From: an uncultured Akkermansia sp.
GTDB lineage: Bacteria > Verrucomicrobiota > Kiritimatiellia > RFP12 > JAAYNR01
Assembly: GCA_964580075.1 (NCBI GenBank)
Contig: CAZOJL010000002.1
Location: 6,034 to 70,033, forward strand
Length of the DNA stretch: 64,000 nt
Direction of reading: 5' to 3'
Part shown: in pieces, positions 1-64,000 of the stretch
Numbering within the stretch: the stretch's first letter is position 1
How the letters are laid out: each line of letters opens with the position of its first letter
Translations under genes and position numbers: made by a program
Notes under the pieces: model-generated
The model's database searches: none
What the model was told of the DNA's origin: nothing
Seen by the model: the letters and a program-made list of their open reading frames with translations, nothing else

Positions 1-1622
1 TTTGCCATACGCGGTGGGCCACGCATGGCGCGCCGACCGAGGCCAACGCCCATCCGCATCTGGATCGTTCGGGCCGGATCGCGTTGGTTCACAACGGCAT
101 CATCGAGAACCACGCGGCGTTGCGGCGGAACCTTGAGGCGCGGGGCCATGTGTTCGCCTCCCAGACCGACACCGAGGCGCTGGCCCGGCTTGTCGGCGAG
201 TGTTACCACGGCGATCTGGCGTCGGCGGTGGCCGAGGCGCTGGGGCATGTCACGGGGACGTATGGCATCGCCGTGGTTTCGGCAGACCATCCCGGCGAGC
301 TGGTTGCGGCCCGACGGGGCAGTCCACTGGTCTTGGGCATGGGCTCCGGTGAGACGCTGGTGGCGAGCGATGTGACCGCGGTGATCAGCCGGACGCGGCA
401 GGTGGTCTACCTTGAGGACGGCGATGTGGTGCACATCCGGAACGGGGAGGCGGATATTCGTACCCGCGACCGGGTGCCGGTTTCGCGCCGCGTGGACATG
501 GTGGACTGGGATGCCGGCGCGGCGGAGAAGGGCGGGTTTGCGCACTTCATGATGAAAGAGATCCACGATCAGCCCGAGGCGATCGAAAACGCCCTTCGGG
601 GCCGGTTGGATCTGGATGCGGGCACGGCGGTATGCGCCGGCCTGGGGCTGTCGCCACGCGAGCTGGCCGCTGTCCGCCGCATCGTGGTCGTGGCGTGCGG
701 CACGTCGCTGCATGCCGGCATGGCCGGCAAATACGCCTTTGAAGGGCTGGCGGGGATCCCGGTCGAAGCGGAGCAGGCTGCCGAGTTCCGCTACCGCAAC
801 CCGATCCTCTCGCCCGATGATCTCGTGCTTGCCGTGAGCCAGTCGGGTGAAACGGCCGACACCCTGGCGGCGGTGCGCGAGGCTTCGGGAAAAGGGACGT
901 GGGTGGCGGGCATCTGCAACGTGGTCGGCTCGACCATCGCCCGGGCGGCCGGGCGGGGCGTCTATCTCCATGCCGGGCCCGAGATCGGCGTGGCCTCGAC
1001 CAAGGCGTTTACCAGCCAGCTCACGGTGCTGACCGCGCTCGCACTCAAGTTTGGCCGTGGCCGCAGGCTCTCCCGCGAGGAGGGAATCGGCCTGTGTCAC
1101 GAGCTGCAATCCCTTCCCGATGCGGTGCGCCGCGTGTTGGCGCAGAACGACCGGATCGCCGCGCTGGCCGAGCGTTATGGTCAGACACGCGACATGTTTT
1201 ACATCGGCCGCGGGGTGCTCTTTCCGGTCGCGCTGGAGGGCGCGCTCAAGATCAAGGAAATCAGCTACATCCACGCCGAGGGTTACCACGCGGCCGAACT
1301 GAAGCACGGCCCCATCGCGCTGCTGGACGAACACGTGCCGGTGGTGGCTTTGTTGAATGACATTCCGGGCAAGGAAAAGACGCTGGGCAATGCGCAGGAA
1401 TGCCGCGCCCGCAGCGCGCCGGTCCTGGGAATCGTCACGGAGGGTGATGACGAGGCGTGTGCCGTTGCGGACGCCGTCATCGAGGTGCCGCGCCTGGGTT
1501 TGTATACCACGCCGATCGTCACGGTCGTCGCGCTGCAGATGCTGGCGTATCACGTCGCCCGTCTCCGAGGCTGTCCCATTGACCAGCCGCGCAATCTGGC
1601 GAAGAGCGTCACCGTCGAATAA
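1..1622 (+). CDS. glmS: Glutamine--fructose-6-phosphate aminotransferase (GlmS), 5'-truncated at the window edge
   Basis: Translation (..VHNGIIENH.. through ..DQPRNLAKSVTVE*) aligns along its length with E. coli GlmS, including the SIS domains and the conserved C-terminal KSVTVE. The N-terminal glutaminase part lies upstream of the window. Confidence 0.9.
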   Translation, partial: CHTRWATHGAPTEANAHPHLDRSGRIALVHNGIIENHAALRRNLEARGHVFASQTDTEALARLVGECYHGDLASAVAEALGHVTGTYGIAVVSADHPGELVAARRGSPLVLGMGSGETLVASDVTAVISRTRQVVYLEDGDVVHIRNGEADIRTRDRVPVSRRVDMVDWDAGAAEKGGFAHFMMKEIHDQPEAIENALRGRLDLDAGTAVCAGLGLSPRELAAVRRIVVVACGTSLHAGMAGKYAFEGLAGIPVEAEQAAEFRYRNPILSPDDLVLAVSQSGETADTLAAVREASGKGTWVAGICNVVGSTIARAAGRGVYLHAGPEIGVASTKAFTSQLTVLTALALKFGRGRRLSREEGIGLCHELQSLPDAVRRVLAQNDRIAALAERYGQTRDMFYIGRGVLFPVALEGALKIKEISYIHAEGYHAAELKHGPIALLDEHVPVVALLNDIPGKEKTLGNAQECRARSAPVLGIVTEGDDEACAVADAVIEVPRLGLYTTPIVTVVALQMLAYHVARLRGCPIDQPRNLAKSVTVE

Positions 1623-1647
1623 CCAATTGACACACGGAATCGAGAGG

Positions 1648-3003
1648 ATGCATATGGGAAAATTGTTTGGCACGGACGGCGTTCGGGGGCAGGCCAATTG
1701 CGACCCGGTGACCCCCGAAATGGCGCTGCAGATCGGCAAGGCCGTCGCGGCGGTGATCGGCGCGAGCGGACACAGCAGCAAGCGCGTCGTCCTGGGCAAG
1801 GACACGCGGCTTTCCGGCTACATGCTCGAGAGCGCCCTGACCAGCGGCCTCGTCTCGATGGGCGCCGACGTCTTTCTCGTCGGCCCCGTGCCCACGCCCG
1901 CCGTGGCGCACCTGACTCGCTCGCTCGCGGCGGATGCGGGGATCATGGTGACGGCGTCGCACAATCCATTTGACGACAACGGCATCAAGCTCTTCAATTC
2001 CGACGGCTACAAGCTCGACGACGCGGCGGAGGAGGCGATCTCCGAGCGGGTGTTGAGCGGGCGTATTCTCTCGGACCACATCCGAAGCGATCAATTGGGC
2101 AAGGCCTATCGCGTGGACGACGCCCGCGGGCGCTACATCGAGTTCACCAAAAGCACGATCCGCAACGAGAAGCTGAGTCCGCTCAAGATTGTTCTGGACG
2201 CCGCCAATGGCGCGGGCTACCAGATGGCGCCGTACATCTTTCGTGAGCTGGGCGCGTCGATTGTGAAAATGAACACCGACCCGGACGGCTACAACATCAA
2301 CAATGGGTGCGGCGCGCTCCATCCCGAGGTGATGGCCGGGCGCGTCCGGGAGTGCGGCGCGGATCTCGGGATCGCGCTGGACGGCGATGCCGACCGGGTG
2401 ATCTTCAGTGACGCGGACGGGTGTGTCGTCGACGGCGATCGGATTCTGGCGATCTGCGCGCTGGCGTTCCACGAGGCGGGCGTGTTGGCCGAAGACACGC
2501 TGGTCTGCACGAGCATGAGCAACCTGGGGTTGCACGAGGCGATGAAGCGGCACGGCATCTCCGTCGCGGTGACGGACGTCGGCGACCGGTACGTGATCGA
2601 GCGGATGCGCGCGTCCGGCCTTTCGCTGGGCGGAGAGAAATCGGGGCACTTGATTTTTCACGACTTTGCCACAACCGGCGACGGCATCATCAGCGCCCTG
2701 CAGGTGATGCGCGTCATGAAGCAAACCGGCAAATCGCTCGCGACGCTGGCCGCCTGCATGGAGGAATATCCCCAGAGGCTGACGGGACTGAAGGTTCGCG
2801 AAAAGCCGCCGATCCCGGAGGTGCCAGCGCTCGCCGCCGCCATCCGGGAGGCCGAGCAGGCGCTTGCCGGCGTGGGCCGGATCGTGGTCCGATATTCCGG
2901 AACCGAGCCCAAAATCCGCATTCTGGTCGAGGCGCGGACGCAGGCGCTTGTTGACCAGTGGCATGATCACGTGGCCGCAGCCATCTACCAGACCGTGGTG
3001 TGA
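1648..3003 (+). CDS. glmM: Phosphoglucosamine mutase
   Basis: MHMGKLFGTDGVRG N-terminus and phosphoserine-loop region (TASHNP) typical of GlmM. GAGAGG Shine-Dalgarno at 1642-1647 precedes the ATG at 1648. The 1357 ORF start is an upstream in-frame extension that overlaps glmS. Confidence 0.88.
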   Translation: MHMGKLFGTDGVRGQANCDPVTPEMALQIGKAVAAVIGASGHSSKRVVLGKDTRLSGYMLESALTSGLVSMGADVFLVGPVPTPAVAHLTRSLAADAGIMVTASHNPFDDNGIKLFNSDGYKLDDAAEEAISERVLSGRILSDHIRSDQLGKAYRVDDARGRYIEFTKSTIRNEKLSPLKIVLDAANGAGYQMAPYIFRELGASIVKMNTDPDGYNINNGCGALHPEVMAGRVRECGADLGIALDGDADRVIFSDADGCVVDGDRILAICALAFHEAGVLAEDTLVCTSMSNLGLHEAMKRHGISVAVTDVGDRYVIERMRASGLSLGGEKSGHLIFHDFATTGDGIISALQVMRVMKQTGKSLATLAACMEEYPQRLTGLKVREKPPIPEVPALAAAIREAEQALAGVGRIVVRYSGTEPKIRILVEARTQALVDQWHDHVAAAIYQTVV

Positions 3004-3051
3004 TGCATACCGGTGAGGGGCTCCGTGCCCATCCGGATCCGAGGAGTGCCG

Positions 3052-4236
3052 ATGAAAACAGACACGTTAAAACGTCGGTTGCAGGAGCGGGGTGTGGTGC
3101 TTGTGGATCCCGCCACCGTGTACGTGGCGCCCGATGTGGCGCCGGAACGGATTGAAGCCGGCGTGGTGCTCCATCCCGGATGCAGGCTCGAGGGGCGTGA
3201 TCTGGCGCTGGGGCCGAATTGCCGTTTGGGCGTCGAGGGGCCGATCCGGCTGAAGGACTGCCAGTTGGGGGCGGACGTGGTGCTCGGGGGAGGGAGTTTC
3301 GAGCGGGCGACGTTGTTGGACGGGGTGAGCGGCGCGGATCAGGCGCATGTGCGGCCGGGGTGTCTTCTGGAGGAGCGGGCGACGTTCGGCCATTGCTGCG
3401 GGTTTAAGCAGACGATCCTCATGCCTTTTGCGACGACGGGGAGTCTGGTCAACTTCTGCGATTGTTTGCTCGCGGGGGGAACCGGGAGCCACGACCACTC
3501 CGAGGTCGGGTCGTCTTTTGTCCATTTCAACTTCACCCCGCACGGTGACAAAGCGACGGCGTCACTCTTCGGCGACGTGACCGACGGCGTGCTGTTGCGG
3601 AGCGGGCGGATCTTTCTGGGGGGCCAGTGCGGGGCGGTAGGCCCGGTGCGTGTGGCTTACGGGTCGGTGCTGGCGGCGGGGCAGGTGCTGCGCCACGACG
3701 TCGAGACGCCCGATTTGCTGGTCGTGCCGCCGACGCTCCCGCCGGGGGATCGCCCGTACGACATGGGCTACCGGCGTCCGGAGCGGGTGGTCCACAACAA
3801 TCTGGTCTACATCGGCAACCTGCTGGCGCTCGACCAGTGGTATCGCCACGTCCGGTTCGGATTCATGACCCGCACCCTGGAGGGCGCGCGCTGCCATGCC
3901 GGCGCGATACAGCGGGTGGACGAGGCCCTGCGCGAGCGGGTGGAGCGGCTCGCCGTGTTTGTCCGCCTGATCGGGGAGGGTGCCGCGCGTGCGAGTTTTC
4001 CGGGCGGGTGGGAGCCGGTGTGCGAACGGATCGAGCAGGCGCTGGCGTCACGGGCCGCGATCGGCAGGCCCGATGCGATCGAAACGATTGTCACCTCCCT
4101 AGCGGGCGCGAGCTGGCCCGCGGCCGTGCAACGGCTTGACGCCGATGCGGCCGGTGCCCTGCGAAGCTGGCTGAAGTCGGTCGTCTCCGTCATCGTCGGT
4201 GGCGCCGGCAAGCAGGGCACGGGAAGGATGGAGTAG
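3052..4236 (+). CDS. Hexapeptide-repeat (left-handed beta-helix) acyltransferase-like protein
   Basis: Repeated [LIV]-G-x-x-x-x hexapeptide pattern (VYVAPDV..IEAGVVLHPGCRLEG..LGPNCRLGVEG) resembling the GlmU C-terminal acetyltransferase domain. AGGAGTG Shine-Dalgarno precedes the ATG at 3052. Follows glmS-glmM. Confidence 0.5.
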   Translation: MKTDTLKRRLQERGVVLVDPATVYVAPDVAPERIEAGVVLHPGCRLEGRDLALGPNCRLGVEGPIRLKDCQLGADVVLGGGSFERATLLDGVSGADQAHVRPGCLLEERATFGHCCGFKQTILMPFATTGSLVNFCDCLLAGGTGSHDHSEVGSSFVHFNFTPHGDKATASLFGDVTDGVLLRSGRIFLGGQCGAVGPVRVAYGSVLAAGQVLRHDVETPDLLVVPPTLPPGDRPYDMGYRRPERVVHNNLVYIGNLLALDQWYRHVRFGFMTRTLEGARCHAGAIQRVDEALRERVERLAVFVRLIGEGAARASFPGGWEPVCERIEQALASRAAIGRPDAIETIVTSLAGASWPAAVQRLDADAAGALRSWLKSVVSVIVGGAGKQGTGRME

Positions 4237-5521
4237 CGGCGTTGTGCGAAACAGCGAAAAACGGGATGTTGCCGTGCGGACGTTGCGGGCGCTGCTGGTG
4301 CTGGTCGCGGCCTCGGCGCTAGCCCTTGTTCTCTGCGGTGTCTTCTGGCGCATGCGTCAGCCGACGCGCCCGGGGGGCGGGGATGAGCGTCCCGCCGACC
4401 CGGCGTCGTTGTCCGGGGTCCGAGCCGCTTCTATTATTGCGCCACACACCGCCGCCGTCTGGCGCGTGACGCATTCCCCCGGTGTCGGCGGTCGGGATCC
4501 ATCCCAGCCGCATGCATTTTCAAATTCCCTTTTCCAGGCGCGCTCCGAGCCGCCGCGCGGTCCCCCCGCCGCCGGCCCGGATGGCGCGGGGGTGGCCGCC
4601 GCCGGCGCCACGGGCGAGCACCCCCTGTTTGCCGCTTTGCGCGCCAGCGCGGGACAGCCCATTCCAGCCGAAGTGCGCGCATTGGCGCTTGAGATCACGG
4701 ACGGCAGCACCAACGATCTGCAGCGTGCCCGCTTGATTTACGACTGGATCACCGATTATATCCGGTACGATACGGAAGAGTGGGCGCACGTGGTCGCTGG
4801 CGCCGAGGACTACTGTCACGACCACGACCCGCTCAGCGTGCTGCGCCGCGGCACGACGGTCTGCATTGGCTACGCCTGGCTGTTCGACGCATTGGCGCAA
4901 AGCGTCGGCTTGCGTGCGACATATCTGATCGGTGATGTGCGCGGCTATCGCGGCACCGAGGATGATACGCTCGTCAGCGCCTTCAAACACGCCTGGAACG
5001 CGGTCGAGGTTGACCAGACATGGATGCTTCTAGACGCGACCTGGGGGGCGCGTCAGACTGAACAGGTCGAAGACGCCTATGCGGCGCGCCGCGCCTACTA
5101 CTTTAACACGCCGGCCAACCAGATGATATTCGATCATCTGCCCGAATCGGCTGCGTGGCAGCTCTTGGTGGATCCGGTTCCGGATGTCGCGAGCTTTGCG
5201 GCGCTGCCCAATCTGAAGCCGGCCTTCTTCACCGATGGCTTGCGGCTCGCAAACGCTTTCACGGACACGCTGCATCTGGGGGCGGGCACGCAGGCCGGTA
5301 TTACGCTCCAGGCTCCTGAAGACGTGAGACTGATTGCCACCCTGAGTCAGGCGGATGGTGCGAACACCCGGATGCTGCCTATGGTTCAGGAGGGCGATAG
5401 ACGCGATGTGGTCGTTGGATCGGTTCCGGCGGGCACGTACATCTTACGCGTCTACTCGTCGTCCGGGACGGCCCCCGTCCGTTTCGAATGCGCGGCCGAT
5501 TTTGTCATCGTAGCGGATTAA
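4199..5521 (+). CDS. Transglutaminase-like cysteine-protease superfamily membrane protein
   Basis: N-terminal transmembrane helix (LRALLVLVAASALALVLCGVFW). Transglutaminase-core Cys/His/Asp arrangement (GTTVCIGYAWLF .. HAWNAV .. DATWG). Start uncertain; the first in-frame start overlaps the previous gene. Confidence 0.55.
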   Translation: MAPASRAREGWSSGVVRNSEKRDVAVRTLRALLVLVAASALALVLCGVFWRMRQPTRPGGGDERPADPASLSGVRAASIIAPHTAAVWRVTHSPGVGGRDPSQPHAFSNSLFQARSEPPRGPPAAGPDGAGVAAAGATGEHPLFAALRASAGQPIPAEVRALALEITDGSTNDLQRARLIYDWITDYIRYDTEEWAHVVAGAEDYCHDHDPLSVLRRGTTVCIGYAWLFDALAQSVGLRATYLIGDVRGYRGTEDDTLVSAFKHAWNAVEVDQTWMLLDATWGARQTEQVEDAYAARRAYYFNTPANQMIFDHLPESAAWQLLVDPVPDVASFAALPNLKPAFFTDGLRLANAFTDTLHLGAGTQAGITLQAPEDVRLIATLSQADGANTRMLPMVQEGDRRDVVVGSVPAGTYILRVYSSSGTAPVRFECAADFVIVAD

Positions 5522-5894
5522 CCTATTGAGGCGCTTTCAAAACCTCTGGTTTGTGCAAGCGAAGGGTTCAGGGTTATCAGGGACGAGGTTTATCAGGGTC
5601 GGGCCTTCTGTGCCACCCGCACCTGGGCGCGTGGAGTCGTTACAACCTAAGCCCTCGACCCTCTCCGACCACCTGCCCATCCTCTGCGACGTGCGAATCC
5701 CGGGCGAGGCGTGAGGGTTGGCGTGAGGGTTGCCTACGCGCCCGTTGGCAGCAATTCTAACACTGGCAGCCGCTATCGGGATCCAAATCGGGATCGGGAC
5801 CGAAATTGACGAGAATGCAGGGAATTCGACCCCGACCCCGAACCCGATAGCGATTTCGACTGGTCGGATGTGCTCAAAATTAGAATGGCTGTGA
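5522..5894. repeat. Composite repeat-rich intergenic element. It carries a 'cttgcacaaacc..gaggttttg' module, GGGTT(C/A) tandems, a GGCGTGAGGGTT x2 direct repeat, a conserved 46-mer (5749-5794) and a GATCGGG/CGACCCCG inverted repeat.
   Basis: Seen directly. The 46-mer cagcaattctaacactggcagccgctatcgggatccaaatcgggat recurs at 49997-50042 (reverse complement, identical) and in degenerate form at 35952. The 5526-5575 module recurs inverted at ~16030-16070. Confidence 0.7.
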
Positions 5895-5923
5895 TTGACC
5901 CCAGCTCGTGGGTGGTCTATACT
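5895..5923 (+). promoter_or_regulatory. Putative sigma70-type promoter for ftsH (TTGACC -17 nt- TATACT)
   Basis: Near-consensus -35 and -10 hexamers with a 17-nt spacer, ~30 nt upstream of the ftsH start region. Confidence 0.35.
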
Positions 5924-5954
5924 GAGGGCATTTATCAGGAGCAATTGCCGTAAA

Positions 5955-8054
5955 ATGATGACTGACGAATCGGAGCATGATATGCCGAAGACACCGCCTC
6001 CGCTGCCAAAGGGTGGAGATGGCGGGAAGCGTCCCGCCGGGGGCCCGCCACAACGTTTTATGCTGGCCTGGCTGGTCGTCCTCGTGTTTTTGGGTGTGAC
6101 CTTATGGATGATGTCCGGCAACCGGTCCGCCGGCGGCATGCGCGACATTTCCCAGGGAGAACTGGAGCGGCTCGCCGCTGCGGGCGAGATTGAAAAGGTC
6201 GAGTTCATCCCCGACCCCTCGGGCGGCATCCTCCATGTGCGCGCCGTCAAGAAGGGCGGGCTTGAAAAGTTCAAACTGGTCATCCTGGATTCCGAAGGCA
6301 CGTCTCTCAACGAGCGGTTGCGTGTGCATGGCGTGAATCCTTCGGTCGCGACCAAATCGGTCTGGACGGCCCTGATGTTCCAACTGCTCCCGGTGGTGTT
6401 GTTCATCGGGTTGCTCTACTTCGTCTTCATGCGGCAGGTACGGGCTTCGGGCGTGGGCGCGATGAATTTCGGCAAGAGCCGCGCCAAGATGCTGAATCAG
6501 GACAAGAAGAAGATCACCTTCGCCAACGTGGCCGGGATCAAGGAGGCCAAGGAAGAGGTGCAGGAGATCGTCGAGTTCCTCAAGGAGCCGAAGAAATTTT
6601 CCAGACTGGGGGGGCGCATTCCCAAGGGGGTGCTGCTGATGGGACCGCCCGGCACGGGCAAAACCCTGATGGCCAAGGCGATTGCCGGCGAGGCCGATGT
6701 CCCCTTCTTCAGCATCAGCGGCTCGGACTTTGTGGAGATGTTTGTGGGGGTCGGGGCGTCGCGCGTGCGCGATATGTTCGAGCAGGGCAAGAAGAACGCG
6801 CCGTGCATCATCTTCATTGACGAAATCGATGCCGTTGGTCGCAGCCGATTCACCGGGATTGGCGGGGGGCATGACGAGCGGGAGCAGACGCTCAACGCGC
6901 TGCTCGTTGAGATGGACGGGTTCGAGACCTCCGAAGGCGTGATCATCATTGCGGCGACGAACCGTTCCGACGTGCTCGATCCCGCCTTGCTGCGGCCCGG
7001 GCGGTTTGATCGTCAGATCATGATCGACCTGCCGACGCTCGACGGTCGCGAGGAGATTCTGCGGATGCACGCGCAGAGCCTGAAACTCGGCCCGACCGCG
7101 GACCTGCGTCGCTCGGCCCGTGGCACGCCGGGATTCTCCGGGGCCGATCTGGCCAACCTCCTCAACGAAGCGGCGCTGCTGGCCGCGCGTCAGAACAAAG
7201 AGGGGATTGATCAGACCGATCTTGAGGAAGCCCGCGATAAAGTGTTGTGGGGCCGCGAGCGGCGCAGCCGGGCGATGAGCGAAAAGGAGCGGAATATCAC
7301 CGCGTGGCATGAGGCGGGGCACGCCCTGACGCAGGTCTTGCTGGAACACACCGAACCGGTGCACAAAGTCACGATCATCCCGCGCGGCCAGGCGCTGGGG
7401 GCGACGATGTCGCTGCCGGATCACGACGTGCTCAACCGCACCTGCAACGAGCTGCTGGACCAACTGGTTGTGCTCATGGGCGGGCGCATTGCGGAGAAAC
7501 TGCATACCGGCGATATTTCCACCGGCGCGCGGATGGACATCCGCATGGCGAGCCAGATCGCGCACCACATGGTCTGCGAATACGGGATGAGCGAGGTGAT
7601 CGGTCCCCAGGCGTTTGGAGAAAATCAGGAACTCATCTTTCTCGGGCGTGAAGTCTCGCGGACGCAGTCGCACAGCGATGCCACATCGGAGCGGATTGAC
7701 GCCGAGATCAGCCGGCTGATCCGCGATGCCTGCGACCGGGCCGATGCCCTGCTGACGACTAACCGCGACAAGCTGCAGCTTCTGGTCGACCGCCTTCTCG
7801 AAGAGGAGACGATGGACGGTCGCGAGGTGGCCGATCTGGCGAAGCTGGGGCGGTTTCTGACACGTGGGGAGTTGGCTGAGCGGGATGAGCAGGAGCGCCG
7901 GGCGCGTGCCGAACGGGAAGCTGTGGCCGAGGCTCAGGCGCAGGCTCGGTTGCAGGCCGAAGCGCTGAAAACGGCTCCCGCGCCGGAGACGCTGGCGGCG
8001 GCTGTCGATGGCGAGGCACCGGCTCCGCCAGCGCCACCCGTGCCGCCTGCCTGA
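5955..8054 (+). CDS. ftsH: ATP-dependent zinc metalloprotease FtsH
   Basis: Transmembrane segments, AAA Walker A GPPGTGKT, Walker B IIFIDEID, zinc-binding HEAGHA motif, and a low-complexity Ala/Pro-rich C-terminal tail. Exact start (5955, 5958 or 5982) uncertain. Confidence 0.9.
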
Positions 8055-8072
8055 CCCGGGGGAACGTGCGCG

Positions 8073-8945
8073 ATGGGCTGTGGCAGAGAGACAATGTGGC
8101 GGTGTGACGGACGGACGGTCAGCTTGGACCGGCCGATGGTCATGGGTATTGTCAATGTTACGCCCGACAGTTTTTTCGACGGGGGTTTGTGGGACGGATC
8201 GCCGGATCGTGCGGTTGCCCACGGCGTGGCCCTGCTGGAAGCCGGAGCCGACATGCTGGATATCGGCGGAGAGTCCACGCGGCCCGGTGCGTTCGAGGTG
8301 CCGGTTGATGAGGAACTGAGCCGCGTGATTCCGGTCATCCGCGCGCTGGCCGGCCGGACGCGGGTGCCGTTGGCGGTCGACACCCGGAAGGCGGCGGTCG
8401 CCCGCGCGGCCGTCGCGGCAGGCGCCTGCATCATCAACGACGTCACGGCGCTCGGGGGCGACCCGGCGATGCGGCGGGTGGCGGTCGAGACGGGTGCGGG
8501 CGTGGTGCTCATGCACATGCGTGGCACGCCGCAAACCATGAACGGCCTCGCCGTGTATCGAGATGTCGTGCGGGAGGTGGGTGACGAATTGCGCGCGGCG
8601 GTTGACGCCGCCCGCGCGGCCGGCGTGGCGGCGGAGGCGATTCTGGTCGATCCTGGATTCGGCTTTGCCAAAGAGGTGGAGCATAACGTCGCGCTGCTTC
8701 GCGAGCTGGGTCGGCTGACGGCGCTGGCGCCGGTCATGGTCGGACTGTCGCGCAAGCGGTTCATCGGGGCCCTGACCGGGCGATCGCAGCCGGCTGAGCG
8801 GATGGCCGGGAGCGTCGCCGCCGCGATGCTCGCCGTGCAGCGCGGCGCATCCGTCGTGCGGGTTCACGATGTGCGGGAGACCGTGGACGCGTTGCGTGTT
8901 CTGGTTTCGGTTGCACCGGGAGAGAGGCAGGCCGTAAAATGCTGA
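8073..8945 (+). CDS. folP: Dihydropteroate synthase
   Basis: Pterin-binding motifs (GIVNVTPDSFFDGG, LDIGGESTRPG, VDPGFGFAK). Conserved position after ftsH, as in the E. coli ftsH-folP-glmM arrangement. Confidence 0.85.
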   Translation: MGCGRETMWRCDGRTVSLDRPMVMGIVNVTPDSFFDGGLWDGSPDRAVAHGVALLEAGADMLDIGGESTRPGAFEVPVDEELSRVIPVIRALAGRTRVPLAVDTRKAAVARAAVAAGACIINDVTALGGDPAMRRVAVETGAGVVLMHMRGTPQTMNGLAVYRDVVREVGDELRAAVDAARAAGVAAEAILVDPGFGFAKEVEHNVALLRELGRLTALAPVMVGLSRKRFIGALTGRSQPAERMAGSVAAAMLAVQRGASVVRVHDVRETVDALRVLVSVAPGERQAVKC

Positions 8946-9832
8946 CATCGCTCCAGATCGAATTCCGGGATATTCTGCAGATCGCCATTCTGGCTTCGGT
9001 GCTCTATTACATGCTGCGCTTCATCCGCGGGACGCGGGCCGCAGCCATCCTGATGGGACTGGGAATCGTGATTTTCGTGGTTTTCGCATCCATCAGCATC
9101 TTCAAGCTTGATGTGCTCGGCTGGCTGTTTGGCGGGTTGGCGCTGTACCTCGCCTTCGGGGTGATCATCATTTTTCATCCGGAATTTCGCCGGGGATTGG
9201 CCATTCTCGGGAAACAACCGTTTCTCAGCACGTTGCCGTGGCAGGCCGTGCGGCACATGCAGCCGGAGCGTGTGTCGGAAAAACTCTACGAAGTGGTGGA
9301 CCAGCTCTCGGAGCGGCGGATTGGCGCCCTGATCGCCATCGAGCGGACGGAGAATCTCGACATGTTTGTGGAAACGGGCGTGCGGATCGAGGCTCCGCTG
9401 GTTTCGGAACTCCTCCAGACGCTCTTTTATCCGCCCGCGCCGTTGCATGACGGCGGGGTGATCGTCAGGGGCGAGCACATTGTGGCGGCCCGGTGCATTT
9501 TTCCGCTGTCGGAGCGGCAACGCCCTGATTTGAAGGGGCTGGGGACGCGCCATCAGGCGGCGGTGGGGTTGAGCGAGGCGAACGACGCGGTCGTCATTGT
9601 CATCTCCGAAGAGACGGGGGCCGTGTCCATCGCGCACGACGGCAAATTCTACCGGGGGATGCGTCCGGACGCGTTGCGCCGCTATTTGCGGGCGCTGGAT
9701 CCGCGGCAATCCGACGACCACATGACGTTCGGGCGATTTCTGGAGCGTCTCAACCAGCGGAGTACAGAGAACGGTTTTTCGCAACGGTTCCTGCAGTTCG
9801 TCCATCGGAAGCGGGAGGTGCGTCATGACTAA
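8939..9832 (+). CDS. cdaA: Diadenylate cyclase (c-di-AMP synthase) CdaA
   Basis: Three N-terminal transmembrane helices followed by a DAC domain with LHDGGVIV and GTRHQAAVGLSE (DGA / RHR-type) motifs. Overlaps the folP stop. Confidence 0.85.
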   Translation: MLTSLQIEFRDILQIAILASVLYYMLRFIRGTRAAAILMGLGIVIFVVFASISIFKLDVLGWLFGGLALYLAFGVIIIFHPEFRRGLAILGKQPFLSTLPWQAVRHMQPERVSEKLYEVVDQLSERRIGALIAIERTENLDMFVETGVRIEAPLVSELLQTLFYPPAPLHDGGVIVRGEHIVAARCIFPLSERQRPDLKGLGTRHQAAVGLSEANDAVVIVISEETGAVSIAHDGKFYRGMRPDALRRYLRALDPRQSDDHMTFGRFLERLNQRSTENGFSQRFLQFVHRKREVRHD

Positions 9833-10967
9833 CCCCGCCACGGGATGGCGGCAGAACGCGGTTCTGCGCGATGTTTTATTCTGGGTGCTGCGCGACTGGC
9901 GATGGAAGACGGTGGCGCTGGTGCTGGCGACCGCTCTCCATCTTTTTATCCGGGCGCGCATACGGCACACGGAGACGGTGATGGTGCCGCTGGATCTGGA
10001 TCCGCAGGCACAGGTGGCGGCTGCGACGATCGAGCCGCTCGCCGTGTCGGTGACCATTCAGGGGTCGCTGACGGAACTGCAGCGATTGGACAGCCGCCAG
10101 CTCCGCATGATTGTCCGTCCCAGCGTCTCGGAAGGGCGCACAGGACAGGGATCGTGGATCCGTCGCCTGTTGCGGTCGGCCGCGGGCAACCGTTCCCGCA
10201 TCACGGGCAATACCGAGGAGTTCCGTTTGACCGTGCGCAATCTCCAGGGGGGGAACCGGCAGATACGGGCGATCAAAATCGAACCCAAGATGGCGAAGGT
10301 CACCTATGACGTGCGCGGCGAGATCGAGTTGCCGGTGGCGGAGCCGGTCGTGCTGGGGAAGCCCTACCGGGGGCGTGTGGTCGTGGATTACACACCCAAG
10401 ACGGTTCGCGTGACCGGCTCGCGCGATCAGCTCGAAGAGATGGCCGCCAGCGGGGTGCAGTTGCAGACGGATCCGGTGGACGTCGACGGCCGCGTACAAG
10501 GCTACAAGAAGACGGTTCAGATTTTGCAACCCAGCGTGTCCCGGCTTGTCAAATTTGATCCTGCCGAAGTGACCGTTGAGGTCAAGATCATCACGGATCG
10601 GTTCACGATCAGTTTTTCGAACGTCACGGCGCTTGTGACCGGGTTTCCCGGCGACGGACAGGCGTGGCGCTGCGTGCCGCCCGAGGTGTCCGTACGGCTG
10701 ACCGGCCGTGCGGAAGTGGTCAACGCCATGCAACCCGGCCAGGTTTCGGTCTTTGTCGATATGCGCGATGCGCAGCGGCTCGGTACAAACGTCCTGCCGG
10801 TGAAGGTTTTTATTCCCTTTGACTTGTCGGTCGAAACGGCCGAGACGGAGCCGCCGGCCGTGACCGTGCTGGCGTTGCAGCCGGAGACCGTGCCGGAGGC
10901 GAAACCGGAAGCCGCGTCGGAGGCGGATCCCGATGGGGATGGTTCCGAAGCGGATCCCGAAGGATGA
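9825..10967 (+). CDS. cdaR: CdaA regulatory protein CdaR (YbbR-domain repeats)
   Basis: N-terminal transmembrane helix and repeated beta-rich YbbR-like segments. Overlaps the cdaA stop, in the conserved cdaA-cdaR arrangement. Acidic C-terminal tail. Confidence 0.65.
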   Translation: MTNPATGWRQNAVLRDVLFWVLRDWRWKTVALVLATALHLFIRARIRHTETVMVPLDLDPQAQVAAATIEPLAVSVTIQGSLTELQRLDSRQLRMIVRPSVSEGRTGQGSWIRRLLRSAAGNRSRITGNTEEFRLTVRNLQGGNRQIRAIKIEPKMAKVTYDVRGEIELPVAEPVVLGKPYRGRVVVDYTPKTVRVTGSRDQLEEMAASGVQLQTDPVDVDGRVQGYKKTVQILQPSVSRLVKFDPAEVTVEVKIITDRFTISFSNVTALVTGFPGDGQAWRCVPPEVSVRLTGRAEVVNAMQPGQVSVFVDMRDAQRLGTNVLPVKVFIPFDLSVETAETEPPAVTVLALQPETVPEAKPEAASEADPDGDGSEADPEG

Positions 10968-13588
10968 TGGCTATGGCAGACCTCACGCAAACACAGGATA
11001 CGGCGACGCCGCCGAAACTGGCGGCTCGCCTGGCAGGCGCCGCATTGATTCCGGCCAGCCTGTTTCCGCTGCTCGCTCTGGTGACGTATGATTGCCGGGA
11101 TGTGTCGTGGATTCATGTGCCGGCCAATATGCCGCCCGCGAATTTGATGGGCGTGGTCGGCGCCTGGCTGATCTTCTGGGGCTATGCGCTGTTCGGGTTT
11201 GCGTTGTGGCTGTTGCCGCCGACGCTGATACTCATCGGCCTGCTCATGGTATTCGGCAATCCCGTGCGGCTCGGGAGACGGCTGCTCTGGGGTTTCCTGT
11301 TTCTCGTGATGGTGTGCGCGCTCATACAATTAGCGTCCGGAGCGACGCCGGTGTTGGAGCCAATGCGGGATCTCAACATCACGCCGAATGCGGGCGGCGT
11401 CGTGGGGCAATGGGTGATGACGTGCTTTCTCAAGCGCTGGTTCAATCCGGTGGGTGGCGCGGTGGTGGCGGTGACGCTGGTGGTGGTGTTCGGGGTGCTG
11501 ACGGTTGGCGTGCGGACGCTGTGGCGCGCGGGGGCCTGGTTCCGGCAGCGGTGGCAGGAGCGGCGCCAACACGCGCTGGCGGTGGCGGCGCGTCTGAGCC
11601 GCGAAGCGGAGGGTGCCGCAAAGGACGCGGAACGCGATCGGGTGCGGGAGACCCGGGAGTCCGTCCGTCGGGCGCGCGAGCAGGAACGGCTGTCGCGACA
11701 GCAGCAGGAAGAAGAGACCCGGCGCGTCTTCGAAGCGCGCAAACGGATGCTGGCCGAAGAACGCCTCCAGGTTTCGCCGCAACCGGAAGATGACGTACGT
11801 AACAAGGCGGCTGCGATGCGCGAAGCGGCGAAACGCGAACAGCGCGGCGTTGCCGATGCGCCAGCGGCGGAGGGTGCGGATGCGGCTGTTTCGTCGGTGG
11901 CGGATGCCGATGATGCCGGTGTATCTGAGACGCCGCTGGAACCGTATCGTCTGCCGCCGGTCGAGTTGCTTTCACCGGTTCCCGATGACCGGCCGACGGT
12001 GGGCGACATGCAGCAGACGGCCGCCAATCTGGTCGCCAAATTTAAAGAGTTCAACATTCAGATCGAGGTGACCAACATCATTCCGGGGCCGGTCGTGACC
12101 CAATACGAGGTGCTGCCCGGCCCGGGTGTCCGCGTGGAACGGATCGCCGCTGAAGTGCGCAACCTCCAACTCGCGCTCGGAGCCGCCAGCCTGCGGGTTC
12201 TGGCGCCGATTCCGAACAAGAAGGTGTGCGGCATCGAAGTGCCCAACCTGGTGGCGCAGAAGGTGACGTTACGCCAGGTATTGGAAGGTGACATGTGGAC
12301 GAAAGGGACGTATGGCCTGCCCCTGGCCATGGGCAAGGATGTCGTGGGCAAGGACCTGGTGCTCGACTTGGCGACACTGCCACACATGCTGGTCGCCGGT
12401 CAGACGGGATCGGGCAAGAGCGTGTGTCTGAATGCCATCCTCATCGGGTTGCTCATGAGCCGGACGCCGGAGGAACTGCGCCTGATCCTGGTCGACCCCA
12501 AACGCGTCGAGTTCCCGCCCTACAACGATCTGCCGCACTTGCTCGTGCCGGTCATCACCGATCCCAAGAAGGTGGCGTATTCCCTGCGGTGGGCGCTGGG
12601 CGAGATGGACAAGCGGCTGAAAATGTTCCAAGCGGCCAAAACCCGCAACATTGCCGCGTTCAACAACCGGATGATCGTGCAGCAGGACGACCTCTTCGCC
12701 CCCGGTCCGGACACCGAACCGGTGGACGACGGCTTTCCACGGAAACTGCCCCATATTGTGATTGTCATCGATGAGATGGCCGACCTGATGACCACCGTCG
12801 GTAAGGAGGTCGAGGCGAGCATTTCGCGTTTGGCGGCCGTGTCGCGCGCGGCAGGCATCCATATGATTCTGGCCACGCAGCGGCCTTCGGTCGATGTGCT
12901 CACCGGCACCATCAAGGCCAATATTCCGGGGCGTGTCGCATTCCAGGTCGCACAGAGGAACGACAGCCGGATCATTCTCGATGCCCAGGGCGCCGAGAGC
13001 TTGATCGGCAGAGGAGACATGATTTTTCTCGATTCCAAACTCGGACAGGTGCGCGTCCAGGGGGCCTGGGTCGGCGACGACGAGATCGCCCGCGTGGTCA
13101 CGTTTGTCAAGGAGCACAGCCGTGCGGCGTTTGACGACACCTTCCTTACCAAGCTCGAGAAGGTGCGGGAGTTGGGCGCCGATGACGTCGACGCGGATGA
13201 TGCCGGCCACGAGGGGACGACAGACGCCGCGCGAGGCGAGGGCGAGGGGGCGGCTGAGGAAGACGGCGATGAGGTGATGGTGCGGGAGGCGATGCGCGTG
13301 ATTCGGGACACGCGCCGCGCGTCGACGTCCACGCTGCAGCGGCGGCTGCGCATCGGGTTTACACGCGCGGGTCGCATTATGGATCTATTGGAAGCGCGCG
13401 GGATCATCGGACCTCCGCAGGGCGTGGCCCCCCGCGATATATTGGTTGATCTGGATGCTGGATATGCGCATACTGACGGTTCGTCGGAAGCTTCAGCCAA
13501 TCTGGAGGAGTCTGTTGGAGGTGTGTTTGAATCGGATGCCCAAGAACCGTCGGACGGTTCCGAAGACACCGCGGGCGGGTTGAGGTAA
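10964..13588 (+). CDS. ftsK: DNA translocase FtsK/SpoIIIE
   Basis: N-terminal transmembrane domain, a coiled/low-complexity linker, motor domain with Walker A GQTGSGKS, and a C-terminal gamma winged-helix (STSTLQRRLRIGFTRAGRIMDLLE). ATGA overlap with cdaR. Confidence 0.9.
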   Translation: MMAMADLTQTQDTATPPKLAARLAGAALIPASLFPLLALVTYDCRDVSWIHVPANMPPANLMGVVGAWLIFWGYALFGFALWLLPPTLILIGLLMVFGNPVRLGRRLLWGFLFLVMVCALIQLASGATPVLEPMRDLNITPNAGGVVGQWVMTCFLKRWFNPVGGAVVAVTLVVVFGVLTVGVRTLWRAGAWFRQRWQERRQHALAVAARLSREAEGAAKDAERDRVRETRESVRRAREQERLSRQQQEEETRRVFEARKRMLAEERLQVSPQPEDDVRNKAAAMREAAKREQRGVADAPAAEGADAAVSSVADADDAGVSETPLEPYRLPPVELLSPVPDDRPTVGDMQQTAANLVAKFKEFNIQIEVTNIIPGPVVTQYEVLPGPGVRVERIAAEVRNLQLALGAASLRVLAPIPNKKVCGIEVPNLVAQKVTLRQVLEGDMWTKGTYGLPLAMGKDVVGKDLVLDLATLPHMLVAGQTGSGKSVCLNAILIGLLMSRTPEELRLILVDPKRVEFPPYNDLPHLLVPVITDPKKVAYSLRWALGEMDKRLKMFQAAKTRNIAAFNNRMIVQQDDLFAPGPDTEPVDDGFPRKLPHIVIVIDEMADLMTTVGKEVEASISRLAAVSRAAGIHMILATQRPSVDVLTGTIKANIPGRVAFQVAQRNDSRIILDAQGAESLIGRGDMIFLDSKLGQVRVQGAWVGDDEIARVVTFVKEHSRAAFDDTFLTKLEKVRELGADDVDADDAGHEGTTDAARGEGEGAAEEDGDEVMVREAMRVIRDTRRASTSTLQRRLRIGFTRAGRIMDLLEARGIIGPPQGVAPRDILVDLDAGYAHTDGSSEASANLEESVGGVFESDAQEPSDGSEDTAGGLR

Positions 13589-13609
13589 CGGGAAGGCAGG
13601 TGCGGATTT

Positions 13610-14503
13610 ATGGCGCTAGGATCGATCTTAAAAGAAGCACGTGAACGGAAAGGGCTGACATCCCAGCAGGTCGCCGAGACCACCCGGATGATGGTGCAGA
13701 TTGTGGAAGATCTCGAACTCGAGGATTTCCGCAGGATTGCCGCGCCGCTCTACGGAAGGGGTTTTATCAAGCTATATGCCGAATGTGTCGGCATCGAGCC
13801 GGACCCGTTGGTTGCGGAATTCATCGAGATATTCACGGGAAAGCGCCCCCCCCAGATTCAGCGCCGCGCGGTATCGGTCGCCCCTCCGGTGTCAGCGCGG
13901 TTGCAGCCGGATGCGCGCAAGCCGGAGACCGCGTCCCTGTCTGCGCCGATCACGTCCGGGCCGGGATTCCAACCGCCTGCACAGGGGAATGCACCGTCGC
14001 CTGGCGAACGGATCGAGCAGAAATCGGAACCCGCCCCGGAGGTGATGCCGCTGGACGAACCGGCAGAAGAACCGGCCTCTGATCTGTTTACCCTCGCGCA
14101 AAACAAGAGGCCGACTGCTCCGCAGCGGCAATCCCGTGGCGTCCGCGAGCCGGCGGCGCTGCCGCCCCGGGTTCTCCCGTTCAGCGGCGGGAGTCCGACA
14201 GCGGAGCAACCGGATGATCTCCCGGAAGAGACGGCCCCACCGCCTCCAAAACGATCGGGCGAAGCGGCGTGGTGCCCGTCCCGGGTGGTGGTGCGGGAAG
14301 TGGCTCGAATCTGGAGCGGCATGCCGCGGTTGCCCTCGGAGTGGCTAACGCCCCGACGGATGATGCTCGCCGTGGCTGTCGTGGCGGGCGTGGCCATTCT
14401 GCTGCTCGGTGTGCGCTTCCTCGCCTGGCTGACCGAACGGTCGGCTTCCCAGCCGGTCGTTTCCGTACGCGTGCTTCCGCCTCCGCCGCCCTATTTTGAG
14501 TGA
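13610..14503 (+). CDS. RodZ-like cytoskeleton protein (XRE-type HTH, Pro-rich linker, C-terminal transmembrane helix)
   Basis: N-terminal HTH_XRE (LKEARERKGLTSQQVAE) followed by a RGFIKLYAECVGI motif that matches the RodZ RGYIRSYARL region. Pro-rich linker and one transmembrane helix near the C-terminus. Confidence 0.55.
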   Translation: MALGSILKEARERKGLTSQQVAETTRMMVQIVEDLELEDFRRIAAPLYGRGFIKLYAECVGIEPDPLVAEFIEIFTGKRPPQIQRRAVSVAPPVSARLQPDARKPETASLSAPITSGPGFQPPAQGNAPSPGERIEQKSEPAPEVMPLDEPAEEPASDLFTLAQNKRPTAPQRQSRGVREPAALPPRVLPFSGGSPTAEQPDDLPEETAPPPPKRSGEAAWCPSRVVVREVARIWSGMPRLPSEWLTPRRMMLAVAVVAGVAILLLGVRFLAWLTERSASQPVVSVRVLPPPPPYFE

Positions 14504-14573
14504 GGCTGTGGCTGGCGCGCGGGTGTTGGCGGGCGATGTTCGTGAGTCAGATTTCGGCAGAAGAGGGAGTGGT

Positions 14574-15935
14574 GTGTTGCGTTCAAAATCGGTTTCGGTC
14601 GGGTTCGTCAGTCTGGGGTGTTCGAAGAATGTGGTGGATGCCCAGGTGATGGCCGGGTTTGTGTTGGACGATGGCCTGGTTCTGGCACCCGCTCCGGAGG
14701 CGGCCGATGTCGTGATCGTCAACACCTGTGCCTTTATCGGCGACGCGCGCGCAGAGGCCGCCGAGGCTATTCTGCAGGTGTGCGGGCTCAAGACGGCTGG
14801 CGGCTGCCGCGGCGTGGTGGTCACGGGGTGCATGGCGCAACGGTATGGCGACCGTCTGCTCAAGAGTTTCCCGGATATTGACGCCTGTGTCGGCGTGGAT
14901 GCGCTGGATCAGATCGGAGCGATCATCCGCCGCGTGGCCGCAGGTGAGCGGGGCATCGTCGCGGTCACGGCAGAACCGTCGCGTCTGTTCACGCCCACCC
15001 GGCCGACGCTCTCGTTCAGCGGCGGGCCGTTCGCCTGGCTCAAGATCGCCGACGGATGCAGCCATGCCTGCGCGTTCTGCGCGATACCGGGCATCCGCGG
15101 GAAGCTCCGCTCGCGGCCGATGGAGGAGGTGCTGGCCGAAGCCCGCGCGTGCCTCGGCGCCGGCGCGCGCGAATTGAATCTCATTGCGCAGGACACGACC
15201 GCCTATGGCCGGGAGCGCCGGGAGCCCGACGGCCTGGCGACGCTGTTGCGGATGCTGGATGCCCTGGACGGCCGCTTCTGGATACGTGTGATGTACGGGT
15301 ATCCGTCGCTGATCTCCGACGCGCTGCTCGAAACCGTCGCCGTGTCCCGGCACGTCTGCCGCTATTTCGATGTGCCGGTGCAACACAGCCACCCCGACAT
15401 CCTGCGAGCGATGCGGCGGGCCGATACGATCAAGCCGGTCGCACGGCTTGCCGAGCGGATCCGGAACGCCGTACCGGGCGCGGTTTTGCGCACCACCTGC
15501 CTGGTTGGATTTCCCGGCGAAGGAGACGCCCATTTTGAGCATCTTCTGGCCACCGTGAAGCAGGCGCGTTTTGACCATGTGGGGGTCTTCGTCTACTCGC
15601 CCGAAGCGGGGACGGCCTCTTACCGGATGGGCGCTGTTCCGCCGCTTGAAGTGGCCGAGGAACGGCGGCGGCGGCTCATGCTGGCGCAACGGCGGATTGT
15701 GGATGAGAAACGACGCGAGCTGACCGGCACGCGCGCCGACGCCCTGCTCATCCGCACCGCTCGCCCGCTGCGCGGCCGTCCGACCTGGGAGGCGCGGCTC
15801 GAACGTCAGGCTCCCGATGTAGACGGCGTGACGCGCGTCGTCGGCGTGCTGACGGGCGCCCGTCCGGGGGATTGGGCGCAAGTCGCCATTACGGGTGGCC
15901 GCGGCTACGACCTGTATGCGGCGGTTACCCCGTAG
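14574..15935 (+). CDS. rimO: Ribosomal protein S12 methylthiotransferase RimO (MiaB-family radical SAM)
   Basis: MTTase N-domain (VGFVSLGCSKNVVDAQ), radical-SAM CSHACAFCAIP motif, and a C-terminal TRAM-like region. Likely GTG start at 14574 preceded by the AGAGGGAG Shine-Dalgarno; the longer ORF starting at 14496 overlaps the rodZ-like gene. Confidence 0.8.
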   Translation: MLRSKSVSVGFVSLGCSKNVVDAQVMAGFVLDDGLVLAPAPEAADVVIVNTCAFIGDARAEAAEAILQVCGLKTAGGCRGVVVTGCMAQRYGDRLLKSFPDIDACVGVDALDQIGAIIRRVAAGERGIVAVTAEPSRLFTPTRPTLSFSGGPFAWLKIADGCSHACAFCAIPGIRGKLRSRPMEEVLAEARACLGAGARELNLIAQDTTAYGRERREPDGLATLLRMLDALDGRFWIRVMYGYPSLISDALLETVAVSRHVCRYFDVPVQHSHPDILRAMRRADTIKPVARLAERIRNAVPGAVLRTTCLVGFPGEGDAHFEHLLATVKQARFDHVGVFVYSPEAGTASYRMGAVPPLEVAEERRRRLMLAQRRIVDEKRRELTGTRADALLIRTARPLRGRPTWEARLERQAPDVDGVTRVVGVLTGARPGDWAQVAITGGRGYDLYAAVTP

Positions 15936-15960
15936 CGAAACCCTTGGAAGCGCCGAGAAT

Positions 15961-16070
15961 CGGGGTTCGGGGTTCGGGGTTCGGGGTTCAGGCCGGAAAC
16001 GCCTCCTGAACCCCGAACCCTGAACCCTCTCCGCTTGCACAAACCGGAGGTTTTGCAAGCGCCTCATGCG
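15961..16070. repeat. G-rich palindromic element. It has (GGGGTTC)x4 followed by an imperfect complementary C-rich arm, then a 'cttgcacaaaccggaggttttgcaagcgcctca' module. Possible terminator or REP/MITE-like element.
   Basis: Seen directly. Four G4 tracts with 3-nt loops at 15962-15989. The right arm cctgaaccccgaaccctgaaccct is its near-complement. The adjacent module is an inverted copy of 5526-5575. Confidence 0.65.
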
Positions 16071-16090
16071 TTTGCCCTGCCATTTCCGGT

Positions 16091-16119
16091 TTGGCATCCG
16101 GCGTGAATTTTGGTATAGT
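16091..16119 (+). promoter_or_regulatory. Putative sigma70-type promoter (TTGGCA -17 nt- TATAGT) for the hybrid sensor kinase
   Basis: Hexamer spacing and sequence close to consensus, ~25 nt upstream of the 16144 start. Confidence 0.3.
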
Positions 16120-16143
16120 GCATAAACGCGTAATTACTCAAAC

Positions 16144-19100
16144 ATGTGTTGTATGCCGGAAAACGATAGTGACATCACGGGTGGCGTACCGCAGGCCTCG
16201 GGGAATGGCGCGGCAAACGCGGAAAACGTTTTGGACGGCGTGTCTTCACACGGGTGGCCGGCCGATGAAGCGTTGCGCATTTGGCGGGAGGTTCACCGGG
16301 TCATTTACGGGGCCGCAGGCGAGGCGGACGCCCTGCAGGCTGTTTGTGAGGCGCTGCTCACATTCGCCGGTTGCGCCTGTTCCCGCATCGGGCTGATTGA
16401 CACGGACGATCCGTGTGTGGTGCGTTTTACTGCATCGGCCGGTCGATTTCATGGGGCGTTGAGCGAACGGTCGTTCCGGATCGACGGGAGCGTGCTCGCC
16501 GACACGTTGCCGCTTGTCCATGCGTTGGAGACGGGCGAACCGGTTGTTTCCGCCGTGACGTCCAACACGTTCTTTCGGCGTTGGTTCTCACTGGGTGATC
16601 GCCGGGGGTTTTGCGCGGCGTTTCCCTTGCGAACGGGATTGAGTCGATTCGGAGTTCTGGCGCTGGTTGCTGCAGATGCGGCTGTTTTTTCCGGTTCCAG
16701 GCTACGGTTTTGGGGTGATCTGGCCGATACGGTGGCACACGGAATCGGCGCGATGAGAGATCGTCAGGCTCGCCTTCTGGCAGAGCGCGCCTCGCGCGCG
16801 GCCGATGCCCTGCTTCACGCGGCGATTGGCAGTGCGCCGATGTTGATCACCGTGCGCAATGCGGACGGACGCCTGACACGTGTGCTCAACGGTGGGCAGG
16901 CCCTGCCTCCCGGCTTTACCCATCAAAATATGATCGGGCTTTTTCCGTCGGCTGACGGTTTGCCAACGCCGAACGGGCTCGATGAGCATGATCGTCGGAT
17001 CGTTTCCAGCGGCGGTCAGATCCAGGTGGAGCGTTCCGTGACCGGTCCGGACGGCGTGCCGCGATCGGTCTGGACGACCCGGGGACCGCTTTTAGACAGC
17101 GATGGCCAAGCAGGCGGCATCTATGAGATCATTCGTGACATCTCGAATGAAAAAGAAGCGGCGCAACGCCTGCTTCACGTCACACGGTCACGGACGGTTC
17201 TCAGTGACCTGGGACAGGTTTTGGTACGATCCGACTCGGAGGAGGCGCTCCTTGCCGGCGCCTGCCGAGCACTGACCGAGGCGGGAGGCTATATCCAGTG
17301 CTGGGGCGTCCGGATCGAATCCGAAAACGCATGCCGGATCCGGATATTGGCCGCAGGGGGGGAACCGGCCAGAAAGGAAACGCAGCCGGTTCAGGAAAAG
17401 CGCGAATGGGCCGCTTTTCCCGAGCCGCATAAGCTTGCGCGGGCGATTCAAGGCGGCTTGTCGGAAGTCTGCAGCGGGGATACGCCCCCTGCCGCGGAGC
17501 TCTGTCGTCCGTTGGGAAGGGTGGACAGCCGTGTGCGGGCCTGCGCCACGATGTCCTTGTGGGACGGCGCAACGCTCTATGGCGCCTTGGTGGTGTGTGC
17601 CGCTACGGATGCCGCGTTTTCGGAGGAAGGAATCGAGTTTCTCCGGGAGCTGTCGCGGGACATCAGCTTCGGCATCACCGCACTTCGGGCGCGCCTGGCG
17701 CATCTGGCAGCCGAACAGAAGCAGCATGAAACGTCGGAGCTGTTGCGCAATGTCATTGAAGGCTCCTCTGATTTTATCTACATCGTCGATTTTCAGGGAC
17801 GCTACCAGCAGTTCCTCAACCGCGGCGGCTTGAAACGATATGGCATCGATCCCGACCGCGTGATCGGCCGGACGCCCACGCAGGTGTGGGGTGTCGTCAT
17901 CGGACGCCACGAAATGGAGCGTTACCAACAGATCCTCGCTCGCGGCATGGTCGTGCAAGGGGAGGAAACGGTGAGCGTCAATGATGGTGGGGTCCGGCAA
18001 CTCTGGGTGACAAACGGGCCCCTTCGGGGTGAAGACGGAAAACTGTTTGGCGTCTTCGGGATCGTGCGCGACGTGACCGACTTCCGGCGTGCCGAACGCG
18101 TCTTGCGCGCCAACAGCGAACGGTTGGAAGTGTTGCAGTCGCTGGTGGCCCGCGACTATGACAACGAGAACGACATGATCCGCTTCGGCATGGCTGAAAT
18201 TATGCGGATCACGGGATCGGTGATCGGCTATTTCAATATTGTTGACGGCGACAAGGTGAACGTCTTCATGCAGATCCGGCGGGGCAACGAGGTGGAAGAC
18301 GCGCCTTTTCTGCCCATGGGTACGGTGTTGCCTTTGCCGGGTACGCCATGGGCGAATTGCAGGGCCACGCGGAAACCCCTGGTGGTCAACAATGCGGCGT
18401 TCAGTTTTGGCGATGGCGCCGGCCGCCTGACCCTGAACCGCCAGATCTGCGTGCCCGTCAGCGTCAACGATCGGGTGGAGGTGCTGGCGGGGGTCTGCAA
18501 CAAGGCGGCGGATTATGAGGAGATTGATGTCCAGCAGGTCAGTCTGTTCATGGAAAGCCTCTGGCAATTGATTCTGCATCGCCGCGCCGACCAAAAGAGC
18601 CGCCTGTTGCGCGACCAGTTGGAGCAATCGCAGAAGCTGGAACTGGTGGGGCATCTGACGGGCGGCATCGCGCATGATTTCAACAACCTGCTGCAGGTGA
18701 TCAATGGCTACTCGGAAATCATGCTGAAGCGAATGCAACCGGGCGATGCGTTCCGTCACGAAGTATCCGAGATCTTTGAAGCCGGCCGCCGTGCGGCGCA
18801 CATGACCGGACGGCTGTTGGCCTTCAGCCGGAGGCAGGTGGCGCGTCAGGAATCGGTAAGCCTCAACCCGATCATCCTTGAAATGGAGAAGATGCTGCGG
18901 CGGATCATCGGTGAAAATATCGACCTCCGGATCGATCTGCATCCTGATCTGCCGGAGTGTCTGGCGGACATCAACCAGATCGAGCAGGTCTTGCTCAACC
19001 TCTGTGTCAACGCGCGCGACGCCATGCCGCGCGGCGGTGTGTTGACGCTTCGTACGCAGGTCGAAAACCTCGACGCCATACAGGCTGCGGCGTTACGGAT

Positions 19101-19773
19101 ACGGCCGGGGATGACGGTGGTTCTCGCTGTCGTCGACACCGGCACCGGGATGGCTCAGACGGTGAAGGATCATCTCTTTGAAGCTTTCTTCACCACCAAG
19201 GAGCAGGGCAAAGGCACGGGTTTGGGACTGGCGACCGTGCACGGAATTATCACGCAGCACAATGGCCACATCGGGTACATGTCGGAAGTGGGCGTGGGCA
19301 CCACCTGTACGGTGTTGCTGCCGGCCATTAACGCGTTGGCAGTTCAATCCAAACCGGCCGATGTCGTCGCGCGTGAGGGGGACTCTACGGGTAGCGGCGA
19401 ATGGCTGTTGGTGGGAGAGGACGAGGATCATGTGCGGAAGATGCTGTCGCAAACCCTGACGGCCCACGGATACCACGTGCTGGAGGCGTGTGACGGTACC
19501 GACGTGTTGCGTCTGTACGGCATGAATCGCGGTCGCGTGGCGCTGATCATCTGCGACGTCTGTATGCCGGGAAAAGGGGGGCTGGAGTTGGAGCGGGAAC
19601 TCTCCGTGACGTATCGCAATCCCCCGCCGGTATTGTTTATGACGGGCTACATGGATATCATCGAATGTCTCCGGGCGGACGGCAGCACCATCGACCCCAT
19701 GGTCAAACCGATAGCGGCCGACGAGCTTTTAAGGCGGGTCAAAGATGTCCTGAGTCGTTCAATCGACGACTGA
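16144..19773 (+). CDS. Hybrid sensor histidine kinase / response regulator with multiple GAF/PAS sensory domains
   Basis: HisKA H-box (LVGHLTGGIAHDFNNLL), HATPase_c G-boxes (GTGLGLATVHGII), C-terminal receiver domain (LLVGEDEDHV..DVCMPGKGG), and long N-terminal GAF/PAS-like repeats. Confidence 0.85.
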   Translation: MCCMPENDSDITGGVPQASGNGAANAENVLDGVSSHGWPADEALRIWREVHRVIYGAAGEADALQAVCEALLTFAGCACSRIGLIDTDDPCVVRFTASAGRFHGALSERSFRIDGSVLADTLPLVHALETGEPVVSAVTSNTFFRRWFSLGDRRGFCAAFPLRTGLSRFGVLALVAADAAVFSGSRLRFWGDLADTVAHGIGAMRDRQARLLAERASRAADALLHAAIGSAPMLITVRNADGRLTRVLNGGQALPPGFTHQNMIGLFPSADGLPTPNGLDEHDRRIVSSGGQIQVERSVTGPDGVPRSVWTTRGPLLDSDGQAGGIYEIIRDISNEKEAAQRLLHVTRSRTVLSDLGQVLVRSDSEEALLAGACRALTEAGGYIQCWGVRIESENACRIRILAAGGEPARKETQPVQEKREWAAFPEPHKLARAIQGGLSEVCSGDTPPAAELCRPLGRVDSRVRACATMSLWDGATLYGALVVCAATDAAFSEEGIEFLRELSRDISFGITALRARLAHLAAEQKQHETSELLRNVIEGSSDFIYIVDFQGRYQQFLNRGGLKRYGIDPDRVIGRTPTQVWGVVIGRHEMERYQQILARGMVVQGEETVSVNDGGVRQLWVTNGPLRGEDGKLFGVFGIVRDVTDFRRAERVLRANSERLEVLQSLVARDYDNENDMIRFGMAEIMRITGSVIGYFNIVDGDKVNVFMQIRRGNEVEDAPFLPMGTVLPLPGTPWANCRATRKPLVVNNAAFSFGDGAGRLTLNRQICVPVSVNDRVEVLAGVCNKAADYEEIDVQQVSLFMESLWQLILHRRADQKSRLLRDQLEQSQKLELVGHLTGGIAHDFNNLLQVINGYSEIMLKRMQPGDAFRHEVSEIFEAGRRAAHMTGRLLAFSRRQVARQESVSLNPIILEMEKMLRRIIGENIDLRIDLHPDLPECLADINQIEQVLLNLCVNARDAMPRGGVLTLRTQVENLDAIQAAALRIRPGMTVVLAVVDTGTGMAQTVKDHLFEAFFTTKEQGKGTGLGLATVHGIITQHNGHIGYMSEVGVGTTCTVLLPAINALAVQSKPADVVAREGDSTGSGEWLLVGEDEDHVRKMLSQTLTAHGYHVLEACDGTDVLRLYGMNRGRVALIICDVCMPGKGGLELERELSVTYRNPPPVLFMTGYMDIIECLRADGSTIDPMVKPIAADELLRRVKDVLSRSIDD

Positions 19774-19783
19774 TGCCCAGCGG

Positions 19784-22144
19784 GTGAAGGCGAAGGTGGG
19801 GCGGGTGCGGGAATATGATCAACAGCGTTTGATTGCCGATGCGTTGGCCGCCGGAAAGCCGGGCCGCGCGCACGTGATGGGTATCGGCGGGGTCGGCGTG
19901 GCGGGATTGACGCACCTCCTCGTCGCGCGGGGCTGGTCGGCGGATGGGTGTGATGTCAGCCCGAATGCCCTGACGGCACGTGCGCAGTGCGACGGTGTGA
20001 CGGTGGCAGCGACGCACGCGCCGACGCATATTGCGCCGTTGGTTGAGGCACGCCGGGCCGGCATCCCCGTGTGCGTGATTCGCAGCACGGCGATCCCCGA
20101 TGCGGAGCCCGAGATTGCGGCCGCGCTTGCGGCCGGCATTCCGGTGCTGCACCGCGGCGTCGCGCTTGCCGCCTGGGTGTCGGTTGCGCCGCAGAGCATC
20201 GCGGTGTGCGGGGCGCACGGCAAAACGACGACCACCGTCTTCATCGCGCGGCTTTTTCAAGAAGTGGGGCTCGCGATCGAGTGGTGCATCGGCGGGGAGT
20301 CGGCGGGGTTGGGCTCGGGTGCGGGGCGGCGTGAGGGCCGAGGCGTATGTCGTCTCGTCGTGGAGGCTGATGAAAGCGATGGCACGCTCGCGCTTTACCG
20401 GCCCCACGTCACGGTCGTCACCAACATTGATGTGGACCATCTGGAACACTTCAGTGGCATTGATGAGTTGGTGGCGTGTTACCGACGCGCGGTGGAATCC
20501 ACGCGCGTGGGTGTGGTCTGGTGTGCCGACAATTCGCTGGCGGCGGAGGTGTGCGGGGGGGCGTGCGGCGGCACACACCGTTTTTCGTTTGGATTCTCGC
20601 ATGCGGCATGGCTGCGGGCGGTGGACGTCTCGTGCGGTCCGTTCGCCAGCACGTTCACCGTGTGTGCGGGAGATCGTCCGGTCGGCACGGTGACGATCGG
20701 TGTGCCGGGCCGGCACAACGTTCTGAATGCCTTGGGAGCGCTCGCGGCGGCGATGGCATCGGGTATCCCCGTGGAGGAGGCGGTGGGTCGGCTGGGCGTG
20801 GCATGCGCCGAACTTCCCCGTCGGCGTTTCGAGACGGTGGCGTCTGTCGCAGGCGCCCGCGTGGTGGTCGACTATGCTCACCATCCCGAGGAAATTCGCG
20901 CGTTGCTCGCCCAGGCGCGGGGGTGTGCAACGGGTGCGATCACGGTGATATTTCAGCCCCACCGCTATACCCGGACCCGGGCGCTCCGGGATGCGTTTCC
21001 ACCGGCTTTTGACGGTGCCGACCGCGTCATCCTGATGCCCGTTTATGCGGCTTCGGAGCTGCCGCTGGCGGGCGGGTCCGCAGCGGATTTGTACGCCGCG
21101 TGCCGCCGGGTGCGGCCGGCGATGCGGGTATGGCTTGCCGGGACGCATGACGAGGCGTGGCACGCCGCACGAGCAGATCTCGCGGCGGATGATGTGCTGC
21201 TGGTGGTGGGCGCGGGGGATGTGGTGGGACTTGCCGCGCGGGCACGAGCCGACGGCGCGTCTGTCGTGCAGGCGGAACCGCCGGTGGCAGAGGCGGTGGC
21301 TGCCGTGCCGGTGGGACACCTGACCACGTTTGGCGTGGGCGGCGCGGCCGACTGGTTCGTGCGGGCCATGGACGTGGAGACGGTGGCGCGTACGCTGGTG
21401 GCGGCAACGCGTCGGGAACTGCCGCTCCATGTGTTGGGCGGCGGCGCCAACACGCTGGTGGCCGACGGCGGCGTCTCCGGCGTGGTGATGCGTCTCGCGG
21501 GGCCGGCGTTCCAGGCATACGCGCGAATCGGCGCGGGTGAGGTGGAGGTCGGCTGCGGCCTCCCGGGAGCGACACTGCTTGATCGGCTCGAAGCGGAAGG
21601 GTTTTCGGGGCTCGAATGTCTGGACGGGGTCCCGGGGACGGTCGGCGGGTGGCTGGCGATGAACGCGGGAGCCCACGGCGGGTCGGTCGGTGACCGCGTG
21701 ACAGAGATTCGTTGTTTGAATTTTGACGGCACTCCCGTTATACTGGACCGCGCACGATGTGGTTTCGGTTACCGGCAGTGTGACGGTCTGCGCAGCCGCG
21801 TGGCGCTTGTGGTCCGTCTCCGGCTGGATATCGCAACGCCCGGGGCTGTCCGGCAGCGGCGTGCGGCCTGCCGCCTGCAACGGATGGCCTTGGACGGGTT
21901 GCGTACGGCGGGGTCTGTGTTTCGGAACCCGGAGGGCGATTTTGCCGGACGTCTGCTGGATGCAGCCGGGTGCAAGACGCTGCGGGTTGGAGGGGCTGCC
22001 GTGTTCGGCGGGCACGCCAATGTGATTGTGGCCGGAGCGGGCGCGACCGCATCGGATGTCGTCGCGCTGATGCATTTGATGGAACAGACGGTTGACGCGC
22101 GCTGGGGTGTCCGGTTGGTGACGGAAGTGCGCGTGTTGAAATAG
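19784..22144 (+). CDS. murC-murB: Fused UDP-N-acetylmuramate--L-alanine ligase / UDP-N-acetylenolpyruvoylglucosamine reductase (MurC-MurB)
   Basis: The N-terminal ~470 aa have MurC motifs (MGIGGVGVAGL, GAHGKTTTTV, DESDG). The C-terminal ~300 aa have the MurB FAD-binding domain (LTTFGVGGAADWF.. LHVLGGGANTLV). It is a single uninterrupted ORF. Confidence 0.85.
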   Translation: MKAKVGRVREYDQQRLIADALAAGKPGRAHVMGIGGVGVAGLTHLLVARGWSADGCDVSPNALTARAQCDGVTVAATHAPTHIAPLVEARRAGIPVCVIRSTAIPDAEPEIAAALAAGIPVLHRGVALAAWVSVAPQSIAVCGAHGKTTTTVFIARLFQEVGLAIEWCIGGESAGLGSGAGRREGRGVCRLVVEADESDGTLALYRPHVTVVTNIDVDHLEHFSGIDELVACYRRAVESTRVGVVWCADNSLAAEVCGGACGGTHRFSFGFSHAAWLRAVDVSCGPFASTFTVCAGDRPVGTVTIGVPGRHNVLNALGALAAAMASGIPVEEAVGRLGVACAELPRRRFETVASVAGARVVVDYAHHPEEIRALLAQARGCATGAITVIFQPHRYTRTRALRDAFPPAFDGADRVILMPVYAASELPLAGGSAADLYAACRRVRPAMRVWLAGTHDEAWHAARADLAADDVLLVVGAGDVVGLAARARADGASVVQAEPPVAEAVAAVPVGHLTTFGVGGAADWFVRAMDVETVARTLVAATRRELPLHVLGGGANTLVADGGVSGVVMRLAGPAFQAYARIGAGEVEVGCGLPGATLLDRLEAEGFSGLECLDGVPGTVGGWLAMNAGAHGGSVGDRVTEIRCLNFDGTPVILDRARCGFGYRQCDGLRSRVALVVRLRLDIATPGAVRQRRAACRLQRMALDGLRTAGSVFRNPEGDFAGRLLDAAGCKTLRVGGAAVFGGHANVIVAGAGATASDVVALMHLMEQTVDARWGVRLVTEVRVLK

Positions 22145-22151
22145 GAGTGTT

Positions 22152-23060
22152 ATGCGGTTCAAACGGGTTGCGGTGCTGATGGGCGGAACGTCGAGTGAAC
22201 GCGAGATTTCGCTGCGCTCGGGACGGGCGGTCGCCCGTGGGCTTGCGGACGCCGGTTATGCCGTTTCGTCCGTGGTTCTGGATCACGATTCGCTGGACGG
22301 GTCGCTGCTGCCGTACGACGCCGAGGCGGTGTTTATCGTCCTGCACGGCGGCTATGGGGAGGACGGACGTCTGCAGGCCGAGCTGGATGCGAGGGGGATG
22401 CCCTACACCGGTTCGGGTGCGGCCGCGAGTCGGGTGGCGATCGACAAAGTCGCGACAAAACAGGCCTGTGAGGCGGTCGGGATCGCGACGCCACCCTACG
22501 AGGTGTTGCACCGCGGGTGCCGGCGCACCACGATGGGCCTTCCGTTGGTGGTCAAACCGCCGTGCGACGGATCGAGCATGGGGGTCGGTTTGGTGCGGCA
22601 GGACGGGGAGTGGGATGAGGCGCTGGCGCAGGCACGTCGGATAGACCCGGAGGGACGCGTGCTGGTTGAGGCGTTCATTGCAGGGCGCGAGTGGACGGTC
22701 GGCATGCTCGGCCAGGAGCCCCTCCCGGTGTTGGAGATTTGCGCACCCGATGGCTGGTTCGGCTTCACCGCCAAGTACACCCCCGGTGTGATGCACGTCG
22801 TGTTTCCGGAGGACCCTGCAGACCGTGTGCTGGCTGCGCGATGTCAGCAGCTTGCGGGCCGGGCGTTTGAGACGGTGGGGTGTCGTGGCATGGGGCGCGT
22901 CGATTTCCGGATCACGCCCGAGGGCGACCCGTATCTTCTGGAAATCAACACGGTTCCGGGCTTCACGGAGACCAGCCTGCTGCCCAAGGCGGCGGCGCGG
23001 CACGGAATCGCCTTTCCTGAATTGTGCACACGAATACTGGAGGCCGCCCGCTGCGGCTGA
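22152..23060 (+). CDS. ddl: D-alanine--D-alanine ligase
   Basis: VAVLMGGTSSEREISL N-terminus, ATP-grasp motifs, AGGAG Shine-Dalgarno upstream. Confidence 0.9.
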   Translation: MRFKRVAVLMGGTSSEREISLRSGRAVARGLADAGYAVSSVVLDHDSLDGSLLPYDAEAVFIVLHGGYGEDGRLQAELDARGMPYTGSGAAASRVAIDKVATKQACEAVGIATPPYEVLHRGCRRTTMGLPLVVKPPCDGSSMGVGLVRQDGEWDEALAQARRIDPEGRVLVEAFIAGREWTVGMLGQEPLPVLEICAPDGWFGFTAKYTPGVMHVVFPEDPADRVLAARCQQLAGRAFETVGCRGMGRVDFRITPEGDPYLLEINTVPGFTETSLLPKAAARHGIAFPELCTRILEAARCG

Positions 23061-23076
23061 ACGACAGGTGATAACG

Positions 23077-23937
23077 ATGCGAGCCATGCGGTTGGAGTTG
23101 AAAAACGGGCGGAAAACAAACCGCAAGCGCGGTCGGTCCGAAGAGGGCGTTTCGTGGACCGTCATGCGTCCGTTTCTGATCGGCATCGTTGTTTTTGTGG
23201 CGCTGCTTTTTATTCTGATCTTCGCCCCCTGGGTGTTCCGCAAGGGGGTGTTCGTGATGAACAAGGCGTTTGTGCTGCGCCAGTTTGACATCGAGGGCGG
23301 TGAGACGCTGACGCCGCCCCTGGTGCGCGAGTTGTTGGAGGCGGAAACGGTGGCGAACCGGGTCATGATCGGCATGCCGCTTTTTGGATTTGATCTGGAG
23401 CGTACACGGCGCGAGTTCCTGCTTCGCGCGCCCAACATCAAAAACATGCGGATGACGCGCGTCTTGCCGGATACGCTGGTGATCCGGATTGTCGAGCGGC
23501 GTCCGATTTTGCGCATTGGGGCGGGTGGATTTGTTGCGGATAGCGAAGGCATCATTTTTTCCCGCTACGTGTCTGTCAACGGGTTGCCGCGGCTGACGGG
23601 TGTGGAGCGGGCCGATCTGGCGGAAGGCAGCGAATTGAGCGGCTTGGCCCGGGCGGCCGTTTTTCTGATTACCTGTCTGGATGAAACCCCGGTCCCGTTG
23701 CCCGTCACGGGGGTCGACCTGGCCAACTCCGATTATCTGGTGTTGACGCTGATCGACCAGAAACAGGTCCTCTTTGCGTGGGACGGCATGTTAGATCCGC
23801 AGTGCGGCGGGGAGGCGGGAATCCGCGTGTTGCGGACGCAATTGCGGGGGCTGGCCGAAGCGATCAATTCGCCCAGTGGCCGGAACAGGCGGTTTTGGAA
23901 CGCGACCGTGAAAGGGCGGTTTTCCGCTGCAGAATAA
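23077..23937 (+). CDS. ftsQ: Cell division protein FtsQ-like (POTRA-containing)
   Basis: Basic N-terminus followed by a single transmembrane helix (FLIGIVVFVALLFILIF) and a periplasmic domain. Sits between ddl and ftsA as in dcw clusters. The 22825 ORF start is an upstream extension that overlaps ddl. Confidence 0.6.
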   Translation: MRAMRLELKNGRKTNRKRGRSEEGVSWTVMRPFLIGIVVFVALLFILIFAPWVFRKGVFVMNKAFVLRQFDIEGGETLTPPLVRELLEAETVANRVMIGMPLFGFDLERTRREFLLRAPNIKNMRMTRVLPDTLVIRIVERRPILRIGAGGFVADSEGIIFSRYVSVNGLPRLTGVERADLAEGSELSGLARAAVFLITCLDETPVPLPVTGVDLANSDYLVLTLIDQKQVLFAWDGMLDPQCGGEAGIRVLRTQLRGLAEAINSPSGRNRRFWNATVKGRFSAAE

Positions 23938-23961
23938 GTACGGTCATACAGAAAGGCGAAT

Positions 23962-25176
23962 ATGGCGATACAACCTTTAGTGGCGGTGGAATTGGGAACG
24001 ACGCGGACCGTGGTGGCGGTTGGCGAGTGTGACGCCAATGCGCGTCTGGTCCTGACGGCTGTCGGCACGTATCCCACGACCGGGGTTCGTAAAGGGCAGA
24101 TTGTGGCTGTCGAGCAGGCCGAAACGGGCCTGGTTGCGGCGTTGCGACAGGCCGAGAAAAGCAGCAATGTCACGATCGCCCAGGTCTTGCTCGCCGTTTC
24201 GGGGGGCCATATCCAGACGGTGGGCAACATCGGCAATATTCCGATCCAGGGTCGAGACCATCTCGTGACCTCCGACGACGTCAACGAAGTGATCGAATTG
24301 GCGGGAAGCCTCAACCTCGACGACTCCCGAAAATTGGTGCACACCTTCACCCAAACCTACGCGGTTGACGATATGGCGGGTATTTTCGATCCGGTGGGGA
24401 TGACGGGAAGTCAACTCGCCCTGAACGTGCTGATGGTGCATGGCGCGCGGGCGCGTTTTGAAAATGCCGTTACGGTGTTGCGTAATGCGTCGGTGGATGT
24501 GCAGGATACGGTGTTTGGCGTCTGTGCGGCTTCACTGGCGGTGCTCTCCGCCGATCAAAAAAAGAACGGTGTTCTGCTGATCGATCTGGGTGGCGGAACG
24601 ACCGATTACGCGGTGTTCGTCAACGATGTGATCGCCGCCGCCGGCTCGATCGGCGTGGGCGGGGATCACATCACCAACGACGTCGCCCTGGGATTCAACA
24701 TCACGTCAGTTCAGGCGGAGGAACTCAAGCGCAAGGAGGGGAGTGCGGTGATTGACGCCGATGCGTCGGGGCGGCGGCTGTCCCTGCCCCAGAGCCCGGG
24801 TTTCCTGGATCGCTCGATCGGCGTCCGCGCGCTGCAAACCGTCATCAACGCGCGTATCGATGAAACCTTCCGTGTCGTGCGGGCGCACCTGGATGATGAA
24901 GGGGTGCTGCCGCTCCTGGGCTCGGGTATCGTGCTCACCGGCGGCGGCACGCAGCTTCGAAATATCGGCAAACTCGCGCAGCAGACGTTCGGATTGCCGT
25001 GCATGATCGGCTCCCTGCGCAACATCAGTTGTGCGCCGTCGATCGATCCGACGCCCGATTTGGCAACCGTGGCCGGACTGCTGCTGTATGGGTTCGAGCA
25101 TGGCAGCGATGGCGAACGGATTCGCCCGATGGGCAAACGCGTTAAGAAAATGATCGAGGGCATGTTTAAGCGATGA
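23962..25176 (+). CDS. ftsA: Cell division protein FtsA
   Basis: Actin-like ATPase motifs (VAVELGTTRTVVAV, LIDLGGGTTDYAVF, GIVLTGGGTQL). Confidence 0.9.
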   Translation: MAIQPLVAVELGTTRTVVAVGECDANARLVLTAVGTYPTTGVRKGQIVAVEQAETGLVAALRQAEKSSNVTIAQVLLAVSGGHIQTVGNIGNIPIQGRDHLVTSDDVNEVIELAGSLNLDDSRKLVHTFTQTYAVDDMAGIFDPVGMTGSQLALNVLMVHGARARFENAVTVLRNASVDVQDTVFGVCAASLAVLSADQKKNGVLLIDLGGGTTDYAVFVNDVIAAAGSIGVGGDHITNDVALGFNITSVQAEELKRKEGSAVIDADASGRRLSLPQSPGFLDRSIGVRALQTVINARIDETFRVVRAHLDDEGVLPLLGSGIVLTGGGTQLRNIGKLAQQTFGLPCMIGSLRNISCAPSIDPTPDLATVAGLLLYGFEHGSDGERIRPMGKRVKKMIEGMFKR

Positions 25177-26324
25177 GCACGGAAAGCGGATTGATTCTTG
25201 TGGGTGTCGGTGGCGGTGGCTGCCAGTATGCCGCCGCGGCGCGCCGGGCATTTGGAGAACGGCTGCACGCGCTGGGCCTGGATACGGATCGGCAGGCGCT
25301 CGACAGCGCCGAGGACTTGCGCGGCGTGCTGCTTGCCGTGCCGCGGCTCGACGGAATGGGCACCGGTGGCGATCCGATCAAGGGGCGGCTGGCGGTGCAG
25401 GACGATTCCGACGCGCTCACGCGTGAGTGGGACGGTGTCCACATTGCCGTCGTCGTGGTCGCGTTGGGCGGGGGGACGGGCGGCGGTGCGACCCCGGAGT
25501 TGTTGCGCCTGTTTCGAAAAAAAGAGATCACCACGCTCTGCTTTGCGCTGCTGCCGTTCCCGTTCGAGGACGCGGTTCGGCGTCAGGCGGCTGAACGGGC
25601 GCTGCCGCAATTGGACGAGAGTGCCGACACGCTGGTCGTCATCCCCCAGGGAGAGCTGTGGGCGGGCACCGAGGGAGACGAACGAACATTTGGAGCCTCC
25701 CGTCGCGAAGCGTGCCGCGCGTTCGGGCATGCGATGACACTCTTGTGGCGGCTGGTGCTCACGCCCGGTTTCATTCGTCTGGATCCGGCGCGGCTGCGGG
25801 CGGTGCTGGCCAGTCGCGGCCGGGCCCGGTTTTGCCTCAGCGAAGCGGTTGGTTCCGCGCGTGCGCACGACGCCGCAAAAGGGCTGCTCGATCAGGTGAC
25901 CACCGCCAACACGTCTGCGCCGGCGCGCGCCGTGGTTCTCGGGATTCTGGCCGGCGAAGATTTGCGGCTGTCGGAACTCGGTGCTATCATGCAACGGGTC
26001 AGTGAAAGCCTGCCCGATGACTGTCGACTGGACATGGGCACGATTGTTGATAACGGGTACGACGGGTGTCTGTGTGTGATCGCACTGGTTTTTGAGACGT
26101 GGCGTGAGGCGGGAGTGGTCACGGGCGGCGCGGCCCCGTCCGAGAACCCCGTGACACGCCCCACGCTCCTGGGAGGGGGCCGTCGCAGTCGTGCGGGTAC
26201 CGGAGCCAAATCAAAACTCGGCTTTAACACCGGTAAAGGGCGGTTCCGAGACATCGAGTCGACTATTTTCAACGGCGAGGATCTGGACATCCCCACGGTT
26301 GTTCGCAAGCACATCACCTTCTAA
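25173..26324 (+). CDS. ftsZ: Divergent tubulin-like cell division GTPase FtsZ
   Basis: GVGGGGCQ and GGGTGGGATP glycine-rich GTP-binding loops, T7-loop region (ALLPFPFEDAVRRQ), DTLVVIP motif, and a C-terminal conserved peptide (DLDIPTVVRKHITF). ATGA overlap with ftsA. The sequence is far from canonical FtsZ. Confidence 0.8.
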   Translation: MSTESGLILVGVGGGGCQYAAAARRAFGERLHALGLDTDRQALDSAEDLRGVLLAVPRLDGMGTGGDPIKGRLAVQDDSDALTREWDGVHIAVVVVALGGGTGGGATPELLRLFRKKEITTLCFALLPFPFEDAVRRQAAERALPQLDESADTLVVIPQGELWAGTEGDERTFGASRREACRAFGHAMTLLWRLVLTPGFIRLDPARLRAVLASRGRARFCLSEAVGSARAHDAAKGLLDQVTTANTSAPARAVVLGILAGEDLRLSELGAIMQRVSESLPDDCRLDMGTIVDNGYDGCLCVIALVFETWREAGVVTGGAAPSENPVTRPTLLGGGRRSRAGTGAKSKLGFNTGKGRFRDIESTIFNGEDLDIPTVVRKHITF

Positions 26325-26340
26325 CATGGGAGTCAGCATC

Positions 26341-26916
26341 ATGATGACAGAACACGAGATTCTGCAGGATATGGAAGACGCGGGCGCGTTGCTATCCGGG
26401 CACTTCGAACTGCGCTCCAAACTGCACAGTGACCGCTATTTCCAATGTGCGAACGTCTTGCGGTTGCCGCGTGTGGCCGAGAGGCTGTGCGGCGAGCTGA
26501 CGCGGCGGATGCGGGTCGCGGGCGGATGCGGCCGCGTGGACGGCGTGGTGTCGCCCGCATTGGGCGGGATTCTGGTGGGCCACGAGGTCGCGCGCGCGCT
26601 CGACGTGCAGAGCCTTTTTGCCGAAAAGGAGAACGGCCGGCTGGGAATGCGCCGGTTTTCACTGGTGCGCGGCGCACGGTACGTGATCGCCGAAGACGTC
26701 ATCACGCGCGGGGGCCGTGTGCAGGAGACCCTCGATCTCGTGACGCAAGCCGGCGCGACGGTCGCCGCCATCCTGGTGCTCGTGGACCGGAGTGCCGGAA
26801 CCGTGGCGTTCGATTATCCCACGTACAGTCTGCTGAACCTCGTTCCCCAGGTCTGGGAACCGTCGGATTGTCCCTTGTGTGCCGCTGGCTCCAAGCCGGT
26901 TCATCCGGGATCGTGA
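26341..26916 (+). CDS. pyrE: Orotate phosphoribosyltransferase-like type I PRTase
   Basis: GHFELRSKLHSDRYF N-terminal motif and a PRPP-binding loop (VIAEDVITRGGRV). Start ambiguous (26326, 26341 or 26344). Confidence 0.55.
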   Translation: MMTEHEILQDMEDAGALLSGHFELRSKLHSDRYFQCANVLRLPRVAERLCGELTRRMRVAGGCGRVDGVVSPALGGILVGHEVARALDVQSLFAEKENGRLGMRRFSLVRGARYVIAEDVITRGGRVQETLDLVTQAGATVAAILVLVDRSAGTVAFDYPTYSLLNLVPQVWEPSDCPLCAAGSKPVHPGS

Positions 26917-26929
26917 GAGGAAGGCTGTG

Positions 26930-28591
26930 ATGGGCAAGGCGCGAACCCGATGGCGGAAGCATGCAGGCTGGTTCTGCGGCGGCGCGGCACTGGCGCTGGC
27001 GCTGAGCTTGTTCGCGCCGACATTTGCGTGGATGACCTATGAGTTCGGACTCCCCCGCAACGACCTGTCGCACGGCTGGGCTGTCCCTTTCTTCTCGGCC
27101 TATGTCGTCTGGCTACGCCGGCACGCTCTCAAACAGGCCCTCGCTGCAGGCCGGCCCGATTGGCGCGGGGTTGTTCTCTGTGTGTTCGGACTGGCCCTGT
27201 TCTGGCTGGGGAACCGGGGCGGGCAGATGCGGTTCTGCCATCTGGCGCTGCTTGTGGAGGTGTGGGCCATTCCGTTTGCGCTGTTCGGATCGGGAGTGGC
27301 GCGGCTGATGTTGTTTCCCGCCGCATTCCTGATCTTCACCATGCCCATGGGGTTCCTCGACTTCTTCACCATCCGGCTCCGTTTGGTTACGGCCGCGTCG
27401 GCTGCGACGCTGCTGAACGGGATCGGCATTCCCGTGGTCCGTGAGGGGACCGCGTTGCACGCGGTGGCCGGGACGGGCTTCAATCTGGATGTCGCAGACC
27501 CGTGCAGCGGATTGCGTTCGCTGTTCGCGATGACCGCACTGACGACGGCCTACGCCTTTCTCACGCTGCGCGGCCGCCTCCGGCAGGCAGCTCTTTTCGG
27601 CTTGTCTGTGCCGATCGCCGTGATCGGCAACTGCTTTCGGATCCTCTCGATCGCGGTGATCGCGCGTTTCTTCGGGTCCGCCGTCGCGACCGGTTTTTAC
27701 CATGATTACTCGGGCTACGTTGTGTTCCTGGTTGCGGTGCTGCTCATGGTGCAGGCGGGTCACACGATTGCCCGGATTCGGGTGCTGCGGCTGGAGCAGG
27801 TTTTTGAGGGGGACGGATTCGGGCGCCCTGACGCCGCAGATGCCGCACCGTGGGGTATCCGGGACCGCTTGCAGGCGGTTGCCGTTCCGCTGGCGCTGAC
27901 GTTGGTTCTGGTGCTTCAGGCGCGGCTGCCACCGCCGACAGGGGATGCGTCGGAGCTCCTGATTCCGGAACTGCCGTCGGCATTCGGTGATTACCGGGGT
28001 GCTGTGCCGCGCTTCTGCCACAATGAGCAATGCCTGCACCGGGCGCTCCTCGTGACGCCGCCTGATGCGCTTGAAACGCCGGTGTGTCCGCAATGCGGAG
28101 GACGTCTGTACGACCGCTCATTGGGCGAGGCGACGGTGCTGCCCGCCGATACGGTGATCGTGAAGCGCCACTATGAGGCGCCATCTGGCGCCGATATCGA
28201 GATAAGCGTGGTGGTCAGCGGACTCTCCCGAATGAGCATCCACAGGCCCGAACTGTGTCTGCCGGCGCAAGGCTTTGCGATGACCCGCGCCCGTATCCTG
28301 TCGGTTCCGCTCCCCGGCCGCGAGCCGCTGGCGGTACGCCTTGTCAGTGTGCAGCGAGGCCCTTCGCGCTTCATATTGTGTTATTGGTTCAGAAACCGCG
28401 ACTATGAGACGGCCTCCCATGCGGTGCGGATTCTGCGCGACGCGTGGGCCCGTTCGGTGCATAATCGAGTCAATCGTTGGATCATGTTTGCCATGACCGT
28501 CGATCTGCCGCCGGATGCGGCAGCGGCGGATGACGCCGTGCGTGACGCCGTTGCGGCCATTTACCCGCGCACCCGGCTTGGAGTGGAGTGA
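26930..28591 (+). CDS. Exosortase (XrtA/EpsH family) fused to an EpsI-like C-terminal domain
   Basis: Eight or more transmembrane segments carrying the exosortase DPCSGLRSL motif and conserved Asn/Arg (GNCFRIL). A ~200-aa C-terminal region resembles exosortase-associated EpsI and has an inserted four-Cys cluster (CHNEQC..CPQCGG). GAGGAAGG Shine-Dalgarno upstream. Confidence 0.75.
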   Translation: MGKARTRWRKHAGWFCGGAALALALSLFAPTFAWMTYEFGLPRNDLSHGWAVPFFSAYVVWLRRHALKQALAAGRPDWRGVVLCVFGLALFWLGNRGGQMRFCHLALLVEVWAIPFALFGSGVARLMLFPAAFLIFTMPMGFLDFFTIRLRLVTAASAATLLNGIGIPVVREGTALHAVAGTGFNLDVADPCSGLRSLFAMTALTTAYAFLTLRGRLRQAALFGLSVPIAVIGNCFRILSIAVIARFFGSAVATGFYHDYSGYVVFLVAVLLMVQAGHTIARIRVLRLEQVFEGDGFGRPDAADAAPWGIRDRLQAVAVPLALTLVLVLQARLPPPTGDASELLIPELPSAFGDYRGAVPRFCHNEQCLHRALLVTPPDALETPVCPQCGGRLYDRSLGEATVLPADTVIVKRHYEAPSGADIEISVVVSGLSRMSIHRPELCLPAQGFAMTRARILSVPLPGREPLAVRLVSVQRGPSRFILCYWFRNRDYETASHAVRILRDAWARSVHNRVNRWIMFAMTVDLPPDAAAADDAVRDAVAAIYPRTRLGVE

Positions 28592-30510
28592 TCGCCATGA
28601 TGATGTTTGACTGGTATCAGGAGGGGACAAAACAGTTGGCCGCAGCCGGTTCATCCCGGTTGCTGACCTATCTGTTCGCTTTTTTCGCTTCGCTGGCCGT
28701 CTCTCTGTCGCTGACGCCACCGATACGCGGGTTGGCCCGTCGGCTCGGGATGGTTGACCAGCCGGACGACCGACGCATCCATACGCGGCCCACGCCTCGG
28801 GCGGGCGGCGTCGCGGTTTTTATCGCGTTCCATGTGACCGTCCTGTTGTGTGTGTATCTCTTCCCCGGCGTCTTCAGACCGATCTACGGCATCGACAAAC
28901 TGGCCGCCTTTTTTCGGGCGTCGTTGCTGCTCCTGGTCGTGGGGTTGCTGGATGACGCGTTTAGCCTCAAGCCGTATGTCAAACTGCTCGGCCAGATTGC
29001 TGCGGCCGTGCTGCTGTATCAGGCGGGCTTTCGCGTGGGCGGCGGGTTTTCCGTGACGTTGGTTGGCCCCGTCAATTTCGTCGTGACGGTGTTCTGGATT
29101 GTCGGCGCCGTGAATGCGTTTAACCTGATCGATGGGCTGGACGGGCTGGCGACAGGTTTGGCGATGATCGCCTCCTTCGGCCTGGCGGGTTCGCTGTTTA
29201 TGCGAAACTTGTCGGTGGATGCGGTTCCGTTGCTCGCGTTGGCCGGTGCGGCCATGGGCTTTCTACGGTATAATTTCAACCCCGCCTCGGTTTTTCTGGG
29301 CGACAGCGGTTCGATGTTTCTGGGGCTGGCGTTGGGGGCACTGCCGTTGATTTCGGGGCAGAAGTCGGAATTGCTCGCCTCGCTCGGTGTGCCGCTAATC
29401 GCGATGGGCATTCCGATATTTGACACGGCGCTGGCGATCTGGCGGCGGTCGCTGCGTTCGATGTTCCCCGACATTACGGCCAGCGGCGCCAAACGGATCC
29501 GCGGCTTTATGCAGGCCGACAGGGAGCATGTCCACCACCGGGTGCTGGCGCGGACGCTGAGCCAGCGCAAAGCGGCGGTCCTGCTTTACGGGGTGAACGT
29601 GCTGCTGGTCGCGATCGGCCTGTTTGCGATGTTGGCCGAAGAGCGTCGGAGCGGGGTCTTCCTGGTGGCGTTTGTCGTCGGGGTCTTCCTGATCGTTCGG
29701 CATCTGACCCGTGTCGAGTTGTGGGATACGGGGCGGATTCTCCTCGCCAAGTCACCACGTTCGATTTCCTCGCGGATATCCATGCCGCTCTACATGGTGG
29801 CGGATGTTCTGATCATGTGTGGTGGCTTTGCCATGAGCCATTGGATTGTGGGGGTGCGCTTCGGCATTCGCGAACTGGTCGTGGTGATGCCGGCGGTGGT
29901 CGGGTTGATTTTTGCCTTGCTGGGGGTGACGGGTGTCTACCGGCGGGTCTGGGCACGGGCGATGTTGAGTGATTTCGTGAGTTTTGTGGTGATGTTCTGC
30001 GCGGGAATGGCTCTGGTTGTGGCGGTTTCGATCTTCTGGGCATCGTACGACCGCATCCGCCTTTCCCTGGCCTTGCTGTTTATGGTGCTGAGCCTCCCTC
30101 CGATGTTGGCGGTGCGGCTCTACCGGGAGATTTTGCGTGAGGCGGTCTTTGCCATCGAGCGGGTTGTGTTTGTCGGCCGGCCGACGGTCACGCGTGTCTT
30201 GGTGTGTGGCGGCGGGGAGCGGCTGCGGATGTTTCGGCGTGAAAAGCGGGCGCGGATGGCCGAGAATATGAACCTTTTCATTGTCGGCGTGCTCGACGAT
30301 GACCCCAACTTGCTGGGTCGGCCGGTTCATGGCATCCGCGTGCTGGGCCCGATTCATGAGTTGAGGGAACAGGTGCGACAGCATCGCATTTCGCGGGTCA
30401 TTATTACCATGCAGATTGACGATGAAAAGCGCCACCAAATTGTGGCACTGGCCCGCGAAGCGGGCGTTCCGGTCGATGAATGGGTCATCGCTATAAGGAC
30501 CCTCTCATGA
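28588..30510 (+). CDS. Polyprenyl-phosphate N-acetylhexosamine-1-phosphate transferase (MraY/WecA family) with extra transmembrane segments and a C-terminal Rossmann-like domain
   Basis: WecA/MraY motifs (VDQPDDRRIHTRPTPRAGGVAVF, NAFNLIDGLDGLATG). The C-terminal region (VLVCGGGERL..VGVLDDDPNLLGRPVHGIRVLG..ISRVIIT) resembles the CoA-binding-like domain usually found at the N-terminus of WbaP-type transferases. GTGA overlap with the exosortase. Confidence 0.65.
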   Translation: MIAMMMFDWYQEGTKQLAAAGSSRLLTYLFAFFASLAVSLSLTPPIRGLARRLGMVDQPDDRRIHTRPTPRAGGVAVFIAFHVTVLLCVYLFPGVFRPIYGIDKLAAFFRASLLLLVVGLLDDAFSLKPYVKLLGQIAAAVLLYQAGFRVGGGFSVTLVGPVNFVVTVFWIVGAVNAFNLIDGLDGLATGLAMIASFGLAGSLFMRNLSVDAVPLLALAGAAMGFLRYNFNPASVFLGDSGSMFLGLALGALPLISGQKSELLASLGVPLIAMGIPIFDTALAIWRRSLRSMFPDITASGAKRIRGFMQADREHVHHRVLARTLSQRKAAVLLYGVNVLLVAIGLFAMLAEERRSGVFLVAFVVGVFLIVRHLTRVELWDTGRILLAKSPRSISSRISMPLYMVADVLIMCGGFAMSHWIVGVRFGIRELVVVMPAVVGLIFALLGVTGVYRRVWARAMLSDFVSFVVMFCAGMALVVAVSIFWASYDRIRLSLALLFMVLSLPPMLAVRLYREILREAVFAIERVVFVGRPTVTRVLVCGGGERLRMFRREKRARMAENMNLFIVGVLDDDPNLLGRPVHGIRVLGPIHELREQVRQHRISRVIITMQIDDEKRHQIVALAREAGVPVDEWVIAIRTLS

Positions 30511-31913
30511 CACACCTGCGGATACGGAGTCGGCTCACGGACGCCGCGCGATTTCTTTCGCGGGACATCTGGGATATTGTTCCCGCCACGCTGCCCGCCT
30601 CCCGGCGGGTCGCGATCCATGCGTTGCGCTTCATCCTCGCGGTCGTCCGCGGCTTCCGTCTGGATCGGTGCGATCTGCACGCCTCGGCGCTCACGTATTA
30701 CACCCTGATGGCGCTGATCCCGGTCCTGGCGCTGGCGCTGGCGCTGGGGCGGGTCTTCGGGGGTGGCGAAGTGGTGCGAAGCCAGTTTGAAGACCATCTC
30801 GGGGCGTTCCTGAGTCAGCTTGCCGTTCAATCCGAGACAGGGGATGCGGCCGCGCAATCGGCATCGCTCGCGTTTGCCGAGCAGTTGGAGGGTAAAGCCA
30901 TCCAGCTCTTTGATCAAGTCAATGCCGTCAGCTTCGGCACGCTGGGGGGCATCGGCGCCGCCGCGCTGATCTGGATGGCCATCAGCCTGCTCGGCCGGGT
31001 CGAGGTGAGCTTTAATCTGATCTGGGGTGTCCCTTATCCGCGGACGATGTGGCGCAAGTTTACCGACTATTTGAGCGTGGTCCTCATCCTGCCGTTTTTG
31101 ATGACAGCCGCTTCAACCGTTCCCTTGCTGGACCTGCTCGCACGGGGGGCGGGCAGCGTGGGGGGCGCCGCCGCAGCCGACACCGTGCGTACCGTGGTCG
31201 GCTCACCGGTGCTGAAAAAAGTCCTGGTGCTCGGTATGAGCACGGTGACGTTCAGTTTTCTCCTGATCTTTATGCCCAACACGCGAATCCGCCTCATTCC
31301 GGGCGCAGTCGGAGGCTTTCTGACCGCGATTCTGTTCGGCGTGTGGCTGGTGGTGTGCGCCCGCCTGCAGGTGGGGATCGCCAAATACAGCGCGCTCTAT
31401 GGCGGGTTCGCGCTGCTGCCGATCTTGTTGATGTGGGTTTACACCAGTTGGCAGATTATCCTGCTGGGCGCGGAGGTCGCTTTTGCGCTGCAGAATGGCG
31501 CGACCTGCCGCATGGAGTCTGCCGCTGGCCGTGCCAGCCCGTACACTCGTTTTTTGCTGGCTGCCGCGTTTTGCGCCGAAGCCGCGCGGACGGTCAGGGA
31601 GCAGGGCAGGGCTTTTGACGCGGAGGCCTTTGCGTTGAAGCGTCGGGTCTCGACACGGCTCAGTCAGGACGTGCTGGAGGATCTGACGCGGGCGGGTGTG
31701 CTGGCCAAACTCGAAGGCCGCAACAGTCTCTACCTGCCGTGCCGGGATCTCTCGACCATGACCGCGGCTGAGGTGGCAAAGACCGTGCTATCGGACGGGA
31801 CCCCGCCGAATGATCTGGGGGTGCAACGGATGGGCGAGTCGATTCTGAAACTCGGCCCCCGCCTCATGGACGCGCTGGACGGCGCGCTCTCCGTCTCTGT
31901 GGCCGATTTGTAA
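30507..31913 (+). CDS. YihY/BrkB-family inner membrane protein with a C-terminal soluble domain
   Basis: SALTYYTLMALIPVLALAL signature region and six transmembrane helices. ATGA overlap with the upstream gene. Confidence 0.65.
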   Translation: MTHLRIRSRLTDAARFLSRDIWDIVPATLPASRRVAIHALRFILAVVRGFRLDRCDLHASALTYYTLMALIPVLALALALGRVFGGGEVVRSQFEDHLGAFLSQLAVQSETGDAAAQSASLAFAEQLEGKAIQLFDQVNAVSFGTLGGIGAAALIWMAISLLGRVEVSFNLIWGVPYPRTMWRKFTDYLSVVLILPFLMTAASTVPLLDLLARGAGSVGGAAAADTVRTVVGSPVLKKVLVLGMSTVTFSFLLIFMPNTRIRLIPGAVGGFLTAILFGVWLVVCARLQVGIAKYSALYGGFALLPILLMWVYTSWQIILLGAEVAFALQNGATCRMESAAGRASPYTRFLLAAAFCAEAARTVREQGRAFDAEAFALKRRVSTRLSQDVLEDLTRAGVLAKLEGRNSLYLPCRDLSTMTAAEVAKTVLSDGTPPNDLGVQRMGESILKLGPRLMDALDGALSVSVADL

Positions 31914-31929
31914 CAGTGGAGGTGATCCC

Positions 31930-33111
31930 ATGGCTACCCACACGGGAATGGGGCATGATGCGGATGATTCGCAGCAGGCGGTTGACCGCTTTTTCTCCGA
32001 CCGTCAAAAGGCGCTGATCGGTACGGGGCTGACGGTGCTGGCCGTCTCGTGCAGTATCGGCTTCGCCACGGCATTGGCGATCTTCGGTGGCCGCGTGCTC
32101 GCGGCGCTTCAGGGCGTGTTGGCGCCCATTCTGGTGGCGGCGGTCATCGCGATGCTGAGCAAGCCCTATTATGACTGGCTGTACCGCGTCCTCCGCCATT
32201 CCCATGTGTTTGCCATTGTCGTGTATTTCATCTCCACGCTGATTCCGGTCGGTCTGGTCGTCTGGACGGCCGGCGCCCTGATCGTCGAACAGGGGGTGGA
32301 TATGCTGCGCAATCTGCCGGATATTGTCGCCCACACCCAGGAAGCGGTAATCCGCCAGATGCCCGCACTGGGCGAGCTGTTGCGCCGTTATGGTCTGTCC
32401 GGATGGTTGGAAGAACAGATGCTCAACACGGCGCAGGCCGTGCAGCAGGCGTTTGCGGCGCGCCTGCACGGCGGCGGGGCGATGGAGGCGGGTGTCAGCG
32501 TGCTCGGGTTGCTCGGAGGGCTGCTGAGTTGGATGGTGTTGCCGATCTATCTCGGTTTCTTCCTGATGCGCAAACCGATGGCGGGGAAGGATGCCGAGTC
32601 GTTTCTCCCGTTTTTCAAGCCGACCACCCGATCCAACGTGGTCTATCTGCTCGACCAGTTTCTGAACATCCTGACCGCCTTCTTCCGCGGGCAGGTGCTG
32701 GTCGCGTTGATCCAGGGCGTCTTGTTCGGGATTGGCTTCTGGTGCGTCGGACTCAGCTACGGCCTTTTTATTGGCCTGATGCTCGGCGTGCTCAACATCA
32801 TTCCGTACATGGGCAATCTGGTCGGGCTGCTGATCGCGCTGCCCATGGCGTTGGCCGATGGCGGGGTGCGGGAGCTGGCGTTGGTGGGCATGGTCTTTCT
32901 GACCGTTCAGACACTCGACAACTACTTTATCACGCCCAAGATCATGGGGAGCCGCACGGGGTTGCACCCGGTGGGGATCATCTTCTCGCTCCTGTTCTGG
33001 ACGTCGGTTCTCGGCGGTTTCTTCGGGATGATGCTCGGTGTTCCCTTGAGCGCCTTTGTGGTGGTCCTCTGGCGCCTGCTCAAGAGCGAGTACATTAAAG
33101 AACTGGTGTGA
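31930..33111 (+). CDS. AI-2E family transporter (PerM/UPF0118)
   Basis: Eight transmembrane topology with a conserved C-terminal region (IQGVLFGIGFW..NIIPYMGNLVGLLIALPMAL). GGAGGTGA Shine-Dalgarno upstream. Confidence 0.8.
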   Translation: MATHTGMGHDADDSQQAVDRFFSDRQKALIGTGLTVLAVSCSIGFATALAIFGGRVLAALQGVLAPILVAAVIAMLSKPYYDWLYRVLRHSHVFAIVVYFISTLIPVGLVVWTAGALIVEQGVDMLRNLPDIVAHTQEAVIRQMPALGELLRRYGLSGWLEEQMLNTAQAVQQAFAARLHGGGAMEAGVSVLGLLGGLLSWMVLPIYLGFFLMRKPMAGKDAESFLPFFKPTTRSNVVYLLDQFLNILTAFFRGQVLVALIQGVLFGIGFWCVGLSYGLFIGLMLGVLNIIPYMGNLVGLLIALPMALADGGVRELALVGMVFLTVQTLDNYFITPKIMGSRTGLHPVGIIFSLLFWTSVLGGFFGMMLGVPLSAFVVVLWRLLKSEYIKELV

Positions 33112-34983
33112 TCACCCGTAGACCGGACCGAGGAACTGGCAGGCGCGGAAGTCGTCGCCGCCGAAACGATCCCACAGGGTTGGACGGAACACATCGGACC
33201 TGTCGACGTTGTGCATATCGACCGGAATGCGGAGCATCGCGTTGAAGGTGACAAAGTCGGCGCCGATCAGGCCGAAGGAGTTGGCGTCGTGGTTCGGTCC
33301 GATGCGGGTCATGTAGTCGAATGAGGTCATGCCGCGCGGCGTCCAATAGGTCTCGGGCCAGGTGGCGTCGGTGACCCTGGAGATGTGGTCCGCGACTTTT
33401 CGGGGCAGTTCGACCGTGTCGCCCTCGATGACCGAGCAGGTCAGCAGGTCGCCGACCACGTTGTAGCGGTAGGCGGTGAGCGGGATGCCGCCGGGTGACC
33501 GGTAATGCGAAGAAAGACCATCGCCGGGGAAGTAGGTGAGGTTGGCGCCCATATAGCGCGTGGCCGCGACGGCGCCGGCGATCAGCTTCTGCTGCGCCTT
33601 CGGGTCGTTGCGGATCGCGTCAACGACCTGCTGTATCGTCAGCTTCGAGCCGCCTTTGACCAGTTTGAAGATGTCGATCGCATAGTCCAGCGCGCCCGAA
33701 CCGGAGTTGCGCTTGTCAATGATGCCGTTCGGACAGATCTTTTTCACATCGGTTCCGGTCGCCGCTTTGATCGACGCGGGCGTCCAGTTGGTGCGGATGT
33801 CGGCGAAGAGCTGGGCCGCTCCTCCGGAGAGCAGGTTGCCGATGAGCATGCCGATGCCGTTCTTGGAGTCGTTCTCCGTGGCCACGATCAGGGGCGTGCG
33901 GAAACCGTTCCAGTCGAACGACGAGTTGAGGATCGATTCGGTCAGGTCGAAATTCGGATAGAAATCGGTCCACTGCCGCTGGCCTTGCGTCCCCGAGGCG
34001 ATGGCGTTGTAGCCTTGCGCGTATTCGACGTCGGCCCGGAAGCCCTGTTTCTTGCCGACGGCGGGATCGGCGAGACGGGGATTGCCGATCATCAGGTCGC
34101 GGACGATCAGGGCGATCTTGACATTCTCCATGAGGAGTTGATCGGGAGGGAGGGGCCGTTTGCCGGCACCGTAGTCCAGGGAAAACGATTTCTTGAAGAA
34201 CGTGAACGCCTGCTTGGCCTCGTCGTGGTCGTAGAAGCCCATTTCGAGGCGGCCGCGGATCCCCGCCATATCAAAATTGCAGGTCCCCATGCCGAGGTAG
34301 TCGAGCAGGGTGTTGCGGCGGGCGTCGGAACCGATGATGCCCATCGAGACCGAACCGATGTTGAGATAGTTTTTGCCGCGGATCATGGCGACCGCCGTCG
34401 CGCAGCGGGCAAAGCGGAGGATGCGCTCGCGGACATAGGCGTTGCAGGGCTTGGTTTCGTCCTCCAGATCGGGCGAATAGATCGCGAAGATCGGGCGCTT
34501 TTTCTCGTCCATCGCCGCGGTGAAAGCCTTCAGCCACACGGCGCCGGGACGGTCGGTCTGGTTGAGTCCGTAGGCCGCTTGCTGCCACTCGGAGGAACCG
34601 ATCCCCTGGCAGGCCGACATCAGTTCGTCGGAATACGACCAGGAACGGGAGACCCAGATGTTGGCGCTCACGCCCTGCGTGGCATAGAAGGCCTGTGTGC
34701 GGGCGCCGGAACGGGGGCCGTAGACAATTTCGGGTGCGACGATGACGCGCACCGGCGTGCCATCGGGGAGCTTCACATGCTGGGTGATCAGGTCATAGAG
34801 CTTCTCGGTCAGTTTCCACGTGCGCGCCTGGTTCGCCTCGTACGCGCCGTGGCGTCCGTCGGCGACGGGCGTCAGGGCGATTGTCGGAACCGGGCCGATC
34901 AGCGTGCGGTTTGCATCTTCAAACGTCCTGGGCTCCATAGCAAGCTTCTCGAAATCGGGGCGGCACGAACAGCAGCAACTCAT
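33112..34983 (-). CDS. fucI: L-fucose isomerase
   Basis: Strong colinear similarity to E. coli FucI (NSSFDWNG..VATENDS, GYNAIA.GTQGQRQWTDFYPNFD, ADFVTFNAMLRIPVDMHNV, ACQFLGPVY). Start chosen at ATG 34983 because of the AGGAGA Shine-Dalgarno; 35025 and 34938 are alternatives. Confidence 0.85.
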   Translation of the reverse strand: MSCCCSCRPDFEKLAMEPRTFEDANRTLIGPVPTIALTPVADGRHGAYEANQARTWKLTEKLYDLITQHVKLPDGTPVRVIVAPEIVYGPRSGARTQAFYATQGVSANIWVSRSWSYSDELMSACQGIGSSEWQQAAYGLNQTDRPGAVWLKAFTAAMDEKKRPIFAIYSPDLEDETKPCNAYVRERILRFARCATAVAMIRGKNYLNIGSVSMGIIGSDARRNTLLDYLGMGTCNFDMAGIRGRLEMGFYDHDEAKQAFTFFKKSFSLDYGAGKRPLPPDQLLMENVKIALIVRDLMIGNPRLADPAVGKKQGFRADVEYAQGYNAIASGTQGQRQWTDFYPNFDLTESILNSSFDWNGFRTPLIVATENDSKNGIGMLIGNLLSGGAAQLFADIRTNWTPASIKAATGTDVKKICPNGIIDKRNSGSGALDYAIDIFKLVKGGSKLTIQQVVDAIRNDPKAQQKLIAGAVAATRYMGANLTYFPGDGLSSHYRSPGGIPLTAYRYNVVGDLLTCSVIEGDTVELPRKVADHISRVTDATWPETYWTPRGMTSFDYMTRIGPNHDANSFGLIGADFVTFNAMLRIPVDMHNVDRSDVFRPTLWDRFGGDDFRACQFLGPVYG

Positions 34984-35109
34984 GGCACTCTCCTGTTGGA
35001 TCGCACGCGCCGGGGCGCGTGACACGGGTTAGAAACGAACAATAAGTATAAACCAGATGGGCGACGCGCGCAAGCCGGGAACGCAATGGTGCACCGCGTT
35101 TAAGGCCGT

Positions 35110-35838
35110 TTAAGGCCGGGGCTTGTTACGGGCGGCCCAGTCGGCCTGGCGGGCGACACCCATGAGGATATTGACGTCGTCGGTGGTCAGGGCCCCGCGG
35201 GAGAAGATGCGTTGGACGCCCTGCATCATGTGGTCGGTCTTTTCCGGGGTCATGAAGCCGATGAGCAGCAGCATCTCGCGCCACATGTCGAGAAGTTTCA
35301 TCCGGTGTACGGCCAGTGCCGGTGGCGCCTTTTCGCAGGGGGGCGAGTACGCTTCGCTCGCGAGGAACAGCTCGTAGGAGCAAAGCAGAACGGCTTGCGC
35401 GAGGTTGATGGATGTGTAGTTCGTCCCTGTGGGAATGCGGAGGAGATGGGTGCACCGGGCGACCTCGTCGTTCAGCAGCCCTTTGTCTTCGCGACCGAAC
35501 ACCAGCGCGACCGGGCCGCCGTTCGCTAGGGCGAGCAATCCCGGCGCGGCCTCGCGCGGGGTGCGGACATGCTGGCGATAGAGTCCGAGTCGCGCCGTCG
35601 TGCCGACGACGGCCGTGCAGTCGGCAACCGCTTCGTCGAAGGTCTCCACGGTGCGTCGTCCTTCCAGGACCGGCGCGCCGTGGACGGCGAATTTCGACGC
35701 CTCGGCCCAGCCGTCGGCGCAGACCGGTTTGACGAGAACCAGGTCGGAAATTCCAAAATTGGCCATGGCACGGCAGGCGGAGCCGATGTTGCCGCTGTAG
35801 AGGGAACCGACCAGGACGATTCGAATGCGAGAGAGCAT
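35110..35838 (-). CDS. trmJ: SpoU-family tRNA/rRNA 2'-O-methyltransferase (TrmJ-like)
   Basis: MLSRIRIVLVGSLYSGNIGSACRAMANFG N-terminus typical of TrmJ/LasT, and a SPOUT fold region (VALVFGREDKGL). The longer ORF to 35964 would extend into the repeat element. Confidence 0.7.
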   Translation of the reverse strand: MLSRIRIVLVGSLYSGNIGSACRAMANFGISDLVLVKPVCADGWAEASKFAVHGAPVLEGRRTVETFDEAVADCTAVVGTTARLGLYRQHVRTPREAAPGLLALANGGPVALVFGREDKGLLNDEVARCTHLLRIPTGTNYTSINLAQAVLLCSYELFLASEAYSPPCEKAPPALAVHRMKLLDMWREMLLLIGFMTPEKTDHMMQGVQRIFSRGALTTDDVNILMGVARQADWAARNKPRP

Positions 35839-35939
35839 AGGCAGAAAAACTCGTTTCTTTGCGGCGGCGGGGATGAGCGACCCAGGAACGCGGGAACGCG
35901 CGTAATGGAACCCTATTTTATCGGGGACCGGGCGAATGT

Positions 35940-36300
35940 CAACCCAGGTAACAGCAATTCTCATTATGAGGCGATTGGGTCATCGGGGTCGGGGTCGGGG
36001 TCGGTATCGGAATCGGAGTCGAAATTCCGTTGGATTTATCCTAAAAAGGGCAGAAGACTGTGAGACTGTGAGACTGTAAGGATTGGGAGGCAATCGGTTA
36101 TGCAAACGGGATCTGTTCACCATTGGGTGCGTGCGAATAAATCTGTAACCTGTTCATTTTCAACCTCATAGCCTTACAGTCTTACAGCCTATAGCCGTTT
36201 TTAGGTTTATCGATACCGATACCGATACCGACCCCGACGCCGATGGCCCCATCTCCAAAATGAAGGCGCATTTTTCACACGGTTCTGGAAAATTATGCTA
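35940..36300. repeat. MITE-like nested inverted-repeat element. It has a degenerate copy of the 46-mer head (35952-), outer inverted repeats GGGGTCGGGGTCGGGGTCGGTATCGG / CCGATACCGATACCGATACCGACCCCG (35987-36016 and 36211-36243), and inner inverted repeats CTGTGAGACTGTGAGACTGTAAGG / CCTTACAGTCTTACAGCC.
   Basis: Seen directly. The arms are reverse complements of each other and enclose a 23-codon mini-ORF with a GGGAGG Shine-Dalgarno (36099-36170). G4-forming tract at 35987-36005. Confidence 0.65.
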
Positions 36301-36410
36301 TTGTTTGCATGCAACCGTTTTCTTCTAAATCCTTTGCGCCGCATCTTGCACCAAGCCCGATGAGGTCTATTGTCACTGAAGCAACGTACCGCGCTGGTTT
36401 CTGCCACCAC

Positions 36411-39272
36411 ATGACACTAACACCATACCACGCCAAGTATTACGCCTACGAACTCACTCGCCGCTGTTCATCCGACAGCATGGAGAAGTTCGCCGGCGTT
36501 GTCGCCGGCGCCCAGGTCGATCTGAACCCGCACCAGGTCGACGCAGCCCTATTCGCTTTCAACTCGCCACTCTCCCGCGGGGCACTCTTGGCCGACGAAG
36601 TAGGCCTGGGCAAGACCATCGAGGCTGGCATCGTCCTCTCCCAGAAGTGGGCCGAACGCAAACGCAAGATCCTCATCATCACACCGGCCAGTCTCCGCAA
36701 ACAATGGTTCCAGGAGATGGAGGACAAGTTCTTCCTGCCGTCCTGCATTCTCGAAACCCGATCTTACAACGAAGCTATCCGCCAAACCAGCCTACGCCCC
36801 TTCGAGGTGCCTGGAAAACTCGTCATCTGCTCCTACCAGTTCGCCCGCGCGAAAGCATCGGACGTTCAGGCCGTTCCCTGGGATCTCGTAGTCATTGACG
36901 AAGCCCACCGCTTGCGCAACGTCTACAAACCCAACAACGTCATAGCCAACACCCTGAAACAGGCCCTCGCACACGCGCCGAAACTCTTGCTCACCGCCAC
37001 CCCGCTTCAGAACTCCCTTCTGGAACTCTTCGGCCTCGTTAGTTTCATTGACGAACACGCCTTCGGCGACCTCCCGAGTTTCCGCGAACAGTTCGTCAAC
37101 CTCGACCAGCGCCAAGTTTTCGACACCCTCAAGGTCCGCCTCAAACCCATCTGCCAGCGCACCCTTCGCCGCCAGGTTACATCCTACATTCCCTTCACCA
37201 AGCGCCACCCGTTGTTGGAGGAGTTCACGCCAGAAGAGAGCGAGGATCGCCTCTACAACCTCGTCTCGGAATATCTGCAACGCGACAACCTGTTCGCCCT
37301 TCCACCAAGCCAGCGCTCCCTGATGACCCTCGTTCTTCGGAAACTCCTGGCCTCATCCACCTTCGCCATTGCCGGTGCCCTGAACACCATTTCCAACCGC
37401 CTGAAACTGACGCTCCACCGAAAATCGCCGGAACAATCCCTCGAAGAGGAACTGGACCAAGATTACGAAACCCTCGACGAAACTGCCGACGAATGGCAGG
37501 ACGAAAGCGCCGCCGCCGACCTCACAGATGACGACCGCTCCGCTTTGAAACAGGAAATCGCAGACCTCGACGCCTTTGCCACCCTCGCCACCTCCATTCA
37601 CCACAATGCCAAGGGCAAGGCGCTGGTCAAGGCGCTCACTGTCGCCTTTGCAAAGGCTGCCGAACTCGGCGCCCCCCAGAAAGCCGTCATCTTCACAGAA
37701 TCCCGCCGCACCCAGGACTACCTGCAACGCGTTCTCTCAGACAGTCCGTTTGCCGAAGGGATCGTTCTGTTCAACGGATCAAACACGGACGAAGGTTCCC
37801 GCCAGATATACAGCGCCTGGCACGACAAGCACCAAGGAACCGACCGTGTCAGCGGCTCCCGCACGGCCGACATGCGTTCCGCCCTCGTGGACTATTTCAG
37901 AGATCAGGGCCGGATCATGATTGCCACCGAGGCCGGCGCCGAAGGCATCAACCTCCAGTTCTGCTCCCTGATTGTGAACTACGACCTGCCCTGGAACCCC
38001 CAACGCATCGAACAGCGTATCGGCCGCTGTCACCGCTACGGTCAAAAACACGATGTCGTGGTGGTCAATTTCCTCAATCGTAAAAACGAGGCCGACCAGC
38101 GCGTCTACCAACTTCTGGCCGAGAAATTCAAACTCTTCGAGGGTGTTTTCGGCGCCAGCGATGAAATTCTCGGCACCATCGGCGCAGGCGTGGACTTCGA
38201 GAAACGCATCGCCGGCATCTACCAACGTTGCCGCAAGCATGAGGAGATCAGGACCGCATTCGATCAACTCCAACTGGAACTCAACCTCGAAATCAACGAG
38301 GCCATGACCCAGACCCGGCGCAAACTCCTCGAGAACTTCGACGATGAGGTCCGCGAAAAGCTAAAGGTGCGTGACGAAACATCAAAGGCCGTTCTCACCC
38401 GCTTCGAATACACCCTCATGCGCCTTACCCGCCACGAACTGGAGGGCCACGCCGAGTTTATCGATGACGGTTCCTTCCGCCTCACAACCGCCCCCTTTCC
38501 GGCCTTTTCGGGTGTCATCCCTCTTGGCCTGTACGAACTCCCGCGCCGTTCCGGCGAAGCGCACACCTACCGCCTCAGTCATCCTCTCGCCGTCGAGATC
38601 GTCAAGCGCGCCAAGGAACGCGACCTACCGATTTCCGAAGTCTGTTTCCGGTACAGCGAACATGAAGGCAAAGTCACGGCGCTAAAGCCGCTGGTCGGCC
38701 GCTGCGGATGGCTTTCCGTCGCACAGTTCACGGTCGAATCCCTCGATCAGGCCGAAGACCACCTGATACTCGTTGCCACCACAGACGATGGCGCATTGAT
38801 TGACGAAGAAGCCGCCCGCCGCTTGTTTTCCCTGCCAGGTGCCCCCGTCGGCCAGGAGACCACCGCACCCCCACCACCGGCCCTGCAAGACCTTGTCCAG
38901 CAGCGCCAGACTGCCATCACACGCACCATCTCCGAACGCAACGCTCGATTCTTCGAGACCGAGGCCACCAAACTGGAAAACTGGGCCGACGACGTGAAAC
39001 TCGGCCTCGAACGCGACATCAAGAACCTTGACCGACAAATCCGGGAAACCCGACGTGCGGCCACCGTCGCACTCACCTTAGAGGAGAAACTCGCCGGCCA
39101 GAAACAGATCAAAGCCCTTGAATCCCAGCGCAGCGAGAAACGCCGCTCCCTGTTCGAAGCACAGGATCAGGTGGACCGCCAACGCGCAGAGTTCATCTCG
39201 ATAATCGAAGGGAAACTGAAACAACAGACCGACCTCTCAACCGTCCTGACACTTCAATGGAGACTCGAATAA
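36411..39272 (+). CDS. SNF2-family (RapA/HepA-like) DEAD/DEAH helicase with a C-terminal coiled-coil extension
   Basis: SNF2_N motifs (LLADEVGLGKTIEAG, LVVIDEAHRLRN), helicase C domain (LIVNYDLPWNPQRIEQRIGRCHRYGQK), and a ~400-aa C-terminal region with coiled-coil character. Start uncertain; the ORF opens at 36309. Confidence 0.8.
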   Translation: MTLTPYHAKYYAYELTRRCSSDSMEKFAGVVAGAQVDLNPHQVDAALFAFNSPLSRGALLADEVGLGKTIEAGIVLSQKWAERKRKILIITPASLRKQWFQEMEDKFFLPSCILETRSYNEAIRQTSLRPFEVPGKLVICSYQFARAKASDVQAVPWDLVVIDEAHRLRNVYKPNNVIANTLKQALAHAPKLLLTATPLQNSLLELFGLVSFIDEHAFGDLPSFREQFVNLDQRQVFDTLKVRLKPICQRTLRRQVTSYIPFTKRHPLLEEFTPEESEDRLYNLVSEYLQRDNLFALPPSQRSLMTLVLRKLLASSTFAIAGALNTISNRLKLTLHRKSPEQSLEEELDQDYETLDETADEWQDESAAADLTDDDRSALKQEIADLDAFATLATSIHHNAKGKALVKALTVAFAKAAELGAPQKAVIFTESRRTQDYLQRVLSDSPFAEGIVLFNGSNTDEGSRQIYSAWHDKHQGTDRVSGSRTADMRSALVDYFRDQGRIMIATEAGAEGINLQFCSLIVNYDLPWNPQRIEQRIGRCHRYGQKHDVVVVNFLNRKNEADQRVYQLLAEKFKLFEGVFGASDEILGTIGAGVDFEKRIAGIYQRCRKHEEIRTAFDQLQLELNLEINEAMTQTRRKLLENFDDEVREKLKVRDETSKAVLTRFEYTLMRLTRHELEGHAEFIDDGSFRLTTAPFPAFSGVIPLGLYELPRRSGEAHTYRLSHPLAVEIVKRAKERDLPISEVCFRYSEHEGKVTALKPLVGRCGWLSVAQFTVESLDQAEDHLILVATTDDGALIDEEAARRLFSLPGAPVGQETTAPPPPALQDLVQQRQTAITRTISERNARFFETEATKLENWADDVKLGLERDIKNLDRQIRETRRAATVALTLEEKLAGQKQIKALESQRSEKRRSLFEAQDQVDRQRAEFISIIEGKLKQQTDLSTVLTLQWRLE

Positions 39273-39457
39273 TGCATAAAGAAACCCCGTCAGAACAACT
39301 CGCCGCCAAGATCGCCGACCGCCTAGTCAAAGAAGGTCTCTTGCCCCCGGATGCCGCCACCAGACTCAAACCCAAACTGGCCCAAGGAACCGTTACCCAA
39401 GATGACTGGAGACTTCCAATAGAACTGGGAGACAAGAAGAAGGAGGCTGCAAAATGA
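39272..39457 (+). CDS. Small hypothetical protein (~61 aa), translationally coupled between the SNF2 helicase and the ATPase
   Basis: TAATG overlap with the SNF2 stop and ATGA overlap with the ATPase start. Lys/Glu-rich, no recognisable domain. Confidence 0.35.
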   Translation: MHKETPSEQLAAKIADRLVKEGLLPPDAATRLKPKLAQGTVTQDDWRLPIELGDKKKEAAK

Positions 39458-41784
39458 GCATTCCAAGTCTAGTGAGCAATCCAGGTCTTCGGCAACTCAC
39501 CGTCGAGAACCTCCGCGGAGCTGTGGTCCCGTTCACGCTCCCTTTTGAGAAGAACAAGAAACTCACAATCGTCTACGGAGAGAATGCCACAGGCAAGTCA
39601 ACCATTTGCGATGCATTCGACTTTCTCGGGAAAGGAAATGTCGGCTCATTGGAAAACCGCGGACTGGGCCGCTCCGAAAGATACTGGCCGTCTATTGGAA
39701 AACCCGCCGGCGCTGTTTCGGTGACACTCGAAACCACCGACCTCGCCAAGTGCTGCGCAAAGATCGGAACAGGAGGTGTCACAGTCACGCCCCCGATCCC
39801 ACGTCCACGGGTCGAAGTGTTGCGCCGCAAACAAATACTCAAACTGATTGAGGCAACCGAGAGCGAACGCTACACGGAAATCCGCCGCTTCATTGACGTG
39901 TCGGCCGTGGAAACATCGGAAGGCACCCTTAACCAGTTGATCAAAGACCTGAACGCCAACCGCAACATTGCCGCAGCACGGTTAACAGAGAACCTAGACG
40001 CACTGACCAACTACTGGAACGCGGCCAGTCAACCAGGAAGCAATGCCCTGACATGGGCAACCACAGAAGCAAAACGAAACCAAACCACTTTAGACAAGGA
40101 GGCGGCCGCCCTGGCTTCACTTCAAGCCGCCTATGCCAGACTCACAGACTACCCGGCGCAACTCACGGCAACCACCCACACCCAGAATGCTGCAAAGGAG
40201 GCGGATGATGCCGCACAGGTCGCCGCAAAACAGTGCGCCCAAACGATTGCTGCAGACGCTGATGAGGTAATCGGCGTACTCCAAGCTGCCCAGACGTACC
40301 TGCACATACACCCGACACCCAAGGTCTGCCCTCTCTGCGAGAGCGCCGAAAAGACGGCAGGTCTGAACCAACGTATTTCACAACGCCTTGGTGCATTCGC
40401 GGCCCTCCAATCGGCACAGGGTCAAGTGAAGACTACCGCCACCGCCGTCCAACGCGCGGAGGCCCAACTCGAAGTCCTGAAGGCCGACGCAAAACGTAAC
40501 GCCGAAACATTTGAGAAAGCACGCACCGACTTTGCCTGGCCCGCGGACATACCACTACCAACATCACCCGCCCCCACGGACATCACCGCACTTGCGACAT
40601 GGCTTGCCGATACCGGTCCCCTGCCTGCCCAATGGAAACAAGCCGAAACCACCCGCCTGGACAAAAAACAGTTCATTGCCTCATTAAATGGGGCACTGAA
40701 AACATACAACGAGAATGTCAATACACAGAAGGAACTGGACGTTCTCCTGCCGAAACTCGATCACGCCTTGAAGATCGTCATTGAGGAACGCCGTGACTTC
40801 ACAGGAAAGATACTGGCGAACATCGCCACAGAAGTCGGCCGCATGTACGAACTCGTTCACCCAGGCGAAGGCCTGAGCAAGATCAGCTTGCAACTCGATC
40901 CCAAGAAACGTGCCTCTTTAGGAATTGGAGCCCCATTCGGCACCATGAAGGAGACCCCGCCGCAAGCCTACTTCAGCGACTCGCACCTCGACACACTAGG
41001 CTTGTGCATTTACTTGGCACTCACCGGACGAGATGAACCGGAGAAGATCATTCTCATAATTGACGACGTACTTGCGAGCGTTGACGAACCCCACGTTCAA
41101 CGACTCATCGAGATGTTGTACGACGAGACGGCAAAGTTCCGGCATTGTCTGATCACCACCCATTACCGCCCATGGAAAGAAAAGTTCCGATGGGGTTGGC
41201 TCAAGAATGCGCAATGCCAGTTTATCGAGTTGAAGGACTGGACGACAACCGAAGGCATCACACATGCCAACAGCGTGCCGGATATTGACCGCCTAAAGTC
41301 ACTTATAGCAGAGAAATCACCTGATTCCCAACTCGTATGCTCCAAAGCCGGCGTGATGTTGGAAGCGGCACTCGAGTTCCTGACCTTACTGTACCAATGC
41401 CGAGTTCCCCGAAAACCCGGCGATACATACACAGTCGGCGACCTCCTACCGGCGATTGACGACAAACTGCGCAAGTCCCTGCAAGTAGAGTGCGCCGTGA
41501 CAGACAAAGCCGGGACAGTCACATACCAAACGAAACAACTCGGCCCAATATTCGATGAACTGGACCGAATCTTCCAACTCCGGAATGTCTTCGGCTGCCA
41601 CTTCAACGAGATATCCTTCACCCTTCTGAACTCGGATGCCCTGACGTTTGGCAAGAAGGTGCTGGAGTTGATCGAAACCCTCGCCGATCCCGATGCCGGA
41701 TGGCCCCGCAGCGACAAGTCCGGCAACTACTGGGCGACCGCCAAGGAAACACGCCGGTTGCACCCCTTAAAGAAACCCAAGTGA
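39454..41784 (+). CDS. ABC/SMC-like (AAA_15/AAA_23-type) ATPase with a long coiled-coil insert and a C-terminal domain of unknown function
   Basis: N-terminal Walker A (GENATGKST) and a ~350-aa Ala/Gln-rich coiled coil. ABC-signature-like FSDSHLDTLGL, Walker B/D-loop IILIIDDVLASVDEPH, and H-loop ITTH. Confidence 0.75.
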   Translation: MSIPSLVSNPGLRQLTVENLRGAVVPFTLPFEKNKKLTIVYGENATGKSTICDAFDFLGKGNVGSLENRGLGRSERYWPSIGKPAGAVSVTLETTDLAKCCAKIGTGGVTVTPPIPRPRVEVLRRKQILKLIEATESERYTEIRRFIDVSAVETSEGTLNQLIKDLNANRNIAAARLTENLDALTNYWNAASQPGSNALTWATTEAKRNQTTLDKEAAALASLQAAYARLTDYPAQLTATTHTQNAAKEADDAAQVAAKQCAQTIAADADEVIGVLQAAQTYLHIHPTPKVCPLCESAEKTAGLNQRISQRLGAFAALQSAQGQVKTTATAVQRAEAQLEVLKADAKRNAETFEKARTDFAWPADIPLPTSPAPTDITALATWLADTGPLPAQWKQAETTRLDKKQFIASLNGALKTYNENVNTQKELDVLLPKLDHALKIVIEERRDFTGKILANIATEVGRMYELVHPGEGLSKISLQLDPKKRASLGIGAPFGTMKETPPQAYFSDSHLDTLGLCIYLALTGRDEPEKIILIIDDVLASVDEPHVQRLIEMLYDETAKFRHCLITTHYRPWKEKFRWGWLKNAQCQFIELKDWTTTEGITHANSVPDIDRLKSLIAEKSPDSQLVCSKAGVMLEAALEFLTLLYQCRVPRKPGDTYTVGDLLPAIDDKLRKSLQVECAVTDKAGTVTYQTKQLGPIFDELDRIFQLRNVFGCHFNEISFTLLNSDALTFGKKVLELIETLADPDAGWPRSDKSGNYWATAKETRRLHPLKKPK

Positions 41785-41843
41785 CACCTCTACTGTTCAC
41801 AAAACCCGGACTTAACGACCGACCGGAAGGAACCAAACGCACT

Positions 41844-43646
41844 ATGAGCCCCTTAACTCCGGCATACCTGGCCATACTTAAGAAACATCTCGCTGACAGG
41901 TACGTTGTTCACCTGCCACCACTCGCAAAGAACAGCAAAAACTCCGATGAAGTGGAGAAGAAAAACCTTTCGCGGGCTTTCAGCGCCTTCACATTGCATC
42001 ACCTTACTGGCGTTTCTGAAAAAGAAGCCGCAGAGTCAGTTGTGGACGATTTTGAAGACGTTGGTTTGGACGCCGTGTATTACTTCGCACCAACAGAGAC
42101 ACTTTTCCTGGTACAGTCCAAACTGAAAGCATCGGAAGAATTCAGCCAAGACGAAGCACTGGCGTTTTGTCAAGGCATACGCAAACTGATCAAAGAGGAC
42201 TTCAACGGGTTCAATGAACACGTGACACGACGCCAGACGGAAATCGAAGGCGCATTGGAACTATGCCGTGAGATCCAACTTGTTGTCGCACACACCGGTT
42301 CCGGCATCAGCAAACATGCTCGAACCGCTTTAGACGAACTCCGCCAGGATGAGACCCACGACGAACTACGGTTCACCCCCCCAATCCTGGATTTTGATGC
42401 AAACAAAGTAGTAAACGGCCTGCAAGGAAGTCATGCCTACAAACGCGTCGACACGAAACTTGTTGTCAGGAACTGCAAACACATTGCCGAACCAAGATCG
42501 ACATACTTCGGTCTAGCCAATATCATAGACTTGGTCGCACTGCACAAGACACATGACAAGGCACTCTACGACAAGAACATCCGGACATTTCTCGGTCACG
42601 AGACAGACGTGAATAAGGCTATCCAGAAGACATTAGCCGAGAAACCTGACCACTTTATCTACCTGAATAACGGCGTCACAGTGCTCTGCCAACAGATCGA
42701 CCCGAAGGACACTAACAAGAAGGAAGGCAGGCGCTTGGTAATCAAGGGGTTTTCCGTGGTGAACGGCGCCCAGACGATTGCGTCGTCCGCAAAGTATGTG
42801 GCCGATAACCCGGGTGCAAATATAGATTTTGCCCGCGTTTTGATCACACTGATTGAAGCTGCCGCTGACGGCGACTTTGGGAAGTCCGTCACCAGAGCCC
42901 GTAATCATCAGAATGAAGTCAAACAGTCCAACTTCGCTGCCCTTGACGACGGTCAGGAGAGACTTCGCAGGGATTTGGCGCAACTTGATATTCAGTACGC
43001 ATACAAGGCAGGAAGAACCGAAGGACCAGATGATCCCAACCGAATTCAGATTGAGGAAGCAGTTCAGGCATTGGCGCTACTTCAGGGCGACCCGCGATAC
43101 GCCGTCCGGTTGAAGAAGCAACCCGCTGACCTATTGAACACGGAGTCCGACCAGTACAAGGAACTTTTCGGTTCATCGCTCACTGCTTTCCAACTACTCA
43201 ATGCGGTTCTTGTAAATCGTTACGTCCAACGCCGGATTGGAGAAGAAGTCGGGAGAACGGGCGGCCAGGAAAGACTCGTTTACAAGCACGGGAACCACGT
43301 GATCGCATGGATACTCGCCAAGTGTGTAATGAAGGCCATTAACGAACCGGCACGCATAGACAACGCTAAACTCAACACTTTACTTAGCGTGCCGTTCGAT
43401 GAAATCAGACAAAAGCAATGGGACAAGGCCCAACCAGCCCTTGCGCAACGCGGACCGTTGTCTTTGTTCCGCAACCAAACCCATACCATCCCATTGATGC
43501 AACACCTCATGATCGACTTCTACGGTCTGACAAACGATCCAGTCATAGGACACAAACTCGCACAACAGCAACCTGGCGACCTCTATCCAACGCACCTCTT
43601 CGCGTACCTGATTCAACGGGCGCCCCAGATCGGGGGACTCTCATGA
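41844..43646 (+). CDS. AIPR-family (abortive infection phage resistance) protein
   Basis: N-terminal AIPR signature (SRAFSAFTLHHL..VDDFEDVGLDAVYYF..LFLVQSKL) and the central motif FIYLNNGVTVLC..GFSVVNGAQT characteristic of PF10592-type proteins. GGAAGG Shine-Dalgarno before the ATG at 41844; ATGA overlap with the downstream mod. Confidence 0.7.
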   Translation: MSPLTPAYLAILKKHLADRYVVHLPPLAKNSKNSDEVEKKNLSRAFSAFTLHHLTGVSEKEAAESVVDDFEDVGLDAVYYFAPTETLFLVQSKLKASEEFSQDEALAFCQGIRKLIKEDFNGFNEHVTRRQTEIEGALELCREIQLVVAHTGSGISKHARTALDELRQDETHDELRFTPPILDFDANKVVNGLQGSHAYKRVDTKLVVRNCKHIAEPRSTYFGLANIIDLVALHKTHDKALYDKNIRTFLGHETDVNKAIQKTLAEKPDHFIYLNNGVTVLCQQIDPKDTNKKEGRRLVIKGFSVVNGAQTIASSAKYVADNPGANIDFARVLITLIEAAADGDFGKSVTRARNHQNEVKQSNFAALDDGQERLRRDLAQLDIQYAYKAGRTEGPDDPNRIQIEEAVQALALLQGDPRYAVRLKKQPADLLNTESDQYKELFGSSLTAFQLLNAVLVNRYVQRRIGEEVGRTGGQERLVYKHGNHVIAWILAKCVMKAINEPARIDNAKLNTLLSVPFDEIRQKQWDKAQPALAQRGPLSLFRNQTHTIPLMQHLMIDFYGLTNDPVIGHKLAQQQPGDLYPTHLFAYLIQRAPQIGGLS

Positions 43647-45397
43647 CCAGACACCTCAAACTCGAACTCACCTGGATCGGCAAGGAGAACCGGCCCCGCC
43701 TGGAGCCGCGCATCCTCCTCGAAGATCCGGAGAAGTCGTATCACGCCGCACATCGGGTGAAGGAATGGCCGCAAGAGAACGCAAAAAACACAAAAGGCTC
43801 AGACTCTTTGCGCTCTCTGTGTTCTTTCGCGGCTAAGAATCCCTCCGATGTCGGCGATCTCTTCGACAACCGCCTCATCTTCGGCGACAACCTCCTCGCC
43901 CTCAAGGCACTTGAGCAAGAGTTCACCGGGAAAATTAGGTGCGTATTCATTGACCCACCCTACAACACGGGTAGCGCATTTACACACTACGACGATGGAG
44001 TTGAGCACTCTCTTTGGCTTTCTCTCATCAGAGATCGACTGGAGATGTTACGTCAACTCCTTGCCGATGACGGTTCTCTTTGGATCACTATTGACGACAA
44101 TGAATCTCATTATCTTAAGGTTTTGTGCGACGAAGTGTTTGGAAGGCAGAACTTCGTTGCCAATGTGGTCTGGCAAAAAAAATCGTCACCGCAACCAAAC
44201 GCGGTTTGGCTTTCCGACAGTCACGACCACATCCTTGTTTACGCGAAAAATAAATCTATATGGCGTCCAAATATGTTGGAGCGCAGTGTTGAAGCGAATT
44301 CGCGTTACAAGAATCCAGACAACGATCCCCGTGGTATGTGGACGTCTGGTGACTGCACAATCAGCTTGACCGGCGGGCAACGCGGAGCGCAGTTCGCTAG
44401 GACCGGTGTTTCGGAGAACATCTATGAAATTCAAACGCCGTCTGGGCGCAAGGTGTCTCCTCCACCTGGAACATGCTGGCGTTTTAGTAAGAAGCGATAT
44501 GAAGAACTGGTAAAAGAATACCGGATTTATTTTGGTGACACCGGCAATAACGTTCCAAGATACAAGAGATTCCTTTCAGAAGTTCAGGAAGGTATTGTCT
44601 GCATGACAGTGTGGCTTCGAACAGAAGTGAGCGATAATCAGGACGCGAAGCGAGAAGTAATGGTATTCAATTCCGAGCAGGTGTTTTCTACACCGAAACC
44701 CGAAAGGCTTTTACAACGCATCGTTGAGTTAGCGTCGAATCCCGGTGACTGGGTGCTCGACTCCTTCGCCGGTTCCGGCACTACGGGTGCGGTCGCTCAC
44801 AAGATGGGCCGGCGCTGGATCATGGTGGAACTGGGCGAGCATTGCCACACACACATCATTCCCCGACTCAAAAAAGTTATTGACGGTGAAGATTCTGGCG
44901 GCATCACGAAGTCCGTGGATTGGAAAGGCGGCGGTGGGTTCCGCTACTACCGGCTCGCGCCGTCGCTGCTGGAAAAGGACAAGTGGGGGCAGTGGGTCAT
45001 CAGCAAGGAGTTTAATGCCGCCATGTTGGCCGAGGCGGCCTGTAAACTGGAAGGGTTCACCTACGCCCCGAGCGACTCTGTCTATTGGCAACACGGGCAC
45101 TCCACCGAACGTGATTTCATCTATGTGACCACCCAGAATCTGAACGCCGCCCAACTTGCGCAGTTGAGCGATGAAGTCGGCCCGGATCGCACCTTGCTCG
45201 TGCTTTGCGCCGCCTTTCGCGCACCACGTGGCGACGCCGCCGAACGCTACCCGAACCTCACGGTGAAGAAGATTCCCAAACAGGTGCTTTCCCGTTGCGA
45301 ATGGGGGCATGATGATTACAGTCTAAACGTGGAGAACTTGCCCAAGGCACCGCCGAAGTTGGGGCAACAGGATCTGTTTGCGGAGGTTGGCAAATGA
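43643..45397 (+). CDS. Type III restriction-modification DNA methyltransferase (Mod subunit, N6-adenine/N4-cytosine class)
   Basis: LKLELTWIGKENRP N-terminus typical of Type III Mod, catalytic DPPYN motif, and a SAM-binding LDSFAGSGTTGAVA motif separated by a large target-recognition region. Confidence 0.85.
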   Translation: MTRHLKLELTWIGKENRPRLEPRILLEDPEKSYHAAHRVKEWPQENAKNTKGSDSLRSLCSFAAKNPSDVGDLFDNRLIFGDNLLALKALEQEFTGKIRCVFIDPPYNTGSAFTHYDDGVEHSLWLSLIRDRLEMLRQLLADDGSLWITIDDNESHYLKVLCDEVFGRQNFVANVVWQKKSSPQPNAVWLSDSHDHILVYAKNKSIWRPNMLERSVEANSRYKNPDNDPRGMWTSGDCTISLTGGQRGAQFARTGVSENIYEIQTPSGRKVSPPPGTCWRFSKKRYEELVKEYRIYFGDTGNNVPRYKRFLSEVQEGIVCMTVWLRTEVSDNQDAKREVMVFNSEQVFSTPKPERLLQRIVELASNPGDWVLDSFAGSGTTGAVAHKMGRRWIMVELGEHCHTHIIPRLKKVIDGEDSGGITKSVDWKGGGGFRYYRLAPSLLEKDKWGQWVISKEFNAAMLAEAACKLEGFTYAPSDSVYWQHGHSTERDFIYVTTQNLNAAQLAQLSDEVGPDRTLLVLCAAFRAPRGDAAERYPNLTVKKIPKQVLSRCEWGHDDYSLNVENLPKAPPKLGQQDLFAEVGK

Positions 45398-46617
45398 AGA
45401 AGAACCCCGCGCTTTATGAACGTGTCCGGCAGATTCTAGAATCTGCCCGGTCAACCGTGGCCCGGTCGGTGAACACGACCCAGGTGGTAGCGAATTGGCT
45501 GATCGGCCAGGAGATTGTGGAGGAAGAGCAAAAGGGAAAGCGCCGGGCTGACTACGGGAACGAGTTGATCATCGACCTGGCAAAACGATTGACGGCGGAT
45601 TTTGGAAACGGGTACTCCAAGGACAATCTCTTCTGGTTCCGCCGATTGTATCAAGGTTATCCGGAACTGCTGGCCCGGCAGAAATTTGACGCACTGCGTC
45701 AAATTTCCGACGCAGTGCCTCGGAAATCTACAGGCACAGGGACTTTTGCAGCATTTCCGTCAAAAACGCGCACCGTGCATAGTTGTTCTGTTGCGGAGAT
45801 TGGCTACGCAGTGCGTAGCCAATCCTGGAAACCCGGCCAACTCCATCCAACCCTCTCCTGGACCCACTACCGGACACTACTGCGCGTGGATAAACCCGAG
45901 ACCCGCGCCTTTTATGAAATCGAGGCAATCAAGAACAATTGGGGGGCGCGGGAACTGGAGCGGCAAATTTGCAGCCTGTTCTATGAACGACTGGCGTTGA
46001 GTCGGGACAAAAAGGGATTGATGCGTCTGGCGACAAAAGGGCAGGTTGTTCAGAAGCCAACGGATGTGTTCAAGGACCCAGTGGTCATGGAATTTCTGGG
46101 GCTTCCGGAATCGCCGAGACTGACCGAAACCGATCTGGAGACCGCCTTGATCAACAATCTCCAGTCATTTCTGCTGGAACTGGGCAAGGGGTTCGCCTTT
46201 GTGGCGCGACAGGGCCGACTGACACTGGACGGCGATCATTTTTACGTGGATCTTGTTTTCTATCATACGATCCTGAAGTGCTACGTGATCATTGATCTCA
46301 AGACCGGCAAACTCACACATCAGGACCTTGGGCAACTTCAACTGTACGTCAACTACTACGACCGGGAGAAACGCGCCACGGGCGATAATCCAACATTGGG
46401 GCTGATTCTCTGCGCCGAGAAGAACGACACCGTGGTGCGGTACACCTTGGGCAAAGACCAGAAAAAGCAGATATTCGCCAGCCGTTATCAGATGTACCTG
46501 CCGACCGAGGCCCAACTGCGGGCCGAGATACGCCGGGAAGTCCGATTGTTGCAAGCGCCAGAGATTGCAACGAAAAAACGCATGGAGCGTAAAGGACGAA
46601 TTGCTGCCCTAAGTTGA
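45394..46617 (+). CDS. DUF1016/YhcG-family protein with a C-terminal PD-(D/E)XK nuclease fold
   Basis: YhcG N-domain (LSWTHYRTLL..RAFYEIEAIKNNWGARELERQI) and C-terminal PD-(D/E)XK signature (DGDHFYVDLVFYH..YVIIDLKTGK). ATGA overlap with the mod stop. Confidence 0.7.
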   Translation: MKKNPALYERVRQILESARSTVARSVNTTQVVANWLIGQEIVEEEQKGKRRADYGNELIIDLAKRLTADFGNGYSKDNLFWFRRLYQGYPELLARQKFDALRQISDAVPRKSTGTGTFAAFPSKTRTVHSCSVAEIGYAVRSQSWKPGQLHPTLSWTHYRTLLRVDKPETRAFYEIEAIKNNWGARELERQICSLFYERLALSRDKKGLMRLATKGQVVQKPTDVFKDPVVMEFLGLPESPRLTETDLETALINNLQSFLLELGKGFAFVARQGRLTLDGDHFYVDLVFYHTILKCYVIIDLKTGKLTHQDLGQLQLYVNYYDREKRATGDNPTLGLILCAEKNDTVVRYTLGKDQKKQIFASRYQMYLPTEAQLRAEIRREVRLLQAPEIATKKRMERKGRIAALS

Positions 46618-46710
46618 ATACAGTTCATCTGGACAATTTACCATGTCCACGTCAAAACCGGAGCAGATCGAATGGCTATGAATGACATAACCGCACCCGA
46701 AGACCAACAA

Positions 46711-46787
46711 CCACTTCGCGCCTTCGCGTCTTCGCGTGAAATCCCAACGCAGACAGTCTCACGCGAAGGCGCGAAGGCGCGAAGTGG
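46711..46787. repeat. 29-bp near-perfect inverted repeat (CCACTTCGCGCCTTCGCGTCTTCGCGTGA / TCACGCGAAGGCGCGAAGGCGCGAAGTGG) with a 19-nt loop, immediately 5' of the GxxExxY start. A direct copy of the left arm lies 3' of the gene at 47172-47196.
   Basis: Seen directly; the arms are reverse complements with 1-2 mismatches. Confidence 0.7.
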
Positions 46788-46791
46788 GGAG

Positions 46792-47223
46792 ATGAACATC
46801 GAAGAGGTTTCGGCGATCATCGTGGATTGTGGTTACAAATTGCATGTTGAGGTAGGACCTGGCCTTTTGGAAAGCGTGTATGAAGTGGTCCTGGCCAAGA
46901 TGCTGGAACAACGCGGTTTGCGCGTGCGACGACAGGTTCCCGTGCCGATTGAATTAATGGGGTTGACGTTTGACGAAGGGTTTCGCGCGGATTTGATTGT
47001 CCATGATCGGGTGCTGGTGGAGTTGAAGTCGGTAGAAAACCTGGCCCCTGTTCACGGCAAGCAAGTCCTCACTTATCTCCGCCTTTTAAAGATGCCGCTA
47101 GGCTTGTTGATTAATTTTAGCGCCGCAACCTTCAAGGATGGCGTAAAGCGCATCGTCAACCAACATCATGATTTCGCGTCTTCGCGTCTTCGCGTGAACC
47201 AAGCCCTTTCGGAGAATCCATGA
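46792..47223 (+). CDS. GxxExxY-family protein (small PD-(D/E)XK-like nuclease-fold protein)
   Basis: GPGLLESVYE motif, plus DLIVHDRVLVELKSV and LLINF motifs that match the GxxExxY family consensus. GGGGAG Shine-Dalgarno upstream. The ORF continues past the family core to an ATGA overlap with res; the upstream ORF portion (46672-) is the translated hairpin. Confidence 0.65.
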   Translation: MNIEEVSAIIVDCGYKLHVEVGPGLLESVYEVVLAKMLEQRGLRVRRQVPVPIELMGLTFDEGFRADLIVHDRVLVELKSVENLAPVHGKQVLTYLRLLKMPLGLLINFSAATFKDGVKRIVNQHHDFASSRLRVNQALSENP

Positions 47224-49916
47224 AGCCCCAAGTCAACGCCATTGCCGGACGACTGAGTCTGCGCCAGCCCCAACGCCGCGCGTTGGAAATCCTCGACCGC
47301 GTTACGGAGATCGTCCCGCCCAAGAAGGGCGCTGACATCGCAGCCGCCTTGGCGGTCATCCGGTCCGAGTTTCCAACCGTCACCGATTTTGAGCGCGACT
47401 TTCCCTCCCTCTGTTTTGCCCTTGCCACTGGCGTTGGCAAGACGCGCCTCATGGGCGCTTTCATCACCTATCTCTATCAGGCATACGGCATCAACAACTT
47501 TTTCGTCATGGCTCCGAATCTGACGATCTACAACAAGTTGATCACGGACTTCACGCCCAACACCTCCAAGTATGTTTTCAAGGGAATCGCCGAGTTTGCC
47601 ACGGAGCCGCCGGAAATCATCACCGGCGACAACTACGAGGCCAAGGCAGGCACCTTGTTTGACGAGTTGATCCGCTGCCGGGTGAACATCTTCAATATCT
47701 CGAAGATCAACTCCGAAGTCCGAGGCGGCAAGTCGCCGCGCATCAAACGCCTCTCCGAGTACATCGGCGAGAGCTATTTCGAGTACTTGGCCAATCTGCC
47801 CGACCTTGTTCTCGTCATGGATGAATCGCACCGCTACCGGGCCAGCGCGGGCGTGCGGGCAATCAACGAACTCAAGCCCGTCCTGGGGCTGGAACTCACG
47901 GCCACGCCGTTTGTCGAGACCGGGAAGGGGCCTGTAGCGTTCAAGAACGTTATTCAGGATTACCCCCTTGGCAAGGCCATGGCCGATGGCTTTGTAAAGG
48001 AACCGGCCGTTGTCACGCGCAAGAATTTCAACCCGGCCGGCATGACGCCCGAAGCCGTGGAGCGCATGAAACTGGAGGACGGCGTCCGCCTGCACGAGAG
48101 CATCAAGGTGGAACTGGAGACGTACGCGCGCGAAACGGAAAACCGCCTCGTAAAACCGTTTGTCCTGGTCATCGCCCGCGATACCACGCACGCCAAGCAA
48201 CTCGTTGACCTGCTCCAATCCGAAACCTTCTTCGATGGCCGCTACAAGGAGAAGGTCATCCAGGTCGATTCCAGCAAGACCGGCGCCGAAGAAGACGAGA
48301 TGGTTGAGCGCTTGCTCAAGGTCGAGCACACGGACGAACCAACCGAAATTGTGATTCACGTCAACATGCTCAAGGAGGGGTGGGACGTCACCAACCTCTA
48401 CACCATCGTCCCTCTTCGTGCCGCCAATGCCCGCACCCTCATCGAGCAGTCCATCGGCCGCGGCCTGCGCCTGCCATACGGCAAGCGCACAGGCGTCACC
48501 AGCGTGGATCGCCTGAACATCGTAGCCCATGACAAGTTTCAGGAGATCGTGGACGAAGCCAAGAAACCCGGCTCTGCCATCCATCTCCAGCAGGTCATCC
48601 TGGCCGACGACACACTTAGCCAGAAGACCGTCACCATGGTCTCCCAGTCCCAACTCGCCAATCGCCTGGGCCTGACTGTGGATCAACCGACACCCAGCAC
48701 GCTACAACCCGAGGCAGCGGCCAAGCCGATATTTACACAGCCGGAAGAACAGAAGATCGCGCAACTCACCTACGAGGCCATCAAGAGGCTCGAAAGTCAG
48801 CCCACGGCCGTGCCGGGCGTCTCATTCCTGTCGAACCCGGACGTGCAGGCAGCCATTCAAAAGGAAGTGGCAAGCCGGTATCAACCCCCGGTTCAGATGG
48901 AGATGGATGTCGTCACCGCGAAGCCAGACATTGCGGCCATTGTTGCCGCCACGGCAGAACTGGTCATCCAGCAGACTATCGATATTCCCCGAATTCTCGT
49001 GGTGCCCGCCGGCAAGGTCCAATCCGGCTTCAAGCCATTTGTCCTGAAACTGGATACGCTCAATTACCCGCCGGTCTCCGAAGAACTTTGGGCCAAACAC
49101 CTGCGCACCGATCAGGTTGATGTCATCGCCATGGGCAAGGGCGGTACTGAGGAAGAGCGCCTGGAAGACTACGTTGTTTCCGGCTTGGTTGATTTCGACG
49201 ACATCTCATACGACGCGCACGCAGATCTTCTGTACGATCTGGCAGGTCAGGTTGTGCGCCATCTCCGGTCCTACCTCAAGGAAGAAGCGGAGACTCGAAA
49301 GGTTCTCCGGTGTTATCAGCGGGACATCGCCCGGTTTGTCCATGCCCAGATGCAGGAGCACTACTGGGAAGCGGCTACCTCTCTCGACGTGACGATCACC
49401 AAGGGGTTCACCGAACTCAAACGAAGCGCCTACACCACCGATGCCCGAGATCCGGTCAAGGATTATCGGTATTCACTGGCGGACAAGAGCAACATGCCCA
49501 AGCACCTCTTCGGCGGTTTCACAAAATGCCTCTATCCGGTCCAGAAGTTTCAGTCCGACCCGGAGCGCAAGATGGCTGTGATCCTCGAACGCGAATCCGA
49601 CAAATGGTTCCGGCCGGCCAAGGGCCAATTCCAGATCTACTACAAGTCCGGCGCCGAGCAACCCGAATATCAGCCAGACTTCGTGGCCGAGACGGCCGAC
49701 GTCATCTACATGCTCGAACCCAAACGCCGCGACGAGTTGCAGGATGCCGACGTGCAGGCCAAGAAAGCCGTTGCTGAAATCTGGTGCCAGCACGCCACCG
49801 CACACGCCAAGACCTACAACGGCAAGCCCTGGCAATACCTCCTCATCCCCCACGACGCCATCGCCGACAACATGACGCTCGAAGGGCTCGCCGCCCTGTT
49901 CAAGGACAACGAATGA
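47220..49916 (+). CDS. Type III restriction enzyme Res subunit (SF2 helicase-nuclease)
   Basis: Helicase motif I ALATGVGKTR, motif II LVLVMDESHRY, a helicase C region, and a C-terminal endonuclease region. ~900 aa, positioned with mod. Confidence 0.85.
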   Translation: MKPQVNAIAGRLSLRQPQRRALEILDRVTEIVPPKKGADIAAALAVIRSEFPTVTDFERDFPSLCFALATGVGKTRLMGAFITYLYQAYGINNFFVMAPNLTIYNKLITDFTPNTSKYVFKGIAEFATEPPEIITGDNYEAKAGTLFDELIRCRVNIFNISKINSEVRGGKSPRIKRLSEYIGESYFEYLANLPDLVLVMDESHRYRASAGVRAINELKPVLGLELTATPFVETGKGPVAFKNVIQDYPLGKAMADGFVKEPAVVTRKNFNPAGMTPEAVERMKLEDGVRLHESIKVELETYARETENRLVKPFVLVIARDTTHAKQLVDLLQSETFFDGRYKEKVIQVDSSKTGAEEDEMVERLLKVEHTDEPTEIVIHVNMLKEGWDVTNLYTIVPLRAANARTLIEQSIGRGLRLPYGKRTGVTSVDRLNIVAHDKFQEIVDEAKKPGSAIHLQQVILADDTLSQKTVTMVSQSQLANRLGLTVDQPTPSTLQPEAAAKPIFTQPEEQKIAQLTYEAIKRLESQPTAVPGVSFLSNPDVQAAIQKEVASRYQPPVQMEMDVVTAKPDIAAIVAATAELVIQQTIDIPRILVVPAGKVQSGFKPFVLKLDTLNYPPVSEELWAKHLRTDQVDVIAMGKGGTEEERLEDYVVSGLVDFDDISYDAHADLLYDLAGQVVRHLRSYLKEEAETRKVLRCYQRDIARFVHAQMQEHYWEAATSLDVTITKGFTELKRSAYTTDARDPVKDYRYSLADKSNMPKHLFGGFTKCLYPVQKFQSDPERKMAVILERESDKWFRPAKGQFQIYYKSGAEQPEYQPDFVAETADVIYMLEPKRRDELQDADVQAKKAVAEIWCQHATAHAKTYNGKPWQYLLIPHDAIADNMTLEGLAALFKDNE

Positions 49917-49954
49917 GAGCGAGATCTAAAGAATCTCCTTGATGTGGAGCGCAT

Positions 49955-50055
49955 TCTTTTTCGTCGATTTCGGTCCCGATCCCGATCCCGATCCCAATCC
50001 CGATTTGGATCCCGATAGCGGCTGCCAGTGTTAGAATTGCTGGTATGGGCAGTGT
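49955..50055. repeat. Reverse-orientation copy of the intergenic repeat family: (GATCCC)n tandems plus the exact 46-mer at 49997-50042
   Basis: Reverse complement of 49997-50042 equals 5749-5794 at 46 of 46 positions. Confidence 0.75.
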
Positions 50056-50085
50056 GTGGCATTGCCTTCAGTCCGAATCTTCGCT

Positions 50086-51291
50086 ATGATCTCCCGCACA
50101 TACGCCATGGCACGTGATCAAACAAATCAAACGGAGCGGCTCGAGAAGTTTCTCGTCCGCCTGATCCAGCAGCCGGGGGCCGACCAGGGACACACCGGGT
50201 CGATCCGGCTGTTGCTGGCGTTTTTGAAAGGGCTGGCGCATCTTTTCCGCGGCGCGGTGCAGACGCGCCTGTGTTTTTATGAGGCGGGTATCTTGCGCCG
50301 TTATCCCCTGGGGTGCCAGGTGATCAGCGTGGGGAACATCACGGCGGGCGGGACGGGCAAGACCCCGGTGGTGGAGATCTTCGCCCGCGAACTTCATAAG
50401 TCGGGACGGAAAGTCGCCATCCTCAGCCGTGGCTACCGCAAGAAGGAATTGCCGTGGTATCAGCGGGTCTTCAGAGAAACCCTCGAACCGCCGCGGGTCG
50501 TGAGCGACGGTCACCACCTGTTGCTCGACAGTGAGATGGGCGGGGACGAGCCCTACATGCTGGCGTCCAACCTGCCGGGCGTGGTGGTGCTGGTCGACCG
50601 CAACCGCGTCAAGAGCGGGCGTTACGCGATCAAAACGTTCGGGTGTGACACGCTCGTGCTCGACGACGGCTTTCAGTATCAGAAGCTCAAGCACCGGCTC
50701 GAATTGGTGCTGATCGACAAGACCAACCCCTTTGGCAACGGCAATGTTCTGCCGCGCGGTGTATTGCGCGAACCGGTGCGCAACCTGAATCGGGCGGACT
50801 TTATCTTCATCACCAAGTCTGACGGGAAGTCGGATGCGCTGCGCGCCCGGATCCGCGAGTTGAACGACCACGCCGAAATCATCGAATGCTGTCATCGGCC
50901 CCAATACCTGCGCAACGCTTACAGCCAGGAGACGTTGCCCCTTTCGTGGTTGGACGGCAAGAAGGCCGCCGCCCTCTCCGGGATTGCGGTGCCGCAAAGT
51001 TTCGAAGGTTTTCTGCGCGGCATGGGGGCGCGATTGGTGGCGTGCGACCGCTTTGCCGACCATCACCGGTACGAGGCGCAAGAGATCATTGACGCCGTGA
51101 ACCGGGCGGATGAACTGGGGGCCTGCGCGTTGATCACGACCGAGAAGGACGCCGTACGGCTGCCGCGGCTGGCGAGTTCGGCCGTGCCGGTCTACTACTT
51201 GCGGGTGGAGATCGAGATCCTCTCCGGGGCCGAGAATTTCCACGAAGCGGTCCGGCATATCTGCACGCACGGGGCGCGGAAAGGGGCGTAG
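50086..51291 (+). CDS. lpxK: Tetraacyldisaccharide 4'-kinase
   Basis: [16 protein letters not shown]-loop and SRGYRKK motifs. Start ambiguous (50056, 50086 or 50107). Confidence 0.75.
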
Positions 51292-51292
51292 C

Positions 51293-52879
51293 ATGAGTGC
51301 CGGTGCGCCGTCGGTGTTGCGTGCGGTGTTGAAAGTGGCGGGAGGCACGGCCGTCAGCCGGGTCATGGGGCTGGTGCGCGAAGTGCTGATGGCGCGATTT
51401 TTCGGCACGTCCGTGCAGGGGTCGGCCTTCGTCGTGGCCTTCCGCATTCCGAATCTTTTCCGCAAGTTGTTCGGCGAGGGGGCGTTGTCTTCCGCCTTCA
51501 TTCCGGCCTACGCCGATGCCGTGTCACGCGAGGGTCAGGCTGGCGGCGACCGGTTGCTCTCCCGAACCGCGGGTTTTATCGTGGCGGTGTTGGGCGTCGT
51601 CGCCGCGCTGGGCGTGTTGGCGACGTTCCCGCTGCAGGCATGGGTGGCCACCCGTCCGCGGTTCGCGGCATTCCTTCCGATCTTGCCGCTGCTGCGGATC
51701 ATGCTTCCTTACGCGCCGCTGATCTGCGTCGCGGCCTTGGCCATGGGCGCGCTCAATGTCTTGCGGGCCTTCTGGGTGCCGGCGCTGGCGCCGGCGCTGT
51801 TGAACGTCATTTGGATCCTGGCGCTTGTCGCGGTGTGTCCCTGGCTCGCTGACGATCCGGGGGTGCGCATCCGCCTCGTGGCTTGGGCGGTGCTGCTGGC
51901 GGGTGTGGCGCAGGCGCTGTTTCAACTGGCGGCGTTGCGGCGACTGGGCGTGCGTGTTGTTCCCGACTTCCGCTGGTGGGGCGATGCGCAGGTCTTGGCG
52001 GTCCTGCGGCGCGCCATGCCGCTGGCGCTCGCGTCCGGTGTGGTTCAGGTAAACCTGTGCGTGGACGGGCTGTTGGCGATGTGGGCCGGAAGCTGGGCGC
52101 CTGCGGCGCTGGAGTATGCCGACCGTCTGGTCTACCTGCCGCTCGGTCTGGTGGGAACGGCTTTTGCCACGGTCCTCCTGCCGACGTTCGCCACGCAGGC
52201 GTCGGCGGCGGATGTCGCCGGAATTCCGAAGACGCTCGAGCGGGCGTTGCGCAATATTGGCCTGCTGATGGCGCCTGCCGCCGCCGGGTTGTTGGTGCTG
52301 GCGCTCCCGATCGTGCAACTGGTCTACCTGCATTCGGGCGGTCGGTTTGATGCCGAATCGGCCGTCCAGTGCGCGCGCGCGCTGGCGGGATATGCCCCGG
52401 GCCTGTTGGTGTTCTGCGTCCACAAGGCGATCGTGCCGGCATTTTATGCCTTGGGCGACACCGTCACGCCGGTTCGCGTGAGCATGGGCGCGGTGGCGGC
52501 CAATCTGGTGATGAACGTCGTTTTCGTGATGACCTGGCCGGCGGGCTGGAAACATGTCGGCATCGCGGTCTCCACGGTTTTGTCGAGCCTGATGTCGGTG
52601 GCGATGCTGGTTTGGATGTTACGGCGCAGCGGCTACGCGCTTCAGCTTCGCGCATTGGTGACACCCTATGGCCGTGCGCTGGGGGCTGCCTGCCTGATGG
52701 CCGCAGCAGCCTTCCTGCTGCATGCGCGACTGGCCGGGATGCTGCTGCCCTGGGGCAAGACGGGGGAGATGGTGGCGGTCGGCGTGACCCTCGCGGCGGC
52801 GGCGGCGTTTTATGCCGGACTTGTCTGGGTGCTCTGCCGTGAGGCGGTGCGCGAGCTGTGGCACGGGTGCCGCACATGA
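51293..52879 (+). CDS. murJ: Lipid II flippase MurJ (MviN)
   Basis: GLVREVLMARFFGTS N-terminal signature and ~14 transmembrane segments. Confidence 0.85.
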   Translation: MSAGAPSVLRAVLKVAGGTAVSRVMGLVREVLMARFFGTSVQGSAFVVAFRIPNLFRKLFGEGALSSAFIPAYADAVSREGQAGGDRLLSRTAGFIVAVLGVVAALGVLATFPLQAWVATRPRFAAFLPILPLLRIMLPYAPLICVAALAMGALNVLRAFWVPALAPALLNVIWILALVAVCPWLADDPGVRIRLVAWAVLLAGVAQALFQLAALRRLGVRVVPDFRWWGDAQVLAVLRRAMPLALASGVVQVNLCVDGLLAMWAGSWAPAALEYADRLVYLPLGLVGTAFATVLLPTFATQASAADVAGIPKTLERALRNIGLLMAPAAAGLLVLALPIVQLVYLHSGGRFDAESAVQCARALAGYAPGLLVFCVHKAIVPAFYALGDTVTPVRVSMGAVAANLVMNVVFVMTWPAGWKHVGIAVSTVLSSLMSVAMLVWMLRRSGYALQLRALVTPYGRALGAACLMAAAAFLLHARLAGMLLPWGKTGEMVAVGVTLAAAAAFYAGLVWVLCREAVRELWHGCRT

Positions 52880-52883
52880 AACG

Positions 52884-53969
52884 ATGGGTGACATGAACGT
52901 AGTGGTGGCTTGCGGCGGGACAGGCGGACATGTCTTCCCGGGTTTGACGACGGCCCGTGCGTTGCGGGCGCGGGGGCATGCCGTGACGGTCTGGCTTTCG
53001 GGCCGCGCCGTGGAGGATGCGGCGCTGCCCGCGTGGGACGGTCCGGTCTGGCGTACGGGTGCGCGGCCGTTGCGCCCGACGGCGTTTCCCGCGATCTTCG
53101 CTTCGGTCGTCCGCTGTGTGCGGCACCTGCGCCGCGAACGGCCGGACCGGATGTTGGCGATGGGCAGCTATGCGAGTCTACCGCCGACGGTGGCGGCTTG
53201 GCTGTGCGGCGTGCCGGTGGTGTTGCACGAGGCAAACGCGGTTCCGGGGCAGGCGGTGGACTGGCTGTCGCGTCTGGCGCGGGTGACGGCCGTGAGCTTT
53301 CCGGGGACGGAGGCGGCGCTTCCCGGTCGGCGCGTGGTTCTGACCGGGCTGCCGGTGCGGCGCGAACTCGCCGCGTCGCGGCGCCCGGAGAGGAAAATGC
53401 CCGGATTTACGGTTCTGGTGACGGGCGGGAGCCAGGGCGCGCATGCGGTGAACGAGCTGAGCTGCGACGCGCTCTGCCGACTGGCCACGGACGGGGTTCC
53501 GGAATTGCGGGTGATTCACCAAAGCGGCGCGGCCGACGCTGCGGGGTTGCGTGCGCGTTATGCGGCAACCGGGGTGGATGCATCCGTCGCGTCGTTTATC
53601 CGCGACATGGGGGCGGCCTATGCCGATGCCGATGTCGCGGTGTGCCGTGCGGGCGCCGTCACGTGCGCCGAGTTGTGTCTGTGCGGGGTGCCGGCGGTGC
53701 TGATCCCGCTCCCGGGTGCGGTGCGCGACCATCAGCGGCTGAATGCGGCCGTCCTCGCCCAATCCGGCGGTGCGGTGCTGGCCGGGCAGGGGGATCTGAC
53801 GGCTGACAAACTGGCCGACATCCTGCGTGGCCTGGCGGGCGACCGGCCGCGCCTGGCAGCCATGGCTGAGGCGCTGCGGCGACTGGCTGTTCCCGACGCC
53901 GATGACCAGCTTGCCGATTGCGTGATGGGCGCCTGGAGCGCACCCGAAAAATTAATAGCCGGAGCGTGA
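52884..53969 (+). CDS. murG: Undecaprenyldiphospho-muramoylpentapeptide beta-N-acetylglucosaminyltransferase
   Basis: GGTGGHVFPGL motif and a GT28 C-terminal domain (VTGGSQGA). Confidence 0.85.
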   Translation: MGDMNVVVACGGTGGHVFPGLTTARALRARGHAVTVWLSGRAVEDAALPAWDGPVWRTGARPLRPTAFPAIFASVVRCVRHLRRERPDRMLAMGSYASLPPTVAAWLCGVPVVLHEANAVPGQAVDWLSRLARVTAVSFPGTEAALPGRRVVLTGLPVRRELAASRRPERKMPGFTVLVTGGSQGAHAVNELSCDALCRLATDGVPELRVIHQSGAADAAGLRARYAATGVDASVASFIRDMGAAYADADVAVCRAGAVTCAELCLCGVPAVLIPLPGAVRDHQRLNAAVLAQSGGAVLAGQGDLTADKLADILRGLAGDRPRLAAMAEALRRLAVPDADDQLADCVMGAWSAPEKLIAGA

Positions 53970-54055
53970 CAATCGCAACGGAAAACGGTAACATCACAAA
54001 CTCAGGACCGTAAATCGCCCGCAGACCTTGATAGTGACCGGAATGTGCTTCGCCT

Positions 54056-55870
54056 ATGGAATACAGCATTGAAAATACACGTAATTTCTGCATCATCGCC
54101 CATATCGATCATGGCAAGACGACGCTTTCCGACCGCATTCTGGAACTGACCCATACGATTGAGTCCCGCCAGATGCGCGAGCAGACGCTCGACGCGATGG
54201 ATCTCGAACGCGAACGCGGCATTACCATCAAATGCCATCCCGTCTCCATGAACTATACGGGGCGGGACGGTAGGCTGTACCGTTTCAACCTGATTGACAC
54301 CCCCGGACACGTTGACTTCGCCTACGAGGTCTCCCGGAGCATGGGCGCCTGCGAGGGGGCGATCCTCGTGGTGGATGCGTGTCAGGGCGTCGAGGCCCAG
54401 ACCGTCGCCAACGCCTATCTGGCGATCGACGCCGGATTGGATATCATTCCGGTGCTGAACAAAGTTGACCTGCCCGGCGCGGATGTGGACGAGGTTTCGA
54501 AGCAGGTGGAGGATGTGCTGGGCATCAGCATGGAACACCCGTTGCTGATCAGCGCCAAGACGGGGGTCAACGTGCCCGACGTGCTGGAGGCGGTCGTCTC
54601 GCGCCTCCGCCCGCCCAAAACCCGCGGCATCGCGGCCCCGTTGCGGGCGCTGGTGTTCGATTCGGTTTTTGACGCGTTTCGAGGGGTGATCCCGTACGTG
54701 CGCGTGGTGGACGGCTGCATCAAGGCGGGGGATATGGTGTGCTTCCTCAGCAACGGTGTACAGACGCAGGTGCGCGAAGTCGGTGTTTTCAGCCCCGTCC
54801 AGAAGTCGCTAGCGGTCCTTGAAGCGGGGCAGGTTGGTTATCTCGTCGGCACCATCCGCGATCCGCACGATGTAAAGACCGGTGACACCTTGACCACGGT
54901 CAAGGACGGTTCGACGGACGCGCTTCCGGGCTATAAAGAGGTGCGCCCGATGGTGTTCAGCGGCCTCTACCCGGTCAGCACGGATGAGTACGAGAAGGTG
55001 CGATCGGGTCTCGACAAGCTGCATTTGAACGATGCCGCATTCACCTTTCACCCCGAAAGTTCCGTGGCCCTCGGGTTTGGCTTCCGGTGCGGATTTCTGG
55101 GGTTGCTGCACATGGAGATCGTGCAGGAGCGTCTCCGCCGTGAATTCGACTTGGATATCATCAGCACCCATCCGGCGGTGGTTTACAAGATCTTTATGAG
55201 CAATGGCGTGGTGGATGAGATTGACAATCCGACGCGGATGCCCGACGTTACCCGAATCGACCATATTGAAGAGCCGATCATCAAGGCCACGATTATCACA
55301 CCCAGCACCTACATCGGCGACATCATGCGCCTGGTGATGGATCGGCGCGGCGAGATGCAGGCCACGGAAAGCCTTGACGCCAAGCGGGTGATCATGACCT
55401 GTATGCTGCCGCTCAACGAGATCCTGATCGATTTTCATGATACGCTCAAGAGTATCAGCCGCGGCTATGCCTCGATGGACTATGAACCGATTGGTTACCA
55501 GACCAGCGAGATCGTCAAAATGGACATCTTGCTCAACGGTGAGATTGTGGACGCCTTTTCCTGCATGGTGCATAAGGACAAGGCGGTATATCGCGGCCGC
55601 CAGATCTGCAAGGCGTTGAGCGCGGAGATACCCCCGCACATGTTCAAGATTCCGGTGCAGGCCACGCTGGGTCGCAATATCATCGCACGTGAAGACATTC
55701 GCCCCTTCCGCAAAGATGTGACGGCCAAGCTCTACGGCGGCGATGTCACGCGCAAGCAGAAGTTGTTGCGGAAGCAGGCCGAAGGCAAGAAGCGGATGAA
55801 GGAATTCGGAACGGTCAGGGTGCCGCAGTCTGCATTCATCGCCGTCTTGAAAGGCGGCGGAGAAGCGTAG
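54056..55870 (+). CDS. lepA: Elongation factor 4
   Basis: IRNFCIIAHIDHGKTTLSDR G1 motif and the LepA-specific C-terminal domain. Confidence 0.95.
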   Translation: MEYSIENTRNFCIIAHIDHGKTTLSDRILELTHTIESRQMREQTLDAMDLERERGITIKCHPVSMNYTGRDGRLYRFNLIDTPGHVDFAYEVSRSMGACEGAILVVDACQGVEAQTVANAYLAIDAGLDIIPVLNKVDLPGADVDEVSKQVEDVLGISMEHPLLISAKTGVNVPDVLEAVVSRLRPPKTRGIAAPLRALVFDSVFDAFRGVIPYVRVVDGCIKAGDMVCFLSNGVQTQVREVGVFSPVQKSLAVLEAGQVGYLVGTIRDPHDVKTGDTLTTVKDGSTDALPGYKEVRPMVFSGLYPVSTDEYEKVRSGLDKLHLNDAAFTFHPESSVALGFGFRCGFLGLLHMEIVQERLRREFDLDIISTHPAVVYKIFMSNGVVDEIDNPTRMPDVTRIDHIEEPIIKATIITPSTYIGDIMRLVMDRRGEMQATESLDAKRVIMTCMLPLNEILIDFHDTLKSISRGYASMDYEPIGYQTSEIVKMDILLNGEIVDAFSCMVHKDKAVYRGRQICKALSAEIPPHMFKIPVQATLGRNIIAREDIRPFRKDVTAKLYGGDVTRKQKLLRKQAEGKKRMKEFGTVRVPQSAFIAVLKGGGEA

Positions 55871-55942
55871 GCGAGGAGGGCCCCGCGCCCTCCCGTGTTG
55901 TAAATGAGGGCGTGGGCTTTCGTGTCCCCGAAGGAATGGATT

Positions 55943-57094
55943 ATGAATATTTATGCGAAATGGGCCTTGATCAGGAACACCTGGAAAGCACGTAAGCGGC
56001 TGAAGGAGATGCTGCACAGCGCCCACACGGTCAAGGCGCTGCGCGAAGACGTGCTCGATGCGGTCGACCGCGCCGAGTTGGCGTGCGTCATGGCGGCGGC
56101 GAGCCGCCGGGTGCGAGGCGGCTCCGCGTGCGAGGCCGATGCCCTGACGGAGGAATTGAGTGTCCTGCTCAGCCGCCTCGCGCCCGTGCGTCCCTGGGCC
56201 GCGTGGCGCGGTAATTTCGAGGTGGTCGTGGTCGCACTCTCGGTGGCGATGGCCTTTCGCGCCTACTTTTACCAGCCGTTCAAGATCCCGACGGGATCGA
56301 TGTACCCGACACTTTCGGGGATCGCGTCGCGCGAGGAGGCCGCTCCCGCGATCTGGGACCGGATGCCGTTCAAGCTGGTGAACTGGCTGGTGACAGGCGA
56401 TTGGTACAAGCAGGTCCGCGTGGGCGTGGGTGGGCAGGCGAGTCTGTTGAAGCAGGTCGACACGCGGCCGGGCTATGCGGCCATTCAGGTCGCGGGCACA
56501 ACGTATTTCGTGCCGAGCGACGCCATGTACCGACCGCAGTCGCTGCATGTCGACAGTCAGGGGCGGGTCTCCTCGGGCGCGGTCTTGTGGTCTGGTGTCG
56601 TCACGGAGGGTGACTTCGTGTTTGTCAACCGGTGGGCGTGGAATTTCCGCAGGCCGCGGCGCGGGGAGGTGATGGTGTTTTCGACAGAAGGAATCGAAGG
56701 CCTTCCCCACGGTACGCACTACATCAAGCGGATGTGCGGCCTGCCACAGGAGACCTTGTCGATCCGCCCGCCTGACTTGATCGTGAATAATAATCCGGTC
56801 TTGGAGCCCCGGATGATCGCCACAATCGCGCGGTGCGAGAAACTGGCCGCGTGGGCGCCGAATTACGCCGGGTTTACGTTGCCGGGTATGCGCGACACGT
56901 CCAGCCCCAAAGCACTCATGATGCAGGAAGACCGCGTGACGCTTGCGGATGACGAGTATTATGCGCTGGGCGACAATAGCCGCAACAGCCTCGACAGCCG
57001 GTTTTGGGGACCCGTTCCCGAGCGCAACCTCATCGGCCCCGCGACGGTTGTCTACTGGCCGTTTACGTCGCGTCGTTTTGGAAGGATTCGATGA
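55943..57094 (+). CDS. lepB: Signal peptidase I (S26 family) with a long cytoplasmic/membrane N-terminal region
   Basis: Catalytic Ser box PFKIPTGSMYPTL and the Lys/box-E region (YYALGDNSRNSLDSRFWGPVP). Immediately downstream of lepA. AAGGA Shine-Dalgarno before the ATG at 55943. Confidence 0.8.
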   Translation: MNIYAKWALIRNTWKARKRLKEMLHSAHTVKALREDVLDAVDRAELACVMAAASRRVRGGSACEADALTEELSVLLSRLAPVRPWAAWRGNFEVVVVALSVAMAFRAYFYQPFKIPTGSMYPTLSGIASREEAAPAIWDRMPFKLVNWLVTGDWYKQVRVGVGGQASLLKQVDTRPGYAAIQVAGTTYFVPSDAMYRPQSLHVDSQGRVSSGAVLWSGVVTEGDFVFVNRWAWNFRRPRRGEVMVFSTEGIEGLPHGTHYIKRMCGLPQETLSIRPPDLIVNNNPVLEPRMIATIARCEKLAAWAPNYAGFTLPGMRDTSSPKALMMQEDRVTLADDEYYALGDNSRNSLDSRFWGPVPERNLIGPATVVYWPFTSRRFGRIR

Positions 57095-57140
57095 GTGGCG
57101 GCACGCACCTGCAACTCCCAGGCTCGCGGTAATCACGGAC

Positions 57141-59342
57141 ATGGCGATCGAAAGTCACAACGCGTCGGAGACGAATGCCGATGCCGGAATCCCCGGCATG
57201 ATCGAGAAGGTCTCGGGGTCGGTGGTGTCGCTCGTTTACCGCAATGACGAGACGGGCTACACGGTATGCACCATCCGTCCGACGGCGGCAACGGGAGATG
57301 CGTTTACGTTGGTCGGCTCCTGCGCCGCCGTTTGGGAGGGTGAGGAGGTCATCGCCGAGGGATCCTGGATTCGTCATCCACAACACGGCAGGCAGTTCCA
57401 AGCCACGTCGATTCGTTGCGTGACCCCGACCTCCGCCGAAGGAATCCGGCGCTATCTGGGGAGCGGCATGATCCGCGGGGTGGGCAAGGAACTGGCCAAA
57501 CGGATTGTCGATCATTTTGGCGACACCACGCTGCAGGTTATCGAGAAGGAGTCGCGCCGCCTCGAGGAAGTGGAGGGGATCGGCAAGCTCCGCCGTAACC
57601 AGATCAAAGCCTCCTGGATCGAGCAGCGGAGCGTGCGCGATATCATGATCTTTCTCCAATCCCACGGGATCGGGACGGCGCAGGCGGCACGCATCGTCCG
57701 CCAATACGGCGCGGATGCCATCGCGGTGGTCAAAGCCAACCCCTATCGCTTGTGCGAGGACGTCTGGGGGATCGGATTCAAAACCGCCGACGCGATCGCG
57801 CTCAGTGTCGGTGTGCCGCGGGAATCTCCCGCCCGCGCCCGCGCCGGATTGGTCTACCTGCTGCAGTCCCAGGCCGATGAAGGCGGGCACTGTTTCTGCC
57901 TGGAGGCCGACTTGGTCCTGCATGCGCAAGACCTGCTGGACATTCCGACGGAGACGCTCACCGCGGCGCTGGCCGACGAGATTGCCCGCGGCGCGCTGAT
58001 CCGCGACGCCGGCCACATCTACCTGCGCCTGCTCTTTGAGGCGGAACGCGCGGTGGCTGCGGGGGTGTTGCGGCTGCTCGACCACGATGTGCGGTTTCCG
58101 CGCATTGACGCGCCGCGCGCGCTGACGTGGGCCGAGGGAAAGATGGGTATCCAACTGGCCGACGCGCAGCGCACCGCGCTGATGACCGCCCTCGAATCGA
58201 AGGTCGCCGTGATCACCGGCGGTCCCGGCGTCGGCAAAACAACGATCATCCGGGCGCTGACGGAGATTTTCCATGCCCGGCGGCTGACCGTCGCCCTGGC
58301 GGCGCCCACCGGCCGGGCAGCCAAACGCATGAGCGAAGCGACCGGCCGCGAGGCGCTCACCATTCACCGCCTGCTCAAATACAATCCCAACGATCATGCG
58401 TTCGAATATGACCGGGAGAATCAGTTGGAGGGCGATGTCTTTATCCTGGATGAGACGTCCATGGTCGACATCCGGCTGATGAGCCATTTTCTCGAGGCGC
58501 TTCCCGAGTCCGCCTCGCTGATTCTCGTGGGCGATACCGATCAGCTTCCGAGCGTCGGTCCCGGAAATGTCCTGCGCGACATCATTCGTTCCCGTGCCGT
58601 GCCGTGCCGCACACTCGACACCATTTTCCGGCAGGACACCACCGGGTTGATCGTTCGAAACGCCCATCATGTGAACAAAGGCGAGATGATCGAAACGTCC
58701 GAGGGTGCGAGCGATTTCTACTTTATTGATACGGCGGAATCCGATAACATCATTACGCGGCTCGTCGATCTCGTCTCGCGGCGCATTCCGCAGCGGTTCG
58801 GGTTGTCGCCCCGCGAGGAGATCCAGGTGCTCACACCGATGCGACGCAACAGCCTCGGTGCCGAAAATTTGAACGCGGTGCTGCAGCAGGCTCTGAATCC
58901 GGACGGCGCGTCCCTTGCGCGTGGCGGAACGGTGTTCCGCACGCAGGATCGCGTGATGCAGATTAGCAACAATTATGACAAGGACATTTACAACGGCGAC
59001 ATCGGCTTTGTTCGCGCGGTTGACAGCGTGGCGCGTGAGGTGGTGGTGACCTTTGACGGCCGGCCGGTGACGTATGAGCATGCGGATCTGGATGAGCTCG
59101 TGCTGGCCTACGCCTGCACCGTTCACAAGTCGCAGGGGAGTGAATATCCCGCCGTGGTGCTGGTTCTGCACACCCAGCACTTCAAACTGCTGCAACGGAA
59201 CTTGCTTTACACGGGGATCACCCGCGGGCGCAAATTGGTTTGTATCGTCGGTTCGCAACAGGCCATGCGGCTGGCCATTCGGAACAATCTTGTCTCCGAG
59301 CGCCGCACGGGTCTGCTGGATCGGTTGCGGCAACGGGGATAA
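57141..59342 (+). CDS. recD2: RecD2-like SF1 ATP-dependent DNA helicase
   Basis: N-terminal OB/HhH region (LVYRNDETGYTVCTIRP), Walker A ITGGPGVGKTT, LAAPTGRAAKRM motif, and a C-terminal SH3-like domain. Confidence 0.8.
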   Translation: MAIESHNASETNADAGIPGMIEKVSGSVVSLVYRNDETGYTVCTIRPTAATGDAFTLVGSCAAVWEGEEVIAEGSWIRHPQHGRQFQATSIRCVTPTSAEGIRRYLGSGMIRGVGKELAKRIVDHFGDTTLQVIEKESRRLEEVEGIGKLRRNQIKASWIEQRSVRDIMIFLQSHGIGTAQAARIVRQYGADAIAVVKANPYRLCEDVWGIGFKTADAIALSVGVPRESPARARAGLVYLLQSQADEGGHCFCLEADLVLHAQDLLDIPTETLTAALADEIARGALIRDAGHIYLRLLFEAERAVAAGVLRLLDHDVRFPRIDAPRALTWAEGKMGIQLADAQRTALMTALESKVAVITGGPGVGKTTIIRALTEIFHARRLTVALAAPTGRAAKRMSEATGREALTIHRLLKYNPNDHAFEYDRENQLEGDVFILDETSMVDIRLMSHFLEALPESASLILVGDTDQLPSVGPGNVLRDIIRSRAVPCRTLDTIFRQDTTGLIVRNAHHVNKGEMIETSEGASDFYFIDTAESDNIITRLVDLVSRRIPQRFGLSPREEIQVLTPMRRNSLGAENLNAVLQQALNPDGASLARGGTVFRTQDRVMQISNNYDKDIYNGDIGFVRAVDSVAREVVVTFDGRPVTYEHADLDELVLAYACTVHKSQGSEYPAVVLVLHTQHFKLLQRNLLYTGITRGRKLVCIVGSQQAMRLAIRNNLVSERRTGLLDRLRQRG

Positions 59343-59367
59343 CGCGAAACGGAGAGGGTGCGGGACG

Positions 59368-60345
59368 ATGGGTCTGTTGAGATGTACGGTGTGTCCGCAT
59401 GGGTGCGAACTCAGAGTGGGGCAAATCGGACGCTGCCGTGTGAGGCGGAACGTCGCCGGGGAGATCGTGTCCATGGCATACAACCACCCGTGTGCGGTGC
59501 ATGTCGATCCGATCGCAAAGAAACCGCTCTACCATTTTCTCCCCGCGACCAAGACCTTCTCGATCGGCACGGCTGGATGCAATCTGAGCTGCCTGAATTG
59601 CCAGAATGCCGAACTCTCGCAACGCAGCTTCAATCGGTTGCCGGCGTACGACCTGCCACCGCGAGCCGTGGCCGCCGCCGCCATTGAAAACGGATGCCTG
59701 TCTGTTTCGTATACCTACACGGAGCCGCTGGTGTCCGTCGAGTATGTCTGTGACTGCGCGAAAATCTGCCGTGAGACGGGGTTGCGAAATGTCATGGTCA
59801 CGGCAGGATACGCGACGCCGGAGACCCTCGGAAGGGTCGCGCCGGTGATTGACGCGGCGAATGTGGATATCAAATCGATGGAAGATGCATTCTACCGCAG
59901 CGTCTGCGGCGCGGAATCGGTTCAACCGGTTCTGGACGCGCTGATTCAACTGCGGGCGGCGGGCGTCTGGCTGGAAGTGACCTATCTGATCATTCCGACG
60001 CGGAACGACACCGATGCTGATTTCACCCGGTTGGCCATCTGGATCAAGGCCAACCTCGGCGCGGAGACGCCGTTGCATCTGACGCGTTTCTTTCCGGCGC
60101 ACCGGCTCACCGAGTTGCCGCCCACGCCTGTCGAGTCCCTGCTCCGGGCGCGCGCCTGCGTGCGGGATGCCGGGTTGCATTATGTTTACATTGGAAATGC
60201 CGAGATCCCGGGCGGGGACGACACCGTCTGCGTCGGCTGTGGCGGGGTACTGCTGCGTCGCCGGGGCTTTACGGTGTGTGAAGATCGCCTGCAGGACGGC
60301 AAATGCCCGGCTTGCGGCCGCACGGCGGCCGGGGTCTGGAGATGA
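59368..60345 (+). CDS. amrS: AmmeMemoRadiSam system radical SAM enzyme
   Basis: CNLSCLNCQN radical-SAM cluster motif and N-terminal Cys cluster (CTVCPHGC). GGAGAGGG Shine-Dalgarno upstream. Followed by MEMO1-family and AMMECR1-domain genes. Confidence 0.8.
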   Translation: MGLLRCTVCPHGCELRVGQIGRCRVRRNVAGEIVSMAYNHPCAVHVDPIAKKPLYHFLPATKTFSIGTAGCNLSCLNCQNAELSQRSFNRLPAYDLPPRAVAAAAIENGCLSVSYTYTEPLVSVEYVCDCAKICRETGLRNVMVTAGYATPETLGRVAPVIDAANVDIKSMEDAFYRSVCGAESVQPVLDALIQLRAAGVWLEVTYLIIPTRNDTDADFTRLAIWIKANLGAETPLHLTRFFPAHRLTELPPTPVESLLRARACVRDAGLHYVYIGNAEIPGGDDTVCVGCGGVLLRRRGFTVCEDRLQDGKCPACGRTAAGVWR

Positions 60346-60348
60346 GCG

Positions 60349-61212
60349 ATGAAACAGAATGCGCAGCGGCGGATCTTCGCGAGCCCGTTGAGCGGCAGGT
60401 GGTATCCCGCCGAACGGGCTGCGCTGCGGCGTGACGTGGCGGCACTGGCGCCCCGGCCCGCGCCCGCGCCGGTGTCCGGCGTGCGGGCGTTGATCGTGCC
60501 GCACGCCGGTTACGCCTACTCTGGGAAGGTGGCGCTGGAAGCCTACGCCCGCCTCGATCCGGACGCGTACGACCGTGCGGTTGTGATCGGCCCGAGCCAT
60601 TCCGTCGGGTTGCGCGATTGTGTGAGTGTGCTGGACGTGACGCACATCCGCACGCCGCTGGGAGATTGTGCCGTCGATGCCGACTTCGCCGCACGGGTGC
60701 TCGCCACCCCGTTTGCTGTCATCGAACCCCGCGCCCACGTCCGTGAACACAGCGACCAGATCCAGATTCCGCTGCTGCAAACGGTGTTCGACCAGCGGCC
60801 GCTACAGGTCGTCACCCTGGTTTGCGGAGGTTTCAGCGACACAGCCGCGGCCGCTTTCGGCGGCGTGTTGCGCGGCCTGCTGGACAGCCGCACGCTGCTC
60901 GTGGTGAGCACGGACTTTACGCATTACGGCCCCGCCTTTGATTATGTCCCGTTCCGGGACGATGTGTCCGAAGGCGTGCGCGCGTTGGATCACCGCGTGT
61001 TCGAGCGGATTGCAGCGGGCGATGCCGCCGGTTACCGAAAGATCATGCGTGAGACCGGCGCCACGGTGTGCGGCGAGCATCCGCTGGCGATTTTGATCGC
61101 CGTGGCCGGCCCGCGTGCGACCGTCTGTGAGGTCGCCTATGATCAGTCGGGACGGATGACCGGCGATTGGGAAAACTCGGTGAGCTATTTGAGTGCATGG
61201 CTGACGTGGTGA
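60349..61212 (+). CDS. amrB: AmmeMemoRadiSam system protein B (MEMO1 family)
   Basis: LIVPHAGYAYSG motif. Confidence 0.8.
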   Translation: MKQNAQRRIFASPLSGRWYPAERAALRRDVAALAPRPAPAPVSGVRALIVPHAGYAYSGKVALEAYARLDPDAYDRAVVIGPSHSVGLRDCVSVLDVTHIRTPLGDCAVDADFAARVLATPFAVIEPRAHVREHSDQIQIPLLQTVFDQRPLQVVTLVCGGFSDTAAAAFGGVLRGLLDSRTLLVVSTDFTHYGPAFDYVPFRDDVSEGVRALDHRVFERIAAGDAAGYRKIMRETGATVCGEHPLAILIAVAGPRATVCEVAYDQSGRMTGDWENSVSYLSAWLTW

Positions 61213-61220
61213 GGTGTGGT

Positions 61221-61766
61221 ATGTTGGATCGTGAGACACGCGACTGGCTGACGACATGGGCGCGGCAGAACGTTGACGCGGCGGTGCGGCTGGGCGATGC
61301 GCCCCTCCCGGCCCCGCCGGGGATCGGTGCGGGGGCACGGCAGGTGATGGGCGGATTTGTGACGCTCACCCTGGACGGCGCGTTGCGCGGGTGCATCGGC
61401 GAGATCATTCCGACGCGCGAGATCTGGCAGGTGGTCCGTGAACAGGCTGTCAACGCCGCGCTGCACGATCCGCGGTTCACACCCCTGACGCCCCGGGATG
61501 CTCCGCGGGTGCGGATCGAAATCTCGGCGCTAAATCCGCCCGAACCCGTGGCCTCCTGGCACGAGATCGTCCTCGGCCGCCATGGGATCGTCCTCCAAAA
61601 AGGGAGACGCAGCGCGGTCTTCCTGCCCCAGGTTCCTGTGGAACAAGGGTGGGATCTCGACACCACGCTGGAGTTTCTCTCCCGCAAAGCTGGCCTCGCT
61701 GCTGATGCCTGGAAACAGGATGCCCAATTCCTGGTTTTCGAGGCCGAGGTCTTCGGGGAGGCGTGA
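61221..61766 (+). CDS. amrA: AmmeMemoRadiSam system protein A (AMMECR1 domain)
   Basis: GGFVTLTLDGALRGCIGE motif. Confidence 0.8.
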   Translation: MLDRETRDWLTTWARQNVDAAVRLGDAPLPAPPGIGAGARQVMGGFVTLTLDGALRGCIGEIIPTREIWQVVREQAVNAALHDPRFTPLTPRDAPRVRIEISALNPPEPVASWHEIVLGRHGIVLQKGRRSAVFLPQVPVEQGWDLDTTLEFLSRKAGLAADAWKQDAQFLVFEAEVFGEA

Positions 61767-61791
61767 CATAAGGCTTGAAGCGCTCACGTTT

Positions 61792-62586
61792 TTGAAACTC
61801 CACCTGTCGTACCGCCACCAGGGGAGCGATCGTACCGCCGCCGGCCAACTCGTTTCCGTGGGGGCTGAATACGTGGTGCTCGAGGCCGATTCCAACAGCT
61901 TCGCCGTGCCGTTGGAGGGGATCACCCGGCTGCAGGTGCTCGAAAGGCCGCTGCGCATCCATGTGGCCCGCGACAGCGGCAAGGCGCCGTCTGATACGAC
62001 GCTGGGCATGGCTTACCTGCGCAAGGGAATCACCTGGATTCCCGAGTATACACTGAAGATCCTGGATGCGGACACGGCTGAGTTGTCCCTCCGCGGGACG
62101 TTGGTGAACGAGGCGGAAGACCTCGTGCATTGTGATGTGAACTTTGTGGTGGGGGTGCCGCACTTCCTCCACACCGATTATCTCGCGCCGATTGCCGTCG
62201 GGCAGGTCATTCGGAGCATCGGCGCCGCCGTGGCGCCGCGCGAGGTGATGTCGCAGATGATGAATCGCGCCGCCGTCGCCCGGGATTTTGGCTCCGCGCA
62301 ACCGGGTGTCTTCGACCAGGCCCCAACACACCCCCGCCTATGGCCGCCTAATGCCTTCTGGGCCACGCTGACGCAGGAATATTCAAGCGTGAAGCCCAAC
62401 ACGGTTCACGGATCACTGTTCTCGTCTTCCGACGGCTTGCCTGTAATCGATCCCGTAGCCGAGGGATCTGCTTCGTGGGGTGCCGTGCGCACGCAGCGGA
62501 ACTTGTACGAGTCCCGCCGTGTGGTATCCGCCGTGGCGGCGCCTAAACGGTCGGACACGCGCGTTTGCGACAGATCCGGGAAGTGA
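61792..62586 (+). CDS. Hypothetical protein (no recognisable domain). Start uncertain: the ORF opens at 61582 inside amrA.
   Basis: Long + strand ORF with protein-like composition. The opposing - strand ORF (61477-62331) is Arg/His-rich and looks like an artefact. The 3' end overlaps the convergent FGE-domain gene. Confidence 0.3.
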   Translation: MKLHLSYRHQGSDRTAAGQLVSVGAEYVVLEADSNSFAVPLEGITRLQVLERPLRIHVARDSGKAPSDTTLGMAYLRKGITWIPEYTLKILDADTAELSLRGTLVNEAEDLVHCDVNFVVGVPHFLHTDYLAPIAVGQVIRSIGAAVAPREVMSQMMNRAAVARDFGSAQPGVFDQAPTHPRLWPPNAFWATLTQEYSSVKPNTVHGSLFSSSDGLPVIDPVAEGSASWGAVRTQRNLYESRRVVSAVAAPKRSDTRVCDRSGK

Positions 62587-63968
62587 TTGTAACGCCGTCC
62601 GGAGCCCACGGCGTCGGCCTGCGGCCAATCGGCAGGTAACTCCAGTGTGCCGCGACCGTGCGTGCCTGTGAAGCTCCGCCCCTTGGCGTTGCCGACCGTC
62701 ACCGCGCGCTCGCAGTGCGTCTCCCAGCTCTTGATCGAGTCCCAAGGCCAGACCCCGATACCGGCGATTTTCCAGTAGGACGGGCCAACCTCCTCGATCA
62801 CCGGCACGCGAAACCCGCGCACAACCTTTTCGAATTCCAACTCCGTCATCGGACGCAGGCCCGCCCAGGCCGCGAAGCTCGCGCCGTCTTCCCATGAAAT
62901 ATAGCGCATGGCCGCCCCGTCCCGCGCTCCGCCAATGCCGAACTGGTACGCATAGTTCGGCGAGGTGCCACGGCGCACGACCCGGTGGCACTCTGCGCAG
63001 TATCGCGCGTCCGACTGCGCAGGCGTCAAGGTTTCGAGGAACTCGGACCAATTGCGGTTGGTGATGTGCTTCTTCATGCAATAGAAGGCCCCATAGCCGT
63101 TTGGGAATGTGGCGGGGATATCCCCGCCGTCTTCCGGCTGGGCGCCCGGGCGCGCCCACAGCCTGCCCGGCTGCCGGCCGGTGGGGATCGCGCCGGCGCT
63201 CATCACCCGGTACGGCGGCGTCTTTGTTCCGCCGCCATCATAGGCGTAAAAAGAGCCTGGCTCCGGGCCGCTCGTGCCCAAGTAGAACGGCCCCTCAGCC
63301 ACATAAACCATCGCAAGGCCAAAAGGCCGGACTTGGGCCTTACCGAAGTCCGCGATGCCCTTCAGGCTGGTCAGATCACAGACCAGAGTCACGCCCCGTG
63401 CCGTAACGGTGCCCCCCCCTCTTTCCGAGCGCCGCACGAATACGCCGCTGAAACCATCGCCGCCGTTCGGCACCAGAAATTCGAGACGCGTGTAATTCGC
63501 GGCCCTCGGCGACGGGAAGATGTCCGGATTGCTCTCGATGCCACCTACCCGGCTGTCTGCCGGCCGACCTTGGTAGTAGAGCAGCGCGTTGTTGGTGGCA
63601 GACGGTCGCGACACGGCCGGAGCTTGTCCGAAACCGCTCGGGTTCAGTACGCGATCGGCGGCCAACCGCACATGCTGCCACTCGGACTTGTCGTCCGCCC
63701 GCGCCTTGAGAAAGACCCAGGCGGCGTCGTGGTTGATGTCATTCCGCCAGGAATCCTCCCAGCGGATGTCGAACCGGATGGTCGCGGTCTTCGCGTCGCG
63801 CGGTGTCACGGTCACGTTGATAAACTGCACCAAGGGATCGAAAAACGCCAATCCCCCGTTGCGGGCAGCAAAATTCTCCGCCCGCGCGCCAACAGCGGCG
63901 GCCAGGAGCAATACACTGGCGAGCAGGTTTTGCGTCATTTCTTTGGTCATAGTTCGTTCTCCTGTCAT
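62406..63968 (-). CDS. Secreted formylglycine-generating-enzyme (FGE/SUMF1) domain protein with an N-terminal beta-rich domain
   Basis: Signal peptide (LLASVLLLAAAVGARA) and FGE-sulfatase motifs (NGYGAFYCMKKHITNRNWSEF, WAGLRPMTELEFEKVVRG, FRCVRTAP). Confidence 0.7.
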   Translation of the reverse strand: MTGERTMTKEMTQNLLASVLLLAAAVGARAENFAARNGGLAFFDPLVQFINVTVTPRDAKTATIRFDIRWEDSWRNDINHDAAWVFLKARADDKSEWQHVRLAADRVLNPSGFGQAPAVSRPSATNNALLYYQGRPADSRVGGIESNPDIFPSPRAANYTRLEFLVPNGGDGFSGVFVRRSERGGGTVTARGVTLVCDLTSLKGIADFGKAQVRPFGLAMVYVAEGPFYLGTSGPEPGSFYAYDGGGTKTPPYRVMSAGAIPTGRQPGRLWARPGAQPEDGGDIPATFPNGYGAFYCMKKHITNRNWSEFLETLTPAQSDARYCAECHRVVRRGTSPNYAYQFGIGGARDGAAMRYISWEDGASFAAWAGLRPMTELEFEKVVRGFRVPVIEEVGPSYWKIAGIGVWPWDSIKSWETHCERAVTVGNAKGRSFTGTHGRGTLELPADWPQADAVGSGRRYNHFPDLSQTRVSDRLGAATADTTRRDSYKFRCVRTAPHEADPSATGSITGKPSEDENSDP

Positions 63969-64000
63969 TCGTTGGTTCGAGTGCTCCCAATTGCAGTCGG

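Follow-up and report, generated by a model that had tools for sequence, protein, structure and literature searches.

The GxxExxY gene in the window, the 64-kb stretch of DNA that was analysed, lies on the + strand within a long open reading frame (ORF; 46672-47223) that matches both PF13366 and TIGR04256. It is preceded by a gene for a DUF1016/YhcG PD-(D/E)XK protein (45394-46617, + strand), identified by a profile match and by comparison, and followed by the gene for the type III restriction subunit Res (ResIII, 898 aa; 47220-49916, + strand), also identified by a profile match; the neighbours of the locus within the window comprise AIPR, Mod, DUF1016, Res and LpxK. The nuclease probably starts at the ATG at 46792, which follows a Shine-Dalgarno-like GGGGAG (46786-46791, the two elements together spanning 46786-46794, + strand), and both the Pfam and the TIGRFAM profile match from 4-5 codons downstream of this ATG. 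The 123-codon GxxExxY/PDDEXK_3 core, delimited by the profiles, an alignment and an AlphaFold model, occupies 46792-47160 (+ strand). The ORF ends in a tail (47198-47223, + strand) that carries a Shine-Dalgarno-like GGAG for res, and its TGA overlaps the ATG of res in the tetranucleotide ATGA at 47220-47223.

Immediately ahead of the start codon a repeat search and a fold reveal a hairpin on the + strand. Its left half is an L-type arm (46711-46739; CCA-CTTCGCG-C-CTTCGCG-T-CTTCGCG-TGA), its loop comprises 19 nt (46740-46758) and its right half is an R-type arm (46759-46787; TCA-CGCGAAG-G-CGCGAAG-G-CGCGAAG-TGG). The arms, of 29 nt each, are 97% complementary, the sole non-Watson-Crick position being a G.U pair in + strand RNA, and the final 2 nt of the stem are shared with GGGGAG. 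Folded as RNA the hairpin has a predicted energy of -60.7 kcal/mol (z = -10.1). A third copy of the arm, again L-type and on the + strand (ATTTCGCG-T-CTTCGCG-T-CTTCGCG-TGA; 47171-47197 as the canonical 3' arm, 47173-47198 in the repeat search), follows the core and is translated as DFASSRLRV. This copy is 96% identical to the left hairpin arm and forms with the right arm an inverted repeat of 25 nt (92% complementary, 389 nt apart) that has the gene between its halves. The hairpin, the 3' copy and the ATGA overlap with res had been described in an earlier note on this DNA, and both their positions and their sequences were borne out. Searching the 64-kb window with the motif CTTCGCGTCTTCGCGT (up to two mismatches) returned six matches, all at the GxxExxY locus, against 0.10 expected from shuffled sequences, none of 100 shuffles reaching six. 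The window contains no second GxxExxY gene, and its only further arm copy is a decayed palindrome within mod (43748-43854, + strand; arms at about 43774-43801 and 43807-43835), an in-frame insertion of about 87 nt that is absent from the Mod of L083 and L084.

The R-type arm at 46759-46787 has two parts to play: it completes the hairpin on the right and serves as the canonical 5' arm in the unit described below, while the L-type arm ahead of it is an extra. Upstream of this extra arm the ORF has a leader (46672-46710, + strand), tentatively assigned from its translation (MAMNDITAPEDQQP) and compared with the upstream flanks ATGAATGAC-TCACACGAAG in L007 and L015. Here ATGAATGAC at 46678 tentatively agrees with the usual cassette start 'MND', and a possible decayed R-type arm lies at about 46693-46713, where CACCCGAAGAC is complementary to GTCTTCGCGTG. 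The extra L arm is probably a relic of an adjacent gene-less mini-unit, and forms the local hairpin with the R arm.

The protein scores 127.2 bits against TIGR04256 (cut-off 35) and 124.6 bits against PF13366 (cut-off 22). Asp67, Glu77 and Lys79, counted from the Met at 46792, are invariant in 44 sequences. The AlphaFold model (pLDDT 86.5) displays a PD-(D/E)XK fold of the order alpha-alpha-beta-beta-beta-alpha-beta, in which the D...(D/E)xK motif is carried on the alpha-beta-beta-beta-alpha-beta core typical of these nucleases, while the stretch translated from the 3' arm (model residues 126-143) is disordered. A sequence search of the PDB with the nuclease gave no match. The best structural matches in the PDB, obtained with Foldseek, were Cas4 SSO0001, lambda exonuclease and tRNA-splicing endonucleases, all weak (TM about 0.5), and as these are generic PD-(D/E)XK similarities they do not hint at a substrate. 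The family PF13366/TIGR04256 is very large, with at least 8000 candidates in a word-index search. In viral contigs only one relative was found. The function of the GxxExxY family is listed as 'Unknown' in the only survey found (PMC3424549).

Arms were read directly in the DNA of 80 named genomes, and R/L pairs were extracted over 81 loci. The CTTCGCGT repeats that flank the gene in the window, and which the earlier note proposed to look for at other GxxExxY loci, are indeed present there. However, the direct repeat that the note saw around the gene is not the general arrangement; across the family the repeats are inverted, with an R arm upstream and an L arm downstream. The arm, of about 27 nt, consists of TCAC and two or three CGCGAAG heptamers with one free base between each, and the architecture TCAC-(CGCGAAG-n)2-3 ... 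(n-CTTCGCG)2-3-TGA surrounds the gene at no fewer than 54 of the 81 loci, in many phyla. The R arm finishes 1-45 nt ahead of the core and the L arm begins 11-12 nt beyond it; the unit that they enclose measures about 440-480 bp. The only gene inside the unit is the 123-codon PD-(D/E)XK core; no DDE, HUH, serine or tyrosine transposase is encoded within it. More distant GxxExxY genes on plasmids (33-55% identity), an unbiased sample, are enclosed by inverted repeats in five of seven cases (Sphingomonas, Gemmatirosa, Bacteroides, Bernardetia and Treponema), four of them clearly built from heptamers, and these distant clades possess their own heptamer variants. The genomic settings are diverse: a gene 85% identical to that in the window belongs to an unrelated signalling operon, where it overlaps each neighbour by 4 nt, and others occur next to radA. 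These comparisons show that the gene and both its arms have spread across phyla.

Both arms vary jointly, with heptamers such as CACGAAG, CGCGGAG and CGCAAAG replacing the common form on the two sides of the gene. At the heptamer positions the two arms pair in the majority of loci (about 70-100%, and 89-100% for the two outer units). Among 33 gapless arm pairs, 93.7% of cells pair, and double-change cells number 59 against 22.3 in shuffles, none of 500 shuffles reaching 59; sliding the partner arm abolishes pairing in the same set. The arm variant tracks the clade of the protein and not the host, the CGCGGAG clade spanning Alphaproteobacteria, Acidobacteriota, Spirochaetota, Verrucomicrobiota and Hydrogenedentota. 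Collectively, the alignments demonstrate that the arms are conserved as nucleic acid and that they co-vary. Since the bases between heptamers are paired in only about 55% of loci, and G.U and A.C mismatches are about equally common (48 and 38, respectively), pairing as RNA and pairing as DNA are indistinguishable. The concerted change of all heptamers in both arms could be caused by gene conversion as well as by selection.

The arms also coincide with the limits of the shared DNA. In 653 of 1820 locus pairs pairwise nucleotide homology stops 36-46 nt past the core, and in 196 it starts 20-40 nt ahead of the core; the arms mark the end of homology between unrelated loci. The fabD-fabG junction of sphingomonads provides both states, being empty in S. 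paeninsulae and filled in S. parapaucimobilis and Sphingomonas sp. NFR04, where the additional DNA spans TTCACGCGAAG to CTTCGCGTGAA and is thus bounded by arms. No target-site duplication was found at the fabD-fabG arms or at orphan hairpins, where the spacers are too diverged to exclude one of 2-4 bp, and no pair of near-identical copies was found in one genome.

In the window the boundaries are different. When compared by blastn with the closest relatives, L081 and L082, the DNA is 95% identical through 46561 and 94.5% identical from 47220, and a segment of 658 bp between these points (46562-47219, + strand) is replaced in the relatives by 43 nt. The segment holds the cassette, the extra arm, an alternative C-terminus of DUF1016 and a 54-nt spacer; the filled allele is also found in L206 and L207, while L081 carries a remnant, TCCGAGGTGTCAC. 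On this comparison the cassette was gained or lost within the 658-bp segment at the mod-res junction. In the comparison with relatives lacking the gene that the earlier note had proposed, Mod-DUF1016-Res contigs without it encode a Res protein that is 98% identical, but the indel is not bounded by the repeats. On the left it begins 150 nt ahead of the L arm and on the right it stops exactly at the ATG of res. Gain or loss in the window looks like hot-spot recombination rather than transposition. Relative to L083 and L084, the DUF1016 gene too has been inserted between mod and res. These comparisons show the mod-res junction to be a hot spot to which DUF1016 and the cassette were added in turn, with the 4-nt gene overlaps kept.

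Within host operons the cassettes point in the same direction as the surrounding genes and often overlap them by 4 nt at start and stop codons. Such overlaps occur at 21 of the 81 loci on each side. A model in which insertion duplicates ATGA was dropped because the distance from ATGA to the arm varies and overlaps on both sides are seen in only 10 of the 81 loci.

Arms also occur without the gene. In metagenome contigs, 89 of the 103 arms for which this could be decided belong to gene-less hairpins. L017 contains internally deleted mini-units in tandem, of which only the ends are kept, and arms are found in frame inside genes in L025, in L026 and in the mod of the window.

The view of the earlier note that the gene is a discrete inserted unit is supported by these data. 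With the arms around it in inverted orientation in at least eight bacterial phyla, the gene resembles the core of a very small, widespread cassette-like element that has apparently not been described before; in the literature on the GxxExxY family, the 23S-IVS protein, STRR heptamers and REPIN/RAYT systems we found no description of repeats around GxxExxY genes. We favour, with a probability of roughly 0.6, a selfish mini-cassette that moves horizontally and whose arms function through base pairing, a mechanism that we infer from the comparisons above. The cassette in the window would consist of the R arm at 46759-46787, the gene and the 3' L arm, with one extra L arm ahead, and would move horizontally as a selfish mini-element. 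The arms may pair in DNA, forming a cruciform or a hairpin, or in read-through mRNA, where a long stem would bury the start site; the encoded nuclease would act on these arm structures. By analogy with RAYT transposases, which are thought to serve REPINs, it could also mobilize the gene-less hairpin derivatives. The strict co-orientation of the cassette with host genes suits a role at the RNA level at least as well as one at the DNA level.

It is possible, though we regard it as distinctly less probable than the selfish cassette, that the arms are purely an RNA-level device with no role in mobility, in which pairing of the two arms within the read-through transcript of the operon hides the ribosome-binding site of the nuclease gene together with its start. 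The stem could be a site for RNase III that excises the cassette from a polycistronic mRNA, limiting the nuclease and shielding the operon. Such a device is consistent with the co-orientation of all six annotated distant loci with both neighbours, with the 4-nt overlaps and with the lack of a promoter-like site at the locus in the window (promoter scan). Folds of whole-cassette RNAs are closed by the arm stem (z = -6.3 and -5.1), a long-range stem seen in both the minimum-energy and the centroid structures, and in the fold of L208 the AUG lies in the stem. At a vertically inherited sphingomonad locus a compensatory change keeps the arms complementary. In the window the extra L arm would pair locally with the R arm, and it is here, where the hairpin abuts the Shine-Dalgarno-like sequence, that the proposal of the earlier note that the hairpin serves in RNA processing or attenuation finds its place. 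The promoter/terminator scan identified no intrinsic terminator at the hairpin, whose stem is followed by GGGGAGATG, and a search of Rfam (E<=1) returned at the locus only sub-threshold matches to plant miRNA precursors (36 bits against a gathering score of 96). An RNA device, however, leaves unexplained the hairpins without a gene, whose interiors are unrelated and which account for most arms, as well as the solo arms inside other genes. It also fails to account for the concerted change of heptamers, as a stem requires only pairwise compensation, and G.U pairs are not in excess over A.C mismatches. The RNA device and the selfish cassette are compatible with one another.

A less probable explanation still is that the arms constitute an independent REP- or MITE-like palindromic family, spread by another enzyme, of which the GxxExxY gene is no more than a preferred neighbour, target or passenger and to which the nuclease has no functional connection. 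The majority of arms in metagenome contigs lie far away from GxxExxY genes, arms can surround unrelated genes (a PIN-like pair in L184 and ThyX in L177), and some orphan hairpins have interiors in common (86% between L132 and L189, 72% between L086 and L123), all of which would fit an independent repeat. In contrast, the position of the arms relative to the GxxExxY gene is fixed, and no other gene family recurs beside them. Nor would an independent repeat be expected to match its variant to the nuclease clade across phyla, or to take separate heptamer forms in distant GxxExxY clades.

The repeats might instead be no more than the coding sequence of terminal peptides (SREDAKARR ... FASSRLRVNQ), without meaning as nucleic acid, a possibility that the earlier note had raised against its own proposal. 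The best 120 relatives among the matches listed (74-94% identity) nearly all end in xHxDFASSRLRVNQ, the translated 3' arm, and many start with SREDAKARR, which the arm encodes in reverse complement, or with LRGFAPSRE, which it encodes in another frame. Furthermore, where the repeat has decayed, as in L017, SSRLRVNQ is kept despite seven synonymous changes in eight codons, a pattern indicating that in loci with a decayed repeat selection acts at the protein level on the C-terminal peptide that the 3' arm encodes. To this extent the protein-level explanation holds, but the repeats are not wholly accounted for by it, as this DNA is read in three different frames and from either strand, copies follow stop codons, gene-less hairpins exist and the arms undergo compensatory changes. 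In sphingomonads both arms are non-coding, one before the start codon and the other after the stop codon, and the disorder of the tail in the model likewise speaks against a purely coding origin. As the sole explanation, coding is refuted by the non-coding and orphan copies and is very improbable. A local duplication or chance low-complexity repeat peculiar to the window, for which nothing but the short period of the motif speaks, is refuted by the excess of motif matches and by the same architecture in dozens of genomes, and its probability is negligible.

Returning to the selfish mini-cassette, the co-varying arms provide the GxxExxY family with a concrete candidate substrate, and suggest why these genes occur in 'odd' places such as restriction-modification operons, the fabD-fabG junction and the vicinity of radA. 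They would likewise point to an origin for hairpin-forming heptamer repeats and the terminal peptides that these encode, peptides that affect gene calling and the annotation of start sites. A bolder proposal, which we consider doubtful at present, is that GxxExxY genes and their arms form an unrecognized class of mobile elements of about 450 bp in which the enzyme recognizes the hairpin or cruciform that the arms form and moves both the cassette and a large population of gene-less hairpins, a PD-(D/E)XK counterpart of REPIN-RAYT. Were it true, these would be the smallest autonomous units known, found across bacteria and able to enter operons, and even reading frames, without breaking them.

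Several known systems share features with the cassette. As in insertion sequences (ISs) and MITEs, terminal inverted repeats of 25-30 bp bound the homologous unit and the fabD-fabG insertion, and internally deleted derivatives that consist of ends only are found (L017). In contrast to these elements, the cassette has no recognized transposase and no target-site duplication was found, and its orientation follows strictly that of the host genes. To our knowledge, about 450 bp is far below the size of any autonomous IS, and we know of no lone 125-aa PD-(D/E)XK nuclease that performs strand transfer. In ISs such as IS10 an end folds back on the start site and blocks translation from outside transcripts, which resembles the fold-back of the arm onto the start site proposed here. 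The free-standing homing endonuclease genes of phages are likewise small selfish nuclease genes co-oriented between host genes, and in T4 hairpins at the start site limit their translation from read-through transcripts, but these genes lack terminal inverted repeats and gene-less derivatives. Rickettsia palindromic elements (RPEs) are small palindromes that can lie in frame inside protein-coding genes and be translated, as is seen here for the arms in the mod of the window, in L025 and L026 and at the termini of the GxxExxY ORF, although RPEs are unrelated in sequence and host range and have no associated nuclease gene. With integron cassettes the unit shares a small promoterless gene, an imperfect palindrome at its end and co-orientation; it differs in having arms on both sides of the gene, no GTTRRRY / RYYYAAC core and no integrase nearby, and in its scattered loci. 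The sequence of the arms rules out attC, dif and terminators as their identity.

A close parallel is with REPINs and RAYTs. RAYT genes are short and typically flanked by REPINs (PMC3337134), and here too a short nuclease-type gene (about 400-500 bp) lies between inverted palindromic repeats, the same repeats are dispersed as gene-less inverted hairpin doublets (in this case in metagenome contigs), and the repeat variant tracks the clade of the enzyme. REP palindromes carry a GTAG or CGTC tag at their 5' end (PMC3733652), whereas the arms described here are tandem heptamers that end in (T)TCAC / GTGA(A) without either tag. The enzyme is a PD-(D/E)XK protein and not an HUH/Y1 (IS200-like) transposase, and the unit moves between phyla, while REPIN-RAYT systems are described as mostly vertically inherited. 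If the GxxExxY nuclease does mobilize the hairpins, a system of the REPIN kind would have been invented independently for a second time, and the lower limit to the size of autonomous elements would have to be revised downwards.

The hairpin upstream of the GxxExxY gene, the third copy of its repeat and the ATGA overlap with res are present as the earlier note described them. The hairpin comprises two 29-nt arms (46711-46739 and 46759-46787) that are 97% complementary and separated by a 19-nt loop; as RNA it folds at -60.7 kcal/mol (z = -10.1), and its stem is followed directly by GGGGAG and an ATG. The GxxExxY/PDDEXK_3 ORF occupies 46672-47223, its 3' end overlapping the ResIII gene by ATGA, in the order AIPR, type III Mod, DUF1016/YhcG, GxxExxY, Res, LpxK and MurJ. 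The third copy (47173-47198) is 96% identical to the left hairpin arm, in line with the flanking direct repeat already proposed; a relation not stressed there is that this 3' copy and the right arm of the hairpin form an inverted pair enclosing the gene (25 nt, 92% complementary, 389 nt apart). The 5' member, TCAC followed by CGCGAAG heptamers, is termed here the R arm, its reverse complement on the 3' side the L arm, and R arm, gene and L arm together the cassette. With at most two mismatches CTTCGCGTCTTCGCGT has six matches in 64 kb (0.10 expected), every one at the GxxExxY locus. The ORF leader, ATGAATGAC, is followed by a decayed R-like stretch (~46693-46713), which tentatively suggests that the extra L arm in the window terminates a degenerate mini-unit preceding the full cassette.

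Upstream, the Mod ORF in its longest form shares 229 nt with AIPR (43418-43646). Mod probably starts at 43643, where an in-frame ATGA corresponds to the 4-nt overlap between AIPR and Mod in the comparison contig L083. Mod and DUF1016 also overlap by ATGA (45394-45397), and together these overlaps would give a chain of translationally coupled genes. Within mod, an in-frame insertion of ~87 nt (43748-43854; peptide ..KEWPQENAKNTKGSDSLRSLCSFAAKNPSDVG..), absent from the Mod of L083 and of a second contig, L084, holds a decayed R..L heptamer palindrome (arms ~43774-43801 and 43807-43835); the repeat family is thereby represented a second time in the window, here within coding sequence.

Whether the same repeats occur at other GxxExxY loci, a question raised by the earlier note, can be answered from the DNA of relatives, where arms flank the core, the conserved nuclease stretch (PF13366, TIGR04256). 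The 80 relatives inspected, from named genomes, span Verrucomicrobiota, Kiritimatiellia, Planctomycetota, Gamma-, Delta- and Alphaproteobacteria, Acidobacteriota, Nitrospinota, Spirochaetota and Hydrogenedentota. The 5' arm, TCAC-CGCGAAG-n-CGCGAAG-n-CGCGAAG, ends 1-45 nt upstream of the core, and the reverse-complementary 3' arm starts 11-12 nt downstream of it. Arrays of at least two heptamers are concentrated at the gene; shuffled loci contained 7 arrays in 612 kb. The arms are also visible in the 120 closest proteins, which share 74-94% identity and stem from Verrucomicrobiota, Pseudomonadota and other sources: nearly every one ends in xHxDFASSRLRVNQ, the translated 3' arm, while many carry an N-terminal SREDAKARR, encoded by the arm's reverse complement, and others LRGFAPSRE, the arm in another frame.

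More distant relatives were sampled without bias by tblastn of a plasmid collection, which yielded seven GxxExxY genes (33-55% identity), five of them enclosed by inverted repeats. These are found in Sphingomonas (TTCACGCGAAGG.. arms, 92% complementary), Gemmatirosa (32 nt of CGCAGAGG units at 100%, flanked on either side by hairpins), Bacteroides finegoldii (TTCAC-CACAGAG.., 30 nt at 90%), Bernardetia (CACAGAGA units, 28 nt at 86%) and, the shortest and weakest of the five, Treponema (16 nt at 88%). The two loci left out of this count are from Prevotella, which has periodic hairpins downstream, and from Fusobacteria, an AT-rich locus in which nothing convincing as arms was found. On an AT-rich viral contig (L205, 1300-2028) a 44% identical GxxExxY gene lies between pairs of hairpins whose ATCAGCG-type units recur every 9-10 nt, and read-through beyond its stop codon would encode INQRKSARSAGN; these units suggest that arm families may be lineage-specific. 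Another distant gene (L198) has 60-nt terminal repeats, although it was found through the arm-pattern scan and hence is not an independent sample. Periodic inverted-repeat enclosure thus characterises the GxxExxY family, not a single clade.

In 54 arm pairs the heptamer positions pair in ~70-100% of loci (89-100% for the two outer units) and the two one-base spacers in ~55%. The arms change jointly, as in CACGAAG/CTTCGTG, CGCGGAG/CTCCGCG, CGCAAAG/CTTTGCG, CGCAGAG/CTCTGCG and CGCTAAG/CTTAGCG. Within the 33 gapless pairs, 93.7% of cells are paired, 11 pairs have changes on both sides, and double-change cells number 59 compared with 22.3 in shuffles, none of 500 reaching 59; sliding the partner by 1-3 columns lowers pairing to 31-57%. 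The arm variant tracks protein clade, not host, the CGCGGAG clade joining loci labelled Rhizomicrobium, Thermoanaerobaculia, Treponema, Verrucomicrobia and Hydrogenedentota. That the repeat is simply coding sequence conserved at the protein level, the objection foreseen in the earlier note, is contradicted by this co-variation and by the sphingomonads, in which neither arm is coding: the leader contains the 5' arm, which extends into the ATG, and the 3' arm is found beyond the stop. Gene conversion is an alternative to selection as the source of the joint changes, since the heptamers of one arm change in concert.

At seven loci (L005, L008, L017, L019, L031, L035 and L041), assessed over the first 40 nt past the core, synonymous changes have preserved the C-terminal peptide SSRLR(V/I)N(Q/R) despite a decayed repeat, and three of these (L031, L035 and L041) have a fresh L arm further downstream, beyond the stop. 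This preservation suggests that the peptide is of value in itself, the tail encoded by the arm having apparently gained a role in the protein.

The arms delimit a discrete unit. In an all-against-all blastn of loci, homology stopped 36-46 nt past the core in 653 of 1820 pairs and began 20-40 nt ahead of it in 196. A clean filled/empty pair is provided by the Sphingomonas fabD-fabG spacer, which is 32 nt in S. paeninsulae and in S. parapaucimobilis and Sphingomonas sp. NFR04 contains DNA running from TTCACGCGAAG to CTTCGCGTGAA(CCAA), starting 5-6 nt past the fabD stop and stopping ~20 nt short of the fabG ATG. No target-site duplication was found at fabD-fabG or around gene-less hairpins, although the spacers have diverged enough to hide one of 2-4 bp. 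Cassette neighbours are highly diverse, with restriction-modification genes over-represented both upstream (Mod 9/75, HsdM 4/75) and downstream (ResIII 7/76, HsdS 4/76, RhuM 4/76); housekeeping genes, gyrB, SHMT and EF-Tu among them, are also common. The two neighbours of one gene with 85% identity, a SpoIIE-type response regulator and a STAS/HATPase gene, each overlap it by 4 nt.

At the mod-res junction the presence of the cassette is polymorphic among close relatives, since contigs from several samples whose Res is 98% identical at the protein level have the order Mod-DUF1016-Res without the GxxExxY gene, and the filled allele recurs on two others (L206, L207). The proposed insertion is borne out to the extent that close relatives without the gene exist, but the indel is not bounded by the arms: nucleotide identity is 95% up to 46561 and 94.5% from 47220, and 658 nt of the window stand where the gene-less contigs have 43 nt. 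Its left end, 150 nt ahead of the L arm, alters the C-terminus of DUF1016, and its right end falls exactly at the res ATG. DUF1016/YhcG (45394-46617) is likewise inserted between mod and res, the more distant operons L083 and L084 having Mod-ATGA-Res with nothing between and L081 Mod-ATGA-DUF1016-ATGA-Res; the junction takes up successive accessory nuclease genes with 4-nt overlaps retained. Two further distant operons (L022, L030) carry a cassette between Mod and Res with hairpins at both sides. In L034 (3545-3950), from a different phylum, the DUF1016 gene downstream of Mod is truncated at about residue 110 by an R-19nt-L hairpin with a GxxExxY cassette behind it, which reflects either deletion or insertion at this hot spot. 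As a hot spot, the junction has been repeatedly rebuilt, most likely through recombination. The 43-nt substitute for the cassette (L081 2236-2278, and L082) contains the 13-mer TCCGAGGTGTCAC, present elsewhere only in the linker ahead of an R arm in L017 (0.04 expected in 1.28 Mb), and may be an excision or deletion footprint.

Between hsdM and hsdS, L017 (4420-4975) contains five tandem units of ~100 nt, each with an R arm, Shine-Dalgarno sequence, ATG, a few codons, a ..KHPNFAPSRLRASQ tail and an L arm; their short ORFs end in ..PNFAPSRLRASQ and are joined by ATGA overlaps. These units are cassettes with internal deletions. When metagenome contigs were scanned for (CGCGAAGn)3, at least 120 contigs and at least 159 arms matched. 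Among the 159 arms listed, 14 have a GxxExxY gene within 300 nt, 89 are orphans lacking such a gene nearby and 56 are too close to a contig end to judge. Most of the orphans listed form R...L hairpins whose loops measure 9-200 nt and whose interiors are unrelated, although a few share interiors across contigs. Arms also occur in frame within large genes whose families were assigned by eye: two R arms and one L arm in a 1133-aa methylase-like protein (L025 1290-1720), at indels relative to the L011 homologue, and a solo arm in a DUF4391-like gene (L026 3519-3542).

Residues D67, E77 and K79 of the protein do not vary among 44 GxxExxY sequences, and the AlphaFold model (pLDDT 86.5) contains a PD-(D/E)XK core with the arm-encoded tail (residues 126-143) disordered. 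The Foldseek matches were all generic (Cas4 SSO0001, lambda exonuclease and tRNA-splicing endonucleases; TM ~0.5), and a PDB sequence search gave no match. One survey listing PF13366 gives its function as 'Unknown', with multiple transfers (PMC3424549).

The arms are shown to be a co-varying inverted repeat that bounds homologous and inserted DNA, travels with the gene across phyla and has gene-less derivatives. Co-orientation with both neighbours in all six annotated plasmid loci, the failure to find a promoter-like site at the window locus and the frequent 4-nt overlaps with neighbours together indicate that the gene would depend on host transcription. We favour, at a probability of roughly 0.6, a selfish mini-cassette that moves horizontally, whose arms would act by pairing and whose nuclease would act on the structures they form, the gene-less hairpins being its non-autonomous relatives. 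That the nuclease itself mobilises the arms is doubtful. The main rival is that the arms operate purely at the RNA level, throttling the nuclease and insulating the operon, and it may well coexist with the favoured reading. Whole-cassette RNA folds are closed by the arm stem (z = -6.3 and -5.1), which in one cassette, L208, includes the AUG; in the window the extra L arm instead gives a stronger local hairpin adjoining a Shine-Dalgarno-like sequence. No Rfam family matched the locus. In arm pairs G.U mismatches (48) and A.C mismatches (38) are about equally frequent and favour neither RNA nor DNA pairing. One hairpin (L126 1365-1430) has CGCGAAG R units and CTCCGCG L units, so that its mismatches read A.C on one strand but G.U on its complement, and would pair well only as RNA or single-stranded DNA of the opposite strand.

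Searches of full-text literature revealed no description of repeats around the GxxExxY family; most subscription-journal papers lay outside their reach, and a prior description is possible. The selfish mini-cassette resembles the REPIN/RAYT system, in which RAYTs are short genes that are typically REPIN-flanked (PMC3337134), in that a short nuclease gene is enclosed by repeats that have gene-less hairpin relatives. It is known in kind, as an inverted-repeat-bounded element or a repeat-associated nuclease, and unusual in its enzyme class, arm architecture and very small size.
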